Both the position numbers and the translations under genes were made by a program. Positions 1-64,000 of a stretch of DNA of 64,000 bases are shown here, piece by piece. Where the stretch lies: IMG/VR virus record IMGVR_UViG_3300042923_000281, positions 186,001 through 250,000 of that record; one strand, given 5' to 3'. Below the pieces are notes generated by a model. It did no database searches, had not been told where the DNA came from, and worked only from the letters and a program-made list of their open reading frames with translations. The first letter of the stretch is position 1, and each line of letters starts with the position of its first letter.

Positions 1-817
1 GCACGTCAGCAATCACATCGCCGATAGCATCGGAACGGGTGATGGCGTCTTTGTACAGGTTCTCGTTGGCGAACTTCATCAGGTCAGACGCTTCTTTGAT
101 CGCGGCCGACATGGTGGTTTGTTCGAACGGCACGAAGGCCCCGTCACGGTACATAGCGAACAACGCTTTCGGGTTGTAACGCATTTGCTTGACCGGGATG
201 CCGTAGTCTTCGCCAATGGACGACATGCGCTTCTGAACGGCTTCAGCACGCTCGAGCAACGACTGACGGTTCACGGACACACGACGCTGGTTGATCGCCA
301 TGTTCTGGAACTTCTCGACGATCCACTTCTTGATCGACAGCAGGGCTTTCTTCACCCAGTCAACCAGACCTTCCATCGAGGCAGTGGTGATCACGTTGTC
401 AGCAGACACCAATACCGGCGCTTCTTCACCAATCCCGTACTGGGAGTTGATGTTGCCGATGGCAGTGTTCGCTGCTACCAGAGCGGTGTCGTCAATGCTT
501 TCCATCGAAGCGATGGTAGCCAGCATTTCCATGGACGCCATGGTACCGCCGACCATTTCCTTGATGTCGTTGATCGAGCCACGCAGTTCAGCGTGTTCCA
601 TCTCGTTCTGCTCAAGGAAGTCACGGCAGGATTCAGACAGGAAGTCCGCGTCCTTGTAACGTTCGTCTTTCATGTGCTCAGTCACGTCAGCAGCGATCTG
701 CTCGGAGGTGATGAGGGACAGGCCTTCGACAGGACCTTGGTCATCGGTGTTGGTGGCGACTGGTTGAGTCACACCCGACAACGAATTGGCGAGCAGGGAT
801 TCCAAACTGGCTTTCAT
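1..817 (-). CDS. Internal head (inner-body family) protein, truncated by window start
   Basis: Read manually: ATG at 817, MKASLES...ASME...ASME...TASMEGLVDWVKKALL. Repeated S-x-E maturation sites followed by an amphipathic helix, as in the neighbouring paralogues. Confidence 0.75.
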   Translation of the reverse strand, partial: MKASLESLLANSLSGVTQPVATNTDDQGPVEGLSLITSEQIAADVTEHMKDERYKDADFLSESCRDFLEQNEMEHAELRGSINDIKEMVGGTMASMEMLATIASMESIDDTALVAANTAIGNINSQYGIGEEAPVLVSADNVITTASMEGLVDWVKKALLSIKKWIVEKFQNMAINQRRVSVNRQSLLERAEAVQKRMSSIGEDYGIPVKQMRYNPKALFAMYRDGAFVPFEQTTMSAAIKEASDLMKFANENLYKDAITRSDAIGDVIADV

Positions 818-826
818 GTCAGTTCC

Positions 827-2089
827 TTATTGAGCAGCGAGAGACTTGCGACCGTAGGTCAGCAGGTTGCGGGAAACAGTCAACAGGTTGGTGGTCATCT
901 GATCCACCGGGCCAATGGCCCACCCTGCGTAGTTGCGTACAAAACGAAGCACGCTTTCATCAGCCCCAGTGCCGTCCGAAGAGGCCGTGGCTTGGAAGCG
1001 TTCACCGGCACGCAAGACATTCTTGATCTGAGCTTCGACTTTGTTGAAACCAATCGAGCGCTCTTGAGCATCAATCACGTCCAGGATCTCGACCACGCGC
1101 TTGGCAATGATCTCGACCTGCATCCCACTGGCTGCTTTCACAGACCCGGAGATGATGCTGGCGGAGTTGACACTGGTCAGGGCAAACTTCACCCCAGTGG
1201 TTCGCACAGCTTGTGCAAAGCCCAGAGGGTTAGCGGCAGCAAGGCCGCGTTGCTCAGGTTCCAGCGTCAGGAAGAACAGCGACCACCCACCGATGATCGG
1301 AGGAGCAGTCAGGGTCAGGCGACGACCAAAGCGAGGGTCACGGTACACCATGGCCTTCATCTTCGACGCAATCTGATCCACAGGCATGGTGGAGAACAGG
1401 TTGGACACCTCGTTCAACTTGGAGGTACCTGCGTTACCATCAGTGAGCATGCGTTCAAACTGCTTACCGATTTCCAACATGCCAGGACCGTACGCGTCAG
1501 TGAAGATCTTGTACTGGTCCAGCGCTGCACTGACCGACCGGATGATGGCATCTGGATCAGACAATACGTTGCTACCGGCGATCAAGGACTTGATCTCAAG
1601 ACCTAGGTCGATGTTCGGTTTACGCACGGTGCCGTAACGGCGCACAGCAGCTTGTTTGGCGAGGTGTTGAGCCGAGATGCGCAGACGGCCACGGTACGTG
1701 GAGATCTTGCCCCAGAAGCCTTTGAGGGACTTCAGGAGAGACAGGATCGCACCAACCAACCGCTTCCACAGTTCCTTGAGGCGATCCTTCAAAGATTCCG
1801 TGGAGACAGTACCGTTCTCGTGACCTTCCAGCTCAGGGATGATGTCAGCGACTGTCAGTCCGATGTTACCGATGAGGTTTTCGAAGCTGACAGTAATGGA
1901 GGCCTTGTGGCCCGGAGTAACAACTTCATGGCTGCCCAGATGGTTGATCAGGGCTTCCAGTGAGTCGGTGGCATTGAGCAGTGATTCGAGTTGGGCTTTC
2001 CCTTGGAAGAGACTACGCTCCGCTTCAAGGACGTCTACGAACCCCTCACTCTCGTTGCCCGCAATTGCTGGCAGTTCTTCATCAGACAT
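827..2089 (-). CDS. Internal head protein (phiKZ paralogous head family)
   Basis: 420 aa with acidic propeptide and VSTE|SLKDRLKELWKRL motif; lies in the structural block. Confidence 0.75.
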   Translation of the reverse strand: MSDEELPAIAGNESEGFVDVLEAERSLFQGKAQLESLLNATDSLEALINHLGSHEVVTPGHKASITVSFENLIGNIGLTVADIIPELEGHENGTVSTESLKDRLKELWKRLVGAILSLLKSLKGFWGKISTYRGRLRISAQHLAKQAAVRRYGTVRKPNIDLGLEIKSLIAGSNVLSDPDAIIRSVSAALDQYKIFTDAYGPGMLEIGKQFERMLTDGNAGTSKLNEVSNLFSTMPVDQIASKMKAMVYRDPRFGRRLTLTAPPIIGGWSLFFLTLEPEQRGLAAANPLGFAQAVRTTGVKFALTSVNSASIISGSVKAASGMQVEIIAKRVVEILDVIDAQERSIGFNKVEAQIKNVLRAGERFQATASSDGTGADESVLRFVRNYAGWAIGPVDQMTTNLLTVSRNLLTYGRKSLAAQ

Positions 2090-2201
2090 GACAAATGCTC
2101 GTTAAGGATGGAGGAGGACAATTCACCATAGAATTCGTTCAAACGGAATAAAAGATGTCCACCCAGCCGTAGCCAGGTGGACATCTCTAGCCGAGAGCTA
2201 C

Positions 2202-3506
2202 TTAGGCTGCCGGAGCAGCGGCCGCAGCAGCGTCAGCTTTCTTGGCCGCTTTGCCGTACTGGGACAGTACTTTGGCGCCGAAGGAAGCGGAGGCTTTGGC
2301 AGCACTGCCCATGAAGGACAGATACTGGTGCGAGCAACCGGTGGTCAGGCGAGCAGCTTTGTTCAGCTTGGCCAGAACGGCTTTGGCGGAACCAGCTTCG
2401 GTCTTGTCCAGGGTATCGCCTTTGGCAACCAGGCTGTTACCGGCCTTGACTGCGTCGTTGATGCCCTTTTCAGCAGCGCCAGCAACCGACTTCGAGGAGA
2501 TGATCAGTTTGCCCATGTTGATGATCTGATCAGCCAGTTTGCTGATTTCGTCAACGGAAGGCAGATCGAACTCGGCGGCGGTGACTTTGGCAGTCTTGTC
2601 TTGCGACAGTTTCAGGCTGGCTTCGGCCAAGCCGTCCAGACCTTCTTTGTTGCCGACGGTCAGGTCGAAGAAGTAGCCGCCAGGCAGCTTGCCCTTCATG
2701 TCTTCGGTCAGGCAGGCTTCGACGTTGATCGAGCCAGCGACTGCTTTCAGACGGTCAGGATGAACTTCACCTTTCTGGATTGCCTGGTACAGCGGGTTCA
2801 GCGCGGCCAGGATCTTGTTGGTGTAGTTCTTCACGCCTACGTCGTAGCCGTGGTTGATCGCAGCCAGGGCTTGAGCAGGAGCGCACTTGCCGCCAACGAC
2901 GACGAAGTTCAGCGCCATGCCCAGGTTGATCTTGGCAGCGGCAGGGTTCTGGCCTTTGGCAGCGGCAGCGCGTTGCTTCAGCGACTGACCAGCAGCAACG
3001 ACGGCAGGACCGGATTTGCCCATGGTGGCGAAGAAGTTCTTCACGGCAGCCCAAGCGCCTTGAACGGCGTTCTTGATGGCTTCCCAGATTTTGCTCAGCA
3101 GGGCTTTCGCGCCTTCCAGAGCTTCCATCGAGGCTTGCAGCTTGTCGCCGGTACCGCCGAAGGATTCGGTGGAGACGGTGTATTCCGAAGCATCGAGTGG
3201 CAGGCGGCGAGTGGCGATTGCCAGCGCACGGCCGTGAACGTCAGCAGCTTGAGGGCTCATGCCGCCGTCGGCAATGGCGCTTTCCAGGGAAGCGATCAGG
3301 CTTTCCATGCTGTCGGCAGCTTGCGACAGTTCTTCAACAGCTTCGTCGTGCTCTTCGACGATAGCGGAATCACCGCGGGCTTCTTCCAGAACCTCGTCAA
3401 CAGCGACGATGGTTTCTTCGGTTACCGGGTTGATTTCTTGGCTGGCATTTGGATCAATGCCTTCCATGGAGACGTTCAGAGCACTGTGCAGAATCGAGTT
3501 ACGCAT
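2202..3506 (-). CDS. Internal head protein (phiKZ gp93-like family)
   Basis: Ala-rich, with VSME/VSTE/ASME sites followed by LLSKIWEAIKNAV; strongly biased codons. Start taken at MRNS. Confidence 0.8.
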   Translation of the reverse strand: MRNSILHSALNVSMEGIDPNASQEINPVTEETIVAVDEVLEEARGDSAIVEEHDEAVEELSQAADSMESLIASLESAIADGGMSPQAADVHGRALAIATRRLPLDASEYTVSTESFGGTGDKLQASMEALEGAKALLSKIWEAIKNAVQGAWAAVKNFFATMGKSGPAVVAAGQSLKQRAAAAKGQNPAAAKINLGMALNFVVVGGKCAPAQALAAINHGYDVGVKNYTNKILAALNPLYQAIQKGEVHPDRLKAVAGSINVEACLTEDMKGKLPGGYFFDLTVGNKEGLDGLAEASLKLSQDKTAKVTAAEFDLPSVDEISKLADQIINMGKLIISSKSVAGAAEKGINDAVKAGNSLVAKGDTLDKTEAGSAKAVLAKLNKAARLTTGCSHQYLSFMGSAAKASASFGAKVLSQYGKAAKKADAAAAAAPAA

Positions 3507-3669
3507 GAGTATAAAACCCCGTGTTTGCAAACAGAAGGAATGAGACGCAGACGGAGCCTAGGACAGTTCCGCATCTCTGCACACAATAGGTGCTTTTTGA
3601 CAACGATGCGGCTCACACCGCATCATCGTGGTATTGCCAGCAGTTAACTGGACTTGATTCGAGTGACAC

Positions 3670-4200
3670 TCAGCTCGGTGGACGAGCCTCAGTCTGGTGG
3701 TACCAGCCCGGAGGCAGGCTCCCGCCGATCAGGTTCAAAGACATGACCAGGTCGGTGAGCCCATCTTCCATTGCCAGCCACTTGGAGAGGATCGTGCTCG
3801 CGTCTGCATCAAACACCCAGCCGAAGTTCTGTTCACGGATGACTGCTTTCGAGTCAACCCTGACAATGTCGGAAGGGTGGAAGATCAACAGGTCGCGATA
3901 GTTCTCCAGAGAGAGCTTACGAGCCTCACCACCGATGAATGCCATGGTGCTGACCGTGAAATTGAAGACCCAATGCGAGCACGGGGTATTCAACTGCTTG
4001 GCCAGAATGAACCGGCCATTGCGGTCGAACAACATTTGCTTGGCGGCAGCCAGCACATCCTTCACATAACCGAAGTCTTCTGCGAAGTTGTTATTGGTCT
4101 CCATATGATGATACAGACGATCGATCACAGGGAGGTCAACGTAGCCGCTGTCGCCATTGAGGTCCAGGGTAAAACCCCGGTGGGTCTTCAAGTGGCTCAT
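3670..4200 (-). CDS. Hypothetical protein (phiKZ gp91/92 region)
   Basis: 176 aa ORF overlapping the upstream stop (ATGA). Confidence 0.6.
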   Translation of the reverse strand: MSHLKTHRGFTLDLNGDSGYVDLPVIDRLYHHMETNNNFAEDFGYVKDVLAAAKQMLFDRNGRFILAKQLNTPCSHWVFNFTVSTMAFIGGEARKLSLENYRDLLIFHPSDIVRVDSKAVIREQNFGWVFDADASTILSKWLAMEDGLTDLVMSLNLIGGSLPPGWYHQTEARPPS

Positions 4201-5084
4201 GCGTATCGAGCCTCCATCTTCATGATCTTCTCGGACGTCTGGTTGAGGTAACCTTCGTACTTGGAGATCGTGCGCTCCAGTTGAGCATCGTTCTTGCCCT
4301 CGTTCTGAAGGCGAAGTTGCTCAAGGCGCAGTTGAATGGAACGGGCGTCTTCTTTCAAGCGCTCGTAGCGAGCCACCTGAAGCGTCGAGTACCAGATCCC
4401 GATGGACAGGGCAACACTGGAGATGCCCGGGATGAAGTTGTTCTTCAGCGGGTCCAGCTTCAGGATGCCCACCTGAGGCGCGATGATCTTGTCATCGTCT
4501 TCGCCGATCACGATGTCCGGGATCGACTCGATCAACGACGCAATCTCACGGCTCGGTTTCGAGAACGTGGTCAGCAACGTGAAGAACGCCAGTTGGTTGG
4601 TGCGCAGCCACGCCAGTTCAGGACGAGGACGCTCAGCGCCATCCGGGTGTTCTTTCGAGGTCACGGACGCTTCGGCCACCAGCAGGTAATGAAGCAACTG
4701 CATCGAGTAGGAGACAACGAAGTCCATGTACCCGATGGTGCGCAGCAGCTCAGCCCGGCGATACGTGATGCCTTCCACGACGATGTCCTTGCCGTAGCTC
4801 TTCTCAGCGATGGCAGAGAGGAGTTCCAGCGTCACCGACATGTTCGTCAGGACTTGACGGATGTAGGCGATGGGAGTCATGCGTGGGGGCAGGCGAACGC
4901 TCTTGCCCAAGTCCAGTTCAAACTGCTTACCGGCTTTGGACTTGAAGACACTCAGGGTGCCCTCAGCGTTCATGAAGGTCTCGAGAGACTTTTGCAAAGC
5001 TTGAGAAAGGATTCTCAGCTTCTCTTTCAGTTCATCCTTCGTGAAGGACGACACCATACGGCGCAGGAAATCAAGGATACGCAT
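4197..5084 (-). CDS. Virion/inner-body structural protein (phiKZ gp90-like)
   Basis: 295 aa, SD AAGGAAG, C-terminal coiled coil; assignment by synteny. Confidence 0.6.
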   Translation of the reverse strand: MRILDFLRRMVSSFTKDELKEKLRILSQALQKSLETFMNAEGTLSVFKSKAGKQFELDLGKSVRLPPRMTPIAYIRQVLTNMSVTLELLSAIAEKSYGKDIVVEGITYRRAELLRTIGYMDFVVSYSMQLLHYLLVAEASVTSKEHPDGAERPRPELAWLRTNQLAFFTLLTTFSKPSREIASLIESIPDIVIGEDDDKIIAPQVGILKLDPLKNNFIPGISSVALSIGIWYSTLQVARYERLKEDARSIQLRLEQLRLQNEGKNDAQLERTISKYEGYLNQTSEKIMKMEARYA

Positions 5085-5112
5085 TGCTATCTTCCTTTAA
5101 CGGACTTGGGGA

Positions 5113-6531
5113 TCAGATACGGCCTGGTGCTTTGCCGAGCTGGTACGACTTCAGAATGTCCATCAGTTCTTTGCTGTCGGACTTGCCAGCTGTCTTGATG
5201 TCGTTCTTGGTCAGCTTGGAAGGCATTTCGATACCGCGGGTGTAGATGGTGACCGATTCCCAGTCCGGGTCTACTACGATCATCAGCATCGAGTAGGTGT
5301 GACCGAAGATACCTTGGCGGGTCTTGAAGTTGCTCAACTGACCGCCGATACGGCGTTCGAGTTCGGTCGCGGTCTTGACGTCCAGCACCAGAATGGCAGA
5401 CGCAGTGCCCAGAGAAGGACCACCGGCCAGAGCTTGGGCAGCGGAGTTCTTGGCAGCACGAGCATAAACGGTTTTGTAGTAACCCGTTTCGTCTTTCATC
5501 ATGGCAGCGCGGTGAGCGTCGACACGGTCCATTTGCAGTACGAAGTCAGACCAGAAGCCCACTTCACCAGCACGCCAGGCTCTCCAGCGGCTACGGAAGG
5601 TGACATCGGTACCGCCGACAGCCAGGGTCTGGGTCATGACGTCAGAAGGCATGGCAGCCACACGCAGACGGATGGTCACTGGAACCACAGCGTCTTTGCC
5701 GTCTTCACTGATGGTCACGTCAATCACGTTACCGACAGCCAGGTTGTTCACCTTCTCGACGTACTTGGCGGCGTTCTGTACGCCAGTGCCAGTCTTGGCC
5801 AGACGTTTACGCTTGGCTTCTTCTTCAGCGTCGTCTGCTTTCTTCTGAGCGCGCTTAGCGGCTTCAGAGTCGGCAGCTTCAGCTTTCTTCTGAGCATAAG
5901 CAGAAGCGTTGGCACCAGCTTTGACGTCGTCACCGTCGTCCAGCAGGTCAGCAGTCACGTTAGCCGCAACCATGTCACCGTTGCTGATGGCTTCCATTGC
6001 TACTTGATGTTGTTCGGCCAGGATCTCGTCGATGAACGGCAGACCGAAGTCAGCCATCGAAGCGGCGAAGGCTTCCATCGAAGGACTGCCTTCCGACATC
6101 ATGATCAGGGTGGCGTCAGCCAGATCACGGTCAGTGGCGAACTTGTCCAGGCGACGACCCACCGATACACCGTTGATTTTGGTGTCGAGGGAAACGGCCA
6201 GCAACCAGTAGCCAGTGAACATGTTGTACGCGGTGTGGACCACGTCTTGGATGAACGGGATGTTCACCGCACGCTTGTCCATCAGCAAGATGGGCTCAAC
6301 ACGCGCAGATTGTGTGAAGCGAATCAGATCGCCTTCCTTGCTGCCAGCCAGCACACTCTTCGCAGTGTCGATGACTTTACCAGCAGCCTTCTCGCTGATT
6401 TTGCTGGAGATGGCGGCCACGACCTGAGGGGTGTACTTGGCCAGAAGGCCGATGCCCGTAGTAACCAATAGAGCAGTACCAGCGAACTCTTGCGAGACTT
6501 GGTACTGCGTGAGTTTTTTGTCCATGAACAT
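5113..6531 (-). CDS. Virion/inner-body structural protein (phiKZ gp89-like)
   Basis: 472 aa with PSME/VAME sites; assignment by synteny. Confidence 0.6.
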   Translation of the reverse strand: MFMDKKLTQYQVSQEFAGTALLVTTGIGLLAKYTPQVVAAISSKISEKAAGKVIDTAKSVLAGSKEGDLIRFTQSARVEPILLMDKRAVNIPFIQDVVHTAYNMFTGYWLLAVSLDTKINGVSVGRRLDKFATDRDLADATLIMMSEGSPSMEAFAASMADFGLPFIDEILAEQHQVAMEAISNGDMVAANVTADLLDDGDDVKAGANASAYAQKKAEAADSEAAKRAQKKADDAEEEAKRKRLAKTGTGVQNAAKYVEKVNNLAVGNVIDVTISEDGKDAVVPVTIRLRVAAMPSDVMTQTLAVGGTDVTFRSRWRAWRAGEVGFWSDFVLQMDRVDAHRAAMMKDETGYYKTVYARAAKNSAAQALAGGPSLGTASAILVLDVKTATELERRIGGQLSNFKTRQGIFGHTYSMLMIVVDPDWESVTIYTRGIEMPSKLTKNDIKTAGKSDSKELMDILKSYQLGKAPGRI

Positions 6532-6544
6532 TTCCCTTTAAGGC

Positions 6545-7726
6545 GTGCCAGAAATGAGCGATTATAAGGTGATGAAACAGGTGCTGGACGTAATTGCCCA
6601 GCACGGTGGTTTCGACAGCGATGACGCCTTGATGCGCCGTTTGACTCGTGAGCAAGGTACCGGTGCCATTGGCAGTCGATTCCATGATTTGCTCGGCGGG
6701 TACAACCGTACGCAGCAGGGATCTGCGGTGCCAGCTAACACTGACATGCAGGGCTTGACGTTTTTCACACGTCCGAATTTGAACCTGTCATACGATAACA
6801 TCATGGCGTACCGGCAATTGTCGGTTTTGGCCAGTGACAATCCTCGTAGTTACAGCCGGATCATCCGAAGGATGCTTTGGCCGGACAGTATTGAATCTGA
6901 CATTAAGAAAGACAACACCATCTTTGACAACCGTCAGGCTTTTTTGCCGCTGCTAAGCAACGCCCTGACAAACATGTCCGGGTGGCCTGACTTGACCCTC
7001 CACGCTTACAGCACTTCGGAGGGGATGGCAAAAGAATCCTGGATGATGAACGACACCATTGCAGAGATCAATGGACGTTACTCCCTGGATTGCACATTCG
7101 AAAATACCTTAGGCGATCCTATATCATTGACGCTGTTTGCGTGGCTTTTGTACATCGGGGGTGTCTACATCGGCACCAAGATTCTGCCGGCTGGTTACAG
7201 CATCGTGCAGAACGAGATGGACTACAACACCCGCATCTATCGTTTCGTGACGGATTGGTCTGGTCGGTACATCCAGAAGTGGGCTGCCTGTGGTGCTGCC
7301 TTCCCTGCGGGTCTCTCGATGGGCAGTGCGTTCAACTACTCGCGTGACAACCCGTACAACGAAAGTCAGAAGTCCATTCAGACCACCTTTGAATGCACCG
7401 TGGCTGAGTACAACGACCCGATCACGCTGTGGGAATTCAACAAGCTGGTAATCATGTTCAACCCTGAGATGGGTGACGGCACTCGTGAGAAGCAGATGGT
7501 GAAGATCTCTGCTGAAGAACGCAAGCTGCTCAACTATAAAGGCTTCCCGTACATCAACCTGGCTGCGAACAATGAGCTGGAGTGGTGGATGGATCGTTCT
7601 GAGTACGACACGGTCACCAAAGGTAACTTCAATGGGGTAGTGCCGGCATTGACTGCTGACATGGCCGATCCCGATTCGTTGATCTTTGCCGGTCAGTCCT
7701 CAGCCAACGTCACAACGACTGTTTAA
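6545..7726 (+). CDS. Virion structural protein (phiKZ gp88-like, possibly tube/baseplate fold)
   Basis: 393 aa divergent ORF with FFTRPNLNL motif; assignment by synteny. Confidence 0.55.
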   Translation: MPEMSDYKVMKQVLDVIAQHGGFDSDDALMRRLTREQGTGAIGSRFHDLLGGYNRTQQGSAVPANTDMQGLTFFTRPNLNLSYDNIMAYRQLSVLASDNPRSYSRIIRRMLWPDSIESDIKKDNTIFDNRQAFLPLLSNALTNMSGWPDLTLHAYSTSEGMAKESWMMNDTIAEINGRYSLDCTFENTLGDPISLTLFAWLLYIGGVYIGTKILPAGYSIVQNEMDYNTRIYRFVTDWSGRYIQKWAACGAAFPAGLSMGSAFNYSRDNPYNESQKSIQTTFECTVAEYNDPITLWEFNKLVIMFNPEMGDGTREKQMVKISAEERKLLNYKGFPYINLAANNELEWWMDRSEYDTVTKGNFNGVVPALTADMADPDSLIFAGQSSANVTTTV

Positions 7727-7737
7727 TGGAGTAACCC

Positions 7738-10659
7738 ATGTCCAGGTCCGACCTGAATACCATGATTGAGTTGGCCAAGCTCAATCCCATGGCAGTACAG
7801 CGTGCAGGTATCGAATACCTTGAACGTGTACGCAACGGCGAGATTGAAATCGTCGACGCCAGCAACGCCATGGTCTACTTGATGGAGTTCGCTTCGACAC
7901 TGTTTGCCAACGGTGCTCGTAAGGACGAATTCCTCAACCGCGTGCTTTACCCTGAGCTGGCAATGACCCGTTCAGACCTGTACCGTCACATGAGCGACGT
8001 GGATTACATCAACGTCTTCTCGGGACCGTCCAGCACCAACCTCCTGATGGTCTATCATAAAGACGAGATCTTGGAGAAGGCGGTAGCGACTGGCGAAGCA
8101 GGCATGCGTAAGCTCGTCATTCCGCGTCACACGAAGGTCATGGCCGGAGACGTACCCTTCACGCTCCAGTACCCGATCGAGCTGCGTGTGCTGCCTCACG
8201 GCGGTCTACAGATCGTTTACGACAACAGCCGACCATCGCCGTTGATGACCCTGGAGTCGAACAAGGTCAAAGCTCAGATTGACAACTACAATCTGGGTCA
8301 TGAAGACTACATCGAACTGGAAGTCCCGGTCCAACAGATCGAGATCAAGAGCTATTCAGCTCCGATGACGGCGTCTCGGGTCTTCAACAAGACCTACAAG
8401 TACACCGACCAGTTCTACTTCTGCCGGGTGTACGCCAGCGATGGCAAAGGCGGATGGGAAGAGATCAAGACCACGCACAGTGATCAAGTCTTCAACCCAC
8501 TGACACCGACCGCCGTCCTGAAGATCCTCGACAACAACCAGTTGAACGTGAGCATCCCACAGATCTACTTCAGCACGGGTCTGATGAACCGTACCTTGCG
8601 GATCGATGTGTACACCACTCGGGGTGCATTGGAGCTGGCGGTACAGGGTTATAGCTCTGACATGTTCAAAGCGACCTACAACGACTACGACAACGATGAC
8701 AACGGCAAGTACACCTCGCCGATCTCGCGTCTGGTCAGTGGTTACTTCATGGCGTCGACTCCTGCGACAGGCGGTTCCAACGCCCTGACGTTCGAGAAGC
8801 TCAAAGAGCGTGCCATCAACAACGCCTTGGGTCGTATTGATGTTCCGATCACCAACGTGCAGATCCAGTCTCAACTGGACTTGCTGACCGATGCTGGTTT
8901 CAGTTGCGTGACCGACATTGATAACGTGACCAACCGTCTGTACGCAGCCAGTCGTGAATTGCCAGCCCCTGACATCAAGGAAGTGTCGACCGGCATGGGT
9001 TCCAACGTCGTGACCCTGAGCAAAACCATCGACCAGATCTTGGCTTCGGCGGATGTTAAGGATAACGGCCAGCGGATCACCATCCTGCCGACCACCTTGT
9101 ACAAGGATGAAGGCGGGTTCCTGTCGATTGTGGACAATGAAGACCGTGATGCACTGAAGGCTCTACCAGCCGACGTGTTGGTCGAACGTGTCACAGGCGG
9201 GGATTACTTCTACACGCCGTTCCATTACGTCTACGACGTCTCTGACAACGTCTTGACGGTACGTCCGTACTACTTCGGCAACCCAAAGCTGACCCGACGC
9301 TTCTTTGTGGAAGATAACGGCACGATGGGTGTGGGTGTGAACTCCAACACGCACAACTTCATCCGCACTGAGACAGGTTGGAAGTTGCAGGTCATGACCA
9401 GCAGCACCGACTCGTTGAAAGAGCTGGACGAAGAAGCCCTCGTGGCACAGTTGGCCTTCATTCCACCGGGTGAAGTGACTCGCGTCTACCTGAACGGTAC
9501 GTCGTTGGGCCGTGACCCTAAAACCAAGGAATGGATCTTCGAGTTTGAGTTCACCTCGAACTGGGACGTGGATGAGGAGCACAACGTTTACCTGAATGGG
9601 TTTGAAGCTGACGGCATTGCGCCTCACGCTTACCCTGCCACGATGAACACCGTGTTCGACATCTTCTTTGCAGTGCAGGAAGGGCTGGTTGAAGCCGGTG
9701 AGTACACCGACATCGACAACTTCATGGGCAAGTTCAAGTACGACTTCCGGGTCATGGGTCTCTACCATGAACAGGTCACGGTCGTGTTGGGCGATGCACT
9801 GGATGGTCTGTGGGCTCGGGCTCGTTCTACTGTGGGTGAAGAGCAATACCTGCGGTACGAAGAGGACGTGGTTGAACTGTGGACCACCGACGTTCCTGAG
9901 AAGACGGCTACCGGTGCGGTCAAGGTGGCTTACGATGGCAATGGCAAACCGTACGTGGTGTACAAACACCGTGTGGGTGACGTCAAGATCAACGAAGAGA
10001 CCGGCAAGCCTGAGATCCTTCATGCAGCCAACTCGATCATTTACCAGAACGGTGAACCGATCGTGTCCAGTCCTCGTGCCATCTTGCGGCAGGTTGAGCT
10101 GTGCCTGTTTGATGGCGTGTACTACTTCGTCACCAACACCACGGATGTGAACTACCGTGACACGGTCCCTAACCAGATCGTAGAATGGGTCAACATCACC
10201 CTGGCTCCAACCCGCAAGAAGTTGCTGGAAAAGACCAAGTTGTGGTTCCACCCGAAATCCACCGTGGGTCTGGTGGGTGCAATTGTCGACGACAGTCTGG
10301 CAGTCAACATCCAAGCGGCTCAACACCTGTACATCGAGTTCTTCGTCTCCGATACGGTGTACAAGGACTTGGCGCTTCAGGACGAGATCCGTAAGGCGGC
10401 ACGCCGTGTCCTCACCGCAGCCTTCAAAGAGATTCAAGTGACCCGTAACGGCCTTGAGAACCTCCTGAAGACCACGATGGGCGATGACGTGACCACCGTG
10501 AACATCACGGGCTTGGGTGGCTACAAGAACTACAGCGTTATCACCATGAAGGACGAATCCTCTCGCCTGTGCATCGGCAAGAAGATGACGACTCTGCCAA
10601 ACGCTACCTTCGGTGTAGCAGACAGCATTGACATCCAGTTCTTCAAACACTCGGTGTAA
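7738..10659 (+). CDS. Large virion structural protein (phiKZ gp87-like, probable baseplate)
   Basis: 973 aa, SD GGAG, beta-rich, with a baseplate-wedge-like ATGGSNALTFEKLKERA segment. Confidence 0.6.
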   Translation: MSRSDLNTMIELAKLNPMAVQRAGIEYLERVRNGEIEIVDASNAMVYLMEFASTLFANGARKDEFLNRVLYPELAMTRSDLYRHMSDVDYINVFSGPSSTNLLMVYHKDEILEKAVATGEAGMRKLVIPRHTKVMAGDVPFTLQYPIELRVLPHGGLQIVYDNSRPSPLMTLESNKVKAQIDNYNLGHEDYIELEVPVQQIEIKSYSAPMTASRVFNKTYKYTDQFYFCRVYASDGKGGWEEIKTTHSDQVFNPLTPTAVLKILDNNQLNVSIPQIYFSTGLMNRTLRIDVYTTRGALELAVQGYSSDMFKATYNDYDNDDNGKYTSPISRLVSGYFMASTPATGGSNALTFEKLKERAINNALGRIDVPITNVQIQSQLDLLTDAGFSCVTDIDNVTNRLYAASRELPAPDIKEVSTGMGSNVVTLSKTIDQILASADVKDNGQRITILPTTLYKDEGGFLSIVDNEDRDALKALPADVLVERVTGGDYFYTPFHYVYDVSDNVLTVRPYYFGNPKLTRRFFVEDNGTMGVGVNSNTHNFIRTETGWKLQVMTSSTDSLKELDEEALVAQLAFIPPGEVTRVYLNGTSLGRDPKTKEWIFEFEFTSNWDVDEEHNVYLNGFEADGIAPHAYPATMNTVFDIFFAVQEGLVEAGEYTDIDNFMGKFKYDFRVMGLYHEQVTVVLGDALDGLWARARSTVGEEQYLRYEEDVVELWTTDVPEKTATGAVKVAYDGNGKPYVVYKHRVGDVKINEETGKPEILHAANSIIYQNGEPIVSSPRAILRQVELCLFDGVYYFVTNTTDVNYRDTVPNQIVEWVNITLAPTRKKLLEKTKLWFHPKSTVGLVGAIVDDSLAVNIQAAQHLYIEFFVSDTVYKDLALQDEIRKAARRVLTAAFKEIQVTRNGLENLLKTTMGDDVTTVNITGLGGYKNYSVITMKDESSRLCIGKKMTTLPNATFGVADSIDIQFFKHSV

Positions 10660-10667
10660 CGGCATAA

Positions 10668-10693
10668 AGGCCAGGGGCAATTGCCCCTGGCCC
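10668..10693. terminator. Bidirectional GC hairpin between convergent genes
   Basis: GGCCAGGGGCAATTGCCCCTGGCC palindrome; minus-strand tail TTTATGCC. Confidence 0.7.
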
Positions 10694-10705
10694 TATGTTC
10701 GCGTG

Positions 10706-11899
10706 TTACGCAGCCAGCAGTTGGTCCACCTTGGTGTCCACGCCGTCGATCATGCGAGCCATGTCCAGCTTGACGCCAGCCATGAGGTTACGCACGGTGT
10801 CGAAGTTGGCCAGTGCATGCGAGATGCCGTAGCGACCGCTGATGAAATCCAGCAGACGGTTGGCTTGCTCTTCTTGCCCGCCTTCTTCGGCTTCACGGTA
10901 CTGACGGTTGTACTCGCGTTGTTCTTCGTTGAACTTCGCCCAGACCTTCTTCCACAGAGCAAAGATTCGCAGCACGCCATGCTTACGCACTTGCTGAGTC
11001 GCCGTGTCGATGTCACGCAGTACCAACGGCATGTCGTAGACGGTGTACTTCTTCGGCTGAGCCTTCAGGGCGTTGAAGTGACGCAGGATGTCGAGCATCT
11101 GCCGGTTGGCGATGTTCCACTGGTCCCAATGCGGTTCAACCGGACCGAACTCAATGCTGTACATGGCAGCGACTTTGGTATTGGCCTCGTACAACGCAGC
11201 CAGACCGCCATCGATGTTTTGCAGCACGGTGTTCAGGAACGATTCGTACGCATAGACGACACTCACCAGACGGTTGTCTTTGATCGCCATGTCGAAGAAC
11301 ATCGACATCTCTTTCCAGGTCTCGGTTTCAACCTGTGGCAGAGCGGTGACCTTTTCAACCTTCTTGAAGTCGACCTTGATGACACGCTTGGTCAGCTCTT
11401 CTTCAACCTTCTTCTCCATCGCAGCACTGCGAGTGGCGGTGATGGCAGAACCTGCGAAGTAGCTCTTGATCTTGGCAGCGAGTGCTTTGATCGCTTCCCA
11501 GATCTTGCGCAGGATGGAACTGAGCATCCCTTCCATTGCTGGACTGTAGTTGACCTTGGAGGGCAACTCAGTGAAGCTGTTGGTCGGCATGGTCACGAAC
11601 GGATCGTTGAAGCCTTCCAACGACGCGGTCATGTTCATCAGGACTTGGGCATCAGCCCGAGAGATGTGACCGGAATCACGCACGCTGTGGTAAACGTTAC
11701 GCAGGCTTTCAAGGGCTGGGGTCAGGATGGTGACATCCTCATCGCTCAGCTCTTCTACCACGGCCAGCTTCTCGACTTCATCGAACAACTGCTCGAGTGA
11801 CAAGCTGTTGATCTCTTCCGTTACTTCAGGAGTCAACTCCAGTGTAGCGGCAAGTTCGTTGATGTCCATCACCGCACCGGAATCGGAAATCATTGACAT
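10706..11899 (-). CDS. Head-internal protein (phiKZ gp86-like)
   Basis: 397 aa with acidic N-terminus and ASLE/PAME|GMLSSILRKIWEAIK motif. Confidence 0.6.
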   Translation of the reverse strand: MSMISDSGAVMDINELAATLELTPEVTEEINSLSLEQLFDEVEKLAVVEELSDEDVTILTPALESLRNVYHSVRDSGHISRADAQVLMNMTASLEGFNDPFVTMPTNSFTELPSKVNYSPAMEGMLSSILRKIWEAIKALAAKIKSYFAGSAITATRSAAMEKKVEEELTKRVIKVDFKKVEKVTALPQVETETWKEMSMFFDMAIKDNRLVSVVYAYESFLNTVLQNIDGGLAALYEANTKVAAMYSIEFGPVEPHWDQWNIANRQMLDILRHFNALKAQPKKYTVYDMPLVLRDIDTATQQVRKHGVLRIFALWKKVWAKFNEEQREYNRQYREAEEGGQEEQANRLLDFISGRYGISHALANFDTVRNLMAGVKLDMARMIDGVDTKVDQLLAA

Positions 11900-11946
11900 T
11901 GAGTTACCCTCATAGGGCGAGAGGAGCCTAGGCTCCTCTCGAGTGG

Positions 11947-12381
11947 TCAGGCTACGATGAAGCGACGGATGTAATCGCTCAGGTCGCTACGCATCAAGCC
12001 GCCAACGCTGTTGTTCAGCACGTCAGCGTGGACTGCGTCAACCGAGGCTTCGAAAGCCGGACGGCGCAGTTGGACGCAGATGTCTTGCACGCTGAGCAGT
12101 TGAGGCTCATGGCACAGGACGTAGCGGTTCTTGTAGATGTCCACGACCATGTTGTAGGTCACGTTCAGGGAGAACGGGTACATCTCGTTGACGTTGCCGA
12201 GCACCTTCTTGACCACGTCGGCATGGAACTGCTCGAAGTGAACCACGATGGAGTCGACCTTGCTGCCTGGCAGAGGGAAGGTGTAGCCCAGCTCAACGGC
12301 CAGTGCGGTTTCCAGGAAGGGTTTGCGTTCCGCTGGGTTCGCAACGCCCTCGAGCAGTTGAAGGAGGCGAGTGATGTTCAT
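11947..12381 (-). CDS. Hypothetical/structural protein (gp85-like)
   Basis: 144 aa ORF directly downstream of the gp84-like gene. Confidence 0.55.
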   Translation of the reverse strand: MNITRLLQLLEGVANPAERKPFLETALAVELGYTFPLPGSKVDSIVVHFEQFHADVVKKVLGNVNEMYPFSLNVTYNMVVDIYKNRYVLCHEPQLLSVQDICVQLRRPAFEASVDAVHADVLNNSVGGLMRSDLSDYIRRFIVA

Positions 12382-12383
12382 GC

Positions 12384-13697
12384 TTACACCTTGGCTTGGA
12401 GTTGGTTGGAAAGTTCGAACAGGCGGTTGTTCACGAGGTTCTCGAGCATACGCTGGAACTTCTGCTCAGCCGGTTTGCCGCTGAACACGCCTTTGATGTA
12501 TTCGCCGATCACGTCAGGGCCGAAGTAGCCTTTGACGCCATTGCGGATCGGAGCGAGGATGTCGTCGATCGCTTGGATCTGATCGAGGATCTCTTGACGC
12601 TGACGCACAGTGAGGTACGCGTCTTTGGCCGAGGCGATCAGTTCACGACGCATGGCTTCGTAGCGCTGAGGGATCGGGTCGTAGATACCGTCATCGCCTT
12701 TGCCGAACAACGGCATGAGCACAGCCAGCAGACCCAGCATGATGCCGATTGGCAACGTTGCTACCACACCACCGACGACCAGCAGACCACCCATCAGGAT
12801 GGTACCGTAGCCCATCAGAGACGACATGATGTTGGCACTGCGACCACGGTACTCTTTGAAGTACGCCGGGTAGCTCTTGTACATGTAGTCCAGAGCTTCA
12901 ACGATGTACTGAGCACCGCCGTGACGGGCCACGAATTGGTCCGAGGAGAACTCGAATGCACGCAGGTCGTAGAACTTGGTGCCCAGCTCCGAACGGATGC
13001 TCTCAACCATGCCCGCCATGACCACTTGTTGCAGCAACAGGGGATCGGTGGAACCGTTGATCTCGCCCAGGTCACGCAGACGCCAGCCGGTCTTCTGTTC
13101 AGCGACCTTGACGACTTCTTGCAGGACCTTGTCATCAGCACCTTCGTGTTGACGGCGGGTGATCTCGGCCACAACCACGTTGGACAGGACCATGCGGCCC
13201 AAGTAACGCAGGTAGGTGAAACCATGGCCCATTTCATGGCAGGCAATAGCTGCGACGTGCATGCCAGTGATGCCGACCATGTTACGGTCCGTAAAGAACT
13301 CGGTGGCGATGAAGATGTCGATCGGGATTTCGCAGTAGATGCCCGAAACCTGACCGGTCTTCACATCAACCGTGCCCTTGAACAGTTCTTGCTCGGAGAC
13401 AGGGCGACCAAAGCGTTTGACCTTGGTGGCGATCTCATCAGGACGCATCGGACTGGCGATGTCAGCTTGTGGCGGAATAACGAAAGCGTTGGGCCCACCC
13501 AGGCGTGCGAAGTTGAAACGGAAGTTCATTTTAGTGACTTTCTTCGCGATCTCGTGAAGAGCAGCACTGACTTTGTTGAAGGTGTCTTTGGACGGATCAC
13601 GGAGACAGGCTTCGAACTGAAGTCCCATTTCCTTGAGCAGTGTAGAGTCGCGTTGGAAGTCAATCGCTTCCATCGAGGCAATGAGGGCTGGATTCAT
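12384..13697 (-). CDS. Virion protein with HExxH zinc-peptidase-like motif and transmembrane hairpin (gp84-like)
   Basis: ASME site, CHEMGH, downstream E-x3-D (EFSSD), hydrophobic stretch in the C-terminal third. Start uncertain. Confidence 0.6.
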   Translation of the reverse strand: MNPALIASMEAIDFQRDSTLLKEMGLQFEACLRDPSKDTFNKVSAALHEIAKKVTKMNFRFNFARLGGPNAFVIPPQADIASPMRPDEIATKVKRFGRPVSEQELFKGTVDVKTGQVSGIYCEIPIDIFIATEFFTDRNMVGITGMHVAAIACHEMGHGFTYLRYLGRMVLSNVVVAEITRRQHEGADDKVLQEVVKVAEQKTGWRLRDLGEINGSTDPLLLQQVVMAGMVESIRSELGTKFYDLRAFEFSSDQFVARHGGAQYIVEALDYMYKSYPAYFKEYRGRSANIMSSLMGYGTILMGGLLVVGGVVATLPIGIMLGLLAVLMPLFGKGDDGIYDPIPQRYEAMRRELIASAKDAYLTVRQRQEILDQIQAIDDILAPIRNGVKGYFGPDVIGEYIKGVFSGKPAEQKFQRMLENLVNNRLFELSNQLQAKV

Positions 13698-13815
13698 GAC
13701 AGAGTCTCTTGAAGGTGGCTTGGTGTAGGTACCCAATCATAGAGATTGGCGTTATTTCTTACAAAGCTCTGGTATTGATTTGTATATACCCACCCAACAG
13801 TTTTCAGGATAGCTC

Positions 13816-15540
13816 ATGACAGCCGTTAAGAAAGCTCCTCTCTTCAACAAAGAGGATGTGTTAGGTCTTGAGTGCAAACACGCGATCTATACCGAACATC
13901 AGCTCAATGACACCGATGACCTCCTGACCGTGAAGGAGTTGGTGTGGCTGAAGGATGGTACTCGTGTGCCGCGACTTCGGTTCTACCCTAACCGCATGCG
14001 CCCCTTTGGCATCACAAAAGAAAAATACCGTAACCACAAGGACAAAAAAGAAGTAGAGGACCTCGATAAGCTGATCCTCTGTGAGACCACCCAGCGTGAC
14101 CTCAACAACCAGATCGTACGACGCATGGGCTATGGCAACCCACGTCAGCAGTTACGCACCTTATGCCGTAACCAGTACATCTACGGGGCAGACATTGCTC
14201 CAGCCACTCTGCTGAAACGCCAGTACCAAGAGAAGTGGCCCGGTCTGTTCCATGCCAACCAAGTCGCCGTACTCGATACCGAGACCGACATGTGGAACGG
14301 TGACGGTAAGGACATCATCATCTCGACGGTGACGTTCAAGAACAAAGCGATCGTGACTATCCTCGACACTTGGATCGAGGGGATACCGGACGCAGTCAAC
14401 CAGATCCGTGATGCACTGAACACGTACTTGGGTCACTTGGTCAAACCACGGGGCATTGAGTTCGAGATCAAGATCATGAAGTCCGCCGGGGCCATGGTCA
14501 AAGAGTGTGTCGACAAGTGCCATGAGTGGATGCCGGATTTCGTGTCCTTCTGGAACATGGACTTCGACATGACGGTAATGATCCGTGCTCTGGAGAACGA
14601 GGGTTACAACCTCGCTGAAGTCTTCAGTGCTCCGGAAGTGCCGAAAGAGTACAAGTACTTCAAGTACAAGCGTGGTCCTGATCAGAAGGTCAAGGCTGAC
14701 GGCAAGTCGGAGAACTTGGCATGGTACGACCGCTGGCACACCGTCACCACTCCGTCCAGTCACTTCTGGATCGACAGTGCGGCTGTGTACCGGAACATCC
14801 GTCGGGCGAAGGGTAAGGAGCCGAGTTACGCTCTCGACAAGATCTTGAAGAAGAACTTGGGTGAGGACTTCGGTAAGCTGTACTTCCCAACTGGTGATTC
14901 CTCTGCTCACCCTGGTAGTGTCGAATGGCACATGCAGATGCAGAAGAGCTTCAAGATCCCGTACGTCGTGTATAACGTGTATGACTGCTTGGGCGTAGAG
15001 CTGCTGGATGAGAAGGTGACTGACCTGAACACCCAGATCGGTATCTTGTCTGGGTCGTCGGAATACAGCATCTTCAACTCCAACCCGAAACGTAACGTCA
15101 ACGACTTCTACTTTGACATGCTCAAAGAAGGGATGATGACGGGCACGTTGTCGGACCGCATGGAAGACGAACTGGATCGTCTGCTGCTCGGTAAGGAAGA
15201 TTGGATCGTCACGCTGCCAACGAGTCTGGTGGAAGCGAACGGCGTGTACATGATCAAGGACTTGCCAACCGTGCGTTCATTCGTACGTCGGTACACGTCT
15301 GACGCCGACATCGGGTCTACGTATCCGAACGGCGAGATCATCATGAACCTGTCGAAGATGACGACGATGTACGAGGTCTGTCGGATTGCAGGGGTGACAG
15401 CCAGCAAGCAACGACTGGTGGGGATCAACCTTACAGGCGGCCCAGTGAACTCAATCGAGATCATGACCGATGTGATGAAGGCTCCCGATCCATTCGAATT
15501 GCTGGAAGCGTTCGAAGAAGAACTCAAGCAAGCTGCGTAA
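13816..15540 (+). CDS. Split family-B DNA polymerase, exonuclease plus motif A subunit (phiKZ gp82-like)
   Basis: ExoI DTETD, ExoII WNMDFD, ExoIII YNVYD, motif A DIGSTYP. Confidence 0.85.
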   Translation: MTAVKKAPLFNKEDVLGLECKHAIYTEHQLNDTDDLLTVKELVWLKDGTRVPRLRFYPNRMRPFGITKEKYRNHKDKKEVEDLDKLILCETTQRDLNNQIVRRMGYGNPRQQLRTLCRNQYIYGADIAPATLLKRQYQEKWPGLFHANQVAVLDTETDMWNGDGKDIIISTVTFKNKAIVTILDTWIEGIPDAVNQIRDALNTYLGHLVKPRGIEFEIKIMKSAGAMVKECVDKCHEWMPDFVSFWNMDFDMTVMIRALENEGYNLAEVFSAPEVPKEYKYFKYKRGPDQKVKADGKSENLAWYDRWHTVTTPSSHFWIDSAAVYRNIRRAKGKEPSYALDKILKKNLGEDFGKLYFPTGDSSAHPGSVEWHMQMQKSFKIPYVVYNVYDCLGVELLDEKVTDLNTQIGILSGSSEYSIFNSNPKRNVNDFYFDMLKEGMMTGTLSDRMEDELDRLLLGKEDWIVTLPTSLVEANGVYMIKDLPTVRSFVRRYTSDADIGSTYPNGEIIMNLSKMTTMYEVCRIAGVTASKQRLVGINLTGGPVNSIEIMTDVMKAPDPFELLEAFEEELKQAA

Positions 15541-15600
15541 ACAAAGAAAAAAATAAAGCCCGGGCCTTCTTGGCCTGGGTTCTATTTCGTGTGCCCGTAA

Positions 15601-15867
15601 TCAGGGCTTTGGTTCCTCCTTCTTGATGATGTTGATTTCGACATGCTGGTGGATCTCTTTACCCTCATGTACGGCGTAGGCTGTTACTCCTGAATGAACC
15701 ACCCATGCAAACGCTAGTGCAATCATTCCGTATCCAAACCACTTCATTTCACCAACCTCTACGTTGATTAGTTTAAGGTCTTTGAACTTGAACCACTTAT
15801 CTAATCTATTTGTTACCCAGTTTAACGCTTTCTTCATACTGCCTCTCTTATTGTTGTTTACATTCAT
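15601..15867 (-). CDS. Small AT-rich single-TM hypothetical protein
   Basis: 88 aa, SD GGAGG, one hydrophobic helix. Confidence 0.6.
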   Translation of the reverse strand: MNVNNNKRGSMKKALNWVTNRLDKWFKFKDLKLINVEVGEMKWFGYGMIALAFAWVVHSGVTAYAVHEGKEIHQHVEINIIKKEEPKP

Positions 15868-15986
15868 TTGGTCCTCCGTGTGGCCCTTATTAATAGTGTA
15901 ACATATCCCCGTTACATGTCAATGACCGTTCGTCGGCTTTGACGGGGTGACTGGGGAGAACCGCTCTCCCCAGTGCACAGGTTTAC

Positions 15987-16256
15987 TTATGGATACAACG
16001 CAACGCAGAACGGTCCGGGATAGAACAGGCAACGACCTGCTGCAACCAGCATGATCAATCCAACGAACATCATGCCCAGACAGAACAGCTCAAGGCGATG
16101 AAACCATTTGGATGCATGTTTCCCGGTGCGTCTGCCCCAGTCGTCCTTCTCGATGGACTTGATGAACAACTCAGTCTTGATGCCGACGGCACCCAGACCA
16201 ATGATGAACAGCAAAGACAGTCCAATGAACCACATCCCGAATGCTGAGACACTCAC
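15987..16256 (-). CDS. Small 2-TM membrane protein (paralogue of 16269..16541)
   Basis: SD AAGGAGGAG, two hydrophobic helices, CxFxPxxxC. Confidence 0.65.
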   Translation of the reverse strand: MSVSAFGMWFIGLSLLFIIGLGAVGIKTELFIKSIEKDDWGRRTGKHASKWFHRLELFCLGMMFVGLIMLVAAGRCLFYPGPFCVALYP

Positions 16257-16268
16257 TACTTCTCCTCC

Positions 16269-16541
16269 TTACTCAATGAAAAGACTATAACAGATCTGGT
16301 CAGGCCAGAAGATGCACTTGAATATATAAAGCGTCAGGAAGAACCCCACGAGCAACGTCTTCGTGAAGAACTTCTGTCGCTTATACATCCACTTGGGTGC
16401 GTATCTACGATTGTAGCCACTACCCCATGCACGCCACCAGATGCACAGGTTGAGCCAAAAGAGTATCACAGCACTCCCGAGGAACAAGCCTAATGCAATA
16501 CCGGCATACCAGAAACCCTGAGTGGATATGACCAGAGTCAT
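16269..16541 (-). CDS. Small 2-TM membrane protein
   Basis: ATGA overlap with the upstream gene, two hydrophobic helices, CxFxPxxxC. Confidence 0.65.
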   Translation of the reverse strand: MTLVISTQGFWYAGIALGLFLGSAVILFWLNLCIWWRAWGSGYNRRYAPKWMYKRQKFFTKTLLVGFFLTLYIFKCIFWPDQICYSLFIE

Positions 16542-16858
16542 TTGAACTCCCGGCGTTGCCTCTTTTCATGGCGCAGACGTTCCACATTGGGACGCCGTGC
16601 ATTCTTGAGAGACCGTTTGAGCTTGCGCACCTTGTTCTTCGCAGCGAGCGACATGCTGTTGAACTTGCGACGCAGGCGAATATCGCGTGGCAGTTGAGGC
16701 TTCGGCATCTCGAAGGACGGGGTGTCACCATCGTAGTCTGCCTGAGGAGACCGGAGAGGCCTCTGGAAGATGTCCGATTCAATATCCCGAGGGAATGGTT
16801 TACCCGATTCTTCTTTCAGCCGCATGGCCCCGACGAGTAGATCGTTGTCCTTGCTCAT
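16538..16858 (-). CDS. Hypothetical protein with basic C-terminus
   Basis: 106 aa with ATGA overlaps at both ends. Confidence 0.55.
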   Translation of the reverse strand: MSKDNDLLVGAMRLKEESGKPFPRDIESDIFQRPLRSPQADYDGDTPSFEMPKPQLPRDIRLRRKFNSMSLAAKNKVRKLKRSLKNARRPNVERLRHEKRQRREFK

Positions 16859-18063
16859 TCCTTGTCTTCCTTCTTGTCTTCGTCACCAATGAACTTCTCA
16901 ATGGTGTCGTTGACTTCCCTGGGCAGTTCTGGATCAAGGAAGACGGTGTGGACAGGTTCGCCACGACCCATCCCTGGACGGTACATGCGAGCAACAGCAA
17001 TGGAGTCGACCGAGTGATCTTCCATTGTTGCCAGATGAGTACGGCGCGACAACCAACGGCCATCATTGTCCTTAGTCACCGTGCACTGTGCCGTCAGAGA
17101 CTCTTTACCGAGTGCCCGAGCCCACGCAGCCAGCCGACGTTTGTAGGCCACCTTGACCCGCAACGAAGCATTGTTGTACTGGCGGCGATTGTGTACCGGA
17201 TCGGTGGTCAACTTCATCTGGTCTTCAGAACACGCCACCAATCGTCCCCGGTATTCGGACGTGAGGAATGGGGTGCTGCGAAGTCGATGCAGTTGGGACA
17301 TGCCTTGAAGTGAGTCTTTCAGAGCGGTCGGGTTCTGCAACAGAGCCTTGCTTGCCGAACGAGACTCCAGTCCATCCGCAATGAACTTGTCCAGCACGCT
17401 GGTATCGCCGAGGAAGTGCAGGGCATACAGCTCAGCATCGCTTTCATCACCCTTTATTGGGGGAGAGACGATGATACCCCGAGAGGCAAACGGCTGAGCG
17501 TGTTCCAACTTGCGACGAGCGATCATCGGCGTGGAACCTGTCACAATGACAGGCACAGTCGGGCTGTCCATCCCTATATCCAGTGCCTTCTGAACGGCTT
17601 CTGGAGAGATGTCGATAAGACCACCGCTTTCAGTCATCCCATCTTTCAAGGCCGCTGCCATCGCACGGATAACGTTACCTTGCTGGGAAGGTTTACGCAT
17701 GTAGTCCTCGATGCTCGGTACAGGACGTTCCAGCATCGGATCGTCTTGGAACGGGTTGGTCGAACCTACATACTGGCAAGGAATGTCATCGACCATGACC
17801 AGATGTTCCTCGTCATAGCAGAGGTAGACCTTCAGCCAACTGGTGCCAATCCAGGACCCTTCAATGCGGGTCTCGATTTCACCGTAGGTCATGCGTGCCC
17901 AGTTGTAACCAACACGATCCATGGCCACGTACAGGTACTCACAGTGCAGGTCCTTCGAAGACTCCAGTACGGCAGCCGATTGTGCGATCACCGAGAACTT
18001 GACCCCTCGTGGCAGGATCAAGCGGAAGTTAGTGATGTGTTTCTTCAGTTCTTCGCGATTCAT
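16855..18063 (-). CDS. Hypothetical protein
   Basis: Long ORF; start placed at MNREEL, downstream of the hairpin at about 18095. Confidence 0.6.
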   Translation of the reverse strand: MNREELKKHITNFRLILPRGVKFSVIAQSAAVLESSKDLHCEYLYVAMDRVGYNWARMTYGEIETRIEGSWIGTSWLKVYLCYDEEHLVMVDDIPCQYVGSTNPFQDDPMLERPVPSIEDYMRKPSQQGNVIRAMAAALKDGMTESGGLIDISPEAVQKALDIGMDSPTVPVIVTGSTPMIARRKLEHAQPFASRGIIVSPPIKGDESDAELYALHFLGDTSVLDKFIADGLESRSASKALLQNPTALKDSLQGMSQLHRLRSTPFLTSEYRGRLVACSEDQMKLTTDPVHNRRQYNNASLRVKVAYKRRLAAWARALGKESLTAQCTVTKDNDGRWLSRRTHLATMEDHSVDSIAVARMYRPGMGRGEPVHTVFLDPELPREVNDTIEKFIGDEDKKEDKE

Positions 18064-18125
18064 GATGTACATCCCATGGTGAGAAAATAAAAGAGAGGGC
18101 CGAAGCCCTCTCCTATTTACGTGTG

Positions 18126-18491
18126 TTAGAAATTCAGGCCAATAGCACCTGCGCCCTTGGTGGTGAACCAACGCTGCTTGACACCGTAGATGTCCAACAT
18201 GGTCGGGCCAACATTCAGCACGTCACAGGTGGCTTCGATAAGATCCATCACGTGGATCTCAGGATCGAGGATCTCGATCTTGCCAAAGCCAGTATCCGTT
18301 TGCTTCGCCCGGCAGACCACACGGCCATACTGATCGAAACGCACTTCCCCGTCTTCCTTCGAATACTCGATATGGAAGTACTGCCCCATCGTGTCGCAGC
18401 CAGTATCATCAATGATGTTAGCAGCAGCGAGTTGTTCCAGACGTTCGATGAACTTCTGGTTCAGTTGACGAGCGGAGAGTTGTTGAGTCAT
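18126..18491 (-). CDS. Hypothetical protein
   Basis: 121 aa, SD AAGGA, followed by a terminator hairpin. Confidence 0.65.
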   Translation of the reverse strand: MTQQLSARQLNQKFIERLEQLAAANIIDDTGCDTMGQYFHIEYSKEDGEVRFDQYGRVVCRAKQTDTGFGKIEILDPEIHVMDLIEATCDVLNVGPTMLDIYGVKQRWFTTKGAGAIGLNF

Positions 18492-18552
18492 TGTTGCATT
18501 CCTTTACTTGGTTAGTGTTGTTTCTTATAGTTGGGGAAGAGGTCCCCATACC

Positions 18553-19341
18553 TTATTCGCCTTCCAGTTCTTTCCGAACGCCTTCCAGAGTCAAGCCTGG
18601 CATGCATTCCCCTTCAGCAAACTCTTCAGGGCCCGTTTCATCGTTACGCTCAACCTTGCCCACTTGCCCCAGGTTGATGAGATCCCGGTATTGATCTTCT
18701 TCGAAGTGAACATCAAAACCGAGGAAGTCGATCTCACATCCACCGCTGCCGACGTAGCCAGTAGCGACCTGATGATCGAACGCGTTGGTCCAGTAGATCT
18801 CACGATCACCGAACGCATGGTCACGCAGCTCATCACGAGTAGCCGTGGAGAGCAGATTGACCGCATCATCGTAGGTGAACTCAGCGCGAGGCCAAGTGGT
18901 CGCTTCGATGTCAGCCGGATCGACGTCGAGGTAGAAGTGATCGAGGCCGTGAGACTTCTCCTTCTGCTCGCTGCGATCGTAGACTGCCAAGATACGGGAC
19001 TTGGCTTCCACTGTCACTACGTCACCTGTCTGAGTCGTCAACAGACGGCACAGGCGATCCACGTCCGCATTGTTCGTAGGCCAGATGCGGAACTTGCTTT
19101 CAACAGTGTCGCCCACGATGATCAACAGATCGAAGTTGGCTTCACCATCGAACTTGCCCATGGCCAACGACTCGAGACGGAAGGTCTCGATGACGTCACC
19201 GTAGTTGGTGATGTCGGTCACGAACTTGAAACCGGACTCAGTTTCAATGGTACGGATGCGACCGTAGTCCACTTCCAGATCGTCAGTGGTGACGATCACG
19301 CAGTCACGGCCATTCTCGTAGAACTCGTGTTGGGTATTCAT
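18553..19341 (-). CDS. Hypothetical acidic protein (probable early gene)
   Basis: 262 aa, SD AAGGAG, TACATGAT promoter-like motif upstream. Confidence 0.65.
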   Translation of the reverse strand: MNTQHEFYENGRDCVIVTTDDLEVDYGRIRTIETESGFKFVTDITNYGDVIETFRLESLAMGKFDGEANFDLLIIVGDTVESKFRIWPTNNADVDRLCRLLTTQTGDVVTVEAKSRILAVYDRSEQKEKSHGLDHFYLDVDPADIEATTWPRAEFTYDDAVNLLSTATRDELRDHAFGDREIYWTNAFDHQVATGYVGSGGCEIDFLGFDVHFEEDQYRDLINLGQVGKVERNDETGPEEFAEGECMPGLTLEGVRKELEGE

Positions 19342-19462
19342 GCTGACTCCTTAAATCTTGGTTAGTTGCTAGGTCGACTGTTCTCCCTAGTCACCGCTAT
19401 CATGTATTGTTTCAAATCTTTCGAATCAACAAAAGAAAAGGAGGGGTGCACCCCTCCTCCAT

Positions 19463-19939
19463 TCACTCTACCCGCAGTAGGACGTTGTCTTCGAACGTGT
19501 GCCACAGATGAAGGCTCTTATGTTCCATCATGGCAGCATGCATCGCAGGGATGTCCAGAGCGTCGTACGTCGAGGCATACGTGGCTAAGGCATGCACGAC
19601 ACTGTTTGATCCACCAATCGACTCCATGCGGTCCTGAGAGGCTTGTGAGATCTCTTTGAAGTCCAAGTAGTCACCCACGACATTGATAGTCTGCGGGATT
19701 TCGTTGTTGACATACTTGCTTGTCAGATGACGCAGGGCGATCGCCGCCAGCATGAGACGCTGCCGCCCGACAAACATACCGGACTGCCGCCCGATCTTCT
19801 CCAATGCTCGCGTAGGGACGTGCTGAAGGCCACCGTGCTGTTGACACAGCTCCATGTACTTCATCGCTGCTCGCTTACCACTGAAGTAGCCGTTGAAGTA
19901 GCCCTTCACGTAGCCGAAGTAATAACCGATTGATTTCAT
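19463..19939 (-). CDS. Hypothetical protein
   Basis: 158 aa ORF coupled to the upstream gene. Confidence 0.55.
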   Translation of the reverse strand: MKSIGYYFGYVKGYFNGYFSGKRAAMKYMELCQQHGGLQHVPTRALEKIGRQSGMFVGRQRLMLAAIALRHLTSKYVNNEIPQTINVVGDYLDFKEISQASQDRMESIGGSNSVVHALATYASTYDALDIPAMHAAMMEHKSLHLWHTFEDNVLLRVE

Positions 19940-19940
19940 G

Positions 19941-20420
19941 TCATTGTCCGTAGTAGTAATGGAAGGCGTCTGGGATGTCCGACGTGAAGATGTCTGGCGG
20001 AGCCGCAGTCAACTTGAACGTCATGAGGACTTCGCCCTCGGCGTAGGTGGTCGTCTCGTTAATACGAGTCTCACGTTTGAAGACACACTTGTCACCGTTG
20101 AAGCGGACATAACCGAAGTACGAGTTCTGCCCGTACAGTTGCTTGTTCTGCAACGTGCTACGCTTCGACCCCAATGGTGCCTCACCTGACACGACAATCA
20201 CGGTGACATCGCGACGTGCACCGATCTTGACGATGTAGTAGCAACGACCGAGCTGCTTGAGCATGGCCGGATGGATCTTCAGCTGGGTGTTGAGCTTACG
20301 GTTGACTGCATTGAGTATCTGAGAGCGTTTGGTGGTCGCTTCTTTTCGAGTGACCTTAGGTTTGGGCAGTAGTTTGCGCAAACGGGCAGCGTCGATGTCG
20401 TTTCTCAATTCAGGATGCAT
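19941..20420 (-). CDS. Hypothetical basic protein
   Basis: 159 aa, SD GGAAG. Confidence 0.55.
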   Translation of the reverse strand: MHPELRNDIDAARLRKLLPKPKVTRKEATTKRSQILNAVNRKLNTQLKIHPAMLKQLGRCYYIVKIGARRDVTVIVVSGEAPLGSKRSTLQNKQLYGQNSYFGYVRFNGDKCVFKRETRINETTTYAEGEVLMTFKLTAAPPDIFTSDIPDAFHYYYGQ

Positions 20421-20483
20421 GGTGTACTTCCAATGGTCAGGTTATAATGGTGGACGGCATAAATGGAGGCCGAAGCCTCCTAG

Positions 20484-20867
20484 TTATGCACGAAACTCTG
20501 TGGCAGACATTGTTGGTGCATCCACAATCTGTTCGATGACATCGTATCGTCCTCGGTGGAGGAGTAACGCGATCATCGACAGCTTGCCCTTATCGCCCGG
20601 CGTTTGTGCCTGTAGCGAAGAACCGAATCGACTGATGACTCTTTCCATGAGAGAAGCGTACTTCTTCTCAATGATGGTCACCTTCATCGACTCGATCAGG
20701 GCAAGTAGTGGGATCTGTGCTTCGTCCGCCTCTAATGTGCGGATCTTCTCTGTACCCAACTCCATCGCGTGGCTGAATGACTTCCCAATGCCCATGAACT
20801 GAGCCGTTAGGTCAGCATTGTCATCGAAAGCCCCACGGAATGAAGGATGAAACAGGTAGTAATGCAT
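20484..20867 (-). CDS. Hypothetical protein
   Basis: 127 aa, SD AGGAG, followed by a UUCG hairpin. Confidence 0.6.
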   Translation of the reverse strand: MHYYLFHPSFRGAFDDNADLTAQFMGIGKSFSHAMELGTEKIRTLEADEAQIPLLALIESMKVTIIEKKYASLMERVISRFGSSLQAQTPGDKGKLSMIALLLHRGRYDVIEQIVDAPTMSATEFRA

Positions 20868-21104
20868 GTAGCGCTCCTAGTGTGTGCTGCTTCCCCAAGC
20901 AACGTGGTGCGGCATAACTGCCCGCCTGCCTTGAAAGACAAACGGGCAGCTAGAGGCTTTGTCGGTCACTGTTCGACCGAGTCACATGTCGCGGCTGGCA
21001 TGAGCCAGATCGTACAACAGTCCATCCGGGTAACACTCAGGCATCTACTCAGACGGACCTCGAGTAGAGACTGCTCACTGGGTGTGCACCCCCATGAGAT
21101 GTGT

Positions 21105-21350
21105 TCAGTTGCAGTTCATCGGAATGGGCGGGTTGAACACTTCAGTGGCCACGTATCGGCTACTGACGTTACCCAGTCCATCTTCCCGAAGAACTACGAT
21201 ACCTTTGGAGCGGAGCAAATACGGCAGCGGTCCCATGTACAAATCCTCCAGTGGAGGACAGTACCCTTCCATCTCACCGTGAAACTCCATGAGAGGAGGG
21301 GGTGGGCCTGCTTCTAAGCGCCGTCTACGGGCGCCTTTTCGATTGCACAT
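21105..21350 (-). CDS. Small hypothetical protein at the 3' end of the tRNA/ncRNA array
   Basis: SD AGGAG 7 nt before the ATG at 21350. Confidence 0.45.
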   Translation of the reverse strand: MCNRKGARRRRLEAGPPPPLMEFHGEMEGYCPPLEDLYMGPLPYLLRSKGIVVLREDGLGNVSSRYVATEVFNPPIPMNCN

Positions 21351-21372
21351 GCTCAAACTCCTGTATAAAAGA

Positions 21373-21486
21373 CAGTGAAGCCGTTCTCCTCTCGTGTCCG
21401 GGACTTTTCCCTCATCCTGAGGACTATGCTCCCTGTTCGCCTTACGAGGGTTACTTAGAGCTCGGCTAACGAGTACAGCTTCACTG
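21373..21486 (-). ncRNA. Putative structured ncRNA
   Basis: 12-bp closing stem CAGTGAAGCTGT/ACGGCTTCACTG with internal hairpins; non-coding. Confidence 0.5.
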
Positions 21487-21562
21487 GCGCGCTTTGAATC
21501 AACCAGCGGGACGGCGTCCGCCTACACCCTACGCGCCGCGCAGGAATGCCACTGATTGAAAA

Positions 21563-21677
21563 GGGTCGTCCTGGGGAGACTCAAACTCCCGACCGCTGCC
21601 ACGTTGTTAGGCCCAAGTCCCTCGGAAGGGAGTATGGGCCTGAAAAGGCAGTGCTCTATCAACTGAGCTACAGGACC
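21563..21677 (-). ncRNA. tRNA-like RNA with a 39-nt hairpin insertion in the anticodon loop (pseudo/intron-containing tRNA, Glu-UUC if spliced)
   Basis: GGTCCTG acceptor, GCTC/GAGC D arm, CTGCC/GGCAG anticodon stem around a 46-nt loop, GGGAG-TTTGAGT-CTCCC T arm; G1:G72 mismatch; ends ACCC. Confidence 0.75.
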
Positions 21678-21681
21678 GAAA

Positions 21682-21757
21682 TGGCTCCACGACCTGGACT
21701 CGAACCAGGGACACTACGGTTAACAGCCGTATGCTCTACCAACTGAGCTATCGCGGA
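21682..21757 (-). tRNA. tRNA-Asn(GTT)
   Basis: Full cloverleaf, anticodon loop CTGTTAA, encoded CCA. Confidence 0.95.
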
Positions 21758-21761
21758 ATGT

Positions 21762-21858
21762 GCTCACTGCTGGGCTATACCCAGATCCCCTGCGCTGCCA
21801 ATCCCATTCGCTTCGCCTTGAAGGGGCTTGCGGGATCGGCTGCCAATGGGCAGTGAGC
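21762..21858 (-). ncRNA. Putative structured ncRNA with acceptor/T-arm-like 8+5 stack
   Basis: GCTCACTG/CAGTGAGC stem next to CTGGG-TATAG-CCCAG; internal GCCGATCCC/GGGATTGGC stem. Confidence 0.5.
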
Positions 21859-21863
21859 GGTTT

Positions 21864-21986
21864 ATCAACATCTTCAAGTAGATTTCACCGTACCGTCGGC
21901 TGTGATGTTACTTTCTACTTGCCTACCTTTCGGCTGATTCCCTGCATCCAGGCTCACGCTTTAACTGGATACTTGAAGATGTCGAC
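21864..21986 (-). ncRNA. Putative structured multibranch ncRNA
   Basis: 17-bp closing stem GTCGACATCTTCAAGTA/TACTTGAAGATGTTGAT; internal TCCAG/CTGGA and GCC-GAAA-GGT hairpins. Confidence 0.55.
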
Positions 21987-21989
21987 AAC

Positions 21990-22068
21990 TGGAAGGGGCA
22001 TCTGGATTCGAACCAGAGAATGACAGGATCAAAACCTGTTGCCTTAGGCCAGACTTGGCTACACCCCT
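21990..22068 (-). tRNA. tRNA-Gln(TTG)
   Basis: Cloverleaf, anticodon loop TTTTGAT, TTCGAAT T loop, encoded CCA; A1-U72 and U73. Confidence 0.9.
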
Positions 22069-22108
22069 AAATGCTTGGGACGTCACTCCCGTGTTGCAAT
22101 GTAGCGTT

Positions 22109-22297
22109 GAACGCTTCCCCTTATGTTCCGTTCTCTCTGAGGCGGGACTCGAACCCGCAACGGACATGAGCTCTGATGCCCTAGGGCCGCACTCATTCCA
22201 CACCAACGGACAGGCAGCCACAATGGACTTAGGGTTGTTGGACCGAAGCCCTCACCCTCGGGTATACCAATTCCCCCACTCGTGAGAGGAAGCGTTC
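22109..22297 (-). ncRNA. Large tRNA-like RNA: Leu-type D arm and perfect T arm flanking about 95 nt of extra hairpins, no anticodon loop
   Basis: TG-GGG-GAATTGGTATA-CCC D arm, GCGGG-TTCGAGT-CCCGC T arm, CTCTC..GAG/CTC..GAGAG acceptor, outer GAACGCTTCC/GGAAGCGTTC stem. Confidence 0.7.
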
Positions 22298-22302
22298 GAA
22301 CA

Positions 22303-22379
22303 TGGCGGCTCCAAGGGGACTTGAACCCCTGACCCCCGGCGTGACAGGCCGGTGCTCTAACCAGCTGAGCTATGGAACC
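22303..22379 (-). tRNA. tRNA-Asp(GTC)
   Basis: Full cloverleaf, anticodon loop CTGTCAC, G73 followed by CCA. Confidence 0.95.
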
Positions 22380-22386
22380 TAGAAGA

Positions 22387-22474
22387 TGGTGGAGAGAGAA
22401 GGATTCGAACCTTCGAAGTGCGGTCGCACGTCAGATTTACAGTCTGATCCCTTTGACCACTCGGGAACCTCTCC
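22387..22474 (-). tRNA. tRNA-Tyr(GTA)
   Basis: Full cloverleaf with long variable arm, anticodon loop CTGTAAA, ACCA end. Confidence 0.95.
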
Positions 22475-22482
22475 TAATAGGG

Positions 22483-22581
22483 TGGAAAGGCCGTCGCCAT
22501 TAGCCGCGATGGCGATAACGCCGATCCGTTCGCTGCTCAAAGGCTGCATGGATCACGGCGGCGGAGGCGACGGCCTTTCCA
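22483..22581 (-). ncRNA. Putative structured ncRNA
   Basis: Perfect 16-bp closing stem TGGAAAGGCCGTCGCC/GGCGACGGCCTTTCCA with internal stems; first element after the promoter. Confidence 0.55.
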
Positions 22582-22647
22582 AACGCTCGAAGCCTAGGAC
22601 GTTTTTCGCCTACAACCGTTTAAGGGGTAAGGGACAAAGGCTCTTCA

Positions 22648-22678
22648 CATAGACTACGTCCCTCGTGTAATTTTTTAC
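22648..22678 (-). promoter_or_regulatory. Putative phage promoter for the tRNA/ncRNA array (GTAAAAAA-N13-GTAGTCTATG)
   Basis: Same architecture repeated at 23736..23766; TATG resembles the phiKZ nvRNAP start motif. Confidence 0.55.
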
Positions 22679-22749
22679 ACGATTACAAGGACTTACTTGG
22701 AAAGCAGGCATAAACGCCGTGCATCACACACGGCGCTATGCGGGGAACG

Positions 22750-23592
22750 TTACACGAGACGACGGTTGCCGTCAGCCAGGTGCACTTCGATTTCGATCTG
22801 GAAGTCTTCGCTGAACGAGGAGGTCACGTGAGTGATACCACGCTGTGCATCGAGGCCGATGTCGAACAACAGCTCATCACCGATGTCGCCCGAGATGCCG
22901 AAGCCACGAACCATCTTCTCAACACGCACGGTAGCGTCGTCGATTGGATCGCCGTTCTGATTGAACACGCTGATCGCGCCGACCGGGATGTTGTAGATGG
23001 TGCCGGTGTAGCAGCAGGCGTCGATCTGACCTTCCAGCGCCTTGAAGATGCGCGGCATGATGTCGAAGCGAGTGCCGTTGGCTACCGAGAAACGGATCTT
23101 GGCTTTGTGTTCCACGCGAGCTTCTGGCAGCAGCAGTTCCAGACGCTGAGTCAGGACGGTGTCCAGCTCGTGCATCAGTTGCAGTTGCTTTTGTTGTAGG
23201 GCCAACTGGTGAATGTCCAGCGTTGGGAACTTGTCCAGGAACGCTTGACGCTCGGGAGCACGGTCGTCAACTTCAGCCGCCTTCTCGTCCTGGATGTCCA
23301 GGAAGGTACGCAGCTTGTTGACGCGGTCGTAGTTCTCAGCACGCTCGCCCTTGAGGCGCTGAATGAATGGGGGCAGATCAGAAGCATCACCGATAGCGAT
23401 GTACGCTTTCTCGAACGTTTCCACTGGCGAGAGGCTTACGTAGCCGTCTTCGTATTCGACGACGTAGACTTCCTCTTCCATGTTGGGATGGTTGCCGCCG
23501 ACTGCACGGGTTTCAGCAGCGAGGCTGCGGGTCATCTTGGCAGCGCGAACGATCTTGGTGCCAGTGTAGTGTTGGTAGGTTGGAAGCGACAT
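22750..23592 (-). CDS. Multidomain protein, candidate immune-signal sponge fusion
   Basis: N-terminal YTGTK..YEDGYVSLSP..FEKAY domain, then a crAss001_48-like helical domain (QRLKGE..KLRTFL..QLQLM..VLTQRL), then an extra C-terminal domain. Confidence 0.55.
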   Translation of the reverse strand: MSLPTYQHYTGTKIVRAAKMTRSLAAETRAVGGNHPNMEEEVYVVEYEDGYVSLSPVETFEKAYIAIGDASDLPPFIQRLKGERAENYDRVNKLRTFLDIQDEKAAEVDDRAPERQAFLDKFPTLDIHQLALQQKQLQLMHELDTVLTQRLELLLPEARVEHKAKIRFSVANGTRFDIMPRIFKALEGQIDACCYTGTIYNIPVGAISVFNQNGDPIDDATVRVEKMVRGFGISGDIGDELLFDIGLDAQRGITHVTSSFSEDFQIEIEVHLADGNRRLV

Positions 23593-23624
23593 CGGTATAT
23601 CCTTACCGGTTGTTGGAAATAGGC

Positions 23625-23702
23625 GGGGGCTTGTAGCCGTTCCATGTTGCGGACGGGTGCGCTAGGTTCGAAACGAGGTAGATGGCCTCTCTACAAACCC
23701 CC
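23625..23702 (-). ncRNA. Putative structured RNA or leader
   Basis: 12-bp closing stem GGGGGTTTGTAG/CTACAAGCCCCC with two internal hairpins. Confidence 0.45.
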
Positions 23703-23735
23703 TAAAGCAACCAGCGTGATGGCACACTGGTCTTT

Positions 23736-23766
23736 CATAGACTACTTCCTAACCGGACTTTTTTAC
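23736..23766 (-). promoter_or_regulatory. Putative phage promoter (GTAAAAAA-N13-GTAGTCTATG)
   Basis: Second exact-architecture copy of the 22648 motif. Confidence 0.55.
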
Positions 23767-24191
23767 TCGTCGCGAAGACGCTTGTCCAACTCATCGCCCA
23801 GGATGTTGTACGTGTAACGGTCGAGGGTGCCGGACTTGATGCAGCTGTTCGCATGGTCGTGCTCGAAGCCTTCCAGCTGCGCGAGGGTGGCGCAGATCGT
23901 GTACGAGCGAATACGGCCTTCACCGCACTGCACGTAGATCACTTCAGCACCGGCATCGCGTTGTTCTTCAGCGAACTTGAAGATCTCCGCTGCACGCTCT
24001 GGAGTCATGCAGCCTTCCGGGTCGAGTTCCGGGGCATGGTCACGAGGGAAGAACATCACCTGCAAGAGCGGACGTTGGTCTTTGCCGGGGATGGCTACGC
24101 CGTTGCTGTAACGGTCGGTGATCGAGATCACAGGGGCTTTGGGATCGACTTGTTGCAAACGGCCCTTGCTGATATTCACGAGACGGGTCAT
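23763..24191 (-). CDS. CX5R (PTP/dual-specificity-like) phosphatase
   Basis: VISITD N-terminal motif and VQCGEGRIRS P-loop. Confidence 0.75.
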   Translation of the reverse strand: MTRLVNISKGRLQQVDPKAPVISITDRYSNGVAIPGKDQRPLLQVMFFPRDHAPELDPEGCMTPERAAEIFKFAEEQRDAGAEVIYVQCGEGRIRSYTICATLAQLEGFEHDHANSCIKSGTLDRYTYNILGDELDKRLRDE

Positions 24192-24205
24192 GCGATGCTC
24201 CTAGG

Positions 24206-25090
24206 TTACTTCAGTTGGTAGTCTTTGACGATCTTACCGCCGACACCGGCGTTAACGACCATGGGGTTGATCCAGATGGTTTTACCGGATCGTTTATAAG
24301 TACGGTCATGGCCCCGGCGATCATGCTCGCGGCTCTGACGACGTTCACCACACGGACCAGTCTCAGTCCGGCCAGCGCTGACGATGCGTTCTGACTTGTT
24401 GACTACCAACACACGGTAGCTGTCATACGGCAAGGCTTTCTTGCGCTGTTCGGTGAAGGTCAACTTCTTGGCAGGAATCTCCTGCTCAGAGATGTTGCTG
24501 AAAGCAAAGGCTTCGCACAGCTCACACAGGGCCTTGATTGGACCTCGCATGGTTGCACCCGCCAGCTTCTCAAACCACTCCTTGCTCAGGCCAACGTCGT
24601 TGGTCAGGGTGCAAGGCAGTATGCCGCTTTCAAGCGCCTCGAACATCGGGCCCTTCTCTGCGGGCATCTTGCAGATGAACGGGGCACTGATCCATGAGCT
24701 TTGATCGGGTACGTGACTGACCACCGTGATCTCAATCGGACCCGAGCCTTCCTGAGTGGCGATCACAATGACCTTGTCCCGGTAACAGTGACCTGAGGTC
24801 ATTAGCTTCAGCACAGGGTCGTCGATGTGGTGCAAGGCGGCTTCAGCAGCCATGTCGGCCAGATAGTCTTCCTTGTGAAAATACTCAATCACCACACACG
24901 GGTAAGGCAACCGGATCTTCTCCGGCAAGCAACGCAGGTTGTTGTCCAGTACGCGTCCACCTTCCGGCAGGGCGAACTTGGGGGCTTTCATAGCGGCTTG
25001 AAGTGTCACCGCCAACTCTTTGTTTCCGGCAATCCGCTTCGAGCGTTTGAAGAACTCCATCGCTGTACGGAAATAGTTAGGACCTTCCAT
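24206..25090 (-). CDS. Hypothetical protein with C-terminal H-x-RRGH-x-R motif
   Basis: 294 aa; REHDRRGHDRTYKRSGKTIW resembles a motif common in uncharacterised phage proteins. Confidence 0.6.
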   Translation of the reverse strand: MEGPNYFRTAMEFFKRSKRIAGNKELAVTLQAAMKAPKFALPEGGRVLDNNLRCLPEKIRLPYPCVVIEYFHKEDYLADMAAEAALHHIDDPVLKLMTSGHCYRDKVIVIATQEGSGPIEITVVSHVPDQSSWISAPFICKMPAEKGPMFEALESGILPCTLTNDVGLSKEWFEKLAGATMRGPIKALCELCEAFAFSNISEQEIPAKKLTFTEQRKKALPYDSYRVLVVNKSERIVSAGRTETGPCGERRQSREHDRRGHDRTYKRSGKTIWINPMVVNAGVGGKIVKDYQLK

Positions 25091-25538
25091 TCTTTCTCCT
25101 GCTGTCGCCTAAGGCAACTGTGATGTCTGCCTCGATGAACGGATAGATGGCGCGGTAGACGTACTGAATGTCTTCCTCCCAATCCAATCCGCCGTGGCCA
25201 CAACCCATGGGTGGTAAGACGATGCGTCCAAGTCTGTGCCGGCTGGCCAAGACTGCTATCTTGTTGATGTGATGAACGACCAAGCTACGCGGAGAGGCAT
25301 CTCGCCAGTCCAGTTTGGTCGGCACCAACAGGTAACGCATGTCTTCGTGTTTATACGAGATGATGTTGCCCGGTTCGATGGTTGGATACATCTTGCGGTA
25401 GTGCTTGTGAAGCCCTGGGACCGTGTTACGGGCGGTTCGAGCCACACCGGCTCCCATTGCCCCGACCAGATTGATCGTGATCACACGTGTATCAGCAGGG
25501 ACGTCAAATAGATCCTGCTCCACGATCTTTAATGACAT
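25077..25538 (-). CDS. Macrodomain (ADP-ribose processing, DarG/TARG1-like)
   Basis: INLVGAMGAGVA, PTK..W and LPPMGCGHGGLDW motifs. Confidence 0.8.
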   Translation of the reverse strand: MSLKIVEQDLFDVPADTRVITINLVGAMGAGVARTARNTVPGLHKHYRKMYPTIEPGNIISYKHEDMRYLLVPTKLDWRDASPRSLVVHHINKIAVLASRHRLGRIVLPPMGCGHGGLDWEEDIQYVYRAIYPFIEADITVALGDSRRKNGRS

Positions 25539-25998
25539 GTTCAACCGCCTCGGTAAAGCAGCTTGCTAAGAAGGCTGCGGTGATGGGGGTATGAGACGGG
25601 ACAGTGATGGTCCAGACATGGCCCACGTGCTGGAACTCCCGTGCTACCAATCGTAGCCGATGTTTAAGGTGGATCTGACTGACCAATGAATCGATGTGAG
25701 GGTTACCGGACACGAATCCAGTGAACGTCATCACGAGATCCGCTAAGAAGTCTAACCCCTCCTCAGTCACGAAGAATGCACAGTAGAACTGCTTCTTCGT
25801 TTTGCCTTCCTCATGATGCGACGCACAGCAGTCTGTGGTCATCACACCGGGTTGTTCGTTCAGCAATGCCACTGCCTGTTTCAGTTCAGGGTCAACGAGG
25901 CTGTAGGGTGCCGAAGGATCGTTGAGGAGCTGTACCTTACGGTAATCATCCAATGCTTCTTGAACATTGGTGAGCTTGCCAGCAGCAGATAATTTCAT
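25504..25998 (-). CDS. Hypothetical protein with TYW3-like motif
   Basis: VDPELKQAVALLN..GVMTTDCCASH resembles the D..LN....TTSSC.G motif of the TYW3 fold; early promoter upstream. Confidence 0.45.
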   Translation of the reverse strand: MKLSAAGKLTNVQEALDDYRKVQLLNDPSAPYSLVDPELKQAVALLNEQPGVMTTDCCASHHEEGKTKKQFYCAFFVTEEGLDFLADLVMTFTGFVSGNPHIDSLVSQIHLKHRLRLVAREFQHVGHVWTITVPSHTPITAAFLASCFTEAVEHVIKDRGAGSI

Positions 25999-26025
25999 GA
26001 GTTAGTTCCTAAGAATATACATGCT

Positions 26026-26035
26026 GATAATGTAT
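26026..26035 (-). promoter_or_regulatory. Putative early promoter ATACATTATC
   Basis: Recurrent intergenic motif, also upstream of chimallin and nvRNAP genes. Confidence 0.6.
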
Positions 26036-26056
26036 TGTCTCGGCGAGATGGAATAG

Positions 26057-26077
26057 AGGGAGGGCCGAAGCCCTCCC
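26057..26077 (-). terminator. cUUCGg hairpin terminator (near-identical copies at about 18092, 20465, 34798, 36732, 37840, 53410)
   Basis: GGGAGGG-CTTCGG-CCCTCCC immediately after a stop codon. Confidence 0.75.
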
Positions 26078-26078
26078 C

Positions 26079-26489
26079 TTACTTTTTCTTTCCGTTGCCT
26101 TGACCCGCGACACCACCCATCAACTTGTTGACCTCGGTATCCTCTTTCGTGGAGACCGTGTCACAACGCTTGAGAACTGCTTCTGCACGATCGCGAGGCA
26201 TCTTCATAAACGTGTCAAGTGACATGCCGGTGTATTTGAGTACGTTGGCAACCAAGTATCGCTCAAGGTACACATCGAACGGATCAACCAATGCCAGATC
26301 TTCGGATTCGTGCATCGCAATCGAAGCGTAAGGACTCATGCCCTGTGAGCTTTGATCGTGAACACCGAAGTAATCGTCGTAACACTCCGTGATGATGATC
26401 TGAGCTGGAATGCTGTCAAGAGTCCCTTCGAACTTTGACAGCACTTCATCAAGAGCAGTGATGCTCTCTTTGTCTTCCAGCTTATCCAT
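26079..26489 (-). CDS. Tail-assembly-chaperone 'T'-like ORF, probably expressed by -1 frameshift from the upstream gene
   Basis: No clear SD; frame stays open upstream through the T_TTT_TTC site; TGMSLDTFMKMPRDR resembles chaperone T-domain motifs. Confidence 0.55.
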   Translation of the reverse strand: MDKLEDKESITALDEVLSKFEGTLDSIPAQIIITECYDDYFGVHDQSSQGMSPYASIAMHESEDLALVDPFDVYLERYLVANVLKYTGMSLDTFMKMPRDRAEAVLKRCDTVSTKEDTEVNKLMGGVAGQGNGKKK

Positions 26490-26530
26490 CCCGAACCGAC
26501 GATCACCAGCATGGTAGCCTAACGGAAGGG

Positions 26531-28129
26531 TTAGACTGCCGCGCCTTCTACTTGGCTGATCTTCAGTGCGGCTAGGGTGAAAAAAACGTAACCGATGTCG
26601 ATTGGGATCAAGTACGGATGCGTTTGATCTTCAGGCTCCTTCTGGCACGCCGGGCACTTGACTTTCGGCAGGCCGATGTAGGAGACCGTCGACTTCTTGA
26701 TCCACTCGAGGATCTCGTTGGTGAACTTGTCGCCCACCTCAGGATCTTCAGACAGCATCTCGAGGATGCGGTCCTTGTTGACCAGGTCATCGTAGATGAT
26801 CGGCGCTGCATCAGGATCGAGCGCATGCTCGAAATGATCGACCCAATGGCCGTACTGACGCAGGTTCGTCAACGCACCACTGCGCATGATGTGTCGCATG
26901 CGGTCCATCTCAGAGAGACGGGCGCCGAACGCATCGTTGGTCGCTTTGGAGATACCGTCGACCCACACGTGGCCGCCATCGATCTGGGCTGCCAGCGAAG
27001 TCACCTTCAGCACAGCAGTCAGGCCCTTGCCCAGCGGAACACGTTTCTCGTAGAACGGGAACTCCGCTTGGTATTCAGCCAGCCACTTCGCATCACGCTT
27101 GGCGCTACGAGAGGCCATCTTCAGCGCTTGGCTTGGGGTGATCTTGGCGCGGTCAACAAAGCCCATACGAGCAAAGTTGATCAGCACTTCGTCGACGTGC
27201 TTGCACTTGTCTGGATCGGCCACGCATGGCTGACGCAGTGGGTAGCCGTCCGGGTACATCGCACAGGCCAGACCCCACATCACTTGCTGGTAGTCACGGC
27301 TGCGGATCACTTCCATCAGCTCGTCAACGGTATCGCCGGTTTCGAAGGCGTAGTTGACGGAGACGATGTGCTCCAGCGCGAATCGCATGTAGGTTTCAAC
27401 GGTGTAGACTTCCACCGAGGAGAACACCATGCCGTTCGAGGAACGACCGAGGTTCATCTTCTCCATGCGGGTCTTCTGTTCGAAGTCCAGCAGCGCTTGG
27501 ATGGTCGGGGCACGGAATGTCACCCACAGACCAGTGTTCCACAGCGGCACCTGCACCATCGAGCCTTGGCCGAAGGTTGCACGGATTGCCATGACCGGGT
27601 CTTTCATGTTGGCAGGCTTGACCTTACCAGCACCCAGACGGGTCTCGTTGTGCAGCACGGTGTTGTGCCAATCGCCTTCACCGTCGATGCCGTCGAAGTA
27701 CATGTCCTGCCACACGGCAGAAAGCGTACGGGACAGGTTCACCAGACGACGATCTTCCGGGGAGAGGGACTCAGCCTTTTCTTTACTGAGTTCGTTCAGA
27801 CCACGGTGATCCATGATCATTGCCATCTCGTCCATGCCCACTTTCAAAGCCACGAGGCCAGGACGTGCAGGGTCGAGTGACTGACGCTTGAACATTGGTT
27901 CGGTCAGGGTGACGTGAGGGTTCGGTTTATCGAACTGATCCCACAACCCTTCGATTTCCATGGTGACTTCAGGTGTTTGTTCTGCTGGAGGCTTAGCAGT
28001 GGCCGCTGCTGTGGTGGCTTGGGCAAACGCATCAGCGCTCTGAGAGCTGTCAACGTTTGGCACCAAGTTGGACGTATCCAACTCCACCTCATCCATTCCT
28101 TCATTCTGGGGTTTCTGGTCGTCGCTCAT
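26531..28129 (-). CDS. Conserved protein (phiKZ gp77-like), probable tail/baseplate-hub assembly chaperone
   Basis: 532 aa with FRAPT, C..C and CPAC Zn motifs reminiscent of T4 gp26/gp51-type chaperones; slippery site near the 3' end. Confidence 0.55.
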   Translation of the reverse strand: MSDDQKPQNEGMDEVELDTSNLVPNVDSSQSADAFAQATTAAATAKPPAEQTPEVTMEIEGLWDQFDKPNPHVTLTEPMFKRQSLDPARPGLVALKVGMDEMAMIMDHRGLNELSKEKAESLSPEDRRLVNLSRTLSAVWQDMYFDGIDGEGDWHNTVLHNETRLGAGKVKPANMKDPVMAIRATFGQGSMVQVPLWNTGLWVTFRAPTIQALLDFEQKTRMEKMNLGRSSNGMVFSSVEVYTVETYMRFALEHIVSVNYAFETGDTVDELMEVIRSRDYQQVMWGLACAMYPDGYPLRQPCVADPDKCKHVDEVLINFARMGFVDRAKITPSQALKMASRSAKRDAKWLAEYQAEFPFYEKRVPLGKGLTAVLKVTSLAAQIDGGHVWVDGISKATNDAFGARLSEMDRMRHIMRSGALTNLRQYGHWVDHFEHALDPDAAPIIYDDLVNKDRILEMLSEDPEVGDKFTNEILEWIKKSTVSYIGLPKVKCPACQKEPEDQTHPYLIPIDIGYVFFTLAALKISQVEGAAV

Positions 28130-28141
28130 GATCCTGCCTTA

Positions 28142-28525
28142 TTACGCAGTTTTCTTTTCGGAACGAACAAGATCACTGATCAAATCCATCAGCTCACCGG
28201 AGTGAGGGGAGACGGTTGCAGTGGTCTGTTCAATGAAATCATAATAATCACCACCGGCCTTGAGCAGCACAGGGTGATTAGGATTATTCAACACGGCTGA
28301 CGTGATGTCGGCGCTGTGTTTGGCTTTGATCCCGTCGAGACGTTTCTTCATCTCTTCCAGATCACGTTTGATGATGCGGGTCAACTCAGCGACACGCTTG
28401 CCGTTCGGAGATTTACTCCAATCGTAGCGAGCTGCGTCTTGAGTGGTTGTAGCGAAACTGTGCAGTAGTCTCAAGGACTGTTGGTGAAGGGACTGCAACC
28501 CCTGACTCCGTGTAAGCTTGGACAT
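28142..28525 (-). CDS. Hypothetical protein (gp78-like)
   Basis: 127 aa helical ORF. Confidence 0.55.
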   Translation of the reverse strand: MSKLTRSQGLQSLHQQSLRLLHSFATTTQDAARYDWSKSPNGKRVAELTRIIKRDLEEMKKRLDGIKAKHSADITSAVLNNPNHPVLLKAGGDYYDFIEQTTATVSPHSGELMDLISDLVRSEKKTA

Positions 28526-28622
28526 GATCTTTTAAACCCCAGTAATATGGAAAATGGACTGGCCAATTATTTGTACTTTACTCATAGTAGGTCGGCTAAA
28601 CTTTTTTTATTAGGAAAACACA

Positions 28623-29459
28623 ATGTTCCAAGAACTCTCTGACATTCTTCTGGACAATGTGCACCCTGCCATCTACAGTGGAATGGTGACACTTACTCGG
28701 GCACTGGAAAAGCATCAAGCTGTCCAGTACAAGGAGCGCATCATTCAATTGCGGATGGATGCGAATAACCGTGAACCACTCACCTTGACCGATGAGGCGA
28801 TCTCGATCGTCTACGACCAGGTGCGTGCCCTGACCCAACAGATGAAAATCCAGTTGGAGTTGGACACCTTGAGCATGGACAAGCTTTCCATGATCCTGGA
28901 GTGTCTGACCTTTACACCTAGCGATAATGATTCAGAGTATCTGGCAGCTTTGGATGCTGGAGAGGACTCTGAGGACACGCTGCACGACATTCTGGCCATC
29001 TACATGCAGTGTGAGCCCATCGAATTGATGGAGTACGTCACAGGTGTGGACGGTGCGGTCATCGTGGCCATTCGTGAGACCGTGGAACGTAACCTCAGCT
29101 ACCTCGAGAAGGCAGAAGAGGGTGTGCAAGATGCGGTCGTGCTGCTGAACAAGTTCCAGACCCTCGTTGGGGACAAACTGACGGTGGGCATGGAGTCGTT
29201 GCAGGCAGGTACTGAGGTAGGTGCGTCGGCTGAAGAGCTGGTGAACCAATCTCGCAGTCGTCTGGCTGACTTGCCGGCTGAAGACTTGGCAGATCAGTTG
29301 CTCTCCATTGCGATTATCGCCAAGACCCCACGCGATGCCCTGCAAGACGAAGTCATGTTCTTCGCAGAGAACATCATCCATGACCCGTTCATGGTTCAGA
29401 AGGCTTACAAGCGCGTTACCAAGCGCCTGAGTGAGTTGCCACCGGAGAATACGCCGTGA
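28623..29459 (+). CDS. Conserved hypothetical/virion protein (gp79-like)
   Basis: 278 aa, SD AGGA, overlaps the vRNAP subunit gene (GTGA). Confidence 0.6.
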   Translation: MFQELSDILLDNVHPAIYSGMVTLTRALEKHQAVQYKERIIQLRMDANNREPLTLTDEAISIVYDQVRALTQQMKIQLELDTLSMDKLSMILECLTFTPSDNDSEYLAALDAGEDSEDTLHDILAIYMQCEPIELMEYVTGVDGAVIVAIRETVERNLSYLEKAEEGVQDAVVLLNKFQTLVGDKLTVGMESLQAGTEVGASAEELVNQSRSRLADLPAEDLADQLLSIAIIAKTPRDALQDEVMFFAENIIHDPFMVQKAYKRVTKRLSELPPENTP

Positions 29460-30802
29460 AGAAGCTTGACTTTTACATTGATGCCCTCCAGGCAGGTGCG
29501 TACCGTCGTAAGGACTGGGTCATCAGTGCTTTTTCGGTGGTGCGTGAACAGGCCTCGTTTCATGGACCGGTTCCTGAGACGCAAATGGGGGTGGGTGACC
29601 TTGCAGGGACCGAATTGTACTCGATCCGCTACGGTCGTGAGAGCACTGAGGTCTACGTGCCGACGTTGGCAGGTAATGAGTGGGTCTCCATTCAAGACAC
29701 CGTGCCAATGACCCCGCTGTTCTACCCGGCTGATGAGTTGAACGTCACTCCGGCCATGATTCCGAACTGCAAAGCGGCCGTGGAGTCCACGTTTGGCGAT
29801 ATGCTGTTCAATTGGATCGCGTTGGTCGAGCCTTTCCATGATCGCATTGACTATCAAGTCGGTCCGGTGAAGATTGGCGCCATCGAACGGATCATTGCCA
29901 AGAAATTGGTGGACGATCCTGAGATCTCGGGTATCGAACCACGCCCTGACCAGATCCCGGTCAAGATGTACATGCGCTTTGGTCGTTGTGTCGGGGCCTT
30001 GGCGGGCTTTACACAGATCTTCGTGCCTACCTTGACGCCTAAGTCACTCCAGACCGACCCTCAAGTGCGGGTACGTCGGGGTGAACTGCTCGAAGAGAAC
30101 GCTGATCGTCTCCATGACCCGGTTGTCGTGGCCAAGATCCAGAACGAACTCATCGACATGGACAAAGCGTGGCTTAAAGACGACCCGTCTGAAGGTTTCC
30201 TCCTGTCGAACAAGACTTGGGGTACGGCGCGTAAGCGGATGTTCCTCATCCACGGTCCTGAAGCAGGCTTTAACGAGGGCGGTAACGCTGAACTCGTGGT
30301 CAACTCGCTGGAAGAAGGCTGGGACACCGACAAACTGGTGGCCATGTTCAACTCCACACGGGCGGGTTCCTTCTATCGGGGTGCTCTGACAGCCCTCGGC
30401 GGGGAAGCGGTGAAGTTCTTCATGCGGGTGTTCCAGAACGTTGCCATTTCTGAAGAAGATTGTGGCTCCCGACTGGGTATTGAACGCACCATCGAGAAAG
30501 GTCAGGGTGAATACTACGCTGGTCTGTGGGAAATCACCTCGACAGGTATTGCTCTGCTGACCGAAGAACGTGCGAAGAGTCTGGAAGGCAAGACCATCCG
30601 TACTCGTTCCCCTCAATTCTGCAAAACGGGCGGTACTGACTTCTGTGCGCGGTGTGTGGGTGATGCTCTGGCAGCCATTCCATTCGCTATCGGTGCGGAA
30701 AGTACCTCCGTGGCTTCCAAGTTCATGGACATCATGATGGCCTCGGCTCACGCCAAGGAACTGAAGACGGCCAAACTGAACGTGCTGGAAGCATTTACCT
30801 AA
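29456..30802 (+). CDS. Virion RNA polymerase beta' subunit fragment (phiKZ gp80-like)
   Basis: Bridge-helix-like RAGSFYRGALTALGG, EEDCGS and RSPQFC...FCARCVG Zn site of beta'. Confidence 0.85.
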   Translation: MKKLDFYIDALQAGAYRRKDWVISAFSVVREQASFHGPVPETQMGVGDLAGTELYSIRYGRESTEVYVPTLAGNEWVSIQDTVPMTPLFYPADELNVTPAMIPNCKAAVESTFGDMLFNWIALVEPFHDRIDYQVGPVKIGAIERIIAKKLVDDPEISGIEPRPDQIPVKMYMRFGRCVGALAGFTQIFVPTLTPKSLQTDPQVRVRRGELLEENADRLHDPVVVAKIQNELIDMDKAWLKDDPSEGFLLSNKTWGTARKRMFLIHGPEAGFNEGGNAELVVNSLEEGWDTDKLVAMFNSTRAGSFYRGALTALGGEAVKFFMRVFQNVAISEEDCGSRLGIERTIEKGQGEYYAGLWEITSTGIALLTEERAKSLEGKTIRTRSPQFCKTGGTDFCARCVGDALAAIPFAIGAESTSVASKFMDIMMASAHAKELKTAKLNVLEAFT

Positions 30803-30811
30803 GGGTGCCTC

Positions 30812-33727
30812 ATGAGCGACAAATACAACGGCAAATATCCCAAGGCGTGGACTCCGCAGGAGGTCGCAGCCTACAAAGAAACCGGGAACGAGCCTCCCAA
30901 GTCCAAGAACGGCTTGTGGGTAACTGATGGTGAACGCGAAGCCAAGGAGTTGAAGGACTGGACCTTGGCTGAACTGTTCGCACTGGCCAACGGTGAGCTG
31001 TATTCCTTCCACACCACCGGCAGTGACGACTTCTACGCTGCTGTCCGTGGCAAAGCGGTGCTGGATGATCGTGATGCTGTCAAGTGGGGTGAAGAAGACC
31101 TCTACAACTGGCTGGTGTTTGAACGTCCTCCGGCTAAAAGCCCGAACGGTTACTACATCAATGACCCGGAACGTTGGGTCAAAGATGCCAGCAAGTGGAA
31201 CGACACTGAACTGTCGGATCTGGGGGCGGGTTACTTCGGGGAACCGGAGAAGAGCCAGCTCTACATCCTCGATGAGGCCTGTGAGCGCTTTGACTTGCCG
31301 CTCGGGATCACATGGGAAGACTTCTGTGCGTACATCACGACCAAAGCCAAACCTGCCCTGACTCACAACGACATCCTGGTCAATGACCGTAACCGTGTGG
31401 GTAAGGCGATTGCGGATTGGTCGGAAGCTGAGGTCGAAGCCTGGCTGCTGGATGAGATCGTTGTTGAAGATGAGCAACGTTTGGCTCAGTTGCTGGCCCG
31501 GTGTGTGAAGTTGTTCGGTACAGGTCGTTACTGGACCAAGGACATGATCAAGGACTACGTCATTCGTGGTGCCGGTCCTGATGATCCCTTGGGTAACTGG
31601 CCCGACATTGACTACAGTCAGTACACTGACGAGCAGTTGACCATCCTGGCTGAAGAAGACAACGACACCGAAGCCCAGCATGAACTGCTGAGCCGCCACC
31701 CTGCGTTTGACCCACCACCGGAGCCTGAAGATGAACCAGCCCCAGTACCCCCTGTTGCCGAAGAACCTGACGACAGCGGAGCAGAGGAAGAAACTGGACT
31801 TGATCCAGAAGACGGAGGCCCTACTGGAGAGCCTGAGGAACCTGAACCTGAGCCGGATGCACCTAGCGATGACGATAGTGGCCCGGAGGAAGCGGAACCG
31901 GATGTTGAGGAACCGCCTACGGTGCTCTGGACGGATCTGGTGCCGGAAGGTACGCCACTCCATGAAGCGCTTGTCACTGGGACACCTGATGTCGTAATCG
32001 CCGACACCGATCGTCGACGTTTGCTCAGTGCCTCCAAGTGGACCCTCACTGAACTCATCGGTTGGGCACGGGGTGAAATCTCCAACAGCCTGAACACCAC
32101 TGACGACACTCTCATTACGGCTCTGCGAGTCGCTCTGGGGTCGTTTGTTACCAACTGGTCAAACGGTGCGGTAAAGACCTTTGTCGTCTCTCAGGAGCTT
32201 CCTGCGGGCTTTGAGACAGGGGTTCTGGTTGAGGACTGCATCCGTGATCGCATGCACCCAGGTGACTGGCGTGAAGAGGAAGTCAAGGCATGGGCGGCGG
32301 GTAAAGTCATCACGACTGTTGCTGCTGACCGTATCCTCTTAGCGGCTCGGAATCGGTTCAGTATCCCAGACCGACTGAACGACGAAGAAGTCAAGGAGTA
32401 CATCGTGACAGGTATCATGCCTGATGACACGATTCCTCCGATCGAAGCGTGCAAGCCTGTGTCCAAGCGTCAACTGGATGCGTGGCTCAAAGGTGAACTC
32501 CCGGCTGACAAGGCTGAGGAAGAGCGCCTGTTCGTGCAGGCTCGACAAGCGTACGGCATTGACATCCATTGGACCAATGCTCACCTCCTTGCGTACATCC
32601 GTAACGGCTCCTCGCCCAAGCGTTTGCCCGATGGGACGCTGGTCGAAGATCGGATGCGGTGCAACGATGCATGCACCAACTGGTCGTGGAAAGAACTGCG
32701 TGCCTTGGCAGCAGGCGAGCTCACTGCTCAGTTCACCATCACCGATGCCATGGACCGTATTCGTCGTTTGATCGACGTGCAGTTCGGGGTGAGTCCTGCT
32801 CACTGGTCGGACGACGATGTGCTGAACTACCTGCTCACCAACGAGAAGCCGAAGTCACTGGAAAGCGGGGTCTACATCAACGACCCTACCCGTCCAATGA
32901 AACAGGCCATCGAATGGCGTGACGCTGAACTCAAGGCATGGTTGCGGGGTGAGATCACCGAAACCGTCAAGGCTCCAGAGGACGTATTGTGGGACGAGAT
33001 CTACGTTCGTTTCCGCGTTCCGTTGTTCTGGTACCGTGAGGATGCCAAATCGTATGTGCTGACCGGCAAGCAAGTACCTGCTACTCCATCAGGCATCTGG
33101 ATACGTGACCGTAACCGTGATGCTCGTCCGGTGAAGCATTGGACACGTCGGGAAATCAAGGCCTGGTGCCGTGGGCAGATCATGCCTTCGATCTCTGCCA
33201 GTCCTGAGACCATGATCAAGCGTGCTGCTGATCTCTTTGGGGTAACTACCCTGCTCGATGCTGATTCGATCAAGAAACGGATCAGCTCTATCACTGAGGA
33301 ATCCATGACCATGACCGTCAAATTTGTTGACAACGACCTGAAGTCGTACGAAGAAGGCCGTAAAGCCGCAGGCGACAACGCTGCTGCTGCCGCGCCTTAC
33401 CAGACGCTGCTGGACCGTTGCATCAGCCGTGTACTGCGCCTGGAAGGTGAAGACTTCGTGCAGGGTTGGACCGAACTGCTGAACTTCTTCCACAAGAACA
33501 GCAACGGCATCATGTCGCCGAAGAAGGTCTACACTGGCGTTGGCCAGATGTCGATCACTCCAAAAGGCCTGCGTCTGTTCAACAACATGACGTCGGTTCT
33601 GATGCAGACTGCTGATCCTGCGACCCGTGACCGCGCTGTCAAAGTCATCGAGTGGAACGCTTCCTTGAAAGAAGTGACCAACGAGAAGACGCGTCAATCG
33701 CTGCTGGCGTACTACGGCCTCAGCTAA
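30812..33727 (+). CDS. Large Trp-repeat protein with Pro/Glu linker and distinct C-terminal domain
   Basis: 971 aa; about 8 degenerate units of roughly 80 aa (W..Y..P..G.[WYL].D..R......W...E...W..G). Confidence 0.7.
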   Translation: MSDKYNGKYPKAWTPQEVAAYKETGNEPPKSKNGLWVTDGEREAKELKDWTLAELFALANGELYSFHTTGSDDFYAAVRGKAVLDDRDAVKWGEEDLYNWLVFERPPAKSPNGYYINDPERWVKDASKWNDTELSDLGAGYFGEPEKSQLYILDEACERFDLPLGITWEDFCAYITTKAKPALTHNDILVNDRNRVGKAIADWSEAEVEAWLLDEIVVEDEQRLAQLLARCVKLFGTGRYWTKDMIKDYVIRGAGPDDPLGNWPDIDYSQYTDEQLTILAEEDNDTEAQHELLSRHPAFDPPPEPEDEPAPVPPVAEEPDDSGAEEETGLDPEDGGPTGEPEEPEPEPDAPSDDDSGPEEAEPDVEEPPTVLWTDLVPEGTPLHEALVTGTPDVVIADTDRRRLLSASKWTLTELIGWARGEISNSLNTTDDTLITALRVALGSFVTNWSNGAVKTFVVSQELPAGFETGVLVEDCIRDRMHPGDWREEEVKAWAAGKVITTVAADRILLAARNRFSIPDRLNDEEVKEYIVTGIMPDDTIPPIEACKPVSKRQLDAWLKGELPADKAEEERLFVQARQAYGIDIHWTNAHLLAYIRNGSSPKRLPDGTLVEDRMRCNDACTNWSWKELRALAAGELTAQFTITDAMDRIRRLIDVQFGVSPAHWSDDDVLNYLLTNEKPKSLESGVYINDPTRPMKQAIEWRDAELKAWLRGEITETVKAPEDVLWDEIYVRFRVPLFWYREDAKSYVLTGKQVPATPSGIWIRDRNRDARPVKHWTRREIKAWCRGQIMPSISASPETMIKRAADLFGVTTLLDADSIKKRISSITEESMTMTVKFVDNDLKSYEEGRKAAGDNAAAAAPYQTLLDRCISRVLRLEGEDFVQGWTELLNFFHKNSNGIMSPKKVYTGVGQMSITPKGLRLFNNMTSVLMQTADPATRDRAVKVIEWNASLKEVTNEKTRQSLLAYYGLS

Positions 33728-33743
33728 CAAAGAAAAAAGAAAG

Positions 33744-33770
33744 GAGACAGGAGCCCTAGGGCTCCTGTCT
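33744..33770. terminator. Bidirectional hairpin terminator
   Basis: GAGACAGGAGCCCTAGGGCTCCTGTCTC palindrome between convergent genes. Confidence 0.7.
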
Positions 33771-33778
33771 CTATTCCG

Positions 33779-34117
33779 TCAGATCGAGATTTCGATGATG
33801 TTCTGCCAGTTGTTCAACTGCTCGTGGTTGTAGCTGTACAACATGGTGAAGTGCATGCTCACGTAGCCTTGCTCGTAGTGCTTGCGTTGAATTACGCTCA
33901 GCACTTTGTAGAGATCCTTCTTGTGCTCTGTCTCTTGTTCCCAGCCAACCTTACTATCCAGCGGAAACACCGTCAGATAGGTCCCGCCATTGGGAGCGCA
34001 GGTGTGAAGCCCGCTATGGGCTAAGCCAAGTTCGTCACACTTGGCCATCACTTGCTCCATCCCGTTGCGATCGGACGTTGACATCACGTGCAACGTCCTG
34101 AATCCGTACTCACTCAT
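33779..34117 (-). CDS. Hypothetical protein
   Basis: 112 aa, SD GGGAG. Confidence 0.6.
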   Translation of the reverse strand: MSEYGFRTLHVMSTSDRNGMEQVMAKCDELGLAHSGLHTCAPNGGTYLTVFPLDSKVGWEQETEHKKDLYKVLSVIQRKHYEQGYVSMHFTMLYSYNHEQLNNWQNIIEISI

Positions 34118-34128
34118 TACCTTCTCCC

Positions 34129-34725
34129 TTACAACAATGCGATTTCATCACGCTGCTTTTGCAGCTCTTCACCAAAGCACGTCAGGTACATTTCAGGATA
34201 GCGTGCATAACCGCTCATCCCAAACTTCTCCTTTAGATGCTTGACCGATTCTTCATACCGCTGATCTTCCGACTGTTCCGGATGATGCGCCACGCGATAC
34301 AGAATGGCTCGTTCCAGCATATCCGAGACATTCCCCGGCATCATTCGATCAGCTGCGTTAATCAGCTCACAGAACTGACTGTGGAACGATCCTTTGAACG
34401 ATGCCCGATGCTGATGACACCCCCATGCGACCATCTTTGTTTCCAATGGATCAAGGTTATCAAGGATCACCGGATGATCCGTGCTCATCATCCAATGAAA
34501 ACTCAATTCATGATGATTCACCCGACTCCACGCAAACATATCGTGAAAGTACGCTGCAAACAGAATCAGCTTTGGATCATACCCAAAGTCCATTCGGTTA
34601 CTGATTGCAGTACCACATTGAAACACCGCTTCAAAGTGATTCTCTCGATGCGCTTTATCATTCAGCTCCCACACATGTGAGAATCCCTTAATGATCTCTT
34701 GACGCCATTCGGGAATATTCTTCAC
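34129..34725 (-). CDS. HD-domain phosphohydrolase
   Basis: H...H, AAYFHD, HH, HR and ADR motifs; SD AAGGAG with GTG start. Confidence 0.8.
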   Translation of the reverse strand: MKNIPEWRQEIIKGFSHVWELNDKAHRENHFEAVFQCGTAISNRMDFGYDPKLILFAAYFHDMFAWSRVNHHELSFHWMMSTDHPVILDNLDPLETKMVAWGCHQHRASFKGSFHSQFCELINAADRMMPGNVSDMLERAILYRVAHHPEQSEDQRYEESVKHLKEKFGMSGYARYPEMYLTCFGEELQKQRDEIALL

Positions 34726-34820
34726 TGCTCACTCCTTGGTGATGGTTATCTCACTCTTACAATGTAGTGCTACAGATTCTTGGAATCAAAAAAGAAAGGG
34801 AGGGCCGAAGCCCTCTCCTT

Positions 34821-35201
34821 TTATTCGTAAGCGAACCGGATGTAGATCTGGAGTTGCTCCGTCAGGTACTTGACCTTGGCGGTGGAGAACAGCAATTGGT
34901 CCAGAGCACCGTACATGTACGACGGGTCTTCAGGACTGATCTGGTGACGGTCTTGCCAGTAGCGCTGCAAGTGTTCCAGCTTCAGTTTCGTGGTCGGGTA
35001 GGAAGGCATCTCAGGCTTCCAGCCTTCCTGTTCGATCAAGTGATGAGCAGCCTGAACGCCACCGAACAATGCGTAACGGCACTGGTCAATGATCTCAGGA
35101 TCGACGGAGACCTTGTTGGCAGTGAGGACAGCTTCCAGCTCTGCCAAGGCAGTGACGTGCAAATGCCAGTGGACCTGACGTGCACCGATTGAATTGTTCA
35201 T
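34821..35201 (-). CDS. Hypothetical protein
   Basis: 126 aa, SD GAGG. Confidence 0.6.
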   Translation of the reverse strand: MNNSIGARQVHWHLHVTALAELEAVLTANKVSVDPEIIDQCRYALFGGVQAAHHLIEQEGWKPEMPSYPTTKLKLEHLQRYWQDRHQISPEDPSYMYGALDQLLFSTAKVKYLTEQLQIYIRFAYE

Positions 35202-35206
35202 GCTGC

Positions 35207-36217
35207 TTAGACCTCTTTCATTGATAGTTCGTGTCTGGTCAGAAGGTCATCAGCGATGCCATCCATGTCGTTCAGCAGGTCGTTAACCAGCAATGGGTTA
35301 CGGTACCAGTCATTGATGTAGACGATGCCATCACGAGCGTTTACATCGTCTATGCCGACTGAACTGATGTAGACGATGTCACTGATGCCACCGCGAGCAC
35401 TGTAGTCCCAGTCACGCTTGGATGATAACTTCACGCGGTAACCACGCCATTCAAACCAGGTATGGTTGACCTCATACTTGGTATACATCTCGCCGGCCAA
35501 CAGTATCCGTAACTGATTGAAAGCACTTTCACCAGCGCCTTCTTCAGGGTTAGCCTGAGTGCCCCAGTAATGATCCATCAAGAGCCATTCGAGCTTCTCT
35601 GGAGGTTCACGATGCTCAGTACCCACCATGTATTCGTACAGGGGAGTGTAGAGCATCTTGTCCAGGTAAGCTGCCTCGACGGTAACCCCGTATGGCTTCT
35701 CGAACAACGGGCAGGTCAACAGTCCCTTGTTCTGGTGGAATTCCGGAAGCGTCAGTTGCATCTCGTTATTGTCCCAACAGAAGACCGTTTCACCTGTCCT
35801 CATGTCGACCGTTACCTGATCATGCTCAGGGTCGTAGGTGTTGAACACGAATTCATCGTCCCCGTCACGCTCTTCCGGACGGTTGACCATCCAGTAGTCC
35901 ATGATCGCTCTCAGCGGACGACTTGGGGATCGGTTCCAATGCTCAGCAGCTAGGTTTTCGATGATCGGTTCTTTACGAGGCACCCCGATCTTCTTGCCAG
36001 TCTGCATTGTGTACAGTTTGGCCCACGGACTTTCGCCGAAGAACAGTTCAGAGCGCATTCCGCCCATCATCTGATTGAACACGTTACGCAGGTCCATACC
36101 CATCATCTGGAGCACTGGCACCAACTGAGGATACGACGATGATAGCGAGTTGCCCATCAGGTTACGGGCGAGATTCTCGGCCATGTTCATGACCATTTCT
36201 TCGTTATCAGGAAGCAT
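35207..36217 (-). CDS. Hypothetical protein
   Basis: 336 aa ORF within an operon. Confidence 0.6.
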   Translation of the reverse strand: MLPDNEEMVMNMAENLARNLMGNSLSSSYPQLVPVLQMMGMDLRNVFNQMMGGMRSELFFGESPWAKLYTMQTGKKIGVPRKEPIIENLAAEHWNRSPSRPLRAIMDYWMVNRPEERDGDDEFVFNTYDPEHDQVTVDMRTGETVFCWDNNEMQLTLPEFHQNKGLLTCPLFEKPYGVTVEAAYLDKMLYTPLYEYMVGTEHREPPEKLEWLLMDHYWGTQANPEEGAGESAFNQLRILLAGEMYTKYEVNHTWFEWRGYRVKLSSKRDWDYSARGGISDIVYISSVGIDDVNARDGIVYINDWYRNPLLVNDLLNDMDGIADDLLTRHELSMKEV

Positions 36218-36222
36218 CTACA

Positions 36223-36708
36223 TTACCCCAGGTTGAATTTCTTTGGTTCATCGACAGTGATGCCCAGTCGAGCCATCGCAGACTGAGCGAAGAAGTCTTT
36301 TCGAATATCCGCTAGATTGTGCTCCCAGACACGCTTTGCATATTGCTCGAACACGTCGGGGTTCCGCTTGGGCATGTCCTTTATCAGGAGACGTCTCGCC
36401 TTGGCTTGTTCGTTGAGCAGTAGCTGGAACTGTTCTTGCCAGTCGATCTCATCCATGGCGTCCTTGCAGACACAGGAGAAGCCGTGCGGATCGGCACCAA
36501 CGCAGGACTGGATTGGGAACGCCCGGTTACCGCAGAAGACGCAGAAGCGGGTGTGGGTGTGGACACCCATCGTCGAAGTGGGTTTCGCCTCACTAATCGG
36601 GTCCCAGCTTGTCTTGTAGCCTGTGTTGCCGTCACCATGACTGGTGCCCACGAAACCCCTGCTGAAATGCTTGTGGGATCTCGGGTCAGCGTATTCTGGA
36701 ATAGCCAT
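36223..36708 (-). CDS. Hypothetical Zn-binding protein
   Basis: CVFC...CVC motifs, SD AGGAG. Confidence 0.6.
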   Translation of the reverse strand: MAIPEYADPRSHKHFSRGFVGTSHGDGNTGYKTSWDPISEAKPTSTMGVHTHTRFCVFCGNRAFPIQSCVGADPHGFSCVCKDAMDEIDWQEQFQLLLNEQAKARRLLIKDMPKRNPDVFEQYAKRVWEHNLADIRKDFFAQSAMARLGITVDEPKKFNLG

Positions 36709-36758
36709 TACTTGCTCCTAACCGAATAGATGGGAGGACCGAAGTCCTCCCACTTGAA

Positions 36759-37679
36759 TCACTTCTTGGGGGTCTGTGCGTCGAAGAACGCGTCAGTGAC
36801 AGCCTTCACGGTACCTGACGGATCAGGGTCACGTGGATCGGTCGTGATCTTCAACGTCTTGCCAGAGAGCGCCATGGACAAGTCATCGGCCCACTCTTCA
36901 ATGCAGCCCTTCATCATGGACTCATTGGTGGCGATGCGTACGTCAGCGTCCCAGCCCACAGCGGCCATGTGCTTGACCATGTCGTGTTCCAGACGTGGCG
37001 GGACATCGTTCTCACGAGGGTTCAGCCAGAAGCCTACGTCGATGTCCTTGGTGTTGCTGTGGATGATCAAGGCGTAATGGTTCAACGTACCAATCTGGAT
37101 GACCAGCTTTGGCTCACGGCTGAAGACCGGATACTGCGAACGTTTGATACGACGGATGACCACACCTGTTGGCGTCCGCATGCTGAAGCGACCAGTCACG
37201 AAGTTGTATTCGAACCAGAACACCGGGCAGACAAAGTTCAGAGTCTGGTTCAGTCGATCCAGATCTGGTTTGCCGAGGGGGTTGCCTCGCACCTTGAACA
37301 TCACAGGGGCAATGACGCGGTACAGGTTGCGGATGGTGTCGTCGTATTCAGCCCACTCGTACAGTCTGGCAGGAGCCACCAAGAAGTACGTGTAGCTGTT
37401 TGGGTTCCCCAGCGTCAAGCGCAGGTTAGGGACTTGGTCGATGCTCTTGACCGAACCACGTTTGTGGCGCATCTCGGTGATGGTCAGCACATGGCTGAAG
37501 TCCAGCGGTTCAGTCTCACACACCTTTTCGATGAGGATGGTGAGAGTCTCAGACGACAAGCGCATGCCGTCATAGATCCGAAGTGAATCGCACAGCTGTG
37601 CACCTAGGACTTCACGCAGGAAGCCGCCTTTGAATTGACGGTTCAACATGGAGTCGAGGTTGCTTCGTGTATCGCTCAT
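36759..37679 (-). CDS. Hypothetical protein
   Basis: 306 aa, SD GGAG, followed by a UUCG terminator. Confidence 0.6.
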   Translation of the reverse strand: MSDTRSNLDSMLNRQFKGGFLREVLGAQLCDSLRIYDGMRLSSETLTILIEKVCETEPLDFSHVLTITEMRHKRGSVKSIDQVPNLRLTLGNPNSYTYFLVAPARLYEWAEYDDTIRNLYRVIAPVMFKVRGNPLGKPDLDRLNQTLNFVCPVFWFEYNFVTGRFSMRTPTGVVIRRIKRSQYPVFSREPKLVIQIGTLNHYALIIHSNTKDIDVGFWLNPRENDVPPRLEHDMVKHMAAVGWDADVRIATNESMMKGCIEEWADDLSMALSGKTLKITTDPRDPDPSGTVKAVTDAFFDAQTPKK

Positions 37680-37859
37680 GGGTGTATCTCCAAAAACTGA
37701 CTGGCCTCACTTGAGGGCTTATTCTGTCAGTGAATTGATACAGGAACGGAATGTCCCTGCAATCTGCCCAAGCCGGGCAAATACGGTGTGTTGCTTGTAC
37801 GATTGGTTGAGTTTGTTTTCTTTGACATTCGGAATAAAAGGAGGGCCGAAGCCCTCCCG

Positions 37860-39416
37860 TTATCCGTTGGTGGTCAGGACGTACCGCGACATGACTTCCA
37901 TGTGCGAGACTACCTTGCCTTTGAAGAACTCCAGCTTGTTCCTGTGGTACTTACAATGTTGCTCAATCTCCAAGCAGCCAAAGTAAATGAACTCAGGGGT
38001 CACATCTGGCCAACCGATCAGAGGACGCGTGCGCCCCAAGACCTGTTCGTTAGACTGACGCGAGTCAATTGCAGTCGACATGAACGAGCAACGCAGGTTC
38101 TTGATGTCGATGGCGGTACCGCCCGAGCCGATGGTGGTGACACCAATGTCAGCTTCCAGCAATTCCTCGTAGGAGTCCCCCTCAGAGCCGACGTAACGCA
38201 CGACGTTCAACTCTGGGTACATCTTCCTCAGACGCTCCACAAACAGCGTACAGAGGTCTACACGGGCAAAGAACACCAGTGCCTTCTGTCCTTCCTCACG
38301 CACCGACACGAAGCGGTTGTAGATCGCATGGTCGATGATCTTGAGGTAGGACTTCAGAAGCCCCTTATGCCGCATGACGGATTCTTCGAACGTGGTGTGC
38401 GAGTAACCCTGAGCCCCCATGAACTTGATCCGAACTTCCGGGTCCATGTGGTACAAGATCGCAGTCACACCAATGTAGACGTTGTAACCCCCGCCGTCAT
38501 GGCGCTGTTGCGTTGGGTAACCGACGTCGTACATTCTGTTCTTGAACGCATCCGAGCTGACCATGGTAGCGGACAGGCCCAGTGTCTTGTACGTGTGCGT
38601 GTACAAGTCAATGCGGTAGTTGTTGTGGAACTCTTGGTGCAGCTCATCCGTCACCCGGAAGCCAATACCGGTCTTCGGGTAGAAGTCGATAGGCTTGATC
38701 GGATAGAGCTTGCTGTTACCGTTGGACTCCTCGTAGTTCTTGAGGTATTCACGCATGGTACCAGCCGTGATGATCACGACTTGCAGTTTGTCCAGATCAC
38801 CGTCCAGCGCCATTTGCTGAAGGGCGATCATGTCCTTACCACCACGCACGATCAGGAACTCACCACGCTTGAACTTGAAGGTCTCCTCCAAGTCATCCTT
38901 CCACCGGGAGACGTAACCGCCTTTGAAGTGGATGGCGGTGCGCAGTTCCAGTTTGTTCATGCAGTACTGGGCGACGTAGGTTTTACCGCCCCCGGTCTGC
39001 AACGTGACCATCTTGATGATCGGGTCCCACTTGGGGTTCTGATCGTCAAGCACGTATTCGATGATCCCGACTTGTCGCTCACGCGGTGGGAACATCTTAC
39101 GGACGTCGAACTGGACCTTCGGAAGGATATCCTTGGACACGACGTGGTGAGTGATGGGGACCAGATGCTGAGCGTAGCCCAGGTTCCCGAATAGGTGGCG
39201 CTTCAGGGCATCGAGTTGGTTCCTGTGAAAGCTGAACTCTTTTCGATTCCGTGTAGCCGCAGCAAATGTACGAAGGCCTTTTGGAACGAATCGCCTGCCC
39301 TGTTTCTCATATCCCATCTCGATCAAGGGCCTGCAAAACGCCAACATCGCCTGGAGGTCACGATCAGTAGTTACATCGGTAACCCTTAACCCGTGACTGT
39401 AGACATCGATTTTCAT
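37860..39416 (-). CDS. SF2 helicase (phiKZ gp75-like, UvsW/DEAD-like)
   Basis: Motifs QTGGGKT, DELH, LSAT and QVLGRTR. Confidence 0.9.
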   Translation of the reverse strand: MKIDVYSHGLRVTDVTTDRDLQAMLAFCRPLIEMGYEKQGRRFVPKGLRTFAAATRNRKEFSFHRNQLDALKRHLFGNLGYAQHLVPITHHVVSKDILPKVQFDVRKMFPPRERQVGIIEYVLDDQNPKWDPIIKMVTLQTGGGKTYVAQYCMNKLELRTAIHFKGGYVSRWKDDLEETFKFKRGEFLIVRGGKDMIALQQMALDGDLDKLQVVIITAGTMREYLKNYEESNGNSKLYPIKPIDFYPKTGIGFRVTDELHQEFHNNYRIDLYTHTYKTLGLSATMVSSDAFKNRMYDVGYPTQQRHDGGGYNVYIGVTAILYHMDPEVRIKFMGAQGYSHTTFEESVMRHKGLLKSYLKIIDHAIYNRFVSVREEGQKALVFFARVDLCTLFVERLRKMYPELNVVRYVGSEGDSYEELLEADIGVTTIGSGGTAIDIKNLRCSFMSTAIDSRQSNEQVLGRTRPLIGWPDVTPEFIYFGCLEIEQHCKYHRNKLEFFKGKVVSHMEVMSRYVLTTNG

Positions 39417-39559
39417 GGGACATCCCTAACTGGCGGCATACGACTGTTACATAACAAACCTCATTTAGATGATAAAAAACTGTCCACCGACGTCCATAGA
39501 CGTCCACGGAGATCCATGAAACAAAATAGAAAGAGGAGCCCGAAGGCTCCTCTCACTGG

Positions 39560-41662
39560 TCAGATCACTTCTGGGAACACGAACGGATCGAGGAGTCCAG
39601 CAGGCCGCTTGGTGATCAAGTAGCTGTCTGGATCTTCGATCATGTCCGGTTGACGCTCGTACGCCAGTTGCTGACCGCCAGAGCGGTACTGCATCAAGGT
39701 CCGGTGTTCCTCGAACTTCGTAGGCCGGCCAAACTCTGGCAGGCAATAGTCGTCCGGGTCATCGGCTGGGCGCATGAGCGACAGCAGGATCACTTCAAGG
39801 TGACTGATGGACACTTTCAACTGAGAGTTCACCAAGTCACTGAAGTCCAACAAGGCTGCCACGGGGTCCGTGTAGCTGGTCAACATCTTGCCCGAGAACC
39901 CATTCCGTTCCGACTTCTTCGCCGGAGATCGGATAAAGGCCTCAACTGCTGCCATGAAGTCCAGCGTACTGGCGTGGCGGCGTGGCAAGGAGAACGCTGG
40001 TGCACCGAAGTCCCATTGACTCAGGTCGATGCAGAAGTCCCCGTTCTCGTTGATCGTGTACCCGTGTTCCTGGATGTAGTACAGCATGAGGCGCGACAGC
40101 GACCCCAGACGTGCACCTTGGCAAACCGGTACCCATGCGTCATAGACTTCATCACGCAGGTTGGTGGTACGGATCTGCACTTCCCGGAAGGCAGTGAAGC
40201 GGTGGATATTCAGACGTTCGATGACGGTATCTTTGTTGATACCTGCCAGCTCGGTCCCGTTGTCGGTGTTCTTGTCCGCAGAAGCCTGAAGGATCAGAAT
40301 CGGATTCATCTTCTTCAAGCGTGGGTTGAACTTCAGCAACGACGATTCACGGGCAGTCTCAGGAATTGCTTCGCCGAGTGCTTCTTCCGTAACGTTCGAC
40401 ATCACTTCCACGTCTGCGTTGTCGTTCATGGCCGGGTCACTGGCACAGACATCGATGTACGGCAAGTGCTCCTCCGCAATCACGATCTCCTCTACCACCG
40501 ACGAGCCGTCCAAGTGTTTCACGGACAGCGTTCGCTGGGAGCCTTCCCGGCACAGCTCGGTGGCACACACGTGGCCCAAGCTGGTTTCCCGTGGGATCGA
40601 CCATGCCAGCTCACCGAAGCAAACGTGGCAGACTTCACCCGCACCGCGGTACTTGCAGAACATGCTGGACCGCATCTTGATGGTCTGACCTTTCAGCGCC
40701 TTCATCTGTGCCGTGTTATCGGCATGGATGGGGGTGAGCTTGTTGGTCTTCTCGTTCAAGAAGAACTTGCCGTCCAGGTGCGACCAGAGGCTGGAGTCCA
40801 CCACGAGTTCGGCGTACTGATCCGAACCGCAGTCGTTCCAGATGAGCTTGTCCACAACCGTAGTGGAGAGCTGCATTTTCCGGTTAAAGTACTCAACGAT
40901 CCGCAGGGGCTTCTTGGTGAACAGCAAAGCCTTCTTCGCGGAGCACGACTCGATCATGATGTCGTGCATCTTGGTCAGGCCTTCGAAGAAGCCTACCGTG
41001 ATCGGTTTACGGAAGATCACCTGATCGAGGTCAGTCCGGTAGCCCAGGCAGAGGATGATCTGCATGAACTGGCCCATCTTGATCTGCTTGGAGCGCAGAC
41101 CACGCACGATCGGGTTGTGCAGGATAGCTGGGTCCTTCATCAGGACTTCAGCGGTTCTGTCCATCGCATTACTGATAGACAGCTGGTTCTCCTGCAACGT
41201 CCCACGAATCTCCACCAACGGCGGATAGTCGTACAGCTCCAGCAAGTGGAAGCCGTTGATGTGTACGTGCCACTCTTCCAGGTTGATCGACAACACGTTG
41301 TAGATGTCGTTACCCACATCTTTGACCACACGCCACACGTCCTCCCGGTCGTAGCACTGGTCATGGTTAGCCATTTCCTGGCCAGGGGTGAAGTAGGTGT
41401 AGTGCAGGGACCGCACGATGTTGGAGAGCGTCTTGGGCACCATGTCGGCACTTGGGAACGCATTACCGATGTGGTGGTTCATGTTGAGCGGCGTGCGTGG
41501 GAAATTCCGGTGCAGCTCCCAGCAGAACCAGCTCAACGCTGTCCGGCGAGTGGTGGTCTCAAGGATACCGTCGTCGAACTCGATCTCCAGTACTTCATCG
41601 GGCAGTGGCCATTCCGCAACGATGTCGCGGTTCATGAACTCCCGTGCCTTAATTCTGCGCAT
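39560..41662 (-). CDS. Non-virion RNA polymerase beta' C-terminal subunit (phiKZ gp74-like)
   Basis: DCGS, RSSMFC..VCHVCFG, EGSQRTLSVKH (trigger loop) and HLEVIL motifs. Confidence 0.85.
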   Translation of the reverse strand: MRRIKAREFMNRDIVAEWPLPDEVLEIEFDDGILETTTRRTALSWFCWELHRNFPRTPLNMNHHIGNAFPSADMVPKTLSNIVRSLHYTYFTPGQEMANHDQCYDREDVWRVVKDVGNDIYNVLSINLEEWHVHINGFHLLELYDYPPLVEIRGTLQENQLSISNAMDRTAEVLMKDPAILHNPIVRGLRSKQIKMGQFMQIILCLGYRTDLDQVIFRKPITVGFFEGLTKMHDIMIESCSAKKALLFTKKPLRIVEYFNRKMQLSTTVVDKLIWNDCGSDQYAELVVDSSLWSHLDGKFFLNEKTNKLTPIHADNTAQMKALKGQTIKMRSSMFCKYRGAGEVCHVCFGELAWSIPRETSLGHVCATELCREGSQRTLSVKHLDGSSVVEEIVIAEEHLPYIDVCASDPAMNDNADVEVMSNVTEEALGEAIPETARESSLLKFNPRLKKMNPILILQASADKNTDNGTELAGINKDTVIERLNIHRFTAFREVQIRTTNLRDEVYDAWVPVCQGARLGSLSRLMLYYIQEHGYTINENGDFCIDLSQWDFGAPAFSLPRRHASTLDFMAAVEAFIRSPAKKSERNGFSGKMLTSYTDPVAALLDFSDLVNSQLKVSISHLEVILLSLMRPADDPDDYCLPEFGRPTKFEEHRTLMQYRSGGQQLAYERQPDMIEDPDSYLITKRPAGLLDPFVFPEVI

Positions 41663-41894
41663 TGGAGCCCTCCTCGGTATTGGCTACCTTGAGGCGGGTC
41701 TTCACCACCTCGTACAGCTCGACTGTCTTGGTAATGCCCGAGGACTTCGCCTGACCAGTAGCGATCCTTTCGAACGCTTCTTCAGCCTGCACTTTGTCAG
41801 TGCCGCTGTGAAGTACGACTTTGACGTCGTACTCCCCGTGTGCAGCTACCTCGTACCGGGTTTCCGGCTTGAAGGCTTGTTCGCTGTAGCCCAT
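41649..41894 (-). CDS. Small hypothetical protein between nvRNAP subunit genes
   Basis: SD GGAG; ATG 5 nt after the upstream stop. Confidence 0.5.
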   Translation of the reverse strand: MGYSEQAFKPETRYEVAAHGEYDVKVVLHSGTDKVQAEEAFERIATGQAKSSGITKTVELYEVVKTRLKVANTEEGSNAQN

Positions 41895-41899
41895 GATGC

Positions 41900-44134
41900 T
41901 TACTCCGTATATTCGTTGGTGAGCTGCTTGCCAGAACATTCGAACATGTTGCGCATGTAGGCCAACGGACGATGTCCACCAACAGGCACCACGGCACGAT
42001 CGAGGACTTCTTCGACGTTCGTAGGCGTAGGGTGGGTCAGCAACCGTCGGAGCACGAACTTGTGCGCGATTGGGTTGTTGGACGCATCCTTCTGATCCGC
42101 GATCGCTTCACCACCGCACACGGCAGCTTCGGACCGGAACTCAGACTCACCGACACGGATAGACGACTGACGACCGGGAGAGTCGTACTTGTCGTTGTTA
42201 CTCAGACGCGCTGTTGTACCGAAGACGTTGCACTTCGCAGACGATGCCGCCATCCACGAGTCTTCTGCGGTCTTTTCAAGGTTGATGTAGTAGGACGGGG
42301 CAATCAACATCGGTTCACGAGAAACCTTCATGTTGCCATCACGACCACGGAAACGCACCGGCGTAATAAACGGCGGCCAGCGCTCCTTAATGGTACGGAT
42401 CACGTCCGGCATGTGGATCGGGTTGTTGGTCGGCATCTCCAGGTCGATACCGTACATGTGGTCGAACATCACAGAGGCTACCTGTGTGTACATGTACTCT
42501 GGGTTGAACTTCCGATACTCCGGATCGGTCAGGTCTTGCCATTGGAACGGCACCACGACCTTGTAGAACTCCAGCATCTCATTGAACGCTGCTTCCACCA
42601 AGTCACGGTTCTCTGGAGCGAACACGGCATCGTTGGCTTCTTCTTCGGTGATCTGCGTATTCAGCGGAAAGCCAAAGGAAGCTTGGATGCGTTTACCCAA
42701 GTCACGGGCGGCACCAGCAATGATCATTTCGATCGGAGAGGCTGGGGTTACCCGGTTCCAGCGAGAGTTCGGGTCGACCACGATGTCAGCGACGATGCCG
42801 TTCTCATCGACTGGCATGTCTTCGTCTTCAACCACCTCAACGACGACCGACTTGTTCCCGTTGATGTCGGTGATCTTATAGCCCTTGTTGGGAACCGACA
42901 GGTACTTGAACGTAATCTCTACGCGCCAAGCATCCAGTTTGAGCCCACGGTAGACTTTGTCGACCTTGCCGTTGTCATCGTACTTCTTGTTGAACCCACC
43001 GTCAGGACGGATGTAGTCCGGCGTCACGCGGCCAATGGCCTCGTACACCAGATGGCTCAACGCAGGTTCCATCGGCAGCTCGCTGTAACCACGACGGCGA
43101 GCGTCCTTACGCTTATCCACCCAGAAGTCAACGATCTTCTTGTAGAACTCGGTGTCAGCGTTGTAGTACTTGAGCAGTTGCTCGTCCATGCCCACAGGCA
43201 GCGGCGGGATCGGGATCGAGGTGTTACGCTCAACCTTGATGTCCACCACCTCAGCATCAATGTGCTGCACGAAGCGCTTGCGGTCGAAGATGTAGTCCGG
43301 CTGCATCAACGCATCGACAGTCATGTTTGCCACAGCGCTGATTGGATCGTAGCGGCGCAGGGCCACCAACAGACCGGTACTACTGACCTTCTCACCCAGA
43401 TCGGGCATGATCTTGTAGACGCCCGGTATCGGTGATTGGTTGGTAGGGAAGAACTCTCGCCCGAATTCGAACACCCGGGTCTCAAATCCTGTGGGGGCCA
43501 ACGACTCCAGATAACCACGGCGTGCCTTAACACCGTCTTCAGTCCCTGCCACGTCGGACGCCATGAGCACGTTCGTCTCACGACCGTACATGTAGTTCTT
43601 GTGTTCATCGATCAACGGGCTGTGTGCCAGTCGAGTGCCTTTCTTAAACCGCACGCCCTTACGCATTTTGTCGAGCGCATCGCGGTTACGCTTGAACTCC
43701 GTGCCAAAGTGTTGGTGAGTGACGTGGTAGTCCGTCAACATCGTGACGCCAAGTTCCTTCGTGCGAAGGTTCTCGTACAACACGGCTGTCTGTGGTGAAT
43801 GACGGATACGGTTTGCGCCTGCCGTGTGGCCAAAGCGGGGAATGATCTCGAGTACTTCGACATCATCGTCGAACTCGATCGAGAACGTTGCTTCGCCAAA
43901 AGGGCGCTCCATCCCAGAACGGATGCGTTTGCGCATGGGGTTCTTGATAACCACCATCTGCGCCAAGTTACCAGTAAACATCGCCGCCCGGCTGGCGGAG
44001 ATGTGCCGGATAAACGGGTTGAGTCCGTACAGCGACATCAGCTCCGGATGAAGTTCAACCGGGTTGTGCCATGACTGCTGCGCATAGAGCTTAGCCAACT
44101 GCTCTTGCACGGACGGGGTACTGTCGTTGAACAT
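41900..44134 (-). CDS. Non-virion RNA polymerase beta C-terminal subunit (phiKZ gp71-73-like), uninterrupted
   Basis: PFIRHISASR, EDG, GYKITDINGNKSVV, D...PNS..NR and RVGESE motifs. Confidence 0.88.
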   Translation of the reverse strand: MFNDSTPSVQEQLAKLYAQQSWHNPVELHPELMSLYGLNPFIRHISASRAAMFTGNLAQMVVIKNPMRKRIRSGMERPFGEATFSIEFDDDVEVLEIIPRFGHTAGANRIRHSPQTAVLYENLRTKELGVTMLTDYHVTHQHFGTEFKRNRDALDKMRKGVRFKKGTRLAHSPLIDEHKNYMYGRETNVLMASDVAGTEDGVKARRGYLESLAPTGFETRVFEFGREFFPTNQSPIPGVYKIMPDLGEKVSSTGLLVALRRYDPISAVANMTVDALMQPDYIFDRKRFVQHIDAEVVDIKVERNTSIPIPPLPVGMDEQLLKYYNADTEFYKKIVDFWVDKRKDARRRGYSELPMEPALSHLVYEAIGRVTPDYIRPDGGFNKKYDDNGKVDKVYRGLKLDAWRVEITFKYLSVPNKGYKITDINGNKSVVVEVVEDEDMPVDENGIVADIVVDPNSRWNRVTPASPIEMIIAGAARDLGKRIQASFGFPLNTQITEEEANDAVFAPENRDLVEAAFNEMLEFYKVVVPFQWQDLTDPEYRKFNPEYMYTQVASVMFDHMYGIDLEMPTNNPIHMPDVIRTIKERWPPFITPVRFRGRDGNMKVSREPMLIAPSYYINLEKTAEDSWMAASSAKCNVFGTTARLSNNDKYDSPGRQSSIRVGESEFRSEAAVCGGEAIADQKDASNNPIAHKFVLRRLLTHPTPTNVEEVLDRAVVPVGGHRPLAYMRNMFECSGKQLTNEYTE

Positions 44135-44179
44135 CGGTTACTCCCATTACACTACAGGTTAGCGTTCGCTTACCAATTA

Positions 44180-44189
44180 GATAATGTAT
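44180..44189 (-). promoter_or_regulatory. Putative early promoter ATACATTATC
   Basis: Located 45 nt upstream of the nvRNAP beta start. Confidence 0.6.
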
Positions 44190-44221
44190 CTCTGAAGAAA
44201 ATTCAAACGAGGAACACGGGC

Positions 44222-44560
44222 ATGAGCCAGTTGCTTAACAACCTGATGCAAGTCGAAGGCGCTACGACCTTCCACACACCAGAATTCCTAAGTTACATCC
44301 ACACCCATGAAGCATACCTCAAGGCGAACTCGATCAAGACTCCCTTGGACCCGGGACTCGTTCACAAGTTCGAGTACAACTTCATGTCGCTCCTCGTAGA
44401 ACTGAAGCTACCGATCGAGAATTTGCTGATCTTCATGGTGGTTAACGACCTCGATTGCCCTACACAGATGACCAGAGACTTCAAGGAAATGAGGCTCCCG
44501 GACTTGGGAGTGGTCGACAACCTCAAGAACCTTTACCTACAGACACCAGGCCGTATCTAA
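44222..44560 (+). CDS. Hypothetical protein
   Basis: SD GAGGA, MSQLL start, followed by a hairpin. Confidence 0.6.
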   Translation: MSQLLNNLMQVEGATTFHTPEFLSYIHTHEAYLKANSIKTPLDPGLVHKFEYNFMSLLVELKLPIENLLIFMVVNDLDCPTQMTRDFKEMRLPDLGVVDNLKNLYLQTPGRI

Positions 44561-44608
44561 CAAAGAAAAGAGGAGGGGGCGTAATTGCCCCTTCCTCTAT
44601 GCCGTCAG

Positions 44609-46042
44609 TCAGAAGCGACTGCGGCTTTGCGTCTGCTGTGCACCGCTACCGAATGGACGACGACCGGAGGTGCTGCGCTCTTCCCGACGGAAGTCTTGAC
44701 GACTCCAGCTGGTTTCACGCTCTGGCTCACGGTCACGGTCCAGGCCGAGATCAAAGCGGCGACCGCCACGTTCATCACGGGTGTCACGGCTATCACGACC
44801 ATCGCGGTTGTTCCAGCGGCCACCGCGGTCATCACGACCACGATCTTCACGGCTCCAGCGAGTGTCGCGGTCACGGTCACCGCCACGGCGATCATCGTCA
44901 CGACGGGTATCGCGCCCGCCATTCAGGTAATCGTCCAGCGACTTGCCACCGGTACGGCGAGCAGGTGGTTCGTCACGACGTGCTTTGGTGCCTTGGTTCG
45001 AATCGTCGTCCACATCGAACGGCAGGTCGAGTTCATCAGCACGGCCACCGCTGCGGCTTTCATTGCTGGCACGGGTAGGTGGGGCAATGCGGGTGGACAG
45101 CTTCTCAGCCGTCTTCGCCACGTCTTTGGCTTCGGCCACGATGATGCAGCCTTCGTTACCTTCTTGCGGAGGCACGATGCGGCGCATGTCAGCCAGGTCG
45201 TCCATGCCGTCAACCCAACTGGTGTCGATCAGCAGGTCGTCGGACAGCCAGCGGCCGGTTTCCTTGCCGTCAGCATCGATGGCATGGCCCAGCAACTTCT
45301 TGTGCGTCTTGATGACGCCGTTGAGGTGCGTGGCAAATGCATTGAAGCCCATCATCAGTGCGTGGAAGTACGGCGCAGCCATGTTCTTGCTGCCGTAATC
45401 GTAGCCAGCACGAGTGTCCTCGTCACCCAGCACGATCTCGAACAACGCGATCAGGTTCTGACGCGCCTTCTTGGACGGGTACTTCACGCCGAGCAGTTCT
45501 TGCTCGTCGGTCAGCAACTGATCCAAGACTGGGAACTTGAACTTGGCAGCACGCAGCACGCCGTCCTTGTTACCCTTGCGCAGGCTGATGGACACCAGAC
45601 GCTTCTCAGGCTCCGGCCCGATACGCAGGATGACCTTCTTCAGGAACTCGTAGGACCGTGCGTCCATGCCCGAGACCTGCTTCAGGTATTTGCTGGCATC
45701 TTTGCCGAGACGGGAGTGCTCACTGTCAGTGGCAGCCACACGGCCCAGCTCAGAGATCAACTGCACCGCGATCACGGTCAGCTTGAACATGATCTGATCG
45801 CGCATCGACTTGATCATGTCCGACTCACCACGGGTGATGTTCTCCGACAGCGGGTGATAGATCACCACACCACTGTCATCACCGCGCAGATGCTCGGCAG
45901 TTGGCAGCACCACGCGCTTCTCGCCGATCATGAACGGCACAGTACGGTCTTCGCCCAGCACACGGCTCAGGTGACCTTTACCTGTCTCGTCGACGATCCC
46001 GATGGCATTGAGCACACGGGGGTTGAAATCATGGAGATCCAT
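44609..46042 (-). CDS. Conserved protein (phiKZ gp70-like) with Arg/Asp/Gly-rich disordered tail
   Basis: 477 aa, synteny, low-complexity C-terminus. Confidence 0.6.
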   Translation of the reverse strand: MDLHDFNPRVLNAIGIVDETGKGHLSRVLGEDRTVPFMIGEKRVVLPTAEHLRGDDSGVVIYHPLSENITRGESDMIKSMRDQIMFKLTVIAVQLISELGRVAATDSEHSRLGKDASKYLKQVSGMDARSYEFLKKVILRIGPEPEKRLVSISLRKGNKDGVLRAAKFKFPVLDQLLTDEQELLGVKYPSKKARQNLIALFEIVLGDEDTRAGYDYGSKNMAAPYFHALMMGFNAFATHLNGVIKTHKKLLGHAIDADGKETGRWLSDDLLIDTSWVDGMDDLADMRRIVPPQEGNEGCIIVAEAKDVAKTAEKLSTRIAPPTRASNESRSGGRADELDLPFDVDDDSNQGTKARRDEPPARRTGGKSLDDYLNGGRDTRRDDDRRGGDRDRDTRWSREDRGRDDRGGRWNNRDGRDSRDTRDERGGRRFDLGLDRDREPERETSWSRQDFRREERSTSGRRPFGSGAQQTQSRSRF

Positions 46043-46053
46043 GTGTTACTCCC

Positions 46054-47580
46054 TTAGAAATTGAAATTGCCAGTGTTGCTGAGAAGTGGGGACTCTTCGT
46101 AGTCATCGTTGTCGTTTGGACGACGGCCCGACCCGAGTTTGTCCACGATGTCAGTGAGCGAGGAGCTCATGGCACCGATGGTGTCCTGATCGTCCACGAT
46201 GACCGGCGCCACCAAGGAGTCACAGAAGACCGGGAACACGTCTTCGAACGGATCTTCGCCTTCCAGCTTGAGCCAGATTTCGATGTCGTTGGACAGTCCC
46301 GCTTTAACGCTGATGTCGAACATGCAGTCAGGCCACGGCAGCATGTCATGGAACATCTCGGTGATGCAGCGCTCTTCGAACGCCATCAACGACCGATCCG
46401 TGATCTGCTTGCCAATGATCGGCAGGCACTGCGGGATGATCATGACTGCGTCACCCATGGCCGACATGTTGTCCGCCGTGAACTCGACGTACGCGATGTG
46501 GTGGAACGCCATGAACGCTGGCAACGCACGCGCCACTTGGATCGCAGCGATGGTGCTGTTGTCACGACCGGACCAGCCAGAACGGTTCTGGTAGTTACGG
46601 ACTGTTTCAGGGCGTTCGAAGAACACCTTGACGTCGTCCCACATGTAGTCCGGGTTCATGGCGATCAGCTCGCCGTAGGTGATGAAGCCTTGCTCGAGGA
46701 TGTTGGTCTCACGAGCAATGTCAGCCAGCACAGGAATGCTGCTCACGGTCTTCTCACGGACCTGAGAGCGTGCGTCTTTCAGGATCGACCCAGTGTCGCG
46801 GTCGAACTGATTGCCTTGGCCGAACATCTCGCCTTCATTCGCAGTTGCCAGCGCCTTGATCGAGCGGTGCAAGTAACGAGTGGAGGAGTCATTGAGGCGG
46901 TGAGACATCCGCAGGCCTTTACCGGTGAACCCATGACGCATGTCAAGGTAGTTCTCTTTCTCGGCACGGCGGTTGAACGCGTTGGACACGACGTTCTTCG
47001 GGTTGTTGTGGAACACGTCTTCTGGACGCATCACCAACGTACCCGCTGACATCCGATCACGGCTGAAGTCCGGCAAGACTTGCGGCGCAATCAAATGGTT
47101 GGAACTGGCAATCTGGGTCTGCCAACCACGGCGGGTCGGGGTATCCATGTAGCTCTGGTTCAGCTCGGTCACGGAGTTGAAGTACAACGCCATGCTCTCG
47201 TCAAGCTTGATACCGCGAATGCCTTGGGAAGCACCCACGTGGTCGGTGTAACCGGAGATCTCCAGGGTCCGGATGTCGGTACGGCTTTTGCGAACCAACA
47301 CGGTCATCATGAACATGAAACGCTTCTCGCCCCAGCCACCGGCAATCAGGGCGGACCCTTGGTGCTTGGCAGCAGGACGGATGATTCGACCCGCCACGCG
47401 GCTCAGGGCCGCTGGAGTCAGGTCTTCACCGCCGCGAGTGTCACGGTCCAGGATGCCGATCAATTCATCAGTGGCATCAGCGTAATAAGGACGGAGCTGC
47501 ATGTCCTTGTAGCCCGAGCGCTCACGGAATACGAGATCAATTAGTTGCATGGGTACGGCTCCCGATGGTGTTGTTGACAT
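46054..47580 (-). CDS. picA: Probable phage-nucleus protein importer PicA/Imp1 (phiKZ gp69-like)
   Basis: About 500 aa, directly downstream of the gp68-like subunit in the chimallivirus core block; assignment mainly by synteny. Confidence 0.65.
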   Translation of the reverse strand: MSTTPSGAVPMQLIDLVFRERSGYKDMQLRPYYADATDELIGILDRDTRGGEDLTPAALSRVAGRIIRPAAKHQGSALIAGGWGEKRFMFMMTVLVRKSRTDIRTLEISGYTDHVGASQGIRGIKLDESMALYFNSVTELNQSYMDTPTRRGWQTQIASSNHLIAPQVLPDFSRDRMSAGTLVMRPEDVFHNNPKNVVSNAFNRRAEKENYLDMRHGFTGKGLRMSHRLNDSSTRYLHRSIKALATANEGEMFGQGNQFDRDTGSILKDARSQVREKTVSSIPVLADIARETNILEQGFITYGELIAMNPDYMWDDVKVFFERPETVRNYQNRSGWSGRDNSTIAAIQVARALPAFMAFHHIAYVEFTADNMSAMGDAVMIIPQCLPIIGKQITDRSLMAFEERCITEMFHDMLPWPDCMFDISVKAGLSNDIEIWLKLEGEDPFEDVFPVFCDSLVAPVIVDDQDTIGAMSSSLTDIVDKLGSGRRPNDNDDYEESPLLSNTGNFNF

Positions 47581-49102
47581 GAATGATCATGTCTGCTAGT
47601 TGTCGTCTGATGTCGCCCGAGATGTACATGTAGCCAGTCTGGGTCAACATCGGTACACGGTTGATAATGTCGCGAGGTGCATGTGGTTTCCAAGCCCGGC
47701 CGCTCATCCAGTCCACCACCATGTCAATGGCGGTCACTGCGACGTTGCCACGCTTGCCCGGTTCCTGACGTTTGGTTTCCTGACGCCAGTGCGGGTATTG
47801 CTTGTCCAAGATCTCGGCCTGGATCTTGGTGATCTTGTTGCGGGTTTCCGTCGGGATGTACGTTTCACCGTCATCGCTGATGTACTCTTCCGCCGAGACC
47901 AGCAGTGCCAGCTCATGGAAGCCCCAGTGATCGAGGATGGCCTGAGCCACACCCATCAGACGGAACTCCGTACGCTTGAGCAACAGCTCACGGGCTTCAG
48001 GCGAGATCGTCCGGATGACCCAGAAGATGATCGCCTTCTGGAAGTCTTCCACCTTGCGCTCTTCGTGACGAGAGCAGATGGCGACACACTGCTGCACACG
48101 AGCAATGTCCAGAGTCGGGTCAGCACGTACCACGATGACTTGGGTGTTCTCACTGAACACTTCCAGCAACTGACGGTCGCCTTCGGTGATCTCGGTGGTT
48201 TGACCGTAGTCATCCCAGACCGACGAGTTATCCTCATCGCCTTTGTCCAGACTGCGCGAACGTTTGGCCTGTACCACGCCGGTGACGCTTTGGAAGCGAC
48301 CATCCATGCGCAGGTGCGTGCCTGTCACGTAGTTGAACAGGATACGAGCCAGGCTGTCCCGATCCACCGGAGTGGACAGCGGCCCGATGGAGATCTTGCG
48401 GACTAATGCCATAGCCATCAAGTGACGCGGTACTTCTTCACTCGATAGACCGGCCATGACCATGGTCATGCTGATCTCTTTGTCCACCGATGCCTCGATG
48501 TACTCCATCATGCGGATATAAGGAGGCCATTGGTTCACACCGGCCAGCTCAATCAGCTTGACAGCTTCGGATTCCTTGTAACCGTTGCCGTGGGTAGACG
48601 CCACGTTTTGGATGTACATGCCCCAGATAGGCACGACCATCCGCAAGCCCAACGCCAGCGCTTGCAAGTCAATGTAGTCCGCCTTGATGTACGTACGACT
48701 GCGGTAGTTGCGACCGCGCTCGTTGAACTCTTCGAACTTTTCACTGACATCGCTTGGGATGTCCAAGCGAGCCTGCTCTACCCAGCCACGAACCACTGGC
48801 CATGTGATGATCTTGTACAGGTCTTTGACGACCGTCTCGATCTCGGCACGGATAAAGAAGGACGACCGAATCTCTTCGGACGACAGGTACTCGTTGACTT
48901 TGAGGTACAGTTCCCAAAGCTGGTATTGCGCCTCGGGGCTTAGACTCGCGAGGAAGTCATTGGTCTCCTTGAACAGTGTGTCACGGTTGATGATCGCAGC
49001 CGAATGGTAGCTGCCAGCCGACAGCTTCATTGAGTTGCCGCGGTGTTCCAGATTCAGGGATGTGATTCCCTTACTTGACAGTTCATTAAGCTGAATCTGC
49101 AC
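47537..49102 (-). CDS. nvRNAP promoter-specificity (sigma-like) subunit (phiKZ gp68-like)
   Basis: About 520 aa helical protein, synteny, SD GAGG with GTG start. Confidence 0.7.
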   Translation of the reverse strand: MQIQLNELSSKGITSLNLEHRGNSMKLSAGSYHSAAIINRDTLFKETNDFLASLSPEAQYQLWELYLKVNEYLSSEEIRSSFFIRAEIETVVKDLYKIITWPVVRGWVEQARLDIPSDVSEKFEEFNERGRNYRSRTYIKADYIDLQALALGLRMVVPIWGMYIQNVASTHGNGYKESEAVKLIELAGVNQWPPYIRMMEYIEASVDKEISMTMVMAGLSSEEVPRHLMAMALVRKISIGPLSTPVDRDSLARILFNYVTGTHLRMDGRFQSVTGVVQAKRSRSLDKGDEDNSSVWDDYGQTTEITEGDRQLLEVFSENTQVIVVRADPTLDIARVQQCVAICSRHEERKVEDFQKAIIFWVIRTISPEARELLLKRTEFRLMGVAQAILDHWGFHELALLVSAEEYISDDGETYIPTETRNKITKIQAEILDKQYPHWRQETKRQEPGKRGNVAVTAIDMVVDWMSGRAWKPHAPRDIINRVPMLTQTGYMYISGDIRRQLADMIIHVNNTIGSRTHATN

Positions 49103-49136
49103 GTGGTACAACCTCGATGGTTACTGGTTACAATGA

Positions 49137-49146
49137 GATAATGTAT
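49137..49146 (-). promoter_or_regulatory. Putative early promoter ATACATTATC
   Basis: Upstream of the gp68-like gene. Confidence 0.6.
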
Positions 49147-49160
49147 CGCGCCAGAAGTCT

Positions 49161-49784
49161 TTAAACGAATTTCCACTGGGCGAACTTGGGTGATGTCGCA
49201 TCAAGCCGTGCTCTGGCAGTTCCTAACGGAATACCGAGAGCTATTGCTGCATCGCGCACCCCAGCGTATCTCACACCGTCGATGAGGACGGGTCGCTTGA
49301 GGTGGTCTTTAGCAGAGCTCATTCGATCAAGCGTTTCTGGACTACGTTTCAACCCAGTGTTTGCTTGTCGAACAGCTTCACGGGCCTCGTCAGACACAAC
49401 GTGGCCTTTGGCGTATTGGTTACCGATGGAACGTTGACGGTTCTTCTCGATGATGTGCTCTGGAACATTACCTGGAGTCCAGCCTGGAATTGCATTGACG
49501 GCTACATTACAGCAATCTGGATCGTGCCAGTATTTATCCAGCAAAGTCTGCTCGCCACGGCGAGCCTCCTCTACAGAACTAGCGACTGCGATCTCAATGG
49601 AGATGTCATCGAGCGATGTGAACACCTCCTGCAACTTGGCGTTGTAGTGGGTGCCGTTGACTAGACTGTTACGATGAACGTGAAAGCGTTCTTGCAAGTT
49701 CTGAGTAGAACCTACGTAGAATCGACCGGTCGGATTGTGAATAATGGCGTACGCACCAGGTGCTTTAGCAAGTGGAGATCCCAT
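49161..49784 (-). mobile_element. Free-standing GIY-YIG homing endonuclease with NUMOD3/NUMOD1-type tail
   Basis: GAY..YVGS..R...H...L....N; GHVVSDEAR/GLKRSPETLDRMS repeats; C-terminal HTH RDAAIALGI. Confidence 0.85.
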
Positions 49785-49816
49785 GACAGATCCTCGTTAA
49801 TGGTTTACTCACTTAG

Positions 49817-49826
49817 TATAATGTAT
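49817..49826 (-). promoter_or_regulatory. Putative early promoter ATACATTATA for the endonuclease
   Basis: Near-copy of the 49137 motif with shared flanks. Confidence 0.55.
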
Positions 49827-49922
49827 CGCCATATCGAGGTCGAGCAGAACGCCGTCAGGGTATAAGAGTCGACACAGGACCAAGACTGGTCCTGTGTCGA
49901 TGCTGGCTATGTCGGGCTCGTT

Positions 49923-50708
49923 TTAAAGAGGCACGTCGTCACTGAAGTCAAAGCCAGTGCCGCCAGATACCTGCGCAGGCGCTTGAGACTGACCACCACC
50001 GTTGCCACCCCAACCACCACCGCCGGAATTACCGCCGCCGTTGTTGTTGCCGCCCCAGTTATTACCCCCGCCACCTTGACGGTTACCGCCACCACCATTA
50101 CCGCCCCACTGGCCACCGCCACCGTTGTTCTGCTCACGGCGCTGCATCCAGGCTGGCTTGGCGTAGTTCTTCTCGATCACGACTGGCAGGTATTCACGAA
50201 CGACGTCGATCCAACCCAGGCAGTACAGTTTCGAGGCCACGTCTACCGGCATGCTGCCTTGGCCATCACGGAACTGATGGTAGGTGCAGTCGAGGAACGG
50301 GAATTCGATCAGCGGACGGTTTTTACCGGCACTGATGCAGATGGAGATCACGCCTTCGTTCGTCTTCTCGAGCTTGATCATGCTCATGATGGACGGGTTC
50401 GGATCACGCTTCTTATCAACGAAGCGGTGGCCTTTGTTGTCCAGGAAGACAATGGTCGGGCCGTTCGAGTTGGCCACGAGTTCCAGAGCGCGAAGGACCG
50501 AGAAGAACGCACGGTTAGACAACGCCGCTTCGATCTTGCCATGGTTCTTGTCGTTCGGTACACGGGTCTTCACGACCAGACGCGGGTTGTTTTCGTAGTA
50601 AGCCGGACGCAGAGTAGGCTCGCCTTCCATGCCGTCTTGCTTCTTCGCTTTGAGGGCCAGGGAAGGGTCGTCCAGGATTGTTTCCGGACGCGCGTTCTGT
50701 TCGCTCAT
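49923..50708 (-). CDS. SSB-like protein (phiKZ gp67 position)
   Basis: Gly/Asn-rich linker and acidic-hydrophobic tip FDFSDDVPL. Confidence 0.6.
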   Translation of the reverse strand: MSEQNARPETILDDPSLALKAKKQDGMEGEPTLRPAYYENNPRLVVKTRVPNDKNHGKIEAALSNRAFFSVLRALELVANSNGPTIVFLDNKGHRFVDKKRDPNPSIMSMIKLEKTNEGVISICISAGKNRPLIEFPFLDCTYHQFRDGQGSMPVDVASKLYCLGWIDVVREYLPVVIEKNYAKPAWMQRREQNNGGGGQWGGNGGGGNRQGGGGNNWGGNNNGGGNSGGGGWGGNGGGQSQAPAQVSGGTGFDFSDDVPL

Positions 50709-50792
50709 CTAGTGTTACTCCAAACCAAAAATTGTGATCGGCTTCTATTCAAAAGATAGGACCTAGGCGTTTCTTTTTACCCGCCGGTTCCC

Positions 50793-51662
50793 CTAGCCTT
50801 TCGAGTAAAGATTGATCACCAGTCTTTCAAGCTCGGGCTCGTAAGCCTTCTTGACCGATTGGATGATGTAGTCTTTTGTCGTCATGGCATGCCAGCGGTT
50901 TTTCTGAGCGATGTCGAGCATGATCCTCCGGAACTTGATCGGGAAGCCTGTGAACAGGTTACCGTTGTCTCCGAAGAACTGAAGCGTCATCCGATCAAAC
51001 GGAATGTGCGACAACTCTTTACCATTGGTAAGCTTGGTGTACCACATTGCTGGAGGCTTAGTGGCGCCGGTATGCGATTCAAGCAGGGTGATGGCTGCGA
51101 ACTTGTAACGCTGCAAGAGATCCACGGCGTAGTTCGACAGCAACAGCACCTTACGGGCGTCCGGTGGCAACTCCATATCGGTCTCGATAGGGCGAATGTG
51201 CGGATGCTCGTGCAGGAGTCGACGAAACTCAATGACTGTGTTCTCTTCACGTAGCGCTGCGTAGCGCTGACGATCGGTGTTCGCGTTCTTGAGGATGCCG
51301 TACTGGAACTTGCGAGGCAGGTCCCGGTAGTTACATAGATAAGGCTGGACTTTCACCCGACCTTTGGAGACCAGTGCCACCGCTTGCTCAATGGTGGTCA
51401 ACTCATTCACCAGGCTGAAGGCCAAGTCTTCTGGAAAGACCGCGCTGAGCTGCTCAGCGTCAATGGCCCCGACCATGTTCCGGATCAGGGTCCGGATGTT
51501 GACGTACAGGACGTCCACGTTGTGAATGATGGGCTTCGGGTTGTGGTTATCCTCAAGGATGCCAAAGGCACCCTCGAGGGCCAGACTGGTACCGATAGAG
51601 ACGGGGATCTGCCCCAGCTCACGGCCTGACAGCGCCGCTTGGGCACTAGGATCACTGATCAT
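50793..51662 (-). CDS. Conserved hypothetical protein (gp66-like)
   Basis: 289 aa, ATGA overlap with the nuclease gene. Confidence 0.6.
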   Translation of the reverse strand: MISDPSAQAALSGRELGQIPVSIGTSLALEGAFGILEDNHNPKPIIHNVDVLYVNIRTLIRNMVGAIDAEQLSAVFPEDLAFSLVNELTTIEQAVALVSKGRVKVQPYLCNYRDLPRKFQYGILKNANTDRQRYAALREENTVIEFRRLLHEHPHIRPIETDMELPPDARKVLLLSNYAVDLLQRYKFAAITLLESHTGATKPPAMWYTKLTNGKELSHIPFDRMTLQFFGDNGNLFTGFPIKFRRIMLDIAQKNRWHAMTTKDYIIQSVKKAYEPELERLVINLYSKG

Positions 51663-52786
51663 GCCGCCTCCTTAAATTTGTCCAGGACAGCAAGGACCTT
51701 CTGTGCTCGAGCATCGGACACGTCAACACCTTGACGCGCCATCCGTTCAGACACGAGGTGGCCAATGTTGGTTGGGGTGATACTGATCGGTTTAACCACC
51801 GGAGCCTGCTGTTGAGTCAGGACTACTTCTTCCTGAGTCTTCAGATCATCCTGCTGTGTGGTCAAGCGGAACTGAGGGAACCGCTTACGCAGATCCTTCA
51901 ACCCGTACTGCACCGTACCGCCCCGCTGAATCAGCAGTCGGAAGTTCGACTGGTCTGGTTCATTCTCATATTGCGCCAAGAGGTTGATAGTCTCATCAAT
52001 GTCTTGGTTACGGCAGTCCAGCGTCTTATAGATGCGGGCACCGACGTTTTCAACGAACCAATGGTAATTACCGGCAGGCGAGATGCACGCCCTGTAATGT
52101 CCCTTCGGCGCTTCCTCACCGTGTGACAACCGATCAAAGGACCCTTGGGCCAAGATGACCGAGGAGTACGCTGAGAGGGCACGCTCAGTGCGGATGTGCA
52201 CATGGCCAATGCCAATGAAATGACGGACCAGTGCAAGGTACGCTTGGCTGTTGTGGTTCTTGCTCGACTCAATCGGCAACTGGTAATCGAAGGCACCGTG
52301 CATACAGCCCACGTCTACCTTGTCCAGCCCATGGATCGAGAGGAGTTCTTGGACCTGAGTCCATGTAACACTGGCGTCAGCGTTCCACTCATCCGGCACG
52401 TACAGCACGCTCAGGTTGTCCAGCTCTGCAATCACCTCAATACTCAATGTATCGACGTAGCGCAGGTTAGCAGGATTGTCCAGCGTGTTGTTGACGTTGA
52501 CGAACTGTTTCGACTGGCGCCAGTCATGGCTTGGAGTGCCTTCGAGGACCCGTACGATGATGTCGCGTTTCGCACAGATACGAAGAAGATCACCGATCCA
52601 CTCTTGGATGGCGTCCACCTCATCCTGAGGTAGGCTCATCAGGCGGTCAAAGACATCGCCTGCAAAGAAGATGACATCGAGCTTGCCCGTCTGCTCATCA
52701 TCCGGAAACGCCTTGCGGAGGTTCTCGATGATGTGGTACGTGTTGGTACGTGGGTGGGCTAAGTGGATATCGGAGATGAACGCCAT
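51659..52786 (-). CDS. sbcD: SbcD/Mre11-like metallophosphoesterase nuclease
   Basis: SDIH, AGDVFD, GTPSHD, MHG and GHVH motifs; start uncertain. Confidence 0.8.
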   Translation of the reverse strand: MAFISDIHLAHPRTNTYHIIENLRKAFPDDEQTGKLDVIFFAGDVFDRLMSLPQDEVDAIQEWIGDLLRICAKRDIIVRVLEGTPSHDWRQSKQFVNVNNTLDNPANLRYVDTLSIEVIAELDNLSVLYVPDEWNADASVTWTQVQELLSIHGLDKVDVGCMHGAFDYQLPIESSKNHNSQAYLALVRHFIGIGHVHIRTERALSAYSSVILAQGSFDRLSHGEEAPKGHYRACISPAGNYHWFVENVGARIYKTLDCRNQDIDETINLLAQYENEPDQSNFRLLIQRGGTVQYGLKDLRKRFPQFRLTTQQDDLKTQEEVVLTQQQAPVVKPISITPTNIGHLVSERMARQGVDVSDARAQKVLAVLDKFKEAA

Positions 52787-52793
52787 GAGTCTT

Positions 52794-53390
52794 TCAGAGC
52801 GGTTCGATGTCGTCGTCTTCAATCTCATCGAGGGTTTTCCTGACCGGAGTGGAATCAGTCTCGGCTTCGCCGCTGATCTGGCCGAGTTGACGGGCCACTT
52901 CAGGAGCATCTTCACCGAACATGCGTTCCAGCGGGATGTTGTAACGGCGGTAGATCTTGGCCCACATCAGGCTGTAGACCGCGGAGATCGCGTCAGCCGG
53001 ACTGTAGTTCAACGCCATGAGGCGGTTGACGAAACCGTCGATCACCATGCCTGGGGCGTTGGTGGATACCTGAGCATCGTACTCAGCGCTGAGTTCACCA
53101 ATGTCCGTTTCCGGCCGCGCATGAATCGAGCGGATGGTCATCGGAGTCGGGGAGATCAACGGTGGAACGGTGAACAGGATCTTGGCAGGGTTGCCGTTTT
53201 CGAACACGTCGATCATGCGGTTGGCATGACCTGCGGCAGCGACATAGATGTCAACGCGCACGTTTTCGTTAGTGCCATTCGGCACAAGGTGAGGCAGTAG
53301 ACGCTGGATGAAGTCACGCTCGTTCATCTTAGCGTTGGCTTCTTTGTCCATCTGATCCAGACGTTTGAAATCGTCGTCGGTAAGCTGCAT
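52794..53390 (-). CDS. Conserved hypothetical protein
   Basis: 198 aa, SD GGAG. Confidence 0.6.
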   Translation of the reverse strand: MQLTDDDFKRLDQMDKEANAKMNERDFIQRLLPHLVPNGTNENVRVDIYVAAAGHANRMIDVFENGNPAKILFTVPPLISPTPMTIRSIHARPETDIGELSAEYDAQVSTNAPGMVIDGFVNRLMALNYSPADAISAVYSLMWAKIYRRYNIPLERMFGEDAPEVARQLGQISGEAETDSTPVRKTLDEIEDDDIEPL

Positions 53391-53440
53391 GACAGTCTCT
53401 CCGTAAAAGAGGGAGGCCGAAGCCTCCCCCAGTGCAGGAC

Positions 53441-54268
53441 TTAGTGAACGATCGGAGCTTCCGACGCCGACTGTGCAGGATCAGCAGCAGGCGCTTCGAC
53501 CACCGGAGCAGCTGCACCAGCAACTTGTTCCAGGGCTTGCTTGGCGCCGGCCTGAGCGTCTTTGCGGAAGGTCTCGAGATGCACGTCTTCTACGACGTAG
53601 TACGGACGACCGATGCTTGCGCCGAAACCGGCCAGCAGGTTACCGAACACTTCAGGGATCATTTCGCCCTGCATGCTTTCGGACATCTTCTCGCCAGTCA
53701 CCCACTCACCGGTGTCAGTGAGTTGCTCTTCAACCAGCACGCCGCCTTCTTCCAGCAGAGTCACGCGGATTGCGCCTGGGATTGGCTGCTCGATAACAAC
53801 CAGCTCAGGGGTGCGGTGCTGCGAAGCACGGGCCTTGAAGGCGATGGCGTTGGCACCGGCGATCAGGATACGCTGGCAGATGCTGTCGATCATGACCGGA
53901 TCGCTGAACAGACGGTCGATGTGGGCCGCAGTCATGTCGACGATGTTGCGCTGGATGTTCAGCAGAGCGTTGTTGGCGCTTTCCAGAGCGTGCTCGACGG
54001 TTTCCAGGCGGGAGCCTTGGTCAGCCAGCAGGTCTTCCAGTTTGGCGATACGGGCTTCTTGCAGGAACTCACGCGCTTCGCCGGCTTCAGCAACCAATAC
54101 TTCGGTCACGGTTTCGCGCAGCTGAGCACCACCACGAGTCACGGTGTAGCTGTCACCGACAACCAGTTCGTCTGCACGAACATCGGTGCCGTCATCGCGC
54201 TGGAAGACTTGACTGGCCAGCATGAGGATCGGGCCGTTTTGGGTGTTCAGCTTAACAACTTGGGACAT
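53441..54268 (-). CDS. Hypothetical coiled-coil protein
   Basis: 275 aa, SD AGGAG, followed by a terminator. Confidence 0.65.
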   Translation of the reverse strand: MSQVVKLNTQNGPILMLASQVFQRDDGTDVRADELVVGDSYTVTRGGAQLRETVTEVLVAEAGEAREFLQEARIAKLEDLLADQGSRLETVEHALESANNALLNIQRNIVDMTAAHIDRLFSDPVMIDSICQRILIAGANAIAFKARASQHRTPELVVIEQPIPGAIRVTLLEEGGVLVEEQLTDTGEWVTGEKMSESMQGEMIPEVFGNLLAGFGASIGRPYYVVEDVHLETFRKDAQAGAKQALEQVAGAAAPVVEAPAADPAQSASEAPIVH

Positions 54269-54277
54269 GGATCACTC

Positions 54278-54703
54278 CTAGGTAGTAAGAAGGTCAGCCA
54301 GAATGAATGGCTTACCGTCATTTTGCAGATCGATGATGCTGCGAATTTTGGAATCGGATGACGTCACTACGTGTTGAATGTCAATCGACTTGTCACCGTC
54401 TCGTAGGATAGCACCGATTTGTAAATCAATACTGGGTCCTTTGACTACGGTGTTGACATCGAGGGTCACTTCATCGAACAGACGCTCGAAGTAGCTCTCG
54501 AGTACGTCCCTGACCTCGTCTTCGAGGCCTGAGGGGTTGTTTCCGAGTCGACTGATGATATCCCCCAGACTGACGATTGCACCCCGATACATGTCGGACT
54601 GCGAGCGCTGAGAGATATAGAAATTGGTCAGGGCTTCATCGGCCTTGATGGTCAAATCGGTAGCAAATCCAACACTACCCAAGACCGGGATGACACGTGC
54701 CAT
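54278..54703 (-). CDS. Conserved hypothetical protein (possibly structural)
   Basis: SD GGAG before MARVIP. Confidence 0.55.
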   Translation of the reverse strand: MARVIPVLGSVGFATDLTIKADEALTNFYISQRSQSDMYRGAIVSLGDIISRLGNNPSGLEDEVRDVLESYFERLFDEVTLDVNTVVKGPSIDLQIGAILRDGDKSIDIQHVVTSSDSKIRSIIDLQNDGKPFILADLLTT

Positions 54704-54792
54704 AGGACACTCCAGACGAAAAAGAAAAGGGGCGAGGCGGTTGCAGAGCACATACCCATAAGGCTGTGCTCCACTTGACCCCGCTCCTTTAC

Positions 54793-55416
54793 TTACAGCG
54801 ACCCGTTGTTGGCGTCGCTTGGATCGTCCAGACCTGCATCGAGGAAGCTTTCGAAGTTAGCCCACATGCTGTCCTTCACCAAGGTTTGCTCGGCAAAGCG
54901 CAGCGGACCACGGTTGTCACCGTCACGAATGGTCAGGTACTGCGTACTCACAGCCCCGCCTTCTTCGTTAAAGGTGAACAGGCCGTCCATGACTGCTTGG
55001 TAATCTGGGTTATCCTCGCCGTGTCTACCTTGGAAGTAGTTCACGAACGAGTCACGCCAGCCATTCATCATGTCCTTCTCCAGCAGACGCTGAGCACGGG
55101 GGTTAGCCATGAGCCAGCGTTGCTGTTCCGGTCCTGCTTGCTGGAACTGACCGATCTTGAACATCGGCCGGATTTCGTCCCGGTCAAACAGGTGACTGAC
55201 CTTCCGCTTCAGGGCGTCCATCTTGCGTTCCAGTCGATCGAAGTCAAACGACTCAAACCGCTGTACCGCTCGAGTGAACATTTCACTGCCAGACAGGCCA
55301 TACGACCGTGCAGTGTTTTCCATACGCTGTCGGATAGCCGCACGGTCCTCCGATCGCGGAAGTCCGTAGTGCATGACACCGAACTCCTGATCATCAGCGT
55401 AGATAGCTATCGCCAT
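54793..55416 (-). CDS. Conserved hypothetical protein (phiKZ gp59 position)
   Basis: SD GAGGAG before MAIAIY; follows the beta'-N gene. Confidence 0.55.
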   Translation of the reverse strand: MAIAIYADDQEFGVMHYGLPRSEDRAAIRQRMENTARSYGLSGSEMFTRAVQRFESFDFDRLERKMDALKRKVSHLFDRDEIRPMFKIGQFQQAGPEQQRWLMANPRAQRLLEKDMMNGWRDSFVNYFQGRHGEDNPDYQAVMDGLFTFNEEGGAVSTQYLTIRDGDNRGPLRFAEQTLVKDSMWANFESFLDAGLDDPSDANNGSL

Positions 55417-55426
55417 GGTGGTCTCC

Positions 55427-56890
55427 TCATCGTGATACTTGGTCGCCCTCGACGATCCAACTGGTAATCGTCGCAATCAACGGCGGCGGAAGCGTCGTGT
55501 TACGGGATACCGTGAAGGGTTTGTCGAGGTCCATGACACCTGTGACTGGATCATGGCGGGACATGACTTTCGCGTTCTTCAGGTCAAGCGGCAGCTCGCC
55601 CCAGAGTGCGTCACCATCAAAGTCAGCGTTCTTGTCGATCAGGTTGAGCGGCGAGATGCTGATGGTGTTGTCAGTTGGGTCCGGCTTGATCGTGTCGATC
55701 TGGTTGTAGCCAATCGAGCCACGGGTCAGCGTCGGGTTACGACCGAAGGTGGTTGGAATGGTGCCGTTCGGAGCTTCGGCTAGTAGCTCCTTGAACAACC
55801 TGTCCAGCTCAGGGTGCCAGCGTAGAGTGTTCTCGTAGATCAGGGCCTGCATCTCATTGGGGATGTACCCCTGAGTCAGCAGCTTGTTCTGCAAGTGAAC
55901 CTTAAACAGCAAGGTACTCGCGGACCACGGCATCTCCATACCGTCCTGCCGGTGAGGCTTCTGACGCGACGTAATCACCGCACGGAACCCGAAGTACGGA
56001 CGTGTACCGTAGATCAGCTTCCGTGCTACCCCAGGCTTCTTGAAGATCACCTCAGACTCGAAGGTCTTATAGTAGTCATTGAAGTGCTGGAGTGCGCTAA
56101 CAACGCGACCCTCTTTTACCGCCTGAGCCAGCTTGGGCTGATTCTCGGCAGTCTCACGGTTGTCGATCCCGATCAGGATGTGCGCGGCGTTAACCGCAGA
56201 CACCATCTTGGGGTCAGCCGTGATACGGTTGTTGGAGTTCTCTTTGATGAACCCGAGACGCGTTGGGAATGGCAGGTAATCCGAGAACGTCCGGTCGAAG
56301 TTCTCCTGCAAGAAGCGCATGATCTTTCTACGCTTACGGGCAGATGCCGAGGGACCAATTAAGCCAGCCTTAAACAGCGCTACCAGGATGGACTCGTAGT
56401 TCTCGACAAAGTGGTTGTAGCCACGGGGGATTTCCAGCTTATCCAACTTGCGCATCTTGTCAGCCGCCAGGGGAGAGGCAGCTGTGTAGCGCGGGTTGCA
56501 GAGGTACTCCAGGATGTTGAAGTTCGAATGCGTCAGGTTCTTCGAGAGAATCCGCCACACTGTCAAGTTAATGAATTTCTTGATGCCTGCCGGACATTTG
56601 ATCCACAGGAGAGTCTCCAGTGGTTTCTCAGTGATCGGCATGACCAAGCTCAGACAGTCATTACAGCGGATGCCGTAATTGTCCATGCCGTGGATGAGTC
56701 CACAGTCACAGCTCGCCGTGTTGTTCAGCGAGTCCCCGTCGAGGCTGGCATAAATCAGGTTGTTCAGCTTGAGACGGTCTGCCTCAAGATCGATGTTGAA
56801 GTCGTTCATCAGGATCGCTGGGTGCGACTGATGCATGAACATGGTGTCGTAACCCACCACGCGTAAGTAAATGCCATTACGCTTTTTCAT
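55427..56890 (-). CDS. Non-virion RNA polymerase beta' N-terminal catalytic subunit (phiKZ gp55-56.1-like), uninterrupted
   Basis: CDCG..CNDC Zn finger, RAVI, RNPTL and catalytic NADFDGD. Confidence 0.92.
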   Translation of the reverse strand: MKKRNGIYLRVVGYDTMFMHQSHPAILMNDFNIDLEADRLKLNNLIYASLDGDSLNNTASCDCGLIHGMDNYGIRCNDCLSLVMPITEKPLETLLWIKCPAGIKKFINLTVWRILSKNLTHSNFNILEYLCNPRYTAASPLAADKMRKLDKLEIPRGYNHFVENYESILVALFKAGLIGPSASARKRRKIMRFLQENFDRTFSDYLPFPTRLGFIKENSNNRITADPKMVSAVNAAHILIGIDNRETAENQPKLAQAVKEGRVVSALQHFNDYYKTFESEVIFKKPGVARKLIYGTRPYFGFRAVITSRQKPHRQDGMEMPWSASTLLFKVHLQNKLLTQGYIPNEMQALIYENTLRWHPELDRLFKELLAEAPNGTIPTTFGRNPTLTRGSIGYNQIDTIKPDPTDNTISISPLNLIDKNADFDGDALWGELPLDLKNAKVMSRHDPVTGVMDLDKPFTVSRNTTLPPPLIATITSWIVEGDQVSR

Positions 56891-56968
56891 TGACCTCCCC
56901 TAGTGCCCGGTGAAAATAAAAAGGCATAACAAGGGGGAGCACAGGCTCCCCCAAGCTATGAACGTCAG

Positions 56969-58882
56969 TTAGAAGCTATTGCCGAAGCCAAAGCCGTTAC
57001 CAACGCTACCACGCAGCGAACGTGCGCCATCACCAGTCACGCGGCGGCTCGAGAGCATGCCGTGAGTGAGGTCACCACCGACGAAGTCACGGATGCGAGT
57101 GTTACCACGCAGGCGACGGTTGCCGAAGGTGTAGTGAGCCGAACGCTGGTCGATGTTGATTTTGCAATCAGCAACGGCCATGGCCAGCGCTTCGATGAAC
57201 TGCGGGTTGACGAACGCCAGGTCTACGTAACGAGCGAACTTGACGTTGCTCGCACCGAGAGCGCTGGTCAGTTGGTCGTACTGCTCGCTGACGCGGATTT
57301 CAACGTCCAGGTCAACGCGGTCGATCACGTCCTGATAACGCAGGGCAGACTCGCCTTCGTCATTCGGGTTGGTGGCCATCCAGCGCAGCAGGTCCCATTC
57401 ACGCAGATCGCGCTCGTTGCCCTTCTCGTCGATCCAGGTGCCAGTCAGGTAACGAGCACCGGACATTTGCAGCGGGGTTTCGACGCCCAGTTCACGGGCA
57501 CGGCGGGTGAAGTTGCCGTTGGTCAGACGGTCGGCGTAGTCGTACAGACGGCCGATGGCGTCCTTGTTGGCGCTGTCGTCAGTTGCAGCGTCGGACAGCA
57601 GGGAGGTGATCCAGCTGTTGTCGCCGCCTTCTTCGAGCTCGATAGCCCAGGCCAGGTTGTCGTCAACCAGGCTGAAGAAGTACTGAGCCCACTTGTGGGT
57701 GTCCAGCGACGCACGGTTGTCGAACTCGACCGGAGTCTTGTCCTGATCCGGGCCGAGGATGTTCAGCAGACCAGCGTCACGGTGGTCGATCTCACCACGA
57801 GCAACATCGCCCGGCAGGTAAGTCTGAGCCCACGCTTGGTCTTTGGAGATGACCGACGCACCAGCCAGAGCCAGCAACAGCAGCTCAGGGGTGATGCCGT
57901 TGGCGTTGGTGTCCATGCGGTTGATCACGTACATCGGAGTGAAGTACGGCTGATCACGGCGCTGGGTACGGGACCAACGATCTTGTTCGACCGGCGGGGT
58001 GTACATGATGCTGACGTAACCGCCCAGGTTGGCCAGGCCAACAGGGATGTTCTGGTCGCCTTTGCGCACGATGCCGGCAACGGTAACGGCCAGGTCGGAA
58101 CGACGCGGCAGACCGTCGGCGGTCATGACTTCACGGCCAGACAGGTCGACGTTGATTTCCAGAGTCGACTGCTTGCTCAGCCAGTCCAGCGAGAAGAACA
58201 GGTCAGGCTGGAACAGGTTGCTGTAGATCGCTGCCAGAGCGGCCTGGGCGTAGAACACGACCTGACGCACTTCGGTGTTTTCCGGATCGTTGAAGTCAAC
58301 CTTGTGGCTCACTACACGCCAGCCGGCACGCACGATTTCAACGCTACGGCGCTGGCCTTCGAACGCCTTCTTCGCGATTTCGTCAACCAGAGCCAGGTAG
58401 CTCTCGGTGATGTAGTCGGAAGCGATGATCGGCAGCGGGTAGGTGCGGTGGTTGATCTCGACGTTACGCACGGTGGCGTCGTCGGTCATGCTCGAGGACA
58501 GAGCCAGGGCGGAAACCAGAACCTTGACGGTGCCGTTGTCTTCGACCGGGTATGCCAGGATCACAGAGCTGATGCTCACGTTGTGCTCGGAAGCTTCCAG
58601 ACCCAGAACTTGGATCTTGGAGAGGTCGATCAGGCCGGCGCCTGCAACCTGACGCTCTGGATCGAACCAGTGCTTAACCGACTTAACAGCGTTGACCAGA
58701 ACTTCGCCGCTGATGCGACGGGACATCGGTGCGCCGAGCAGGCGGTTGATGTCCAGCAGACCGGCGGTGGTCGCTTGGGATTCACGAGCCGGGCGCTCAG
58801 CACGCTGCTCTTGGCGCGGAGCTTCGCGGGAGGTACGCTCGTTGCTCGAAGCGGAGTTGTCGATGTCGTCTTGTACAGCCAT
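56969..58882 (-). CDS. chmA: Chimallin, phage nuclear shell protein
   Basis: 637 aa, immediately upstream of nvRNAP beta'-N; strong SD AAGGAG, highly biased codons, early promoter, flexible termini. Confidence 0.8.
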   Translation of the reverse strand: MAVQDDIDNSASSNERTSREAPRQEQRAERPARESQATTAGLLDINRLLGAPMSRRISGEVLVNAVKSVKHWFDPERQVAGAGLIDLSKIQVLGLEASEHNVSISSVILAYPVEDNGTVKVLVSALALSSSMTDDATVRNVEINHRTYPLPIIASDYITESYLALVDEIAKKAFEGQRRSVEIVRAGWRVVSHKVDFNDPENTEVRQVVFYAQAALAAIYSNLFQPDLFFSLDWLSKQSTLEINVDLSGREVMTADGLPRRSDLAVTVAGIVRKGDQNIPVGLANLGGYVSIMYTPPVEQDRWSRTQRRDQPYFTPMYVINRMDTNANGITPELLLLALAGASVISKDQAWAQTYLPGDVARGEIDHRDAGLLNILGPDQDKTPVEFDNRASLDTHKWAQYFFSLVDDNLAWAIELEEGGDNSWITSLLSDAATDDSANKDAIGRLYDYADRLTNGNFTRRARELGVETPLQMSGARYLTGTWIDEKGNERDLREWDLLRWMATNPNDEGESALRYQDVIDRVDLDVEIRVSEQYDQLTSALGASNVKFARYVDLAFVNPQFIEALAMAVADCKINIDQRSAHYTFGNRRLRGNTRIRDFVGGDLTHGMLSSRRVTGDGARSLRGSVGNGFGFGNSF

Positions 58883-58953
58883 GGTGTGACTCCTTGGTAT
58901 ATAACGTTACTAGGCCTAGTGAACTTCGAAGCTTGGCTTCTGTATTCATGTTT

Positions 58954-58961
58954 ATAATGTA
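58954..58961 (-). promoter_or_regulatory. Putative early promoter TACATTAT for chimallin
   Basis: Same recurrent motif. Confidence 0.55.
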
Positions 58962-59209
58962 GCACCGTACGAAGTTCGAATGGAATCCGCGCAGAGAGCC
59001 TCATTATGATTCGGCCAGGGGGTTTAAATTTACGTGCGATCTTTCCAGGAAAAGGAAATACCCTCCTCTTGTACTGGGCTGTTAACCCAGTCGGAGCAGA
59101 TCTCCTATAGCATATGCACTCTCAGGTTATTTTTTACGATTCCACTCGCACCACCTCGGTAAGAAGATCCGGCTATCCTTTGAGACTTACCCGCCAATGG
59201 ACCATCGCC

Positions 59210-60349
59210 ATGTACCAACTGTTCAACACCGAGTCCAGGATCAAACAGACCAACATCGCTACGTTTGGCCTGGACTACGTTAAGCGCGAACTGATGAACG
59301 TACAGGTGAACCGCTATAAACAGCTTCGGGCTTTGAACCCGGGGTACCTGAAGAGCGACCACCTGCTACAGAAGATCCTGGGCATGATCGACATCCCTTT
59401 CGATGGCGACCTACCCGACTACTATCTCCGTGTCTCCAGCATCGTCGACCGGCTTGCTGGTCAGATGGGCTTTTGCACCGCCGGCCACCACGGGCGGGTC
59501 AGGAACCACAGCCACTTCTACGGCAAAGGGGTGAATGAAGTCATCATCGCGATTGCAGACGATGAAGTCACTCCGGCCCAGATCTGGTTTAACTGGCGGA
59601 ATATGAGCCCTGTGAGGGTACTCTCACATCCTATCATGGGATGTGGTATTATTGAACTGGATGGGACCAACGACATCAAGGGATTGCCTTACGGCGCCAC
59701 CGCGGTGATCGAGATCAACATCCCGTTGCTGGCTTGTCAGTATCACTTGTGGCGGGTGGCTGTACGTGGCTTAGCTCCAGAGGGCTTTGCCTTCCCAGTC
59801 AGTCACTTCCTCACCCAGATCGTCATCCCCAACCTCCTCCCCAGTCACTTGGACGTGGCGGTGGGCAATACCCTGCACTCCTTGATTGGCGGACAAGGTT
59901 ACGTGAAGGTTGAGAGTGACATGCCGTTCTACACGGCTGACTTGTACCCTCGGTTGGAGAAAGGCCTGCAAGAGCTCGCTACACGCTTCTGCAACCAGAC
60001 CCTCTACTACCGTGACATCTTGTCCAACGTGCCTGTCTTTGGCAACGACACGCTGCTCCAGACGGTACGGATGCCCGACATCGCCTACACCAACCAAGCA
60101 ATCTGGGCCTTGACCATGGCCAGGCTCCCGGTGGTAGCGATGCTGCTGAAGTTCGACCAGTTGGCCAAGAACGTCAAGAACGACGCTGACCGGAACCGGA
60201 TTCGTCGTAGCCTCAGTGAAGCAGACAGTGGTAAGTACCTGACGAACCAGATCCCTTCCGATGTTGCAGCAGGGATTGCGAACTTCATTGCTACTAATGT
60301 CACGCCGTTACTGAACAGCTCGCCCCAAGCAGCAGAACAAACCCTGTAA
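59210..60349 (+). CDS. Conserved protein (phiKZ gp52 position)
   Basis: Divergent from chimallin; start placed at MYQLF. Confidence 0.6.
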   Translation: MYQLFNTESRIKQTNIATFGLDYVKRELMNVQVNRYKQLRALNPGYLKSDHLLQKILGMIDIPFDGDLPDYYLRVSSIVDRLAGQMGFCTAGHHGRVRNHSHFYGKGVNEVIIAIADDEVTPAQIWFNWRNMSPVRVLSHPIMGCGIIELDGTNDIKGLPYGATAVIEINIPLLACQYHLWRVAVRGLAPEGFAFPVSHFLTQIVIPNLLPSHLDVAVGNTLHSLIGGQGYVKVESDMPFYTADLYPRLEKGLQELATRFCNQTLYYRDILSNVPVFGNDTLLQTVRMPDIAYTNQAIWALTMARLPVVAMLLKFDQLAKNVKNDADRNRIRRSLSEADSGKYLTNQIPSDVAAGIANFIATNVTPLLNSSPQAAEQTL

Positions 60350-60354
60350 ACATA

Positions 60355-60376
60355 GAGAGGAGCCTAGGCTCCTCTC
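60355..60376. terminator. Hairpin terminator (same core as about 11919)
   Basis: AGAGAGGAGCCTAGGCTCCTCTCT followed by ATGCC. Confidence 0.65.
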
Positions 60377-60385
60377 TATGCCGTG

Positions 60386-60964
60386 TCAGTCAAACAAACG
60401 ATCAATGGAAAGGCTGGTCATGATGGGCAATGAAGCAATGTGCACACTCCGAGGTTGTACGAAAGCCTCAGGCATGGGCAGCAGCCCTGGGATCACCCGA
60501 CGAATCACGGTACCATCAGGCAGAACGCGGGTGAGTGGTTCAGACTCACGTTCCTTGGCCCATTGCTCCGCCTGTAAGCGCGCCTGAGCCTGCCGGACAG
60601 CTTTGTCCACCACACGTTGCGCTTGGGCCTCAGGAGCCATCATACCGGCTTGGAAGAGCGCCTGTAGAGGAGTCTCGTAGACGGTACCGCTGCGGTGGGT
60701 GAAGTCCTGCTTGAACGTTACGTCATCACGGAAGGTCACCATCCCATGAGGCCAGACGATCAACCAATGCCCGCCTTCTGGCTTGAAGAGTGCCATCATC
60801 TCAGGGTCGATCTGATGACGCTCTTTTGGGTTGAAGCCGTACGCCATGTACGACGGTTCATCGCCGAACATCCAATCCGTACGGTCAACCCGCTGGATCT
60901 GGAACGCATGCACCTTAGACCACGGTGTGATTCTAAGGGTTGAGACGGTCTCGTTGGGCTTCAT
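60386..60964 (-). CDS. Hypothetical protein
   Basis: 192 aa, SD GAGGAG. Confidence 0.55.
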   Translation of the reverse strand: MKPNETVSTLRITPWSKVHAFQIQRVDRTDWMFGDEPSYMAYGFNPKERHQIDPEMMALFKPEGGHWLIVWPHGMVTFRDDVTFKQDFTHRSGTVYETPLQALFQAGMMAPEAQAQRVVDKAVRQAQARLQAEQWAKERESEPLTRVLPDGTVIRRVIPGLLPMPEAFVQPRSVHIASLPIMTSLSIDRLFD

Positions 60965-61286
60965 CGGCGCTCCTCAAAGCTCTTAGGGTTTCAGTCAGCA
61001 ACTTAGCCACCGGGACACTCAAGCCCGTGTGGCGACGGATCGCTGTCTCTGCCAGTACGTACACCGATACACCGCTGATAACAGACTGCGTGACAGCCAC
61101 ATCCATCAGTTCAGCGAATACTTCAGCCACACACCGAGGTTTGAACGGCTCGGCAATGAGGGCTGAGGTGACGCAGTGTGCGCTGTAGTCGCCGGTGAGA
61201 TCGCCCCAAGTGGTCAACAATTGGGGCTTTCTCTCAGGGAACTTGAGGATCTTGCACTCAGTCGGCAAGCCAGTCCTCTCCATCAT
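60933..61286 (-). CDS. Hypothetical protein
   Basis: ORF overlapping the polymerase 3' end; start placed at MMERTG. Confidence 0.4.
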   Translation of the reverse strand: MMERTGLPTECKILKFPERKPQLLTTWGDLTGDYSAHCVTSALIAEPFKPRCVAEVFAELMDVAVTQSVISGVSVYVLAETAIRRHTGLSVPVAKLLTETLRALRSADEAQRDRLNP

Positions 61287-63549
61287 CTTCTTCGTACTCC
61301 TCATCGTCATCCTCGTCGATCTTGAGGATGATACTGTTTGCGTCTGTTGGGTCAGGTTGCAGGTTGACTTCGCCACGTGGGGTGTAGATGTCGCTGATCA
61401 AGCGGACGTACTTGCTGTCCACTTGGAAGATCCCCAGCGTCTCGAGGATCATGTAGAAGGACTCCAGGATCTCGTAGGTGAGACGACGGACGTCGATCAT
61501 GGCCATGACCTCGTCTGGCATCCCGATGCCCGAGAGGATCGACAGAGGCAGCATGAGCGTGCCCATCTTGTCCTTGCCAGCCCGTTGGCAGTACTCGCGC
61601 AGACGTTCACCCATGTCCTTGTCCGTCTTGTCCACGTGAGCCATCCAGTCCTGCATGTCGGTCTTGTTATTGATCGCCAGCGGAACCTTAATCACGGAGA
61701 AGGGTGGGCTTTCTACATGGCCGTACTTCGGTGCAAAGACGTGCTCCCAGAAGTGATAGTGACGGTAGTTCGTCTTCTCACGGAACGGGTCTTCCTTGTT
61801 CATGTTCGGGTACGATTCCTGAACCTGTGCAGACTTCAGGTAACGGTGTTCCCCGGACTTGATCGAGGTGTAGATGTCTTGCTCCAAACGCCACACCAGC
61901 AGGTACAGCTCTTCCAACGTGAACTGACGGTTCTCATCCGCGCGGGTCATGACTTCCTTCATGAACGCCTTGGCCTGCTTGATGATTGCTACCGGTACAG
62001 TGGAGGAACGCAGGGCTACGCCTTTGATCTCCATCTCGTAGTCACGGTACACACGGCCTTCACGAGCACTCATGAACGCGTAGTAGTGCTTCGCCCGGCT
62101 GGTCAAGGTAAAGACTGGGAAGGCGTACTCGTTCTTCATGGTCAGACGGTGCAGGTCTTCCTGAATCACCCCCATGTTTGCCGAGAGCTTCGCCAGTACG
62201 TGCACGATACATTGGCAAGCCACGTACGTCGTGGTGTACCAGATCCCGTCACCTTCACGGCTACGCACGTCACTGCCGGTGTACCACGTTACCCACTCTT
62301 GGGTGGTGAAGATCGTGGAGTCGGTGTCAGACGCCAGTACCACACGGCGCAAGATGCCCTTGACGTTTGCCACGGTTGGAGCCAACAGCACAGGCGTGAG
62401 GAACACACGGATGAACTGGAAGTAGTCCTGCAAGGTGTTCTGGATGTTCGCTGAGCTCTTGGCAACCAAGGCCAGCTCTGCGGTCATCCCTTTCTCCTTC
62501 ATGGAGTCAAAGTCTTCACCACGGGTGATGTCAGCGTTGAGGTACGTGGCCAACATCTTGGTGTCGTCATCGAACTTCTTGCTGCGCAGCATCTCGAAAC
62601 CGTCTTCCACTTCCATGGAGTCGTTACGAGGCTCGTGCTTGATGATGCGGTCCATGAACCCACGGACAAACCCATCGTTCAGCTGAGCAATGTGGTACAG
62701 GTCGCCCGTGTACATCACAATGGCCCGTTCCAGCGGGGTCAGCTTCTCAAGCAGATCAACGATCTTCTGGAAGTTAGCCTCGTTGCGCCAGTACAGGTCG
62801 GTCGAACGCTTGATGCACGCTGCGGCTTGCTCGGTGGTTGGGTACACGAAGCCGCAGTTGTCCATGGCCTGACGGAACTCCTCGTGCGGTTGGCTCTTCA
62901 CCAGCGCGAGGATATTCGCTATCGTTATCTTGGGGGACCAATAGTGTCTTGATCCCGCCAAGAGCTTCTCGTTACTGGCGTTACCGTAACCGGTGGCCGA
63001 ACGGCACATGGAGGTCAGGCTGGAGTGGCCCGATTTGACGTACAGGATGTTGCCGGTGAAGCCGTGCATGCCAGACAGCGAGTTAATCGCGATCTTCTTG
63101 GCGTTCTGCTCGGCGTCCTTGATCTTCTCAAGGGTCTCGTCCCCTGCTACCTGAGCAAGGAACATCTCGTTCTTGGCTTTCTTACGACCTGCGATACCCG
63201 ATTCAACGAACTTGGCCGAAGGGGACTTCAACACCTTCGGGTTCTCGTAGCACACCATCGATGGACTGATGATGCGGTTGCTCTCGGTCACCGTCTTGAC
63301 GTAGCTGAGCAGGGTCATTTCAGTCTTGACCCGGTTGCCCGGTGATTCTTGTTTCAGGACCAGCATGTTCGGATCACGAAGCGGGTACTTCCCACCTCGG
63401 GAGAGTGTACGCTTCAGGAAAGCCAAGCATTTGTCTTCTGGCTGACCGGTCATCCGATGCAGGTAATGGGTATTCTGTTCGAAGTACCCCTTTAGCAGAT
63501 CGAGGTCACGGACATAGGCTTCCTTCGGAAGTACAAACGGATTTTCCAT
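61258..63549 (-). CDS. Split family-B DNA polymerase, catalytic subunit (phiKZ gp50-like)
   Basis: Motif B Q.A.K..INSLSG, motif C SDTDS, K.Y and IKGV; start placed at MENPF. Confidence 0.88.
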   Translation of the reverse strand: MENPFVLPKEAYVRDLDLLKGYFEQNTHYLHRMTGQPEDKCLAFLKRTLSRGGKYPLRDPNMLVLKQESPGNRVKTEMTLLSYVKTVTESNRIISPSMVCYENPKVLKSPSAKFVESGIAGRKKAKNEMFLAQVAGDETLEKIKDAEQNAKKIAINSLSGMHGFTGNILYVKSGHSSLTSMCRSATGYGNASNEKLLAGSRHYWSPKITIANILALVKSQPHEEFRQAMDNCGFVYPTTEQAAACIKRSTDLYWRNEANFQKIVDLLEKLTPLERAIVMYTGDLYHIAQLNDGFVRGFMDRIIKHEPRNDSMEVEDGFEMLRSKKFDDDTKMLATYLNADITRGEDFDSMKEKGMTAELALVAKSSANIQNTLQDYFQFIRVFLTPVLLAPTVANVKGILRRVVLASDTDSTIFTTQEWVTWYTGSDVRSREGDGIWYTTTYVACQCIVHVLAKLSANMGVIQEDLHRLTMKNEYAFPVFTLTSRAKHYYAFMSAREGRVYRDYEMEIKGVALRSSTVPVAIIKQAKAFMKEVMTRADENRQFTLEELYLLVWRLEQDIYTSIKSGEHRYLKSAQVQESYPNMNKEDPFREKTNYRHYHFWEHVFAPKYGHVESPPFSVIKVPLAINNKTDMQDWMAHVDKTDKDMGERLREYCQRAGKDKMGTLMLPLSILSGIGMPDEVMAMIDVRRLTYEILESFYMILETLGIFQVDSKYVRLISDIYTPRGEVNLQPDPTDANSIILKIDEDDDEEYEEDDGEDWLAD

Positions 63550-63620
63550 CAGTTGGGCCCTTGATACGGCAAAAGAAAAAGAAAGGGAGGAGTAGCTCAT
63601 AGTAGAGTACCCCTCCGTTT

Positions 63621-64000
63621 TTATTCACTGAAATTCACGAACGTGTAAATGACAGTGTCTTCTTCTCGCATCGGTACAACCTCGGTGAGAATGAAGCCAT
63701 CTTCCTGCGCTTGGATAAGCCGCAACGTGTCAATGCCATGGGGCTTGATGCCGTTGTTGTGGAAGTTGACCACCTCCTCGAGGAAGTCCTGTGCAACAGC
63801 ATCCTCGAACGTGTTGTAGATGTCGTCCATGTGGGACTCTGTCACGTCCGTCTCACCATTCTCCTCACGGATCATGATGTCCACGTGAAGGGCAAGGGAG
63901 CACATGGCGAACATGTTCTCTTTAAGCTCTTCGGACAGGTGGTGCTTGTGGACGACCTTGTCGACCGCGTCGAGGAAGTCGCCGTAGACCGCGAAGAAGT
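63621..64000 (-). CDS. Hypothetical protein, 5' end outside the window
   Basis: Open frame running off the window end. Confidence 0.5.
   Translation of the reverse strand, partial: FFAVYGDFLDAVDKVVHKHHLSEELKENMFAMCSLALHVDIMIREENGETDVTESHMDDIYNTFEDAVAQDFLEEVVNFHNNGIKPHGIDTLRLIQAQEDGFILTEVVPMREEDTVIYTFVNFSE

What the first reader, a model, noticed from the sequence alone, without database searches (positions are those of the whole stretch)
26079..26590. Programmed -1 frameshift creating a G/GT-type chaperone pair in a core chimallivirus gene
Seen: 15 codons before its stop, the 532-aa gene reads GTT TTT TTC (heptamer T_TTT_TTC, 26585..26579). The -1 frame is open for 30 codons (HPSRTEDQ...RRFG) straight into the SD-less 136-aa ORF, giving a fusion of about 683 aa. 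A GCCGC/GCGGC stem starts 6 nt downstream, followed by an AGTCTAAC/GTTAGGCT hairpin. Known: long-tailed phages make tail-assembly chaperones G and GT this way. Inference: this assigns a function to two hypothetical core genes. No tape-measure gene is adjacent, which is atypical.
Basis: partly seen in the sequence, partly recalled or inferred. Interest (0 to 1): 0.7.

Follow-up and report, generated by a model that had tools for sequence, protein, structure and literature searches.

The report
Conserved frameshift in jumbo-phage core gene
A core gene of nucleus-forming jumbo phages (phiKZ gp77 family) almost certainly makes a second, 150-residue-longer protein by a ribosome slipping back one base on a run of Ts, which merges two 'hypothetical genes' into one and appears to be unannotated and unreported.

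Summary
On the minus strand, the 532-aa ORF (28129..26531) carries T_TTT_TTC at 26585..26579, 15 codons before its stop. The -1 frame runs open through the 136-aa ORF, giving a 683-aa fusion.

Comparison makes chance untenable. In 95 distinct orthologous loci (GC 31-59%):
- The conserved Phe-Phe is always TTT-TTY, or CTT-TTT in one clade.
- The 0-frame stops 8-44 codons later.
- The -1 frame stays open for 149-181 codons.
- The first possible start codon wanders from 13 to about 150 codons downstream. A near-invariant aromatic residue lies upstream of it in 37 of 57 loci.

T4-like gp26 genes have the homologous Phe-Phe as non-slippery TTC-TTT.

The gene is Chimalliviridae core gene cg18 (phiKZ gp77, listed as hypothetical). 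Its confident AlphaFold model matches no solved structure. It does resemble T4 gp26-family baseplate-hub assembly chaperones by fold and embedding, but not by sequence profile.

The frameshift is strongly supported. "G/GT-type" holds only as an analogy: it is not a lambda G/GT relative and not in a tail module. No protein-level evidence exists yet, and no record or paper I could search reports it.

The parts
26531..28129 (-). 0-frame gene, 532 aa (P0001). Orthologue of phiKZ gp77, which is Chimalliviridae core gene cg18. This is the short isoform.
   Evidence: The AlphaFold model has pLDDT 88.6 and pTM 0.86. Its fold and embedding resemble the T4 gp26 family.
26579..26585 (-). Slippery heptamer T_TTT_TTC. 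The 0-frame codons are GTT TTT TTC, encoding V515 F516 F517, and sit in a run of 7 T.
   Evidence: The hexamer TTT-TTY is conserved in 89 of 95 loci and CTT-TTT in the other 6. Elsewhere in the same genes Phe is TTC 973 times against TTT 568 times. T4-like gp26 genes encode the homologous FF as TTC-TTT or TTC-TTC in 35 of 36 loci.
26531..26578 (-). Dual-coding overlap. In the 0-frame it encodes the last 15 residues (TLAALKISQVEGAAV, part of predicted terminal helix 512-531) plus the stop. In the -1 frame it encodes the start of the linker.
   Evidence: The nucleotides are almost invariant within the close clade.
26079..26579 (-). Extension read in the -1 frame after the slip: 166 codons (P0046) plus the stop at 26081..26079. 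Joined to residues 1-517 it gives a 683-aa long isoform.
   Evidence: The extension is 149-181 codons long in all 95 loci. The model is mostly helical, pLDDT 74.6.
26490..26507 (-). Codons for G-D-R-R-F-G in the -1 frame, upstream of the ATG at 26489. They contain the near-invariant aromatic residue F29 of the extension.
   Evidence: F29 is at least 90% conserved in A2: F in 55 and Y in 2 of 57 loci. It lies upstream of the first ATG/GTG/TTG in 37 of 57 loci. The D-R-x-F-G motif is kept through synonymous changes (GAT/GAC, CGT/CGA/CGC/CGG, TTC/TTT, GGG/GGC/GGT) among relatives.
26079..26489 (-). The 136-aa ORF as a gene caller would list it (ATG 26489). It is interpreted here as the C-terminal part of the long isoform.
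   Evidence: It matches PHROGs of unknown function only.
26538..26572 (-). Candidate stimulatory stem: GCCGC (26572..26568) paired with GCGGC (26542..26538), starting 6 nt after the heptamer.
   Evidence: In 11 close relatives the stem is kept with G-U wobbles only and shows no compensatory change. No shared downstream structure was found across the wider family. Status: inconclusive.
26515..26537 (-). Hairpin AGTCTAAC / GTTAGGCT enclosing the 0-frame stop codon.
   Evidence: It is not conserved in phage pPa_SNUABM_DT01.
26058..26077 (.). G+C-rich hairpin (8 pairs, loop of 4) directly after the stop of the extension. Probably marks the end of the transcription unit.

Best explanation
The gp77-family gene encodes two proteins from one mRNA.

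Most ribosomes read the 0-frame to the stop at 26531 and make the 532-aa short form. A fraction slip back one nucleotide while the two Phe-tRNAs occupy TTT-TTC within U_UUU_UUC (26585..26579). They continue in the -1 frame for 166 codons and make a 683-aa long form. In the long form the last 15 residues (the end of a predicted terminal helix) are replaced by a linker of about 40 residues, carrying a conserved H-V...F-G motif, followed by a helical domain of about 125 residues. The '136-aa gene' is therefore mainly the C-terminus of the long form.

- Shown: the sequence arrangement and its conservation across the family.
- Inferred: that the shift is ribosomal rather than transcriptional, and its efficiency.
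- Inferred from predicted fold and embedding only: the core is a distant, enlarged relative of T4 gp26, so the pair probably acts as a non-virion assembly factor for the baseplate hub. The extension would supply an extra binding surface at a fixed sub-stoichiometric ratio, as the T part of lambda gpGT does.
For: **Anatomy**.

**Conservation**, 95 distinct loci from 22 GenBank jumbo phages of nine or more host genera, 80 IMG/VR contigs and the window itself, GC 31-59%:
- Slip hexamer TTT-TTY in 89 loci and CTT-TTT in 6.
- 0-frame stop 8-44 codons later.
- -1 frame open for 149-181 codons in every locus.

**Nucleotide-level selection:**
- Phe is mostly TTC elsewhere in the same genes (973 against 568).
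- The base before the hexamer is T after codons for V, T, I, L, G, N and A.
- T4-like gp26 genes have the homologous FF as TTC-TTT in 31, TTC-TTC in 4 and TTT-TTT in 1.

**The -1 frame is translated upstream of any start codon:**
- The first ATG/GTG/TTG lies 13 to about 150 codons after the slip.
- It is at codon 85 in phiKZ, 68 in RAY, 77 in Ea277G, 137 in L084 and 152 of 154 in L070.
- F29 is conserved (F 55, Y 2 of 57) and precedes that start in 37 of 57 loci.
- D-R-x-F-G is kept by synonymous substitutions.
- In phiKZ the homology begins about 40 codons before the annotated ATG of 076.4.

**The short form also matters:** its post-slip tail TL(A/L)..K/R is conserved and modelled as a helix.

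**Bulk mRNA is unedited:** RNA-seq contigs from three runs span the junction of a phiKZ-like genome with 7 T and no indel.

**Function:**
- The AlphaFold model has pLDDT 88.6.
- BFVD matches to gp26-like 'baseplate hub assembly' proteins have E from 2e-4 to 1e-2 and target TM-scores of 0.5-0.58.
- An Atlas cluster carrying PF12322 matches at TM 0.48-0.50.
- 85 of the 100 nearest named clusters by embedding carry PF12322.
- Both families share a C-terminal IP..CxxCG...FF.L pattern.
- T4 gp26 is listed as a hub assembly chaperone (PMC3004832).
Against: - There is no protein-level evidence (mass spectrometry, western blot or ribosome profiling) for the long form in any phage.
- No downstream stimulatory structure is shared across the family. 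In the close clade the stem shows no compensatory change.
- About 20 of 95 loci lack the canonical first T of the heptamer or have only 5-6 T. One clade uses G_CTT_TTT.
- From my own knowledge, U_UUU_UUY is not among the most efficient bacterial -1 sites.
- In this particular phage an ATG exists at 26489, so independent initiation cannot be excluded as an additional route.
- The gp26 link is not supported by sequence profiles: hhalign probability 2.6-11%, and no Pfam or NCBIfam hit.
- The gene lies beside head and virion-RNA-polymerase genes, not in a tail module.
Confidence: 0.75

Rival explanations
1. Transcriptional slippage. The phage or host RNA polymerase stutters on the T run and adds one U to a fraction of transcripts. 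Ordinary translation of those transcripts then gives the same fusion protein.
For: The conserved element is a homopolymeric T run of 5-9, most often 7-8. No conserved RNA stimulator was found. These phages transcribe middle and late genes with their own unusual polymerase (my own knowledge), and its slippage behaviour is unknown.
Against: Twenty of 95 loci have only 5-6 T, and PS119XW and one IMG/VR clade have 5. From my own knowledge that is too short for known polymerase slippage. RNA-seq contigs of a phiKZ-like phage show the unedited T7 form only, but contigs drop minor variants, so this is weak.
Confidence: 0.12
2. Two separate genes. The downstream ORF is translated on its own, from ATG 26489 or by termination-reinitiation after the gp77 stop. 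The T run is only the codons of a conserved Phe-Phe.
For: In this window an ATG exists 30 codons after the slip. A GGTGATC stretch complementary to the 16S rRNA 3' end lies 11 nt upstream of it. All 20 annotated GenBank records looked at annotate two genes.
Against: - The start-codon position is not conserved, and many loci have no start before the conserved domain.
- Conserved residues and synonymous-only changes lie upstream of the starts.
- The downstream ORF is in the -1 frame with no intervening stop in 95 of 95 loci.
- The TTT codon choice at the slip is invariant against a TTC-preferring background, and differs from the same dipeptide in T4-like gp26 genes.
Confidence: 0.08
3. Artefact. 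A homopolymer sequencing error or a recent pseudogenising frameshift has split a single 683-aa gene.
For: Homopolymer runs are error-prone on some sequencing platforms.
Against: The same -1 relationship is found in 95 independent assemblies and isolates from many platforms and years, with T runs of five different lengths. The 0-frame tail after the slip is itself conserved. Four contigs encode the identical 532-aa product.
Confidence: 0.01

Closest known systems
Lambda gpG/gpGT and the conserved tail-assembly-chaperone frameshift of long-tailed phages (Xu, Hendrix and Duda 2004; cited from my own knowledge)
   Same: A -1 shift on a slippery heptamer near the end of a non-virion morphogenesis gene gives a short form and a C-terminally extended form at a fixed ratio. 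The arrangement is conserved across phages whose sequences have diverged beyond recognition.
   Different: No sequence or fold relationship was found. The core is 532 aa rather than about 140 aa. It is not placed between tail-tube and tape-measure genes. The slippery sequence differs (U_UUU_UUY against lambda's G_GGA_AAG). Any role towards a tape measure is untested.
T4 gp26 family (PF12322, 'gp26 family baseplate hub assembly chaperone')
   Same: Predicted fold and language-model neighbourhood agree. Both share a C-terminal CxxC followed by a conserved Phe-Phe near the end. T4 gene 26 also yields two polypeptides, gp26 and gp26'.
   Different: gp77 is 2.5 times longer. Profile comparison is not significant and there is no HMM hit. 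T4 makes its second product by internal in-frame initiation, and its Phe-Phe is the non-slippery TTC-TTT.
T7 gene 10A/10B capsid frameshift (my own knowledge)
   Same: A -1 shift on a U-rich site (G_GUU_UUC in T7) a few codons before the stop gives a minor, C-terminally extended isoform.
   Different: That case is in a capsid protein, the extension is about 50 residues, and the family is unrelated.
E. coli dnaX tau/gamma
   Same: A -1 ribosomal frameshift in bacteria that sets the ratio of two isoforms of an assembly factor.
   Different: In dnaX the shifted product is the shorter one, the heptamer is A_AAA_AAG, and well-defined upstream SD-like and downstream hairpin stimulators exist. None was demonstrable here.

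Membership tests
Programmed -1 ribosomal frameshift site | In-frame slippery heptamer X_XXY_YYZ | tested here: met
   T_TTT_TTC at 26585..26579. It is canonical in about three quarters of 95 loci; the rest have A/G_TTT_TTY or G_CTT_TTT.
Programmed -1 ribosomal frameshift site | Overlapping -1 ORF that is conserved and shows coding constraint up to the slip site | tested here: met
   The -1 frame is open for 149-181 codons in 95 of 95 loci. Conserved residues and synonymous-only variation lie upstream of any start codon.
Programmed -1 ribosomal frameshift site | Stimulatory element: a downstream hairpin or pseudoknot, or an upstream SD-like sequence | tested here: inconclusive
   A candidate stem begins 6 nt downstream in this clade but shows no compensatory changes. 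No element is shared across the family. Pseudoknots were not modelled.
Programmed -1 ribosomal frameshift site | Trans-frame protein detected, and the shift shown to be ribosomal | not testable with these tools
   Only RNA contigs were available. They show unedited T7 as the main form. No proteomic data could be searched.
Lambda G/GT-type tail assembly chaperones | Sequence or fold membership in a tail-assembly-chaperone family | tested here: not met
   No Pfam, NCBIfam or named-PHROG hit. None of the listed fold matches bears a G/GT-type tail-assembly-chaperone name.
Lambda G/GT-type tail assembly chaperones | Gene pair located between the tail tube and tape measure genes | tested here: not met
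   In phiKZ and DT01 the neighbours are the gp78-like and gp79-like ('structural head protein') genes, a virion RNA polymerase subunit, and small hypothetical genes.
Lambda G/GT-type tail assembly chaperones | Short and long forms made by a -1 shift near the 3' end of the first ORF | tested here: met
   By sequence and comparison only; see the rows above.
T4 gp26 family (PF12322, T4_baseplate) | Match to the family HMM or profile | tested here: not met
   No PF12322 hit at E <= 10 in the protein or in the whole 277-kb genome. That genome search also failed in its control genomes. hhalign A1 against A3 gave probability 2.6%.
T4 gp26 family (PF12322, T4_baseplate) | Shared fold | tested here: met
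   Predicted models only. Foldseek against BFVD gave probability 1.0, E from 2e-4 to 1e-2 and target TM-scores of 0.5-0.58 to about 250-aa gp26-like proteins. A bridging Atlas cluster of 542 aa with PF12322 in 14% of members matched at TM 0.48-0.50. By embedding, 85 of the 100 nearest named clusters carry PF12322.
T4 gp26 family (PF12322, T4_baseplate) | Required for baseplate hub assembly | not testable with these tools
   The orthologue's gene number (Goslar gp81) does not occur in the Goslar virion-structure preprint. That is consistent with a non-virion factor but is no proof.

The most novel reading that the evidence does not exclude
All nucleus-forming jumbo phages (and many uncultured relatives: 1,460 protein clusters) regulate baseplate-hub or tail assembly with a frameshift-made pair of isoforms of an enlarged gp26-like chaperone. 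This would be a second, independently evolved counterpart of the lambda G/GT system. The helical extension would act as the adaptor that recruits a structural partner, and the slip efficiency would set the stoichiometry. It would also show that core gene cg18 is really a two-product gene, and that the 'gene' downstream of it in every annotated genome is not a gene of its own.
Probability: 0.35. Interest if true: 0.8.

Novelty: new member of a known kind. Interest (0 to 1): 0.7.

Why it matters
- **Annotation.** It corrects the annotation of a core gene in every Chimalliviridae genome. None of the 20 annotated GenBank records inspected joins the two ORFs. In phiKZ, RAY, Ea277G and others the downstream 'gene' is annotated with a start inside or outside its real domain.
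- **Function.** It gives the first functional lead for cg18, currently listed as a hypothetical protein: a gp26-like hub-assembly factor.
- **Recoding.** It adds a deeply conserved recoding signal, U_UUU_UUY, maintained from 31% to 59% GC. It can serve as an annotation rule and as a natural test case for frameshifting without an obvious stimulator.
- **Testability.** The hypothesis can be tested directly in tractable systems: phiKZ in PAO1, Goslar in E. coli, and PCH45 in Serratia.

Tried and rejected
- **Sequence-level assignment.** Pfam, NCBIfam, PHROGs and PDB sequence searches gave nothing informative for either part.
- **Solved-structure searches.** Foldseek against PDB and VIA-align over 48,161 chains gave only helix-fragment matches with Z of 6.1 or less.
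- **Profile comparison to T4 gp26.** Not significant.
- **PF12322 in the window's own genome.** Found nothing, but the control genomes also failed, so the result is uninformative.
- **Extension domain.** Its model matches only its own orthologues.
- **Downstream RNA structure.** Single-sequence folds of 25 orthologues have z-scores scattered from -4.9 to +1.2 with no common architecture. The clade alignment shows no covariation.
- **Transcriptional slippage test.** Only assembled RNA contigs were available. The single raw-read run held no reads of the phage, so minor T8 transcripts could not be measured.
- **Frameshift in T4 gene 26.** Rejected: its FF is TTC-TTT and the -1 frame stops at once.
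- **Literature.** Searches for a prior report found none: phiKZ gp77 with frameshift; PHIKZ077 and 076.4; Chimalliviridae with ribosomal frameshift; jumbo phage with slippery; phiKZ with tail assembly chaperone. The library covers open-access papers only.
Full report
**1. Observation**

On the minus strand, the 532-aa ORF (28129..26531, P0001) reads ...GGT TAC GTT TTT TTC ACC... The heptamer T_TTT_TTC occupies 26585..26579 and 15 sense codons follow before TAA. The -1 frame is open from 26630 to the stop at 26081..26079. After the slip it reads 30 codons (HPSR...RRFG) and then the ATG of the 136-aa ORF. The fusion would be 517 + 166 = 683 aa.

**2. Identity of the gene**

- tblastn finds relatives in 217 phage records, all jumbo phages of Pseudomonas, Erwinia, Salmonella, Serratia, Ralstonia, Klebsiella, Vibrio, Burkholderia and others. 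phiKZ PHIKZ077 is among them at 27% identity.
- The closest isolate is Pseudomonas phage pPa_SNUABM_DT01, at 72%.
- Prichard et al. list this gene as core gene cg18 of chimallin-encoding phages (Goslar gp081, phiKZ gp077, RAY gp267, 'hypothetical protein'; supplement of PMC10299810).
- An exhaustive HMMER search finds 1,460 clusters at 50% identity.
- The window lies in a complete 277-kb IMG/VR virus record with terminal repeats.

**3. Comparative test of the frameshift**

I fetched the orthologous junction from 22 GenBank phages and 80 IMG/VR contigs and scanned them by script. There are 95 distinct loci, GC 31-59%.

- (a) The near-invariant Phe-Phe (F516, F517) is encoded TTT-TTY in 89 loci. 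One clade of 6 has Leu-Phe encoded CTT-TTT.
- (b) The T run is 5-9 long (7 in 48 loci, 8 in 23).
- (c) The 0-frame stops 8-44 codons later.
- (d) The -1 frame is open for 149-181 codons (median 163) in every locus.
- (e) Elsewhere in the same genes Phe is TTC 973 times and TTT 568 times. Other Phe-Phe pairs in the same tails are TTC-TTT or TTC-TTC.

The extension has a near-constant length when measured from the slip site. The first in-frame ATG/GTG/TTG, in contrast, lies anywhere from 13 to about 150 codons downstream. It is at codon 85 in phiKZ, 68 in RAY, 77 in Ea277G, 137 in L084, and 152 of 154 in L070.

In the alignment of 65 extensions an aromatic residue (F29 of P0046) is at least 90% conserved. 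It is F in 55 and Y in 2 of 57 loci, and it lies upstream of the first possible start codon in 37 of them. In the window itself it lies upstream of the ATG at 26489.

Among 11 close relatives the motif D-R-x-F-G just before that ATG is kept while third codon positions vary: GAT/GAC, CGT/CGA/CGC/CGG, TTC/TTT, GGG/GGC/GGT. That is the signature of selection on the -1 frame protein.

In phiKZ the -1 frame is open for 171 codons in a 37%-GC genome. Homology to the window's extension starts about 40 codons before the annotated ATG of PHIKZ076.4, and there is no in-frame start in between.

These facts cannot be reconciled with an independently initiated downstream gene, nor with sequencing error.

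**4. A natural negative control**

T4 gp26-family proteins end with a homologous ...CxxCG...FF.L. In 36 T4-like loci that Phe-Phe is TTC-TTT (31), TTC-TTC (4) or TTT-TTT (1). In 32 of them, the TTT-TTT locus included, the -1 frame stops immediately; in the four TTC-TTC loci it runs 136 codons into gene 25, at a site that is not slippery. The slippery codon choice is therefore specific to the clade that has the -1 extension.

**5. Mechanism**

The simplest reading is tandem -1 slippage of two tRNA-Phe on U_UUU_UUY. About 20 loci have A or G in place of the first U, or the G_CUU_UUU variant. There only the A-site tRNA re-pairs perfectly.

I found no stimulator common to the family. The GCCGC/GCGGC stem is retained in the close clade, but only with G-U wobbles, so its role is open.

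Transcriptional slippage on the T run would give the same protein. It is disfavoured by the 5-6-T loci. It is also disfavoured by RNA-seq contigs of a phiKZ-like genome (L107), which carry the unedited T7 in three runs. Contigs hide minor variants, however, so this rival keeps about 0.1.

**6. What the proteins are**

With a 119-sequence alignment, AlphaFold gives a confident model of the 532-aa form: pLDDT 88.6, pTM 0.86, with residues 1-46 disordered. Four nearly invariant cysteines (C302, C309, C492, C495) suggest a metal site. The slip site lies at the start of the terminal helix 512-531, so the long form loses the end of that helix.

- No solved structure matches.
- Against predicted viral structures, the hits after the orthologues are proteins of about 250 aa annotated as T4-like baseplate hub assembly protein, subunit or chaperone. 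They have probability 1.0, E from 2e-4 to 1e-2 and target TM-scores of 0.5-0.58.
- The ESM Atlas gives a bridging cluster of 542-aa proteins, of which 14% carry PF12322 (TM 0.48-0.50).
- By language-model features, 85 of the 100 nearest named clusters carry PF12322.
- Sequence profiles do not confirm this: hhalign probability is 2.6-11%, and only the IP..CxxCG stretch aligns. There are no HMM hits.

I therefore call the protein a probable distant, enlarged gp26-family member, not a demonstrated one. T4 gp26 is classed as a hub assembly chaperone whose presence in the particle is uncertain (PMC3004832). T4 gene 26 also gives two products, by internal initiation.

The 166-residue extension models as a short beta-hairpin (the H-V...F-G region) plus a helical domain (pLDDT 74.6). 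It matches only its own orthologues, so its role is unknown.

The orthologue's gene number (Goslar gp81) does not occur in the Goslar virion-structure preprint. This fits a non-virion factor but does not prove it.

**7.

The frameshift and the orthology were right. 'G/GT-type' is right only as an analogy. The family, size and gene context all differ, and the defining features of G/GT membership that could be tested were not met. The phiKZ partner is 076.4 plus unannotated upstream codons, not gp76.

**8. Novelty**

None of the 20 annotated GenBank records examined joins the two ORFs. RAY annotates an overlapping gp266, and phiKZ annotates a truncated 076.4. Five literature searches and four targeted readings found no mention of a frameshift in this gene. 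The library covers open-access papers only.

The mechanism is of a known kind. The family, and the fact that it is a universal core gene of nucleus-forming phages, appear to be new.

**9. Confidence**

| Claim | Confidence |
|---|---|
| A trans-frame long isoform is made | about 0.9 |
| It is made by ribosomal -1 slippage | about 0.75 |
| The pair functions in baseplate-hub or tail assembly | about 0.45 |

Noticed in passing
L002 3966-4481 (phiKZ, record AF399011 71442-71957): PHIKZ076.4 is annotated from an ATG that lies inside the conserved extension domain. About 85 codons of open, homologous -1 frame upstream of it are unannotated.
   Followed up: yes
L011 2412-2960 (Erwinia phage RAY gp266): The RAY record annotates the downstream gene as overlapping gp267 by 136 nt. 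The start appears to have been chosen upstream of the slip site, apparently to cover the long open -1 frame.
   Followed up: partly
L116, L118, L119, L121 (T4-like IMG/VR contigs), end of the gp26-like gene: In these T4-like phages, gene 25 lies in the -1 frame of gene 26 with no stop between the C-terminal Phe-Phe and gene 25 (136 open codons). The dipeptide is the non-slippery TTC-TTC. In T4 itself the two genes overlap by one base (TAATG).
   Followed up: partly
window 26501-26507 (minus strand): GGTGATC is fully complementary to the 3' end of 16S rRNA. It sits 11 nt upstream of ATG 26489, inside the conserved G-D-R codons, and is kept as GGTGATC in 5 of the 11 sequences of the alignment, the window included. 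It could be an internal Shine-Dalgarno-like element or a by-product of the coding sequence.
   Followed up: no
window 26058-26077: A strong G+C-rich hairpin (GGGAGGGC-loop-GCCCTCCC) lies immediately after the stop of the extension. It looks like a terminator for either strand.
   Followed up: partly
window 25504-25544 (minus strand): The next two ORFs (164 aa, 25998..25504, and the following one starting at TTG 25544 or ATG 25538) overlap by 35-41 nt. The ATG has a GAGG 9 nt upstream, so this looks like an ordinary overlap and not a second recoding site.
   Followed up: partly
P0001 residues 302, 309, 492, 495: Four nearly invariant cysteines, far apart in sequence, suggest a structural metal site. 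The last two form a CxxC that aligns with the CxxC of T4 gp26.
   Followed up: partly
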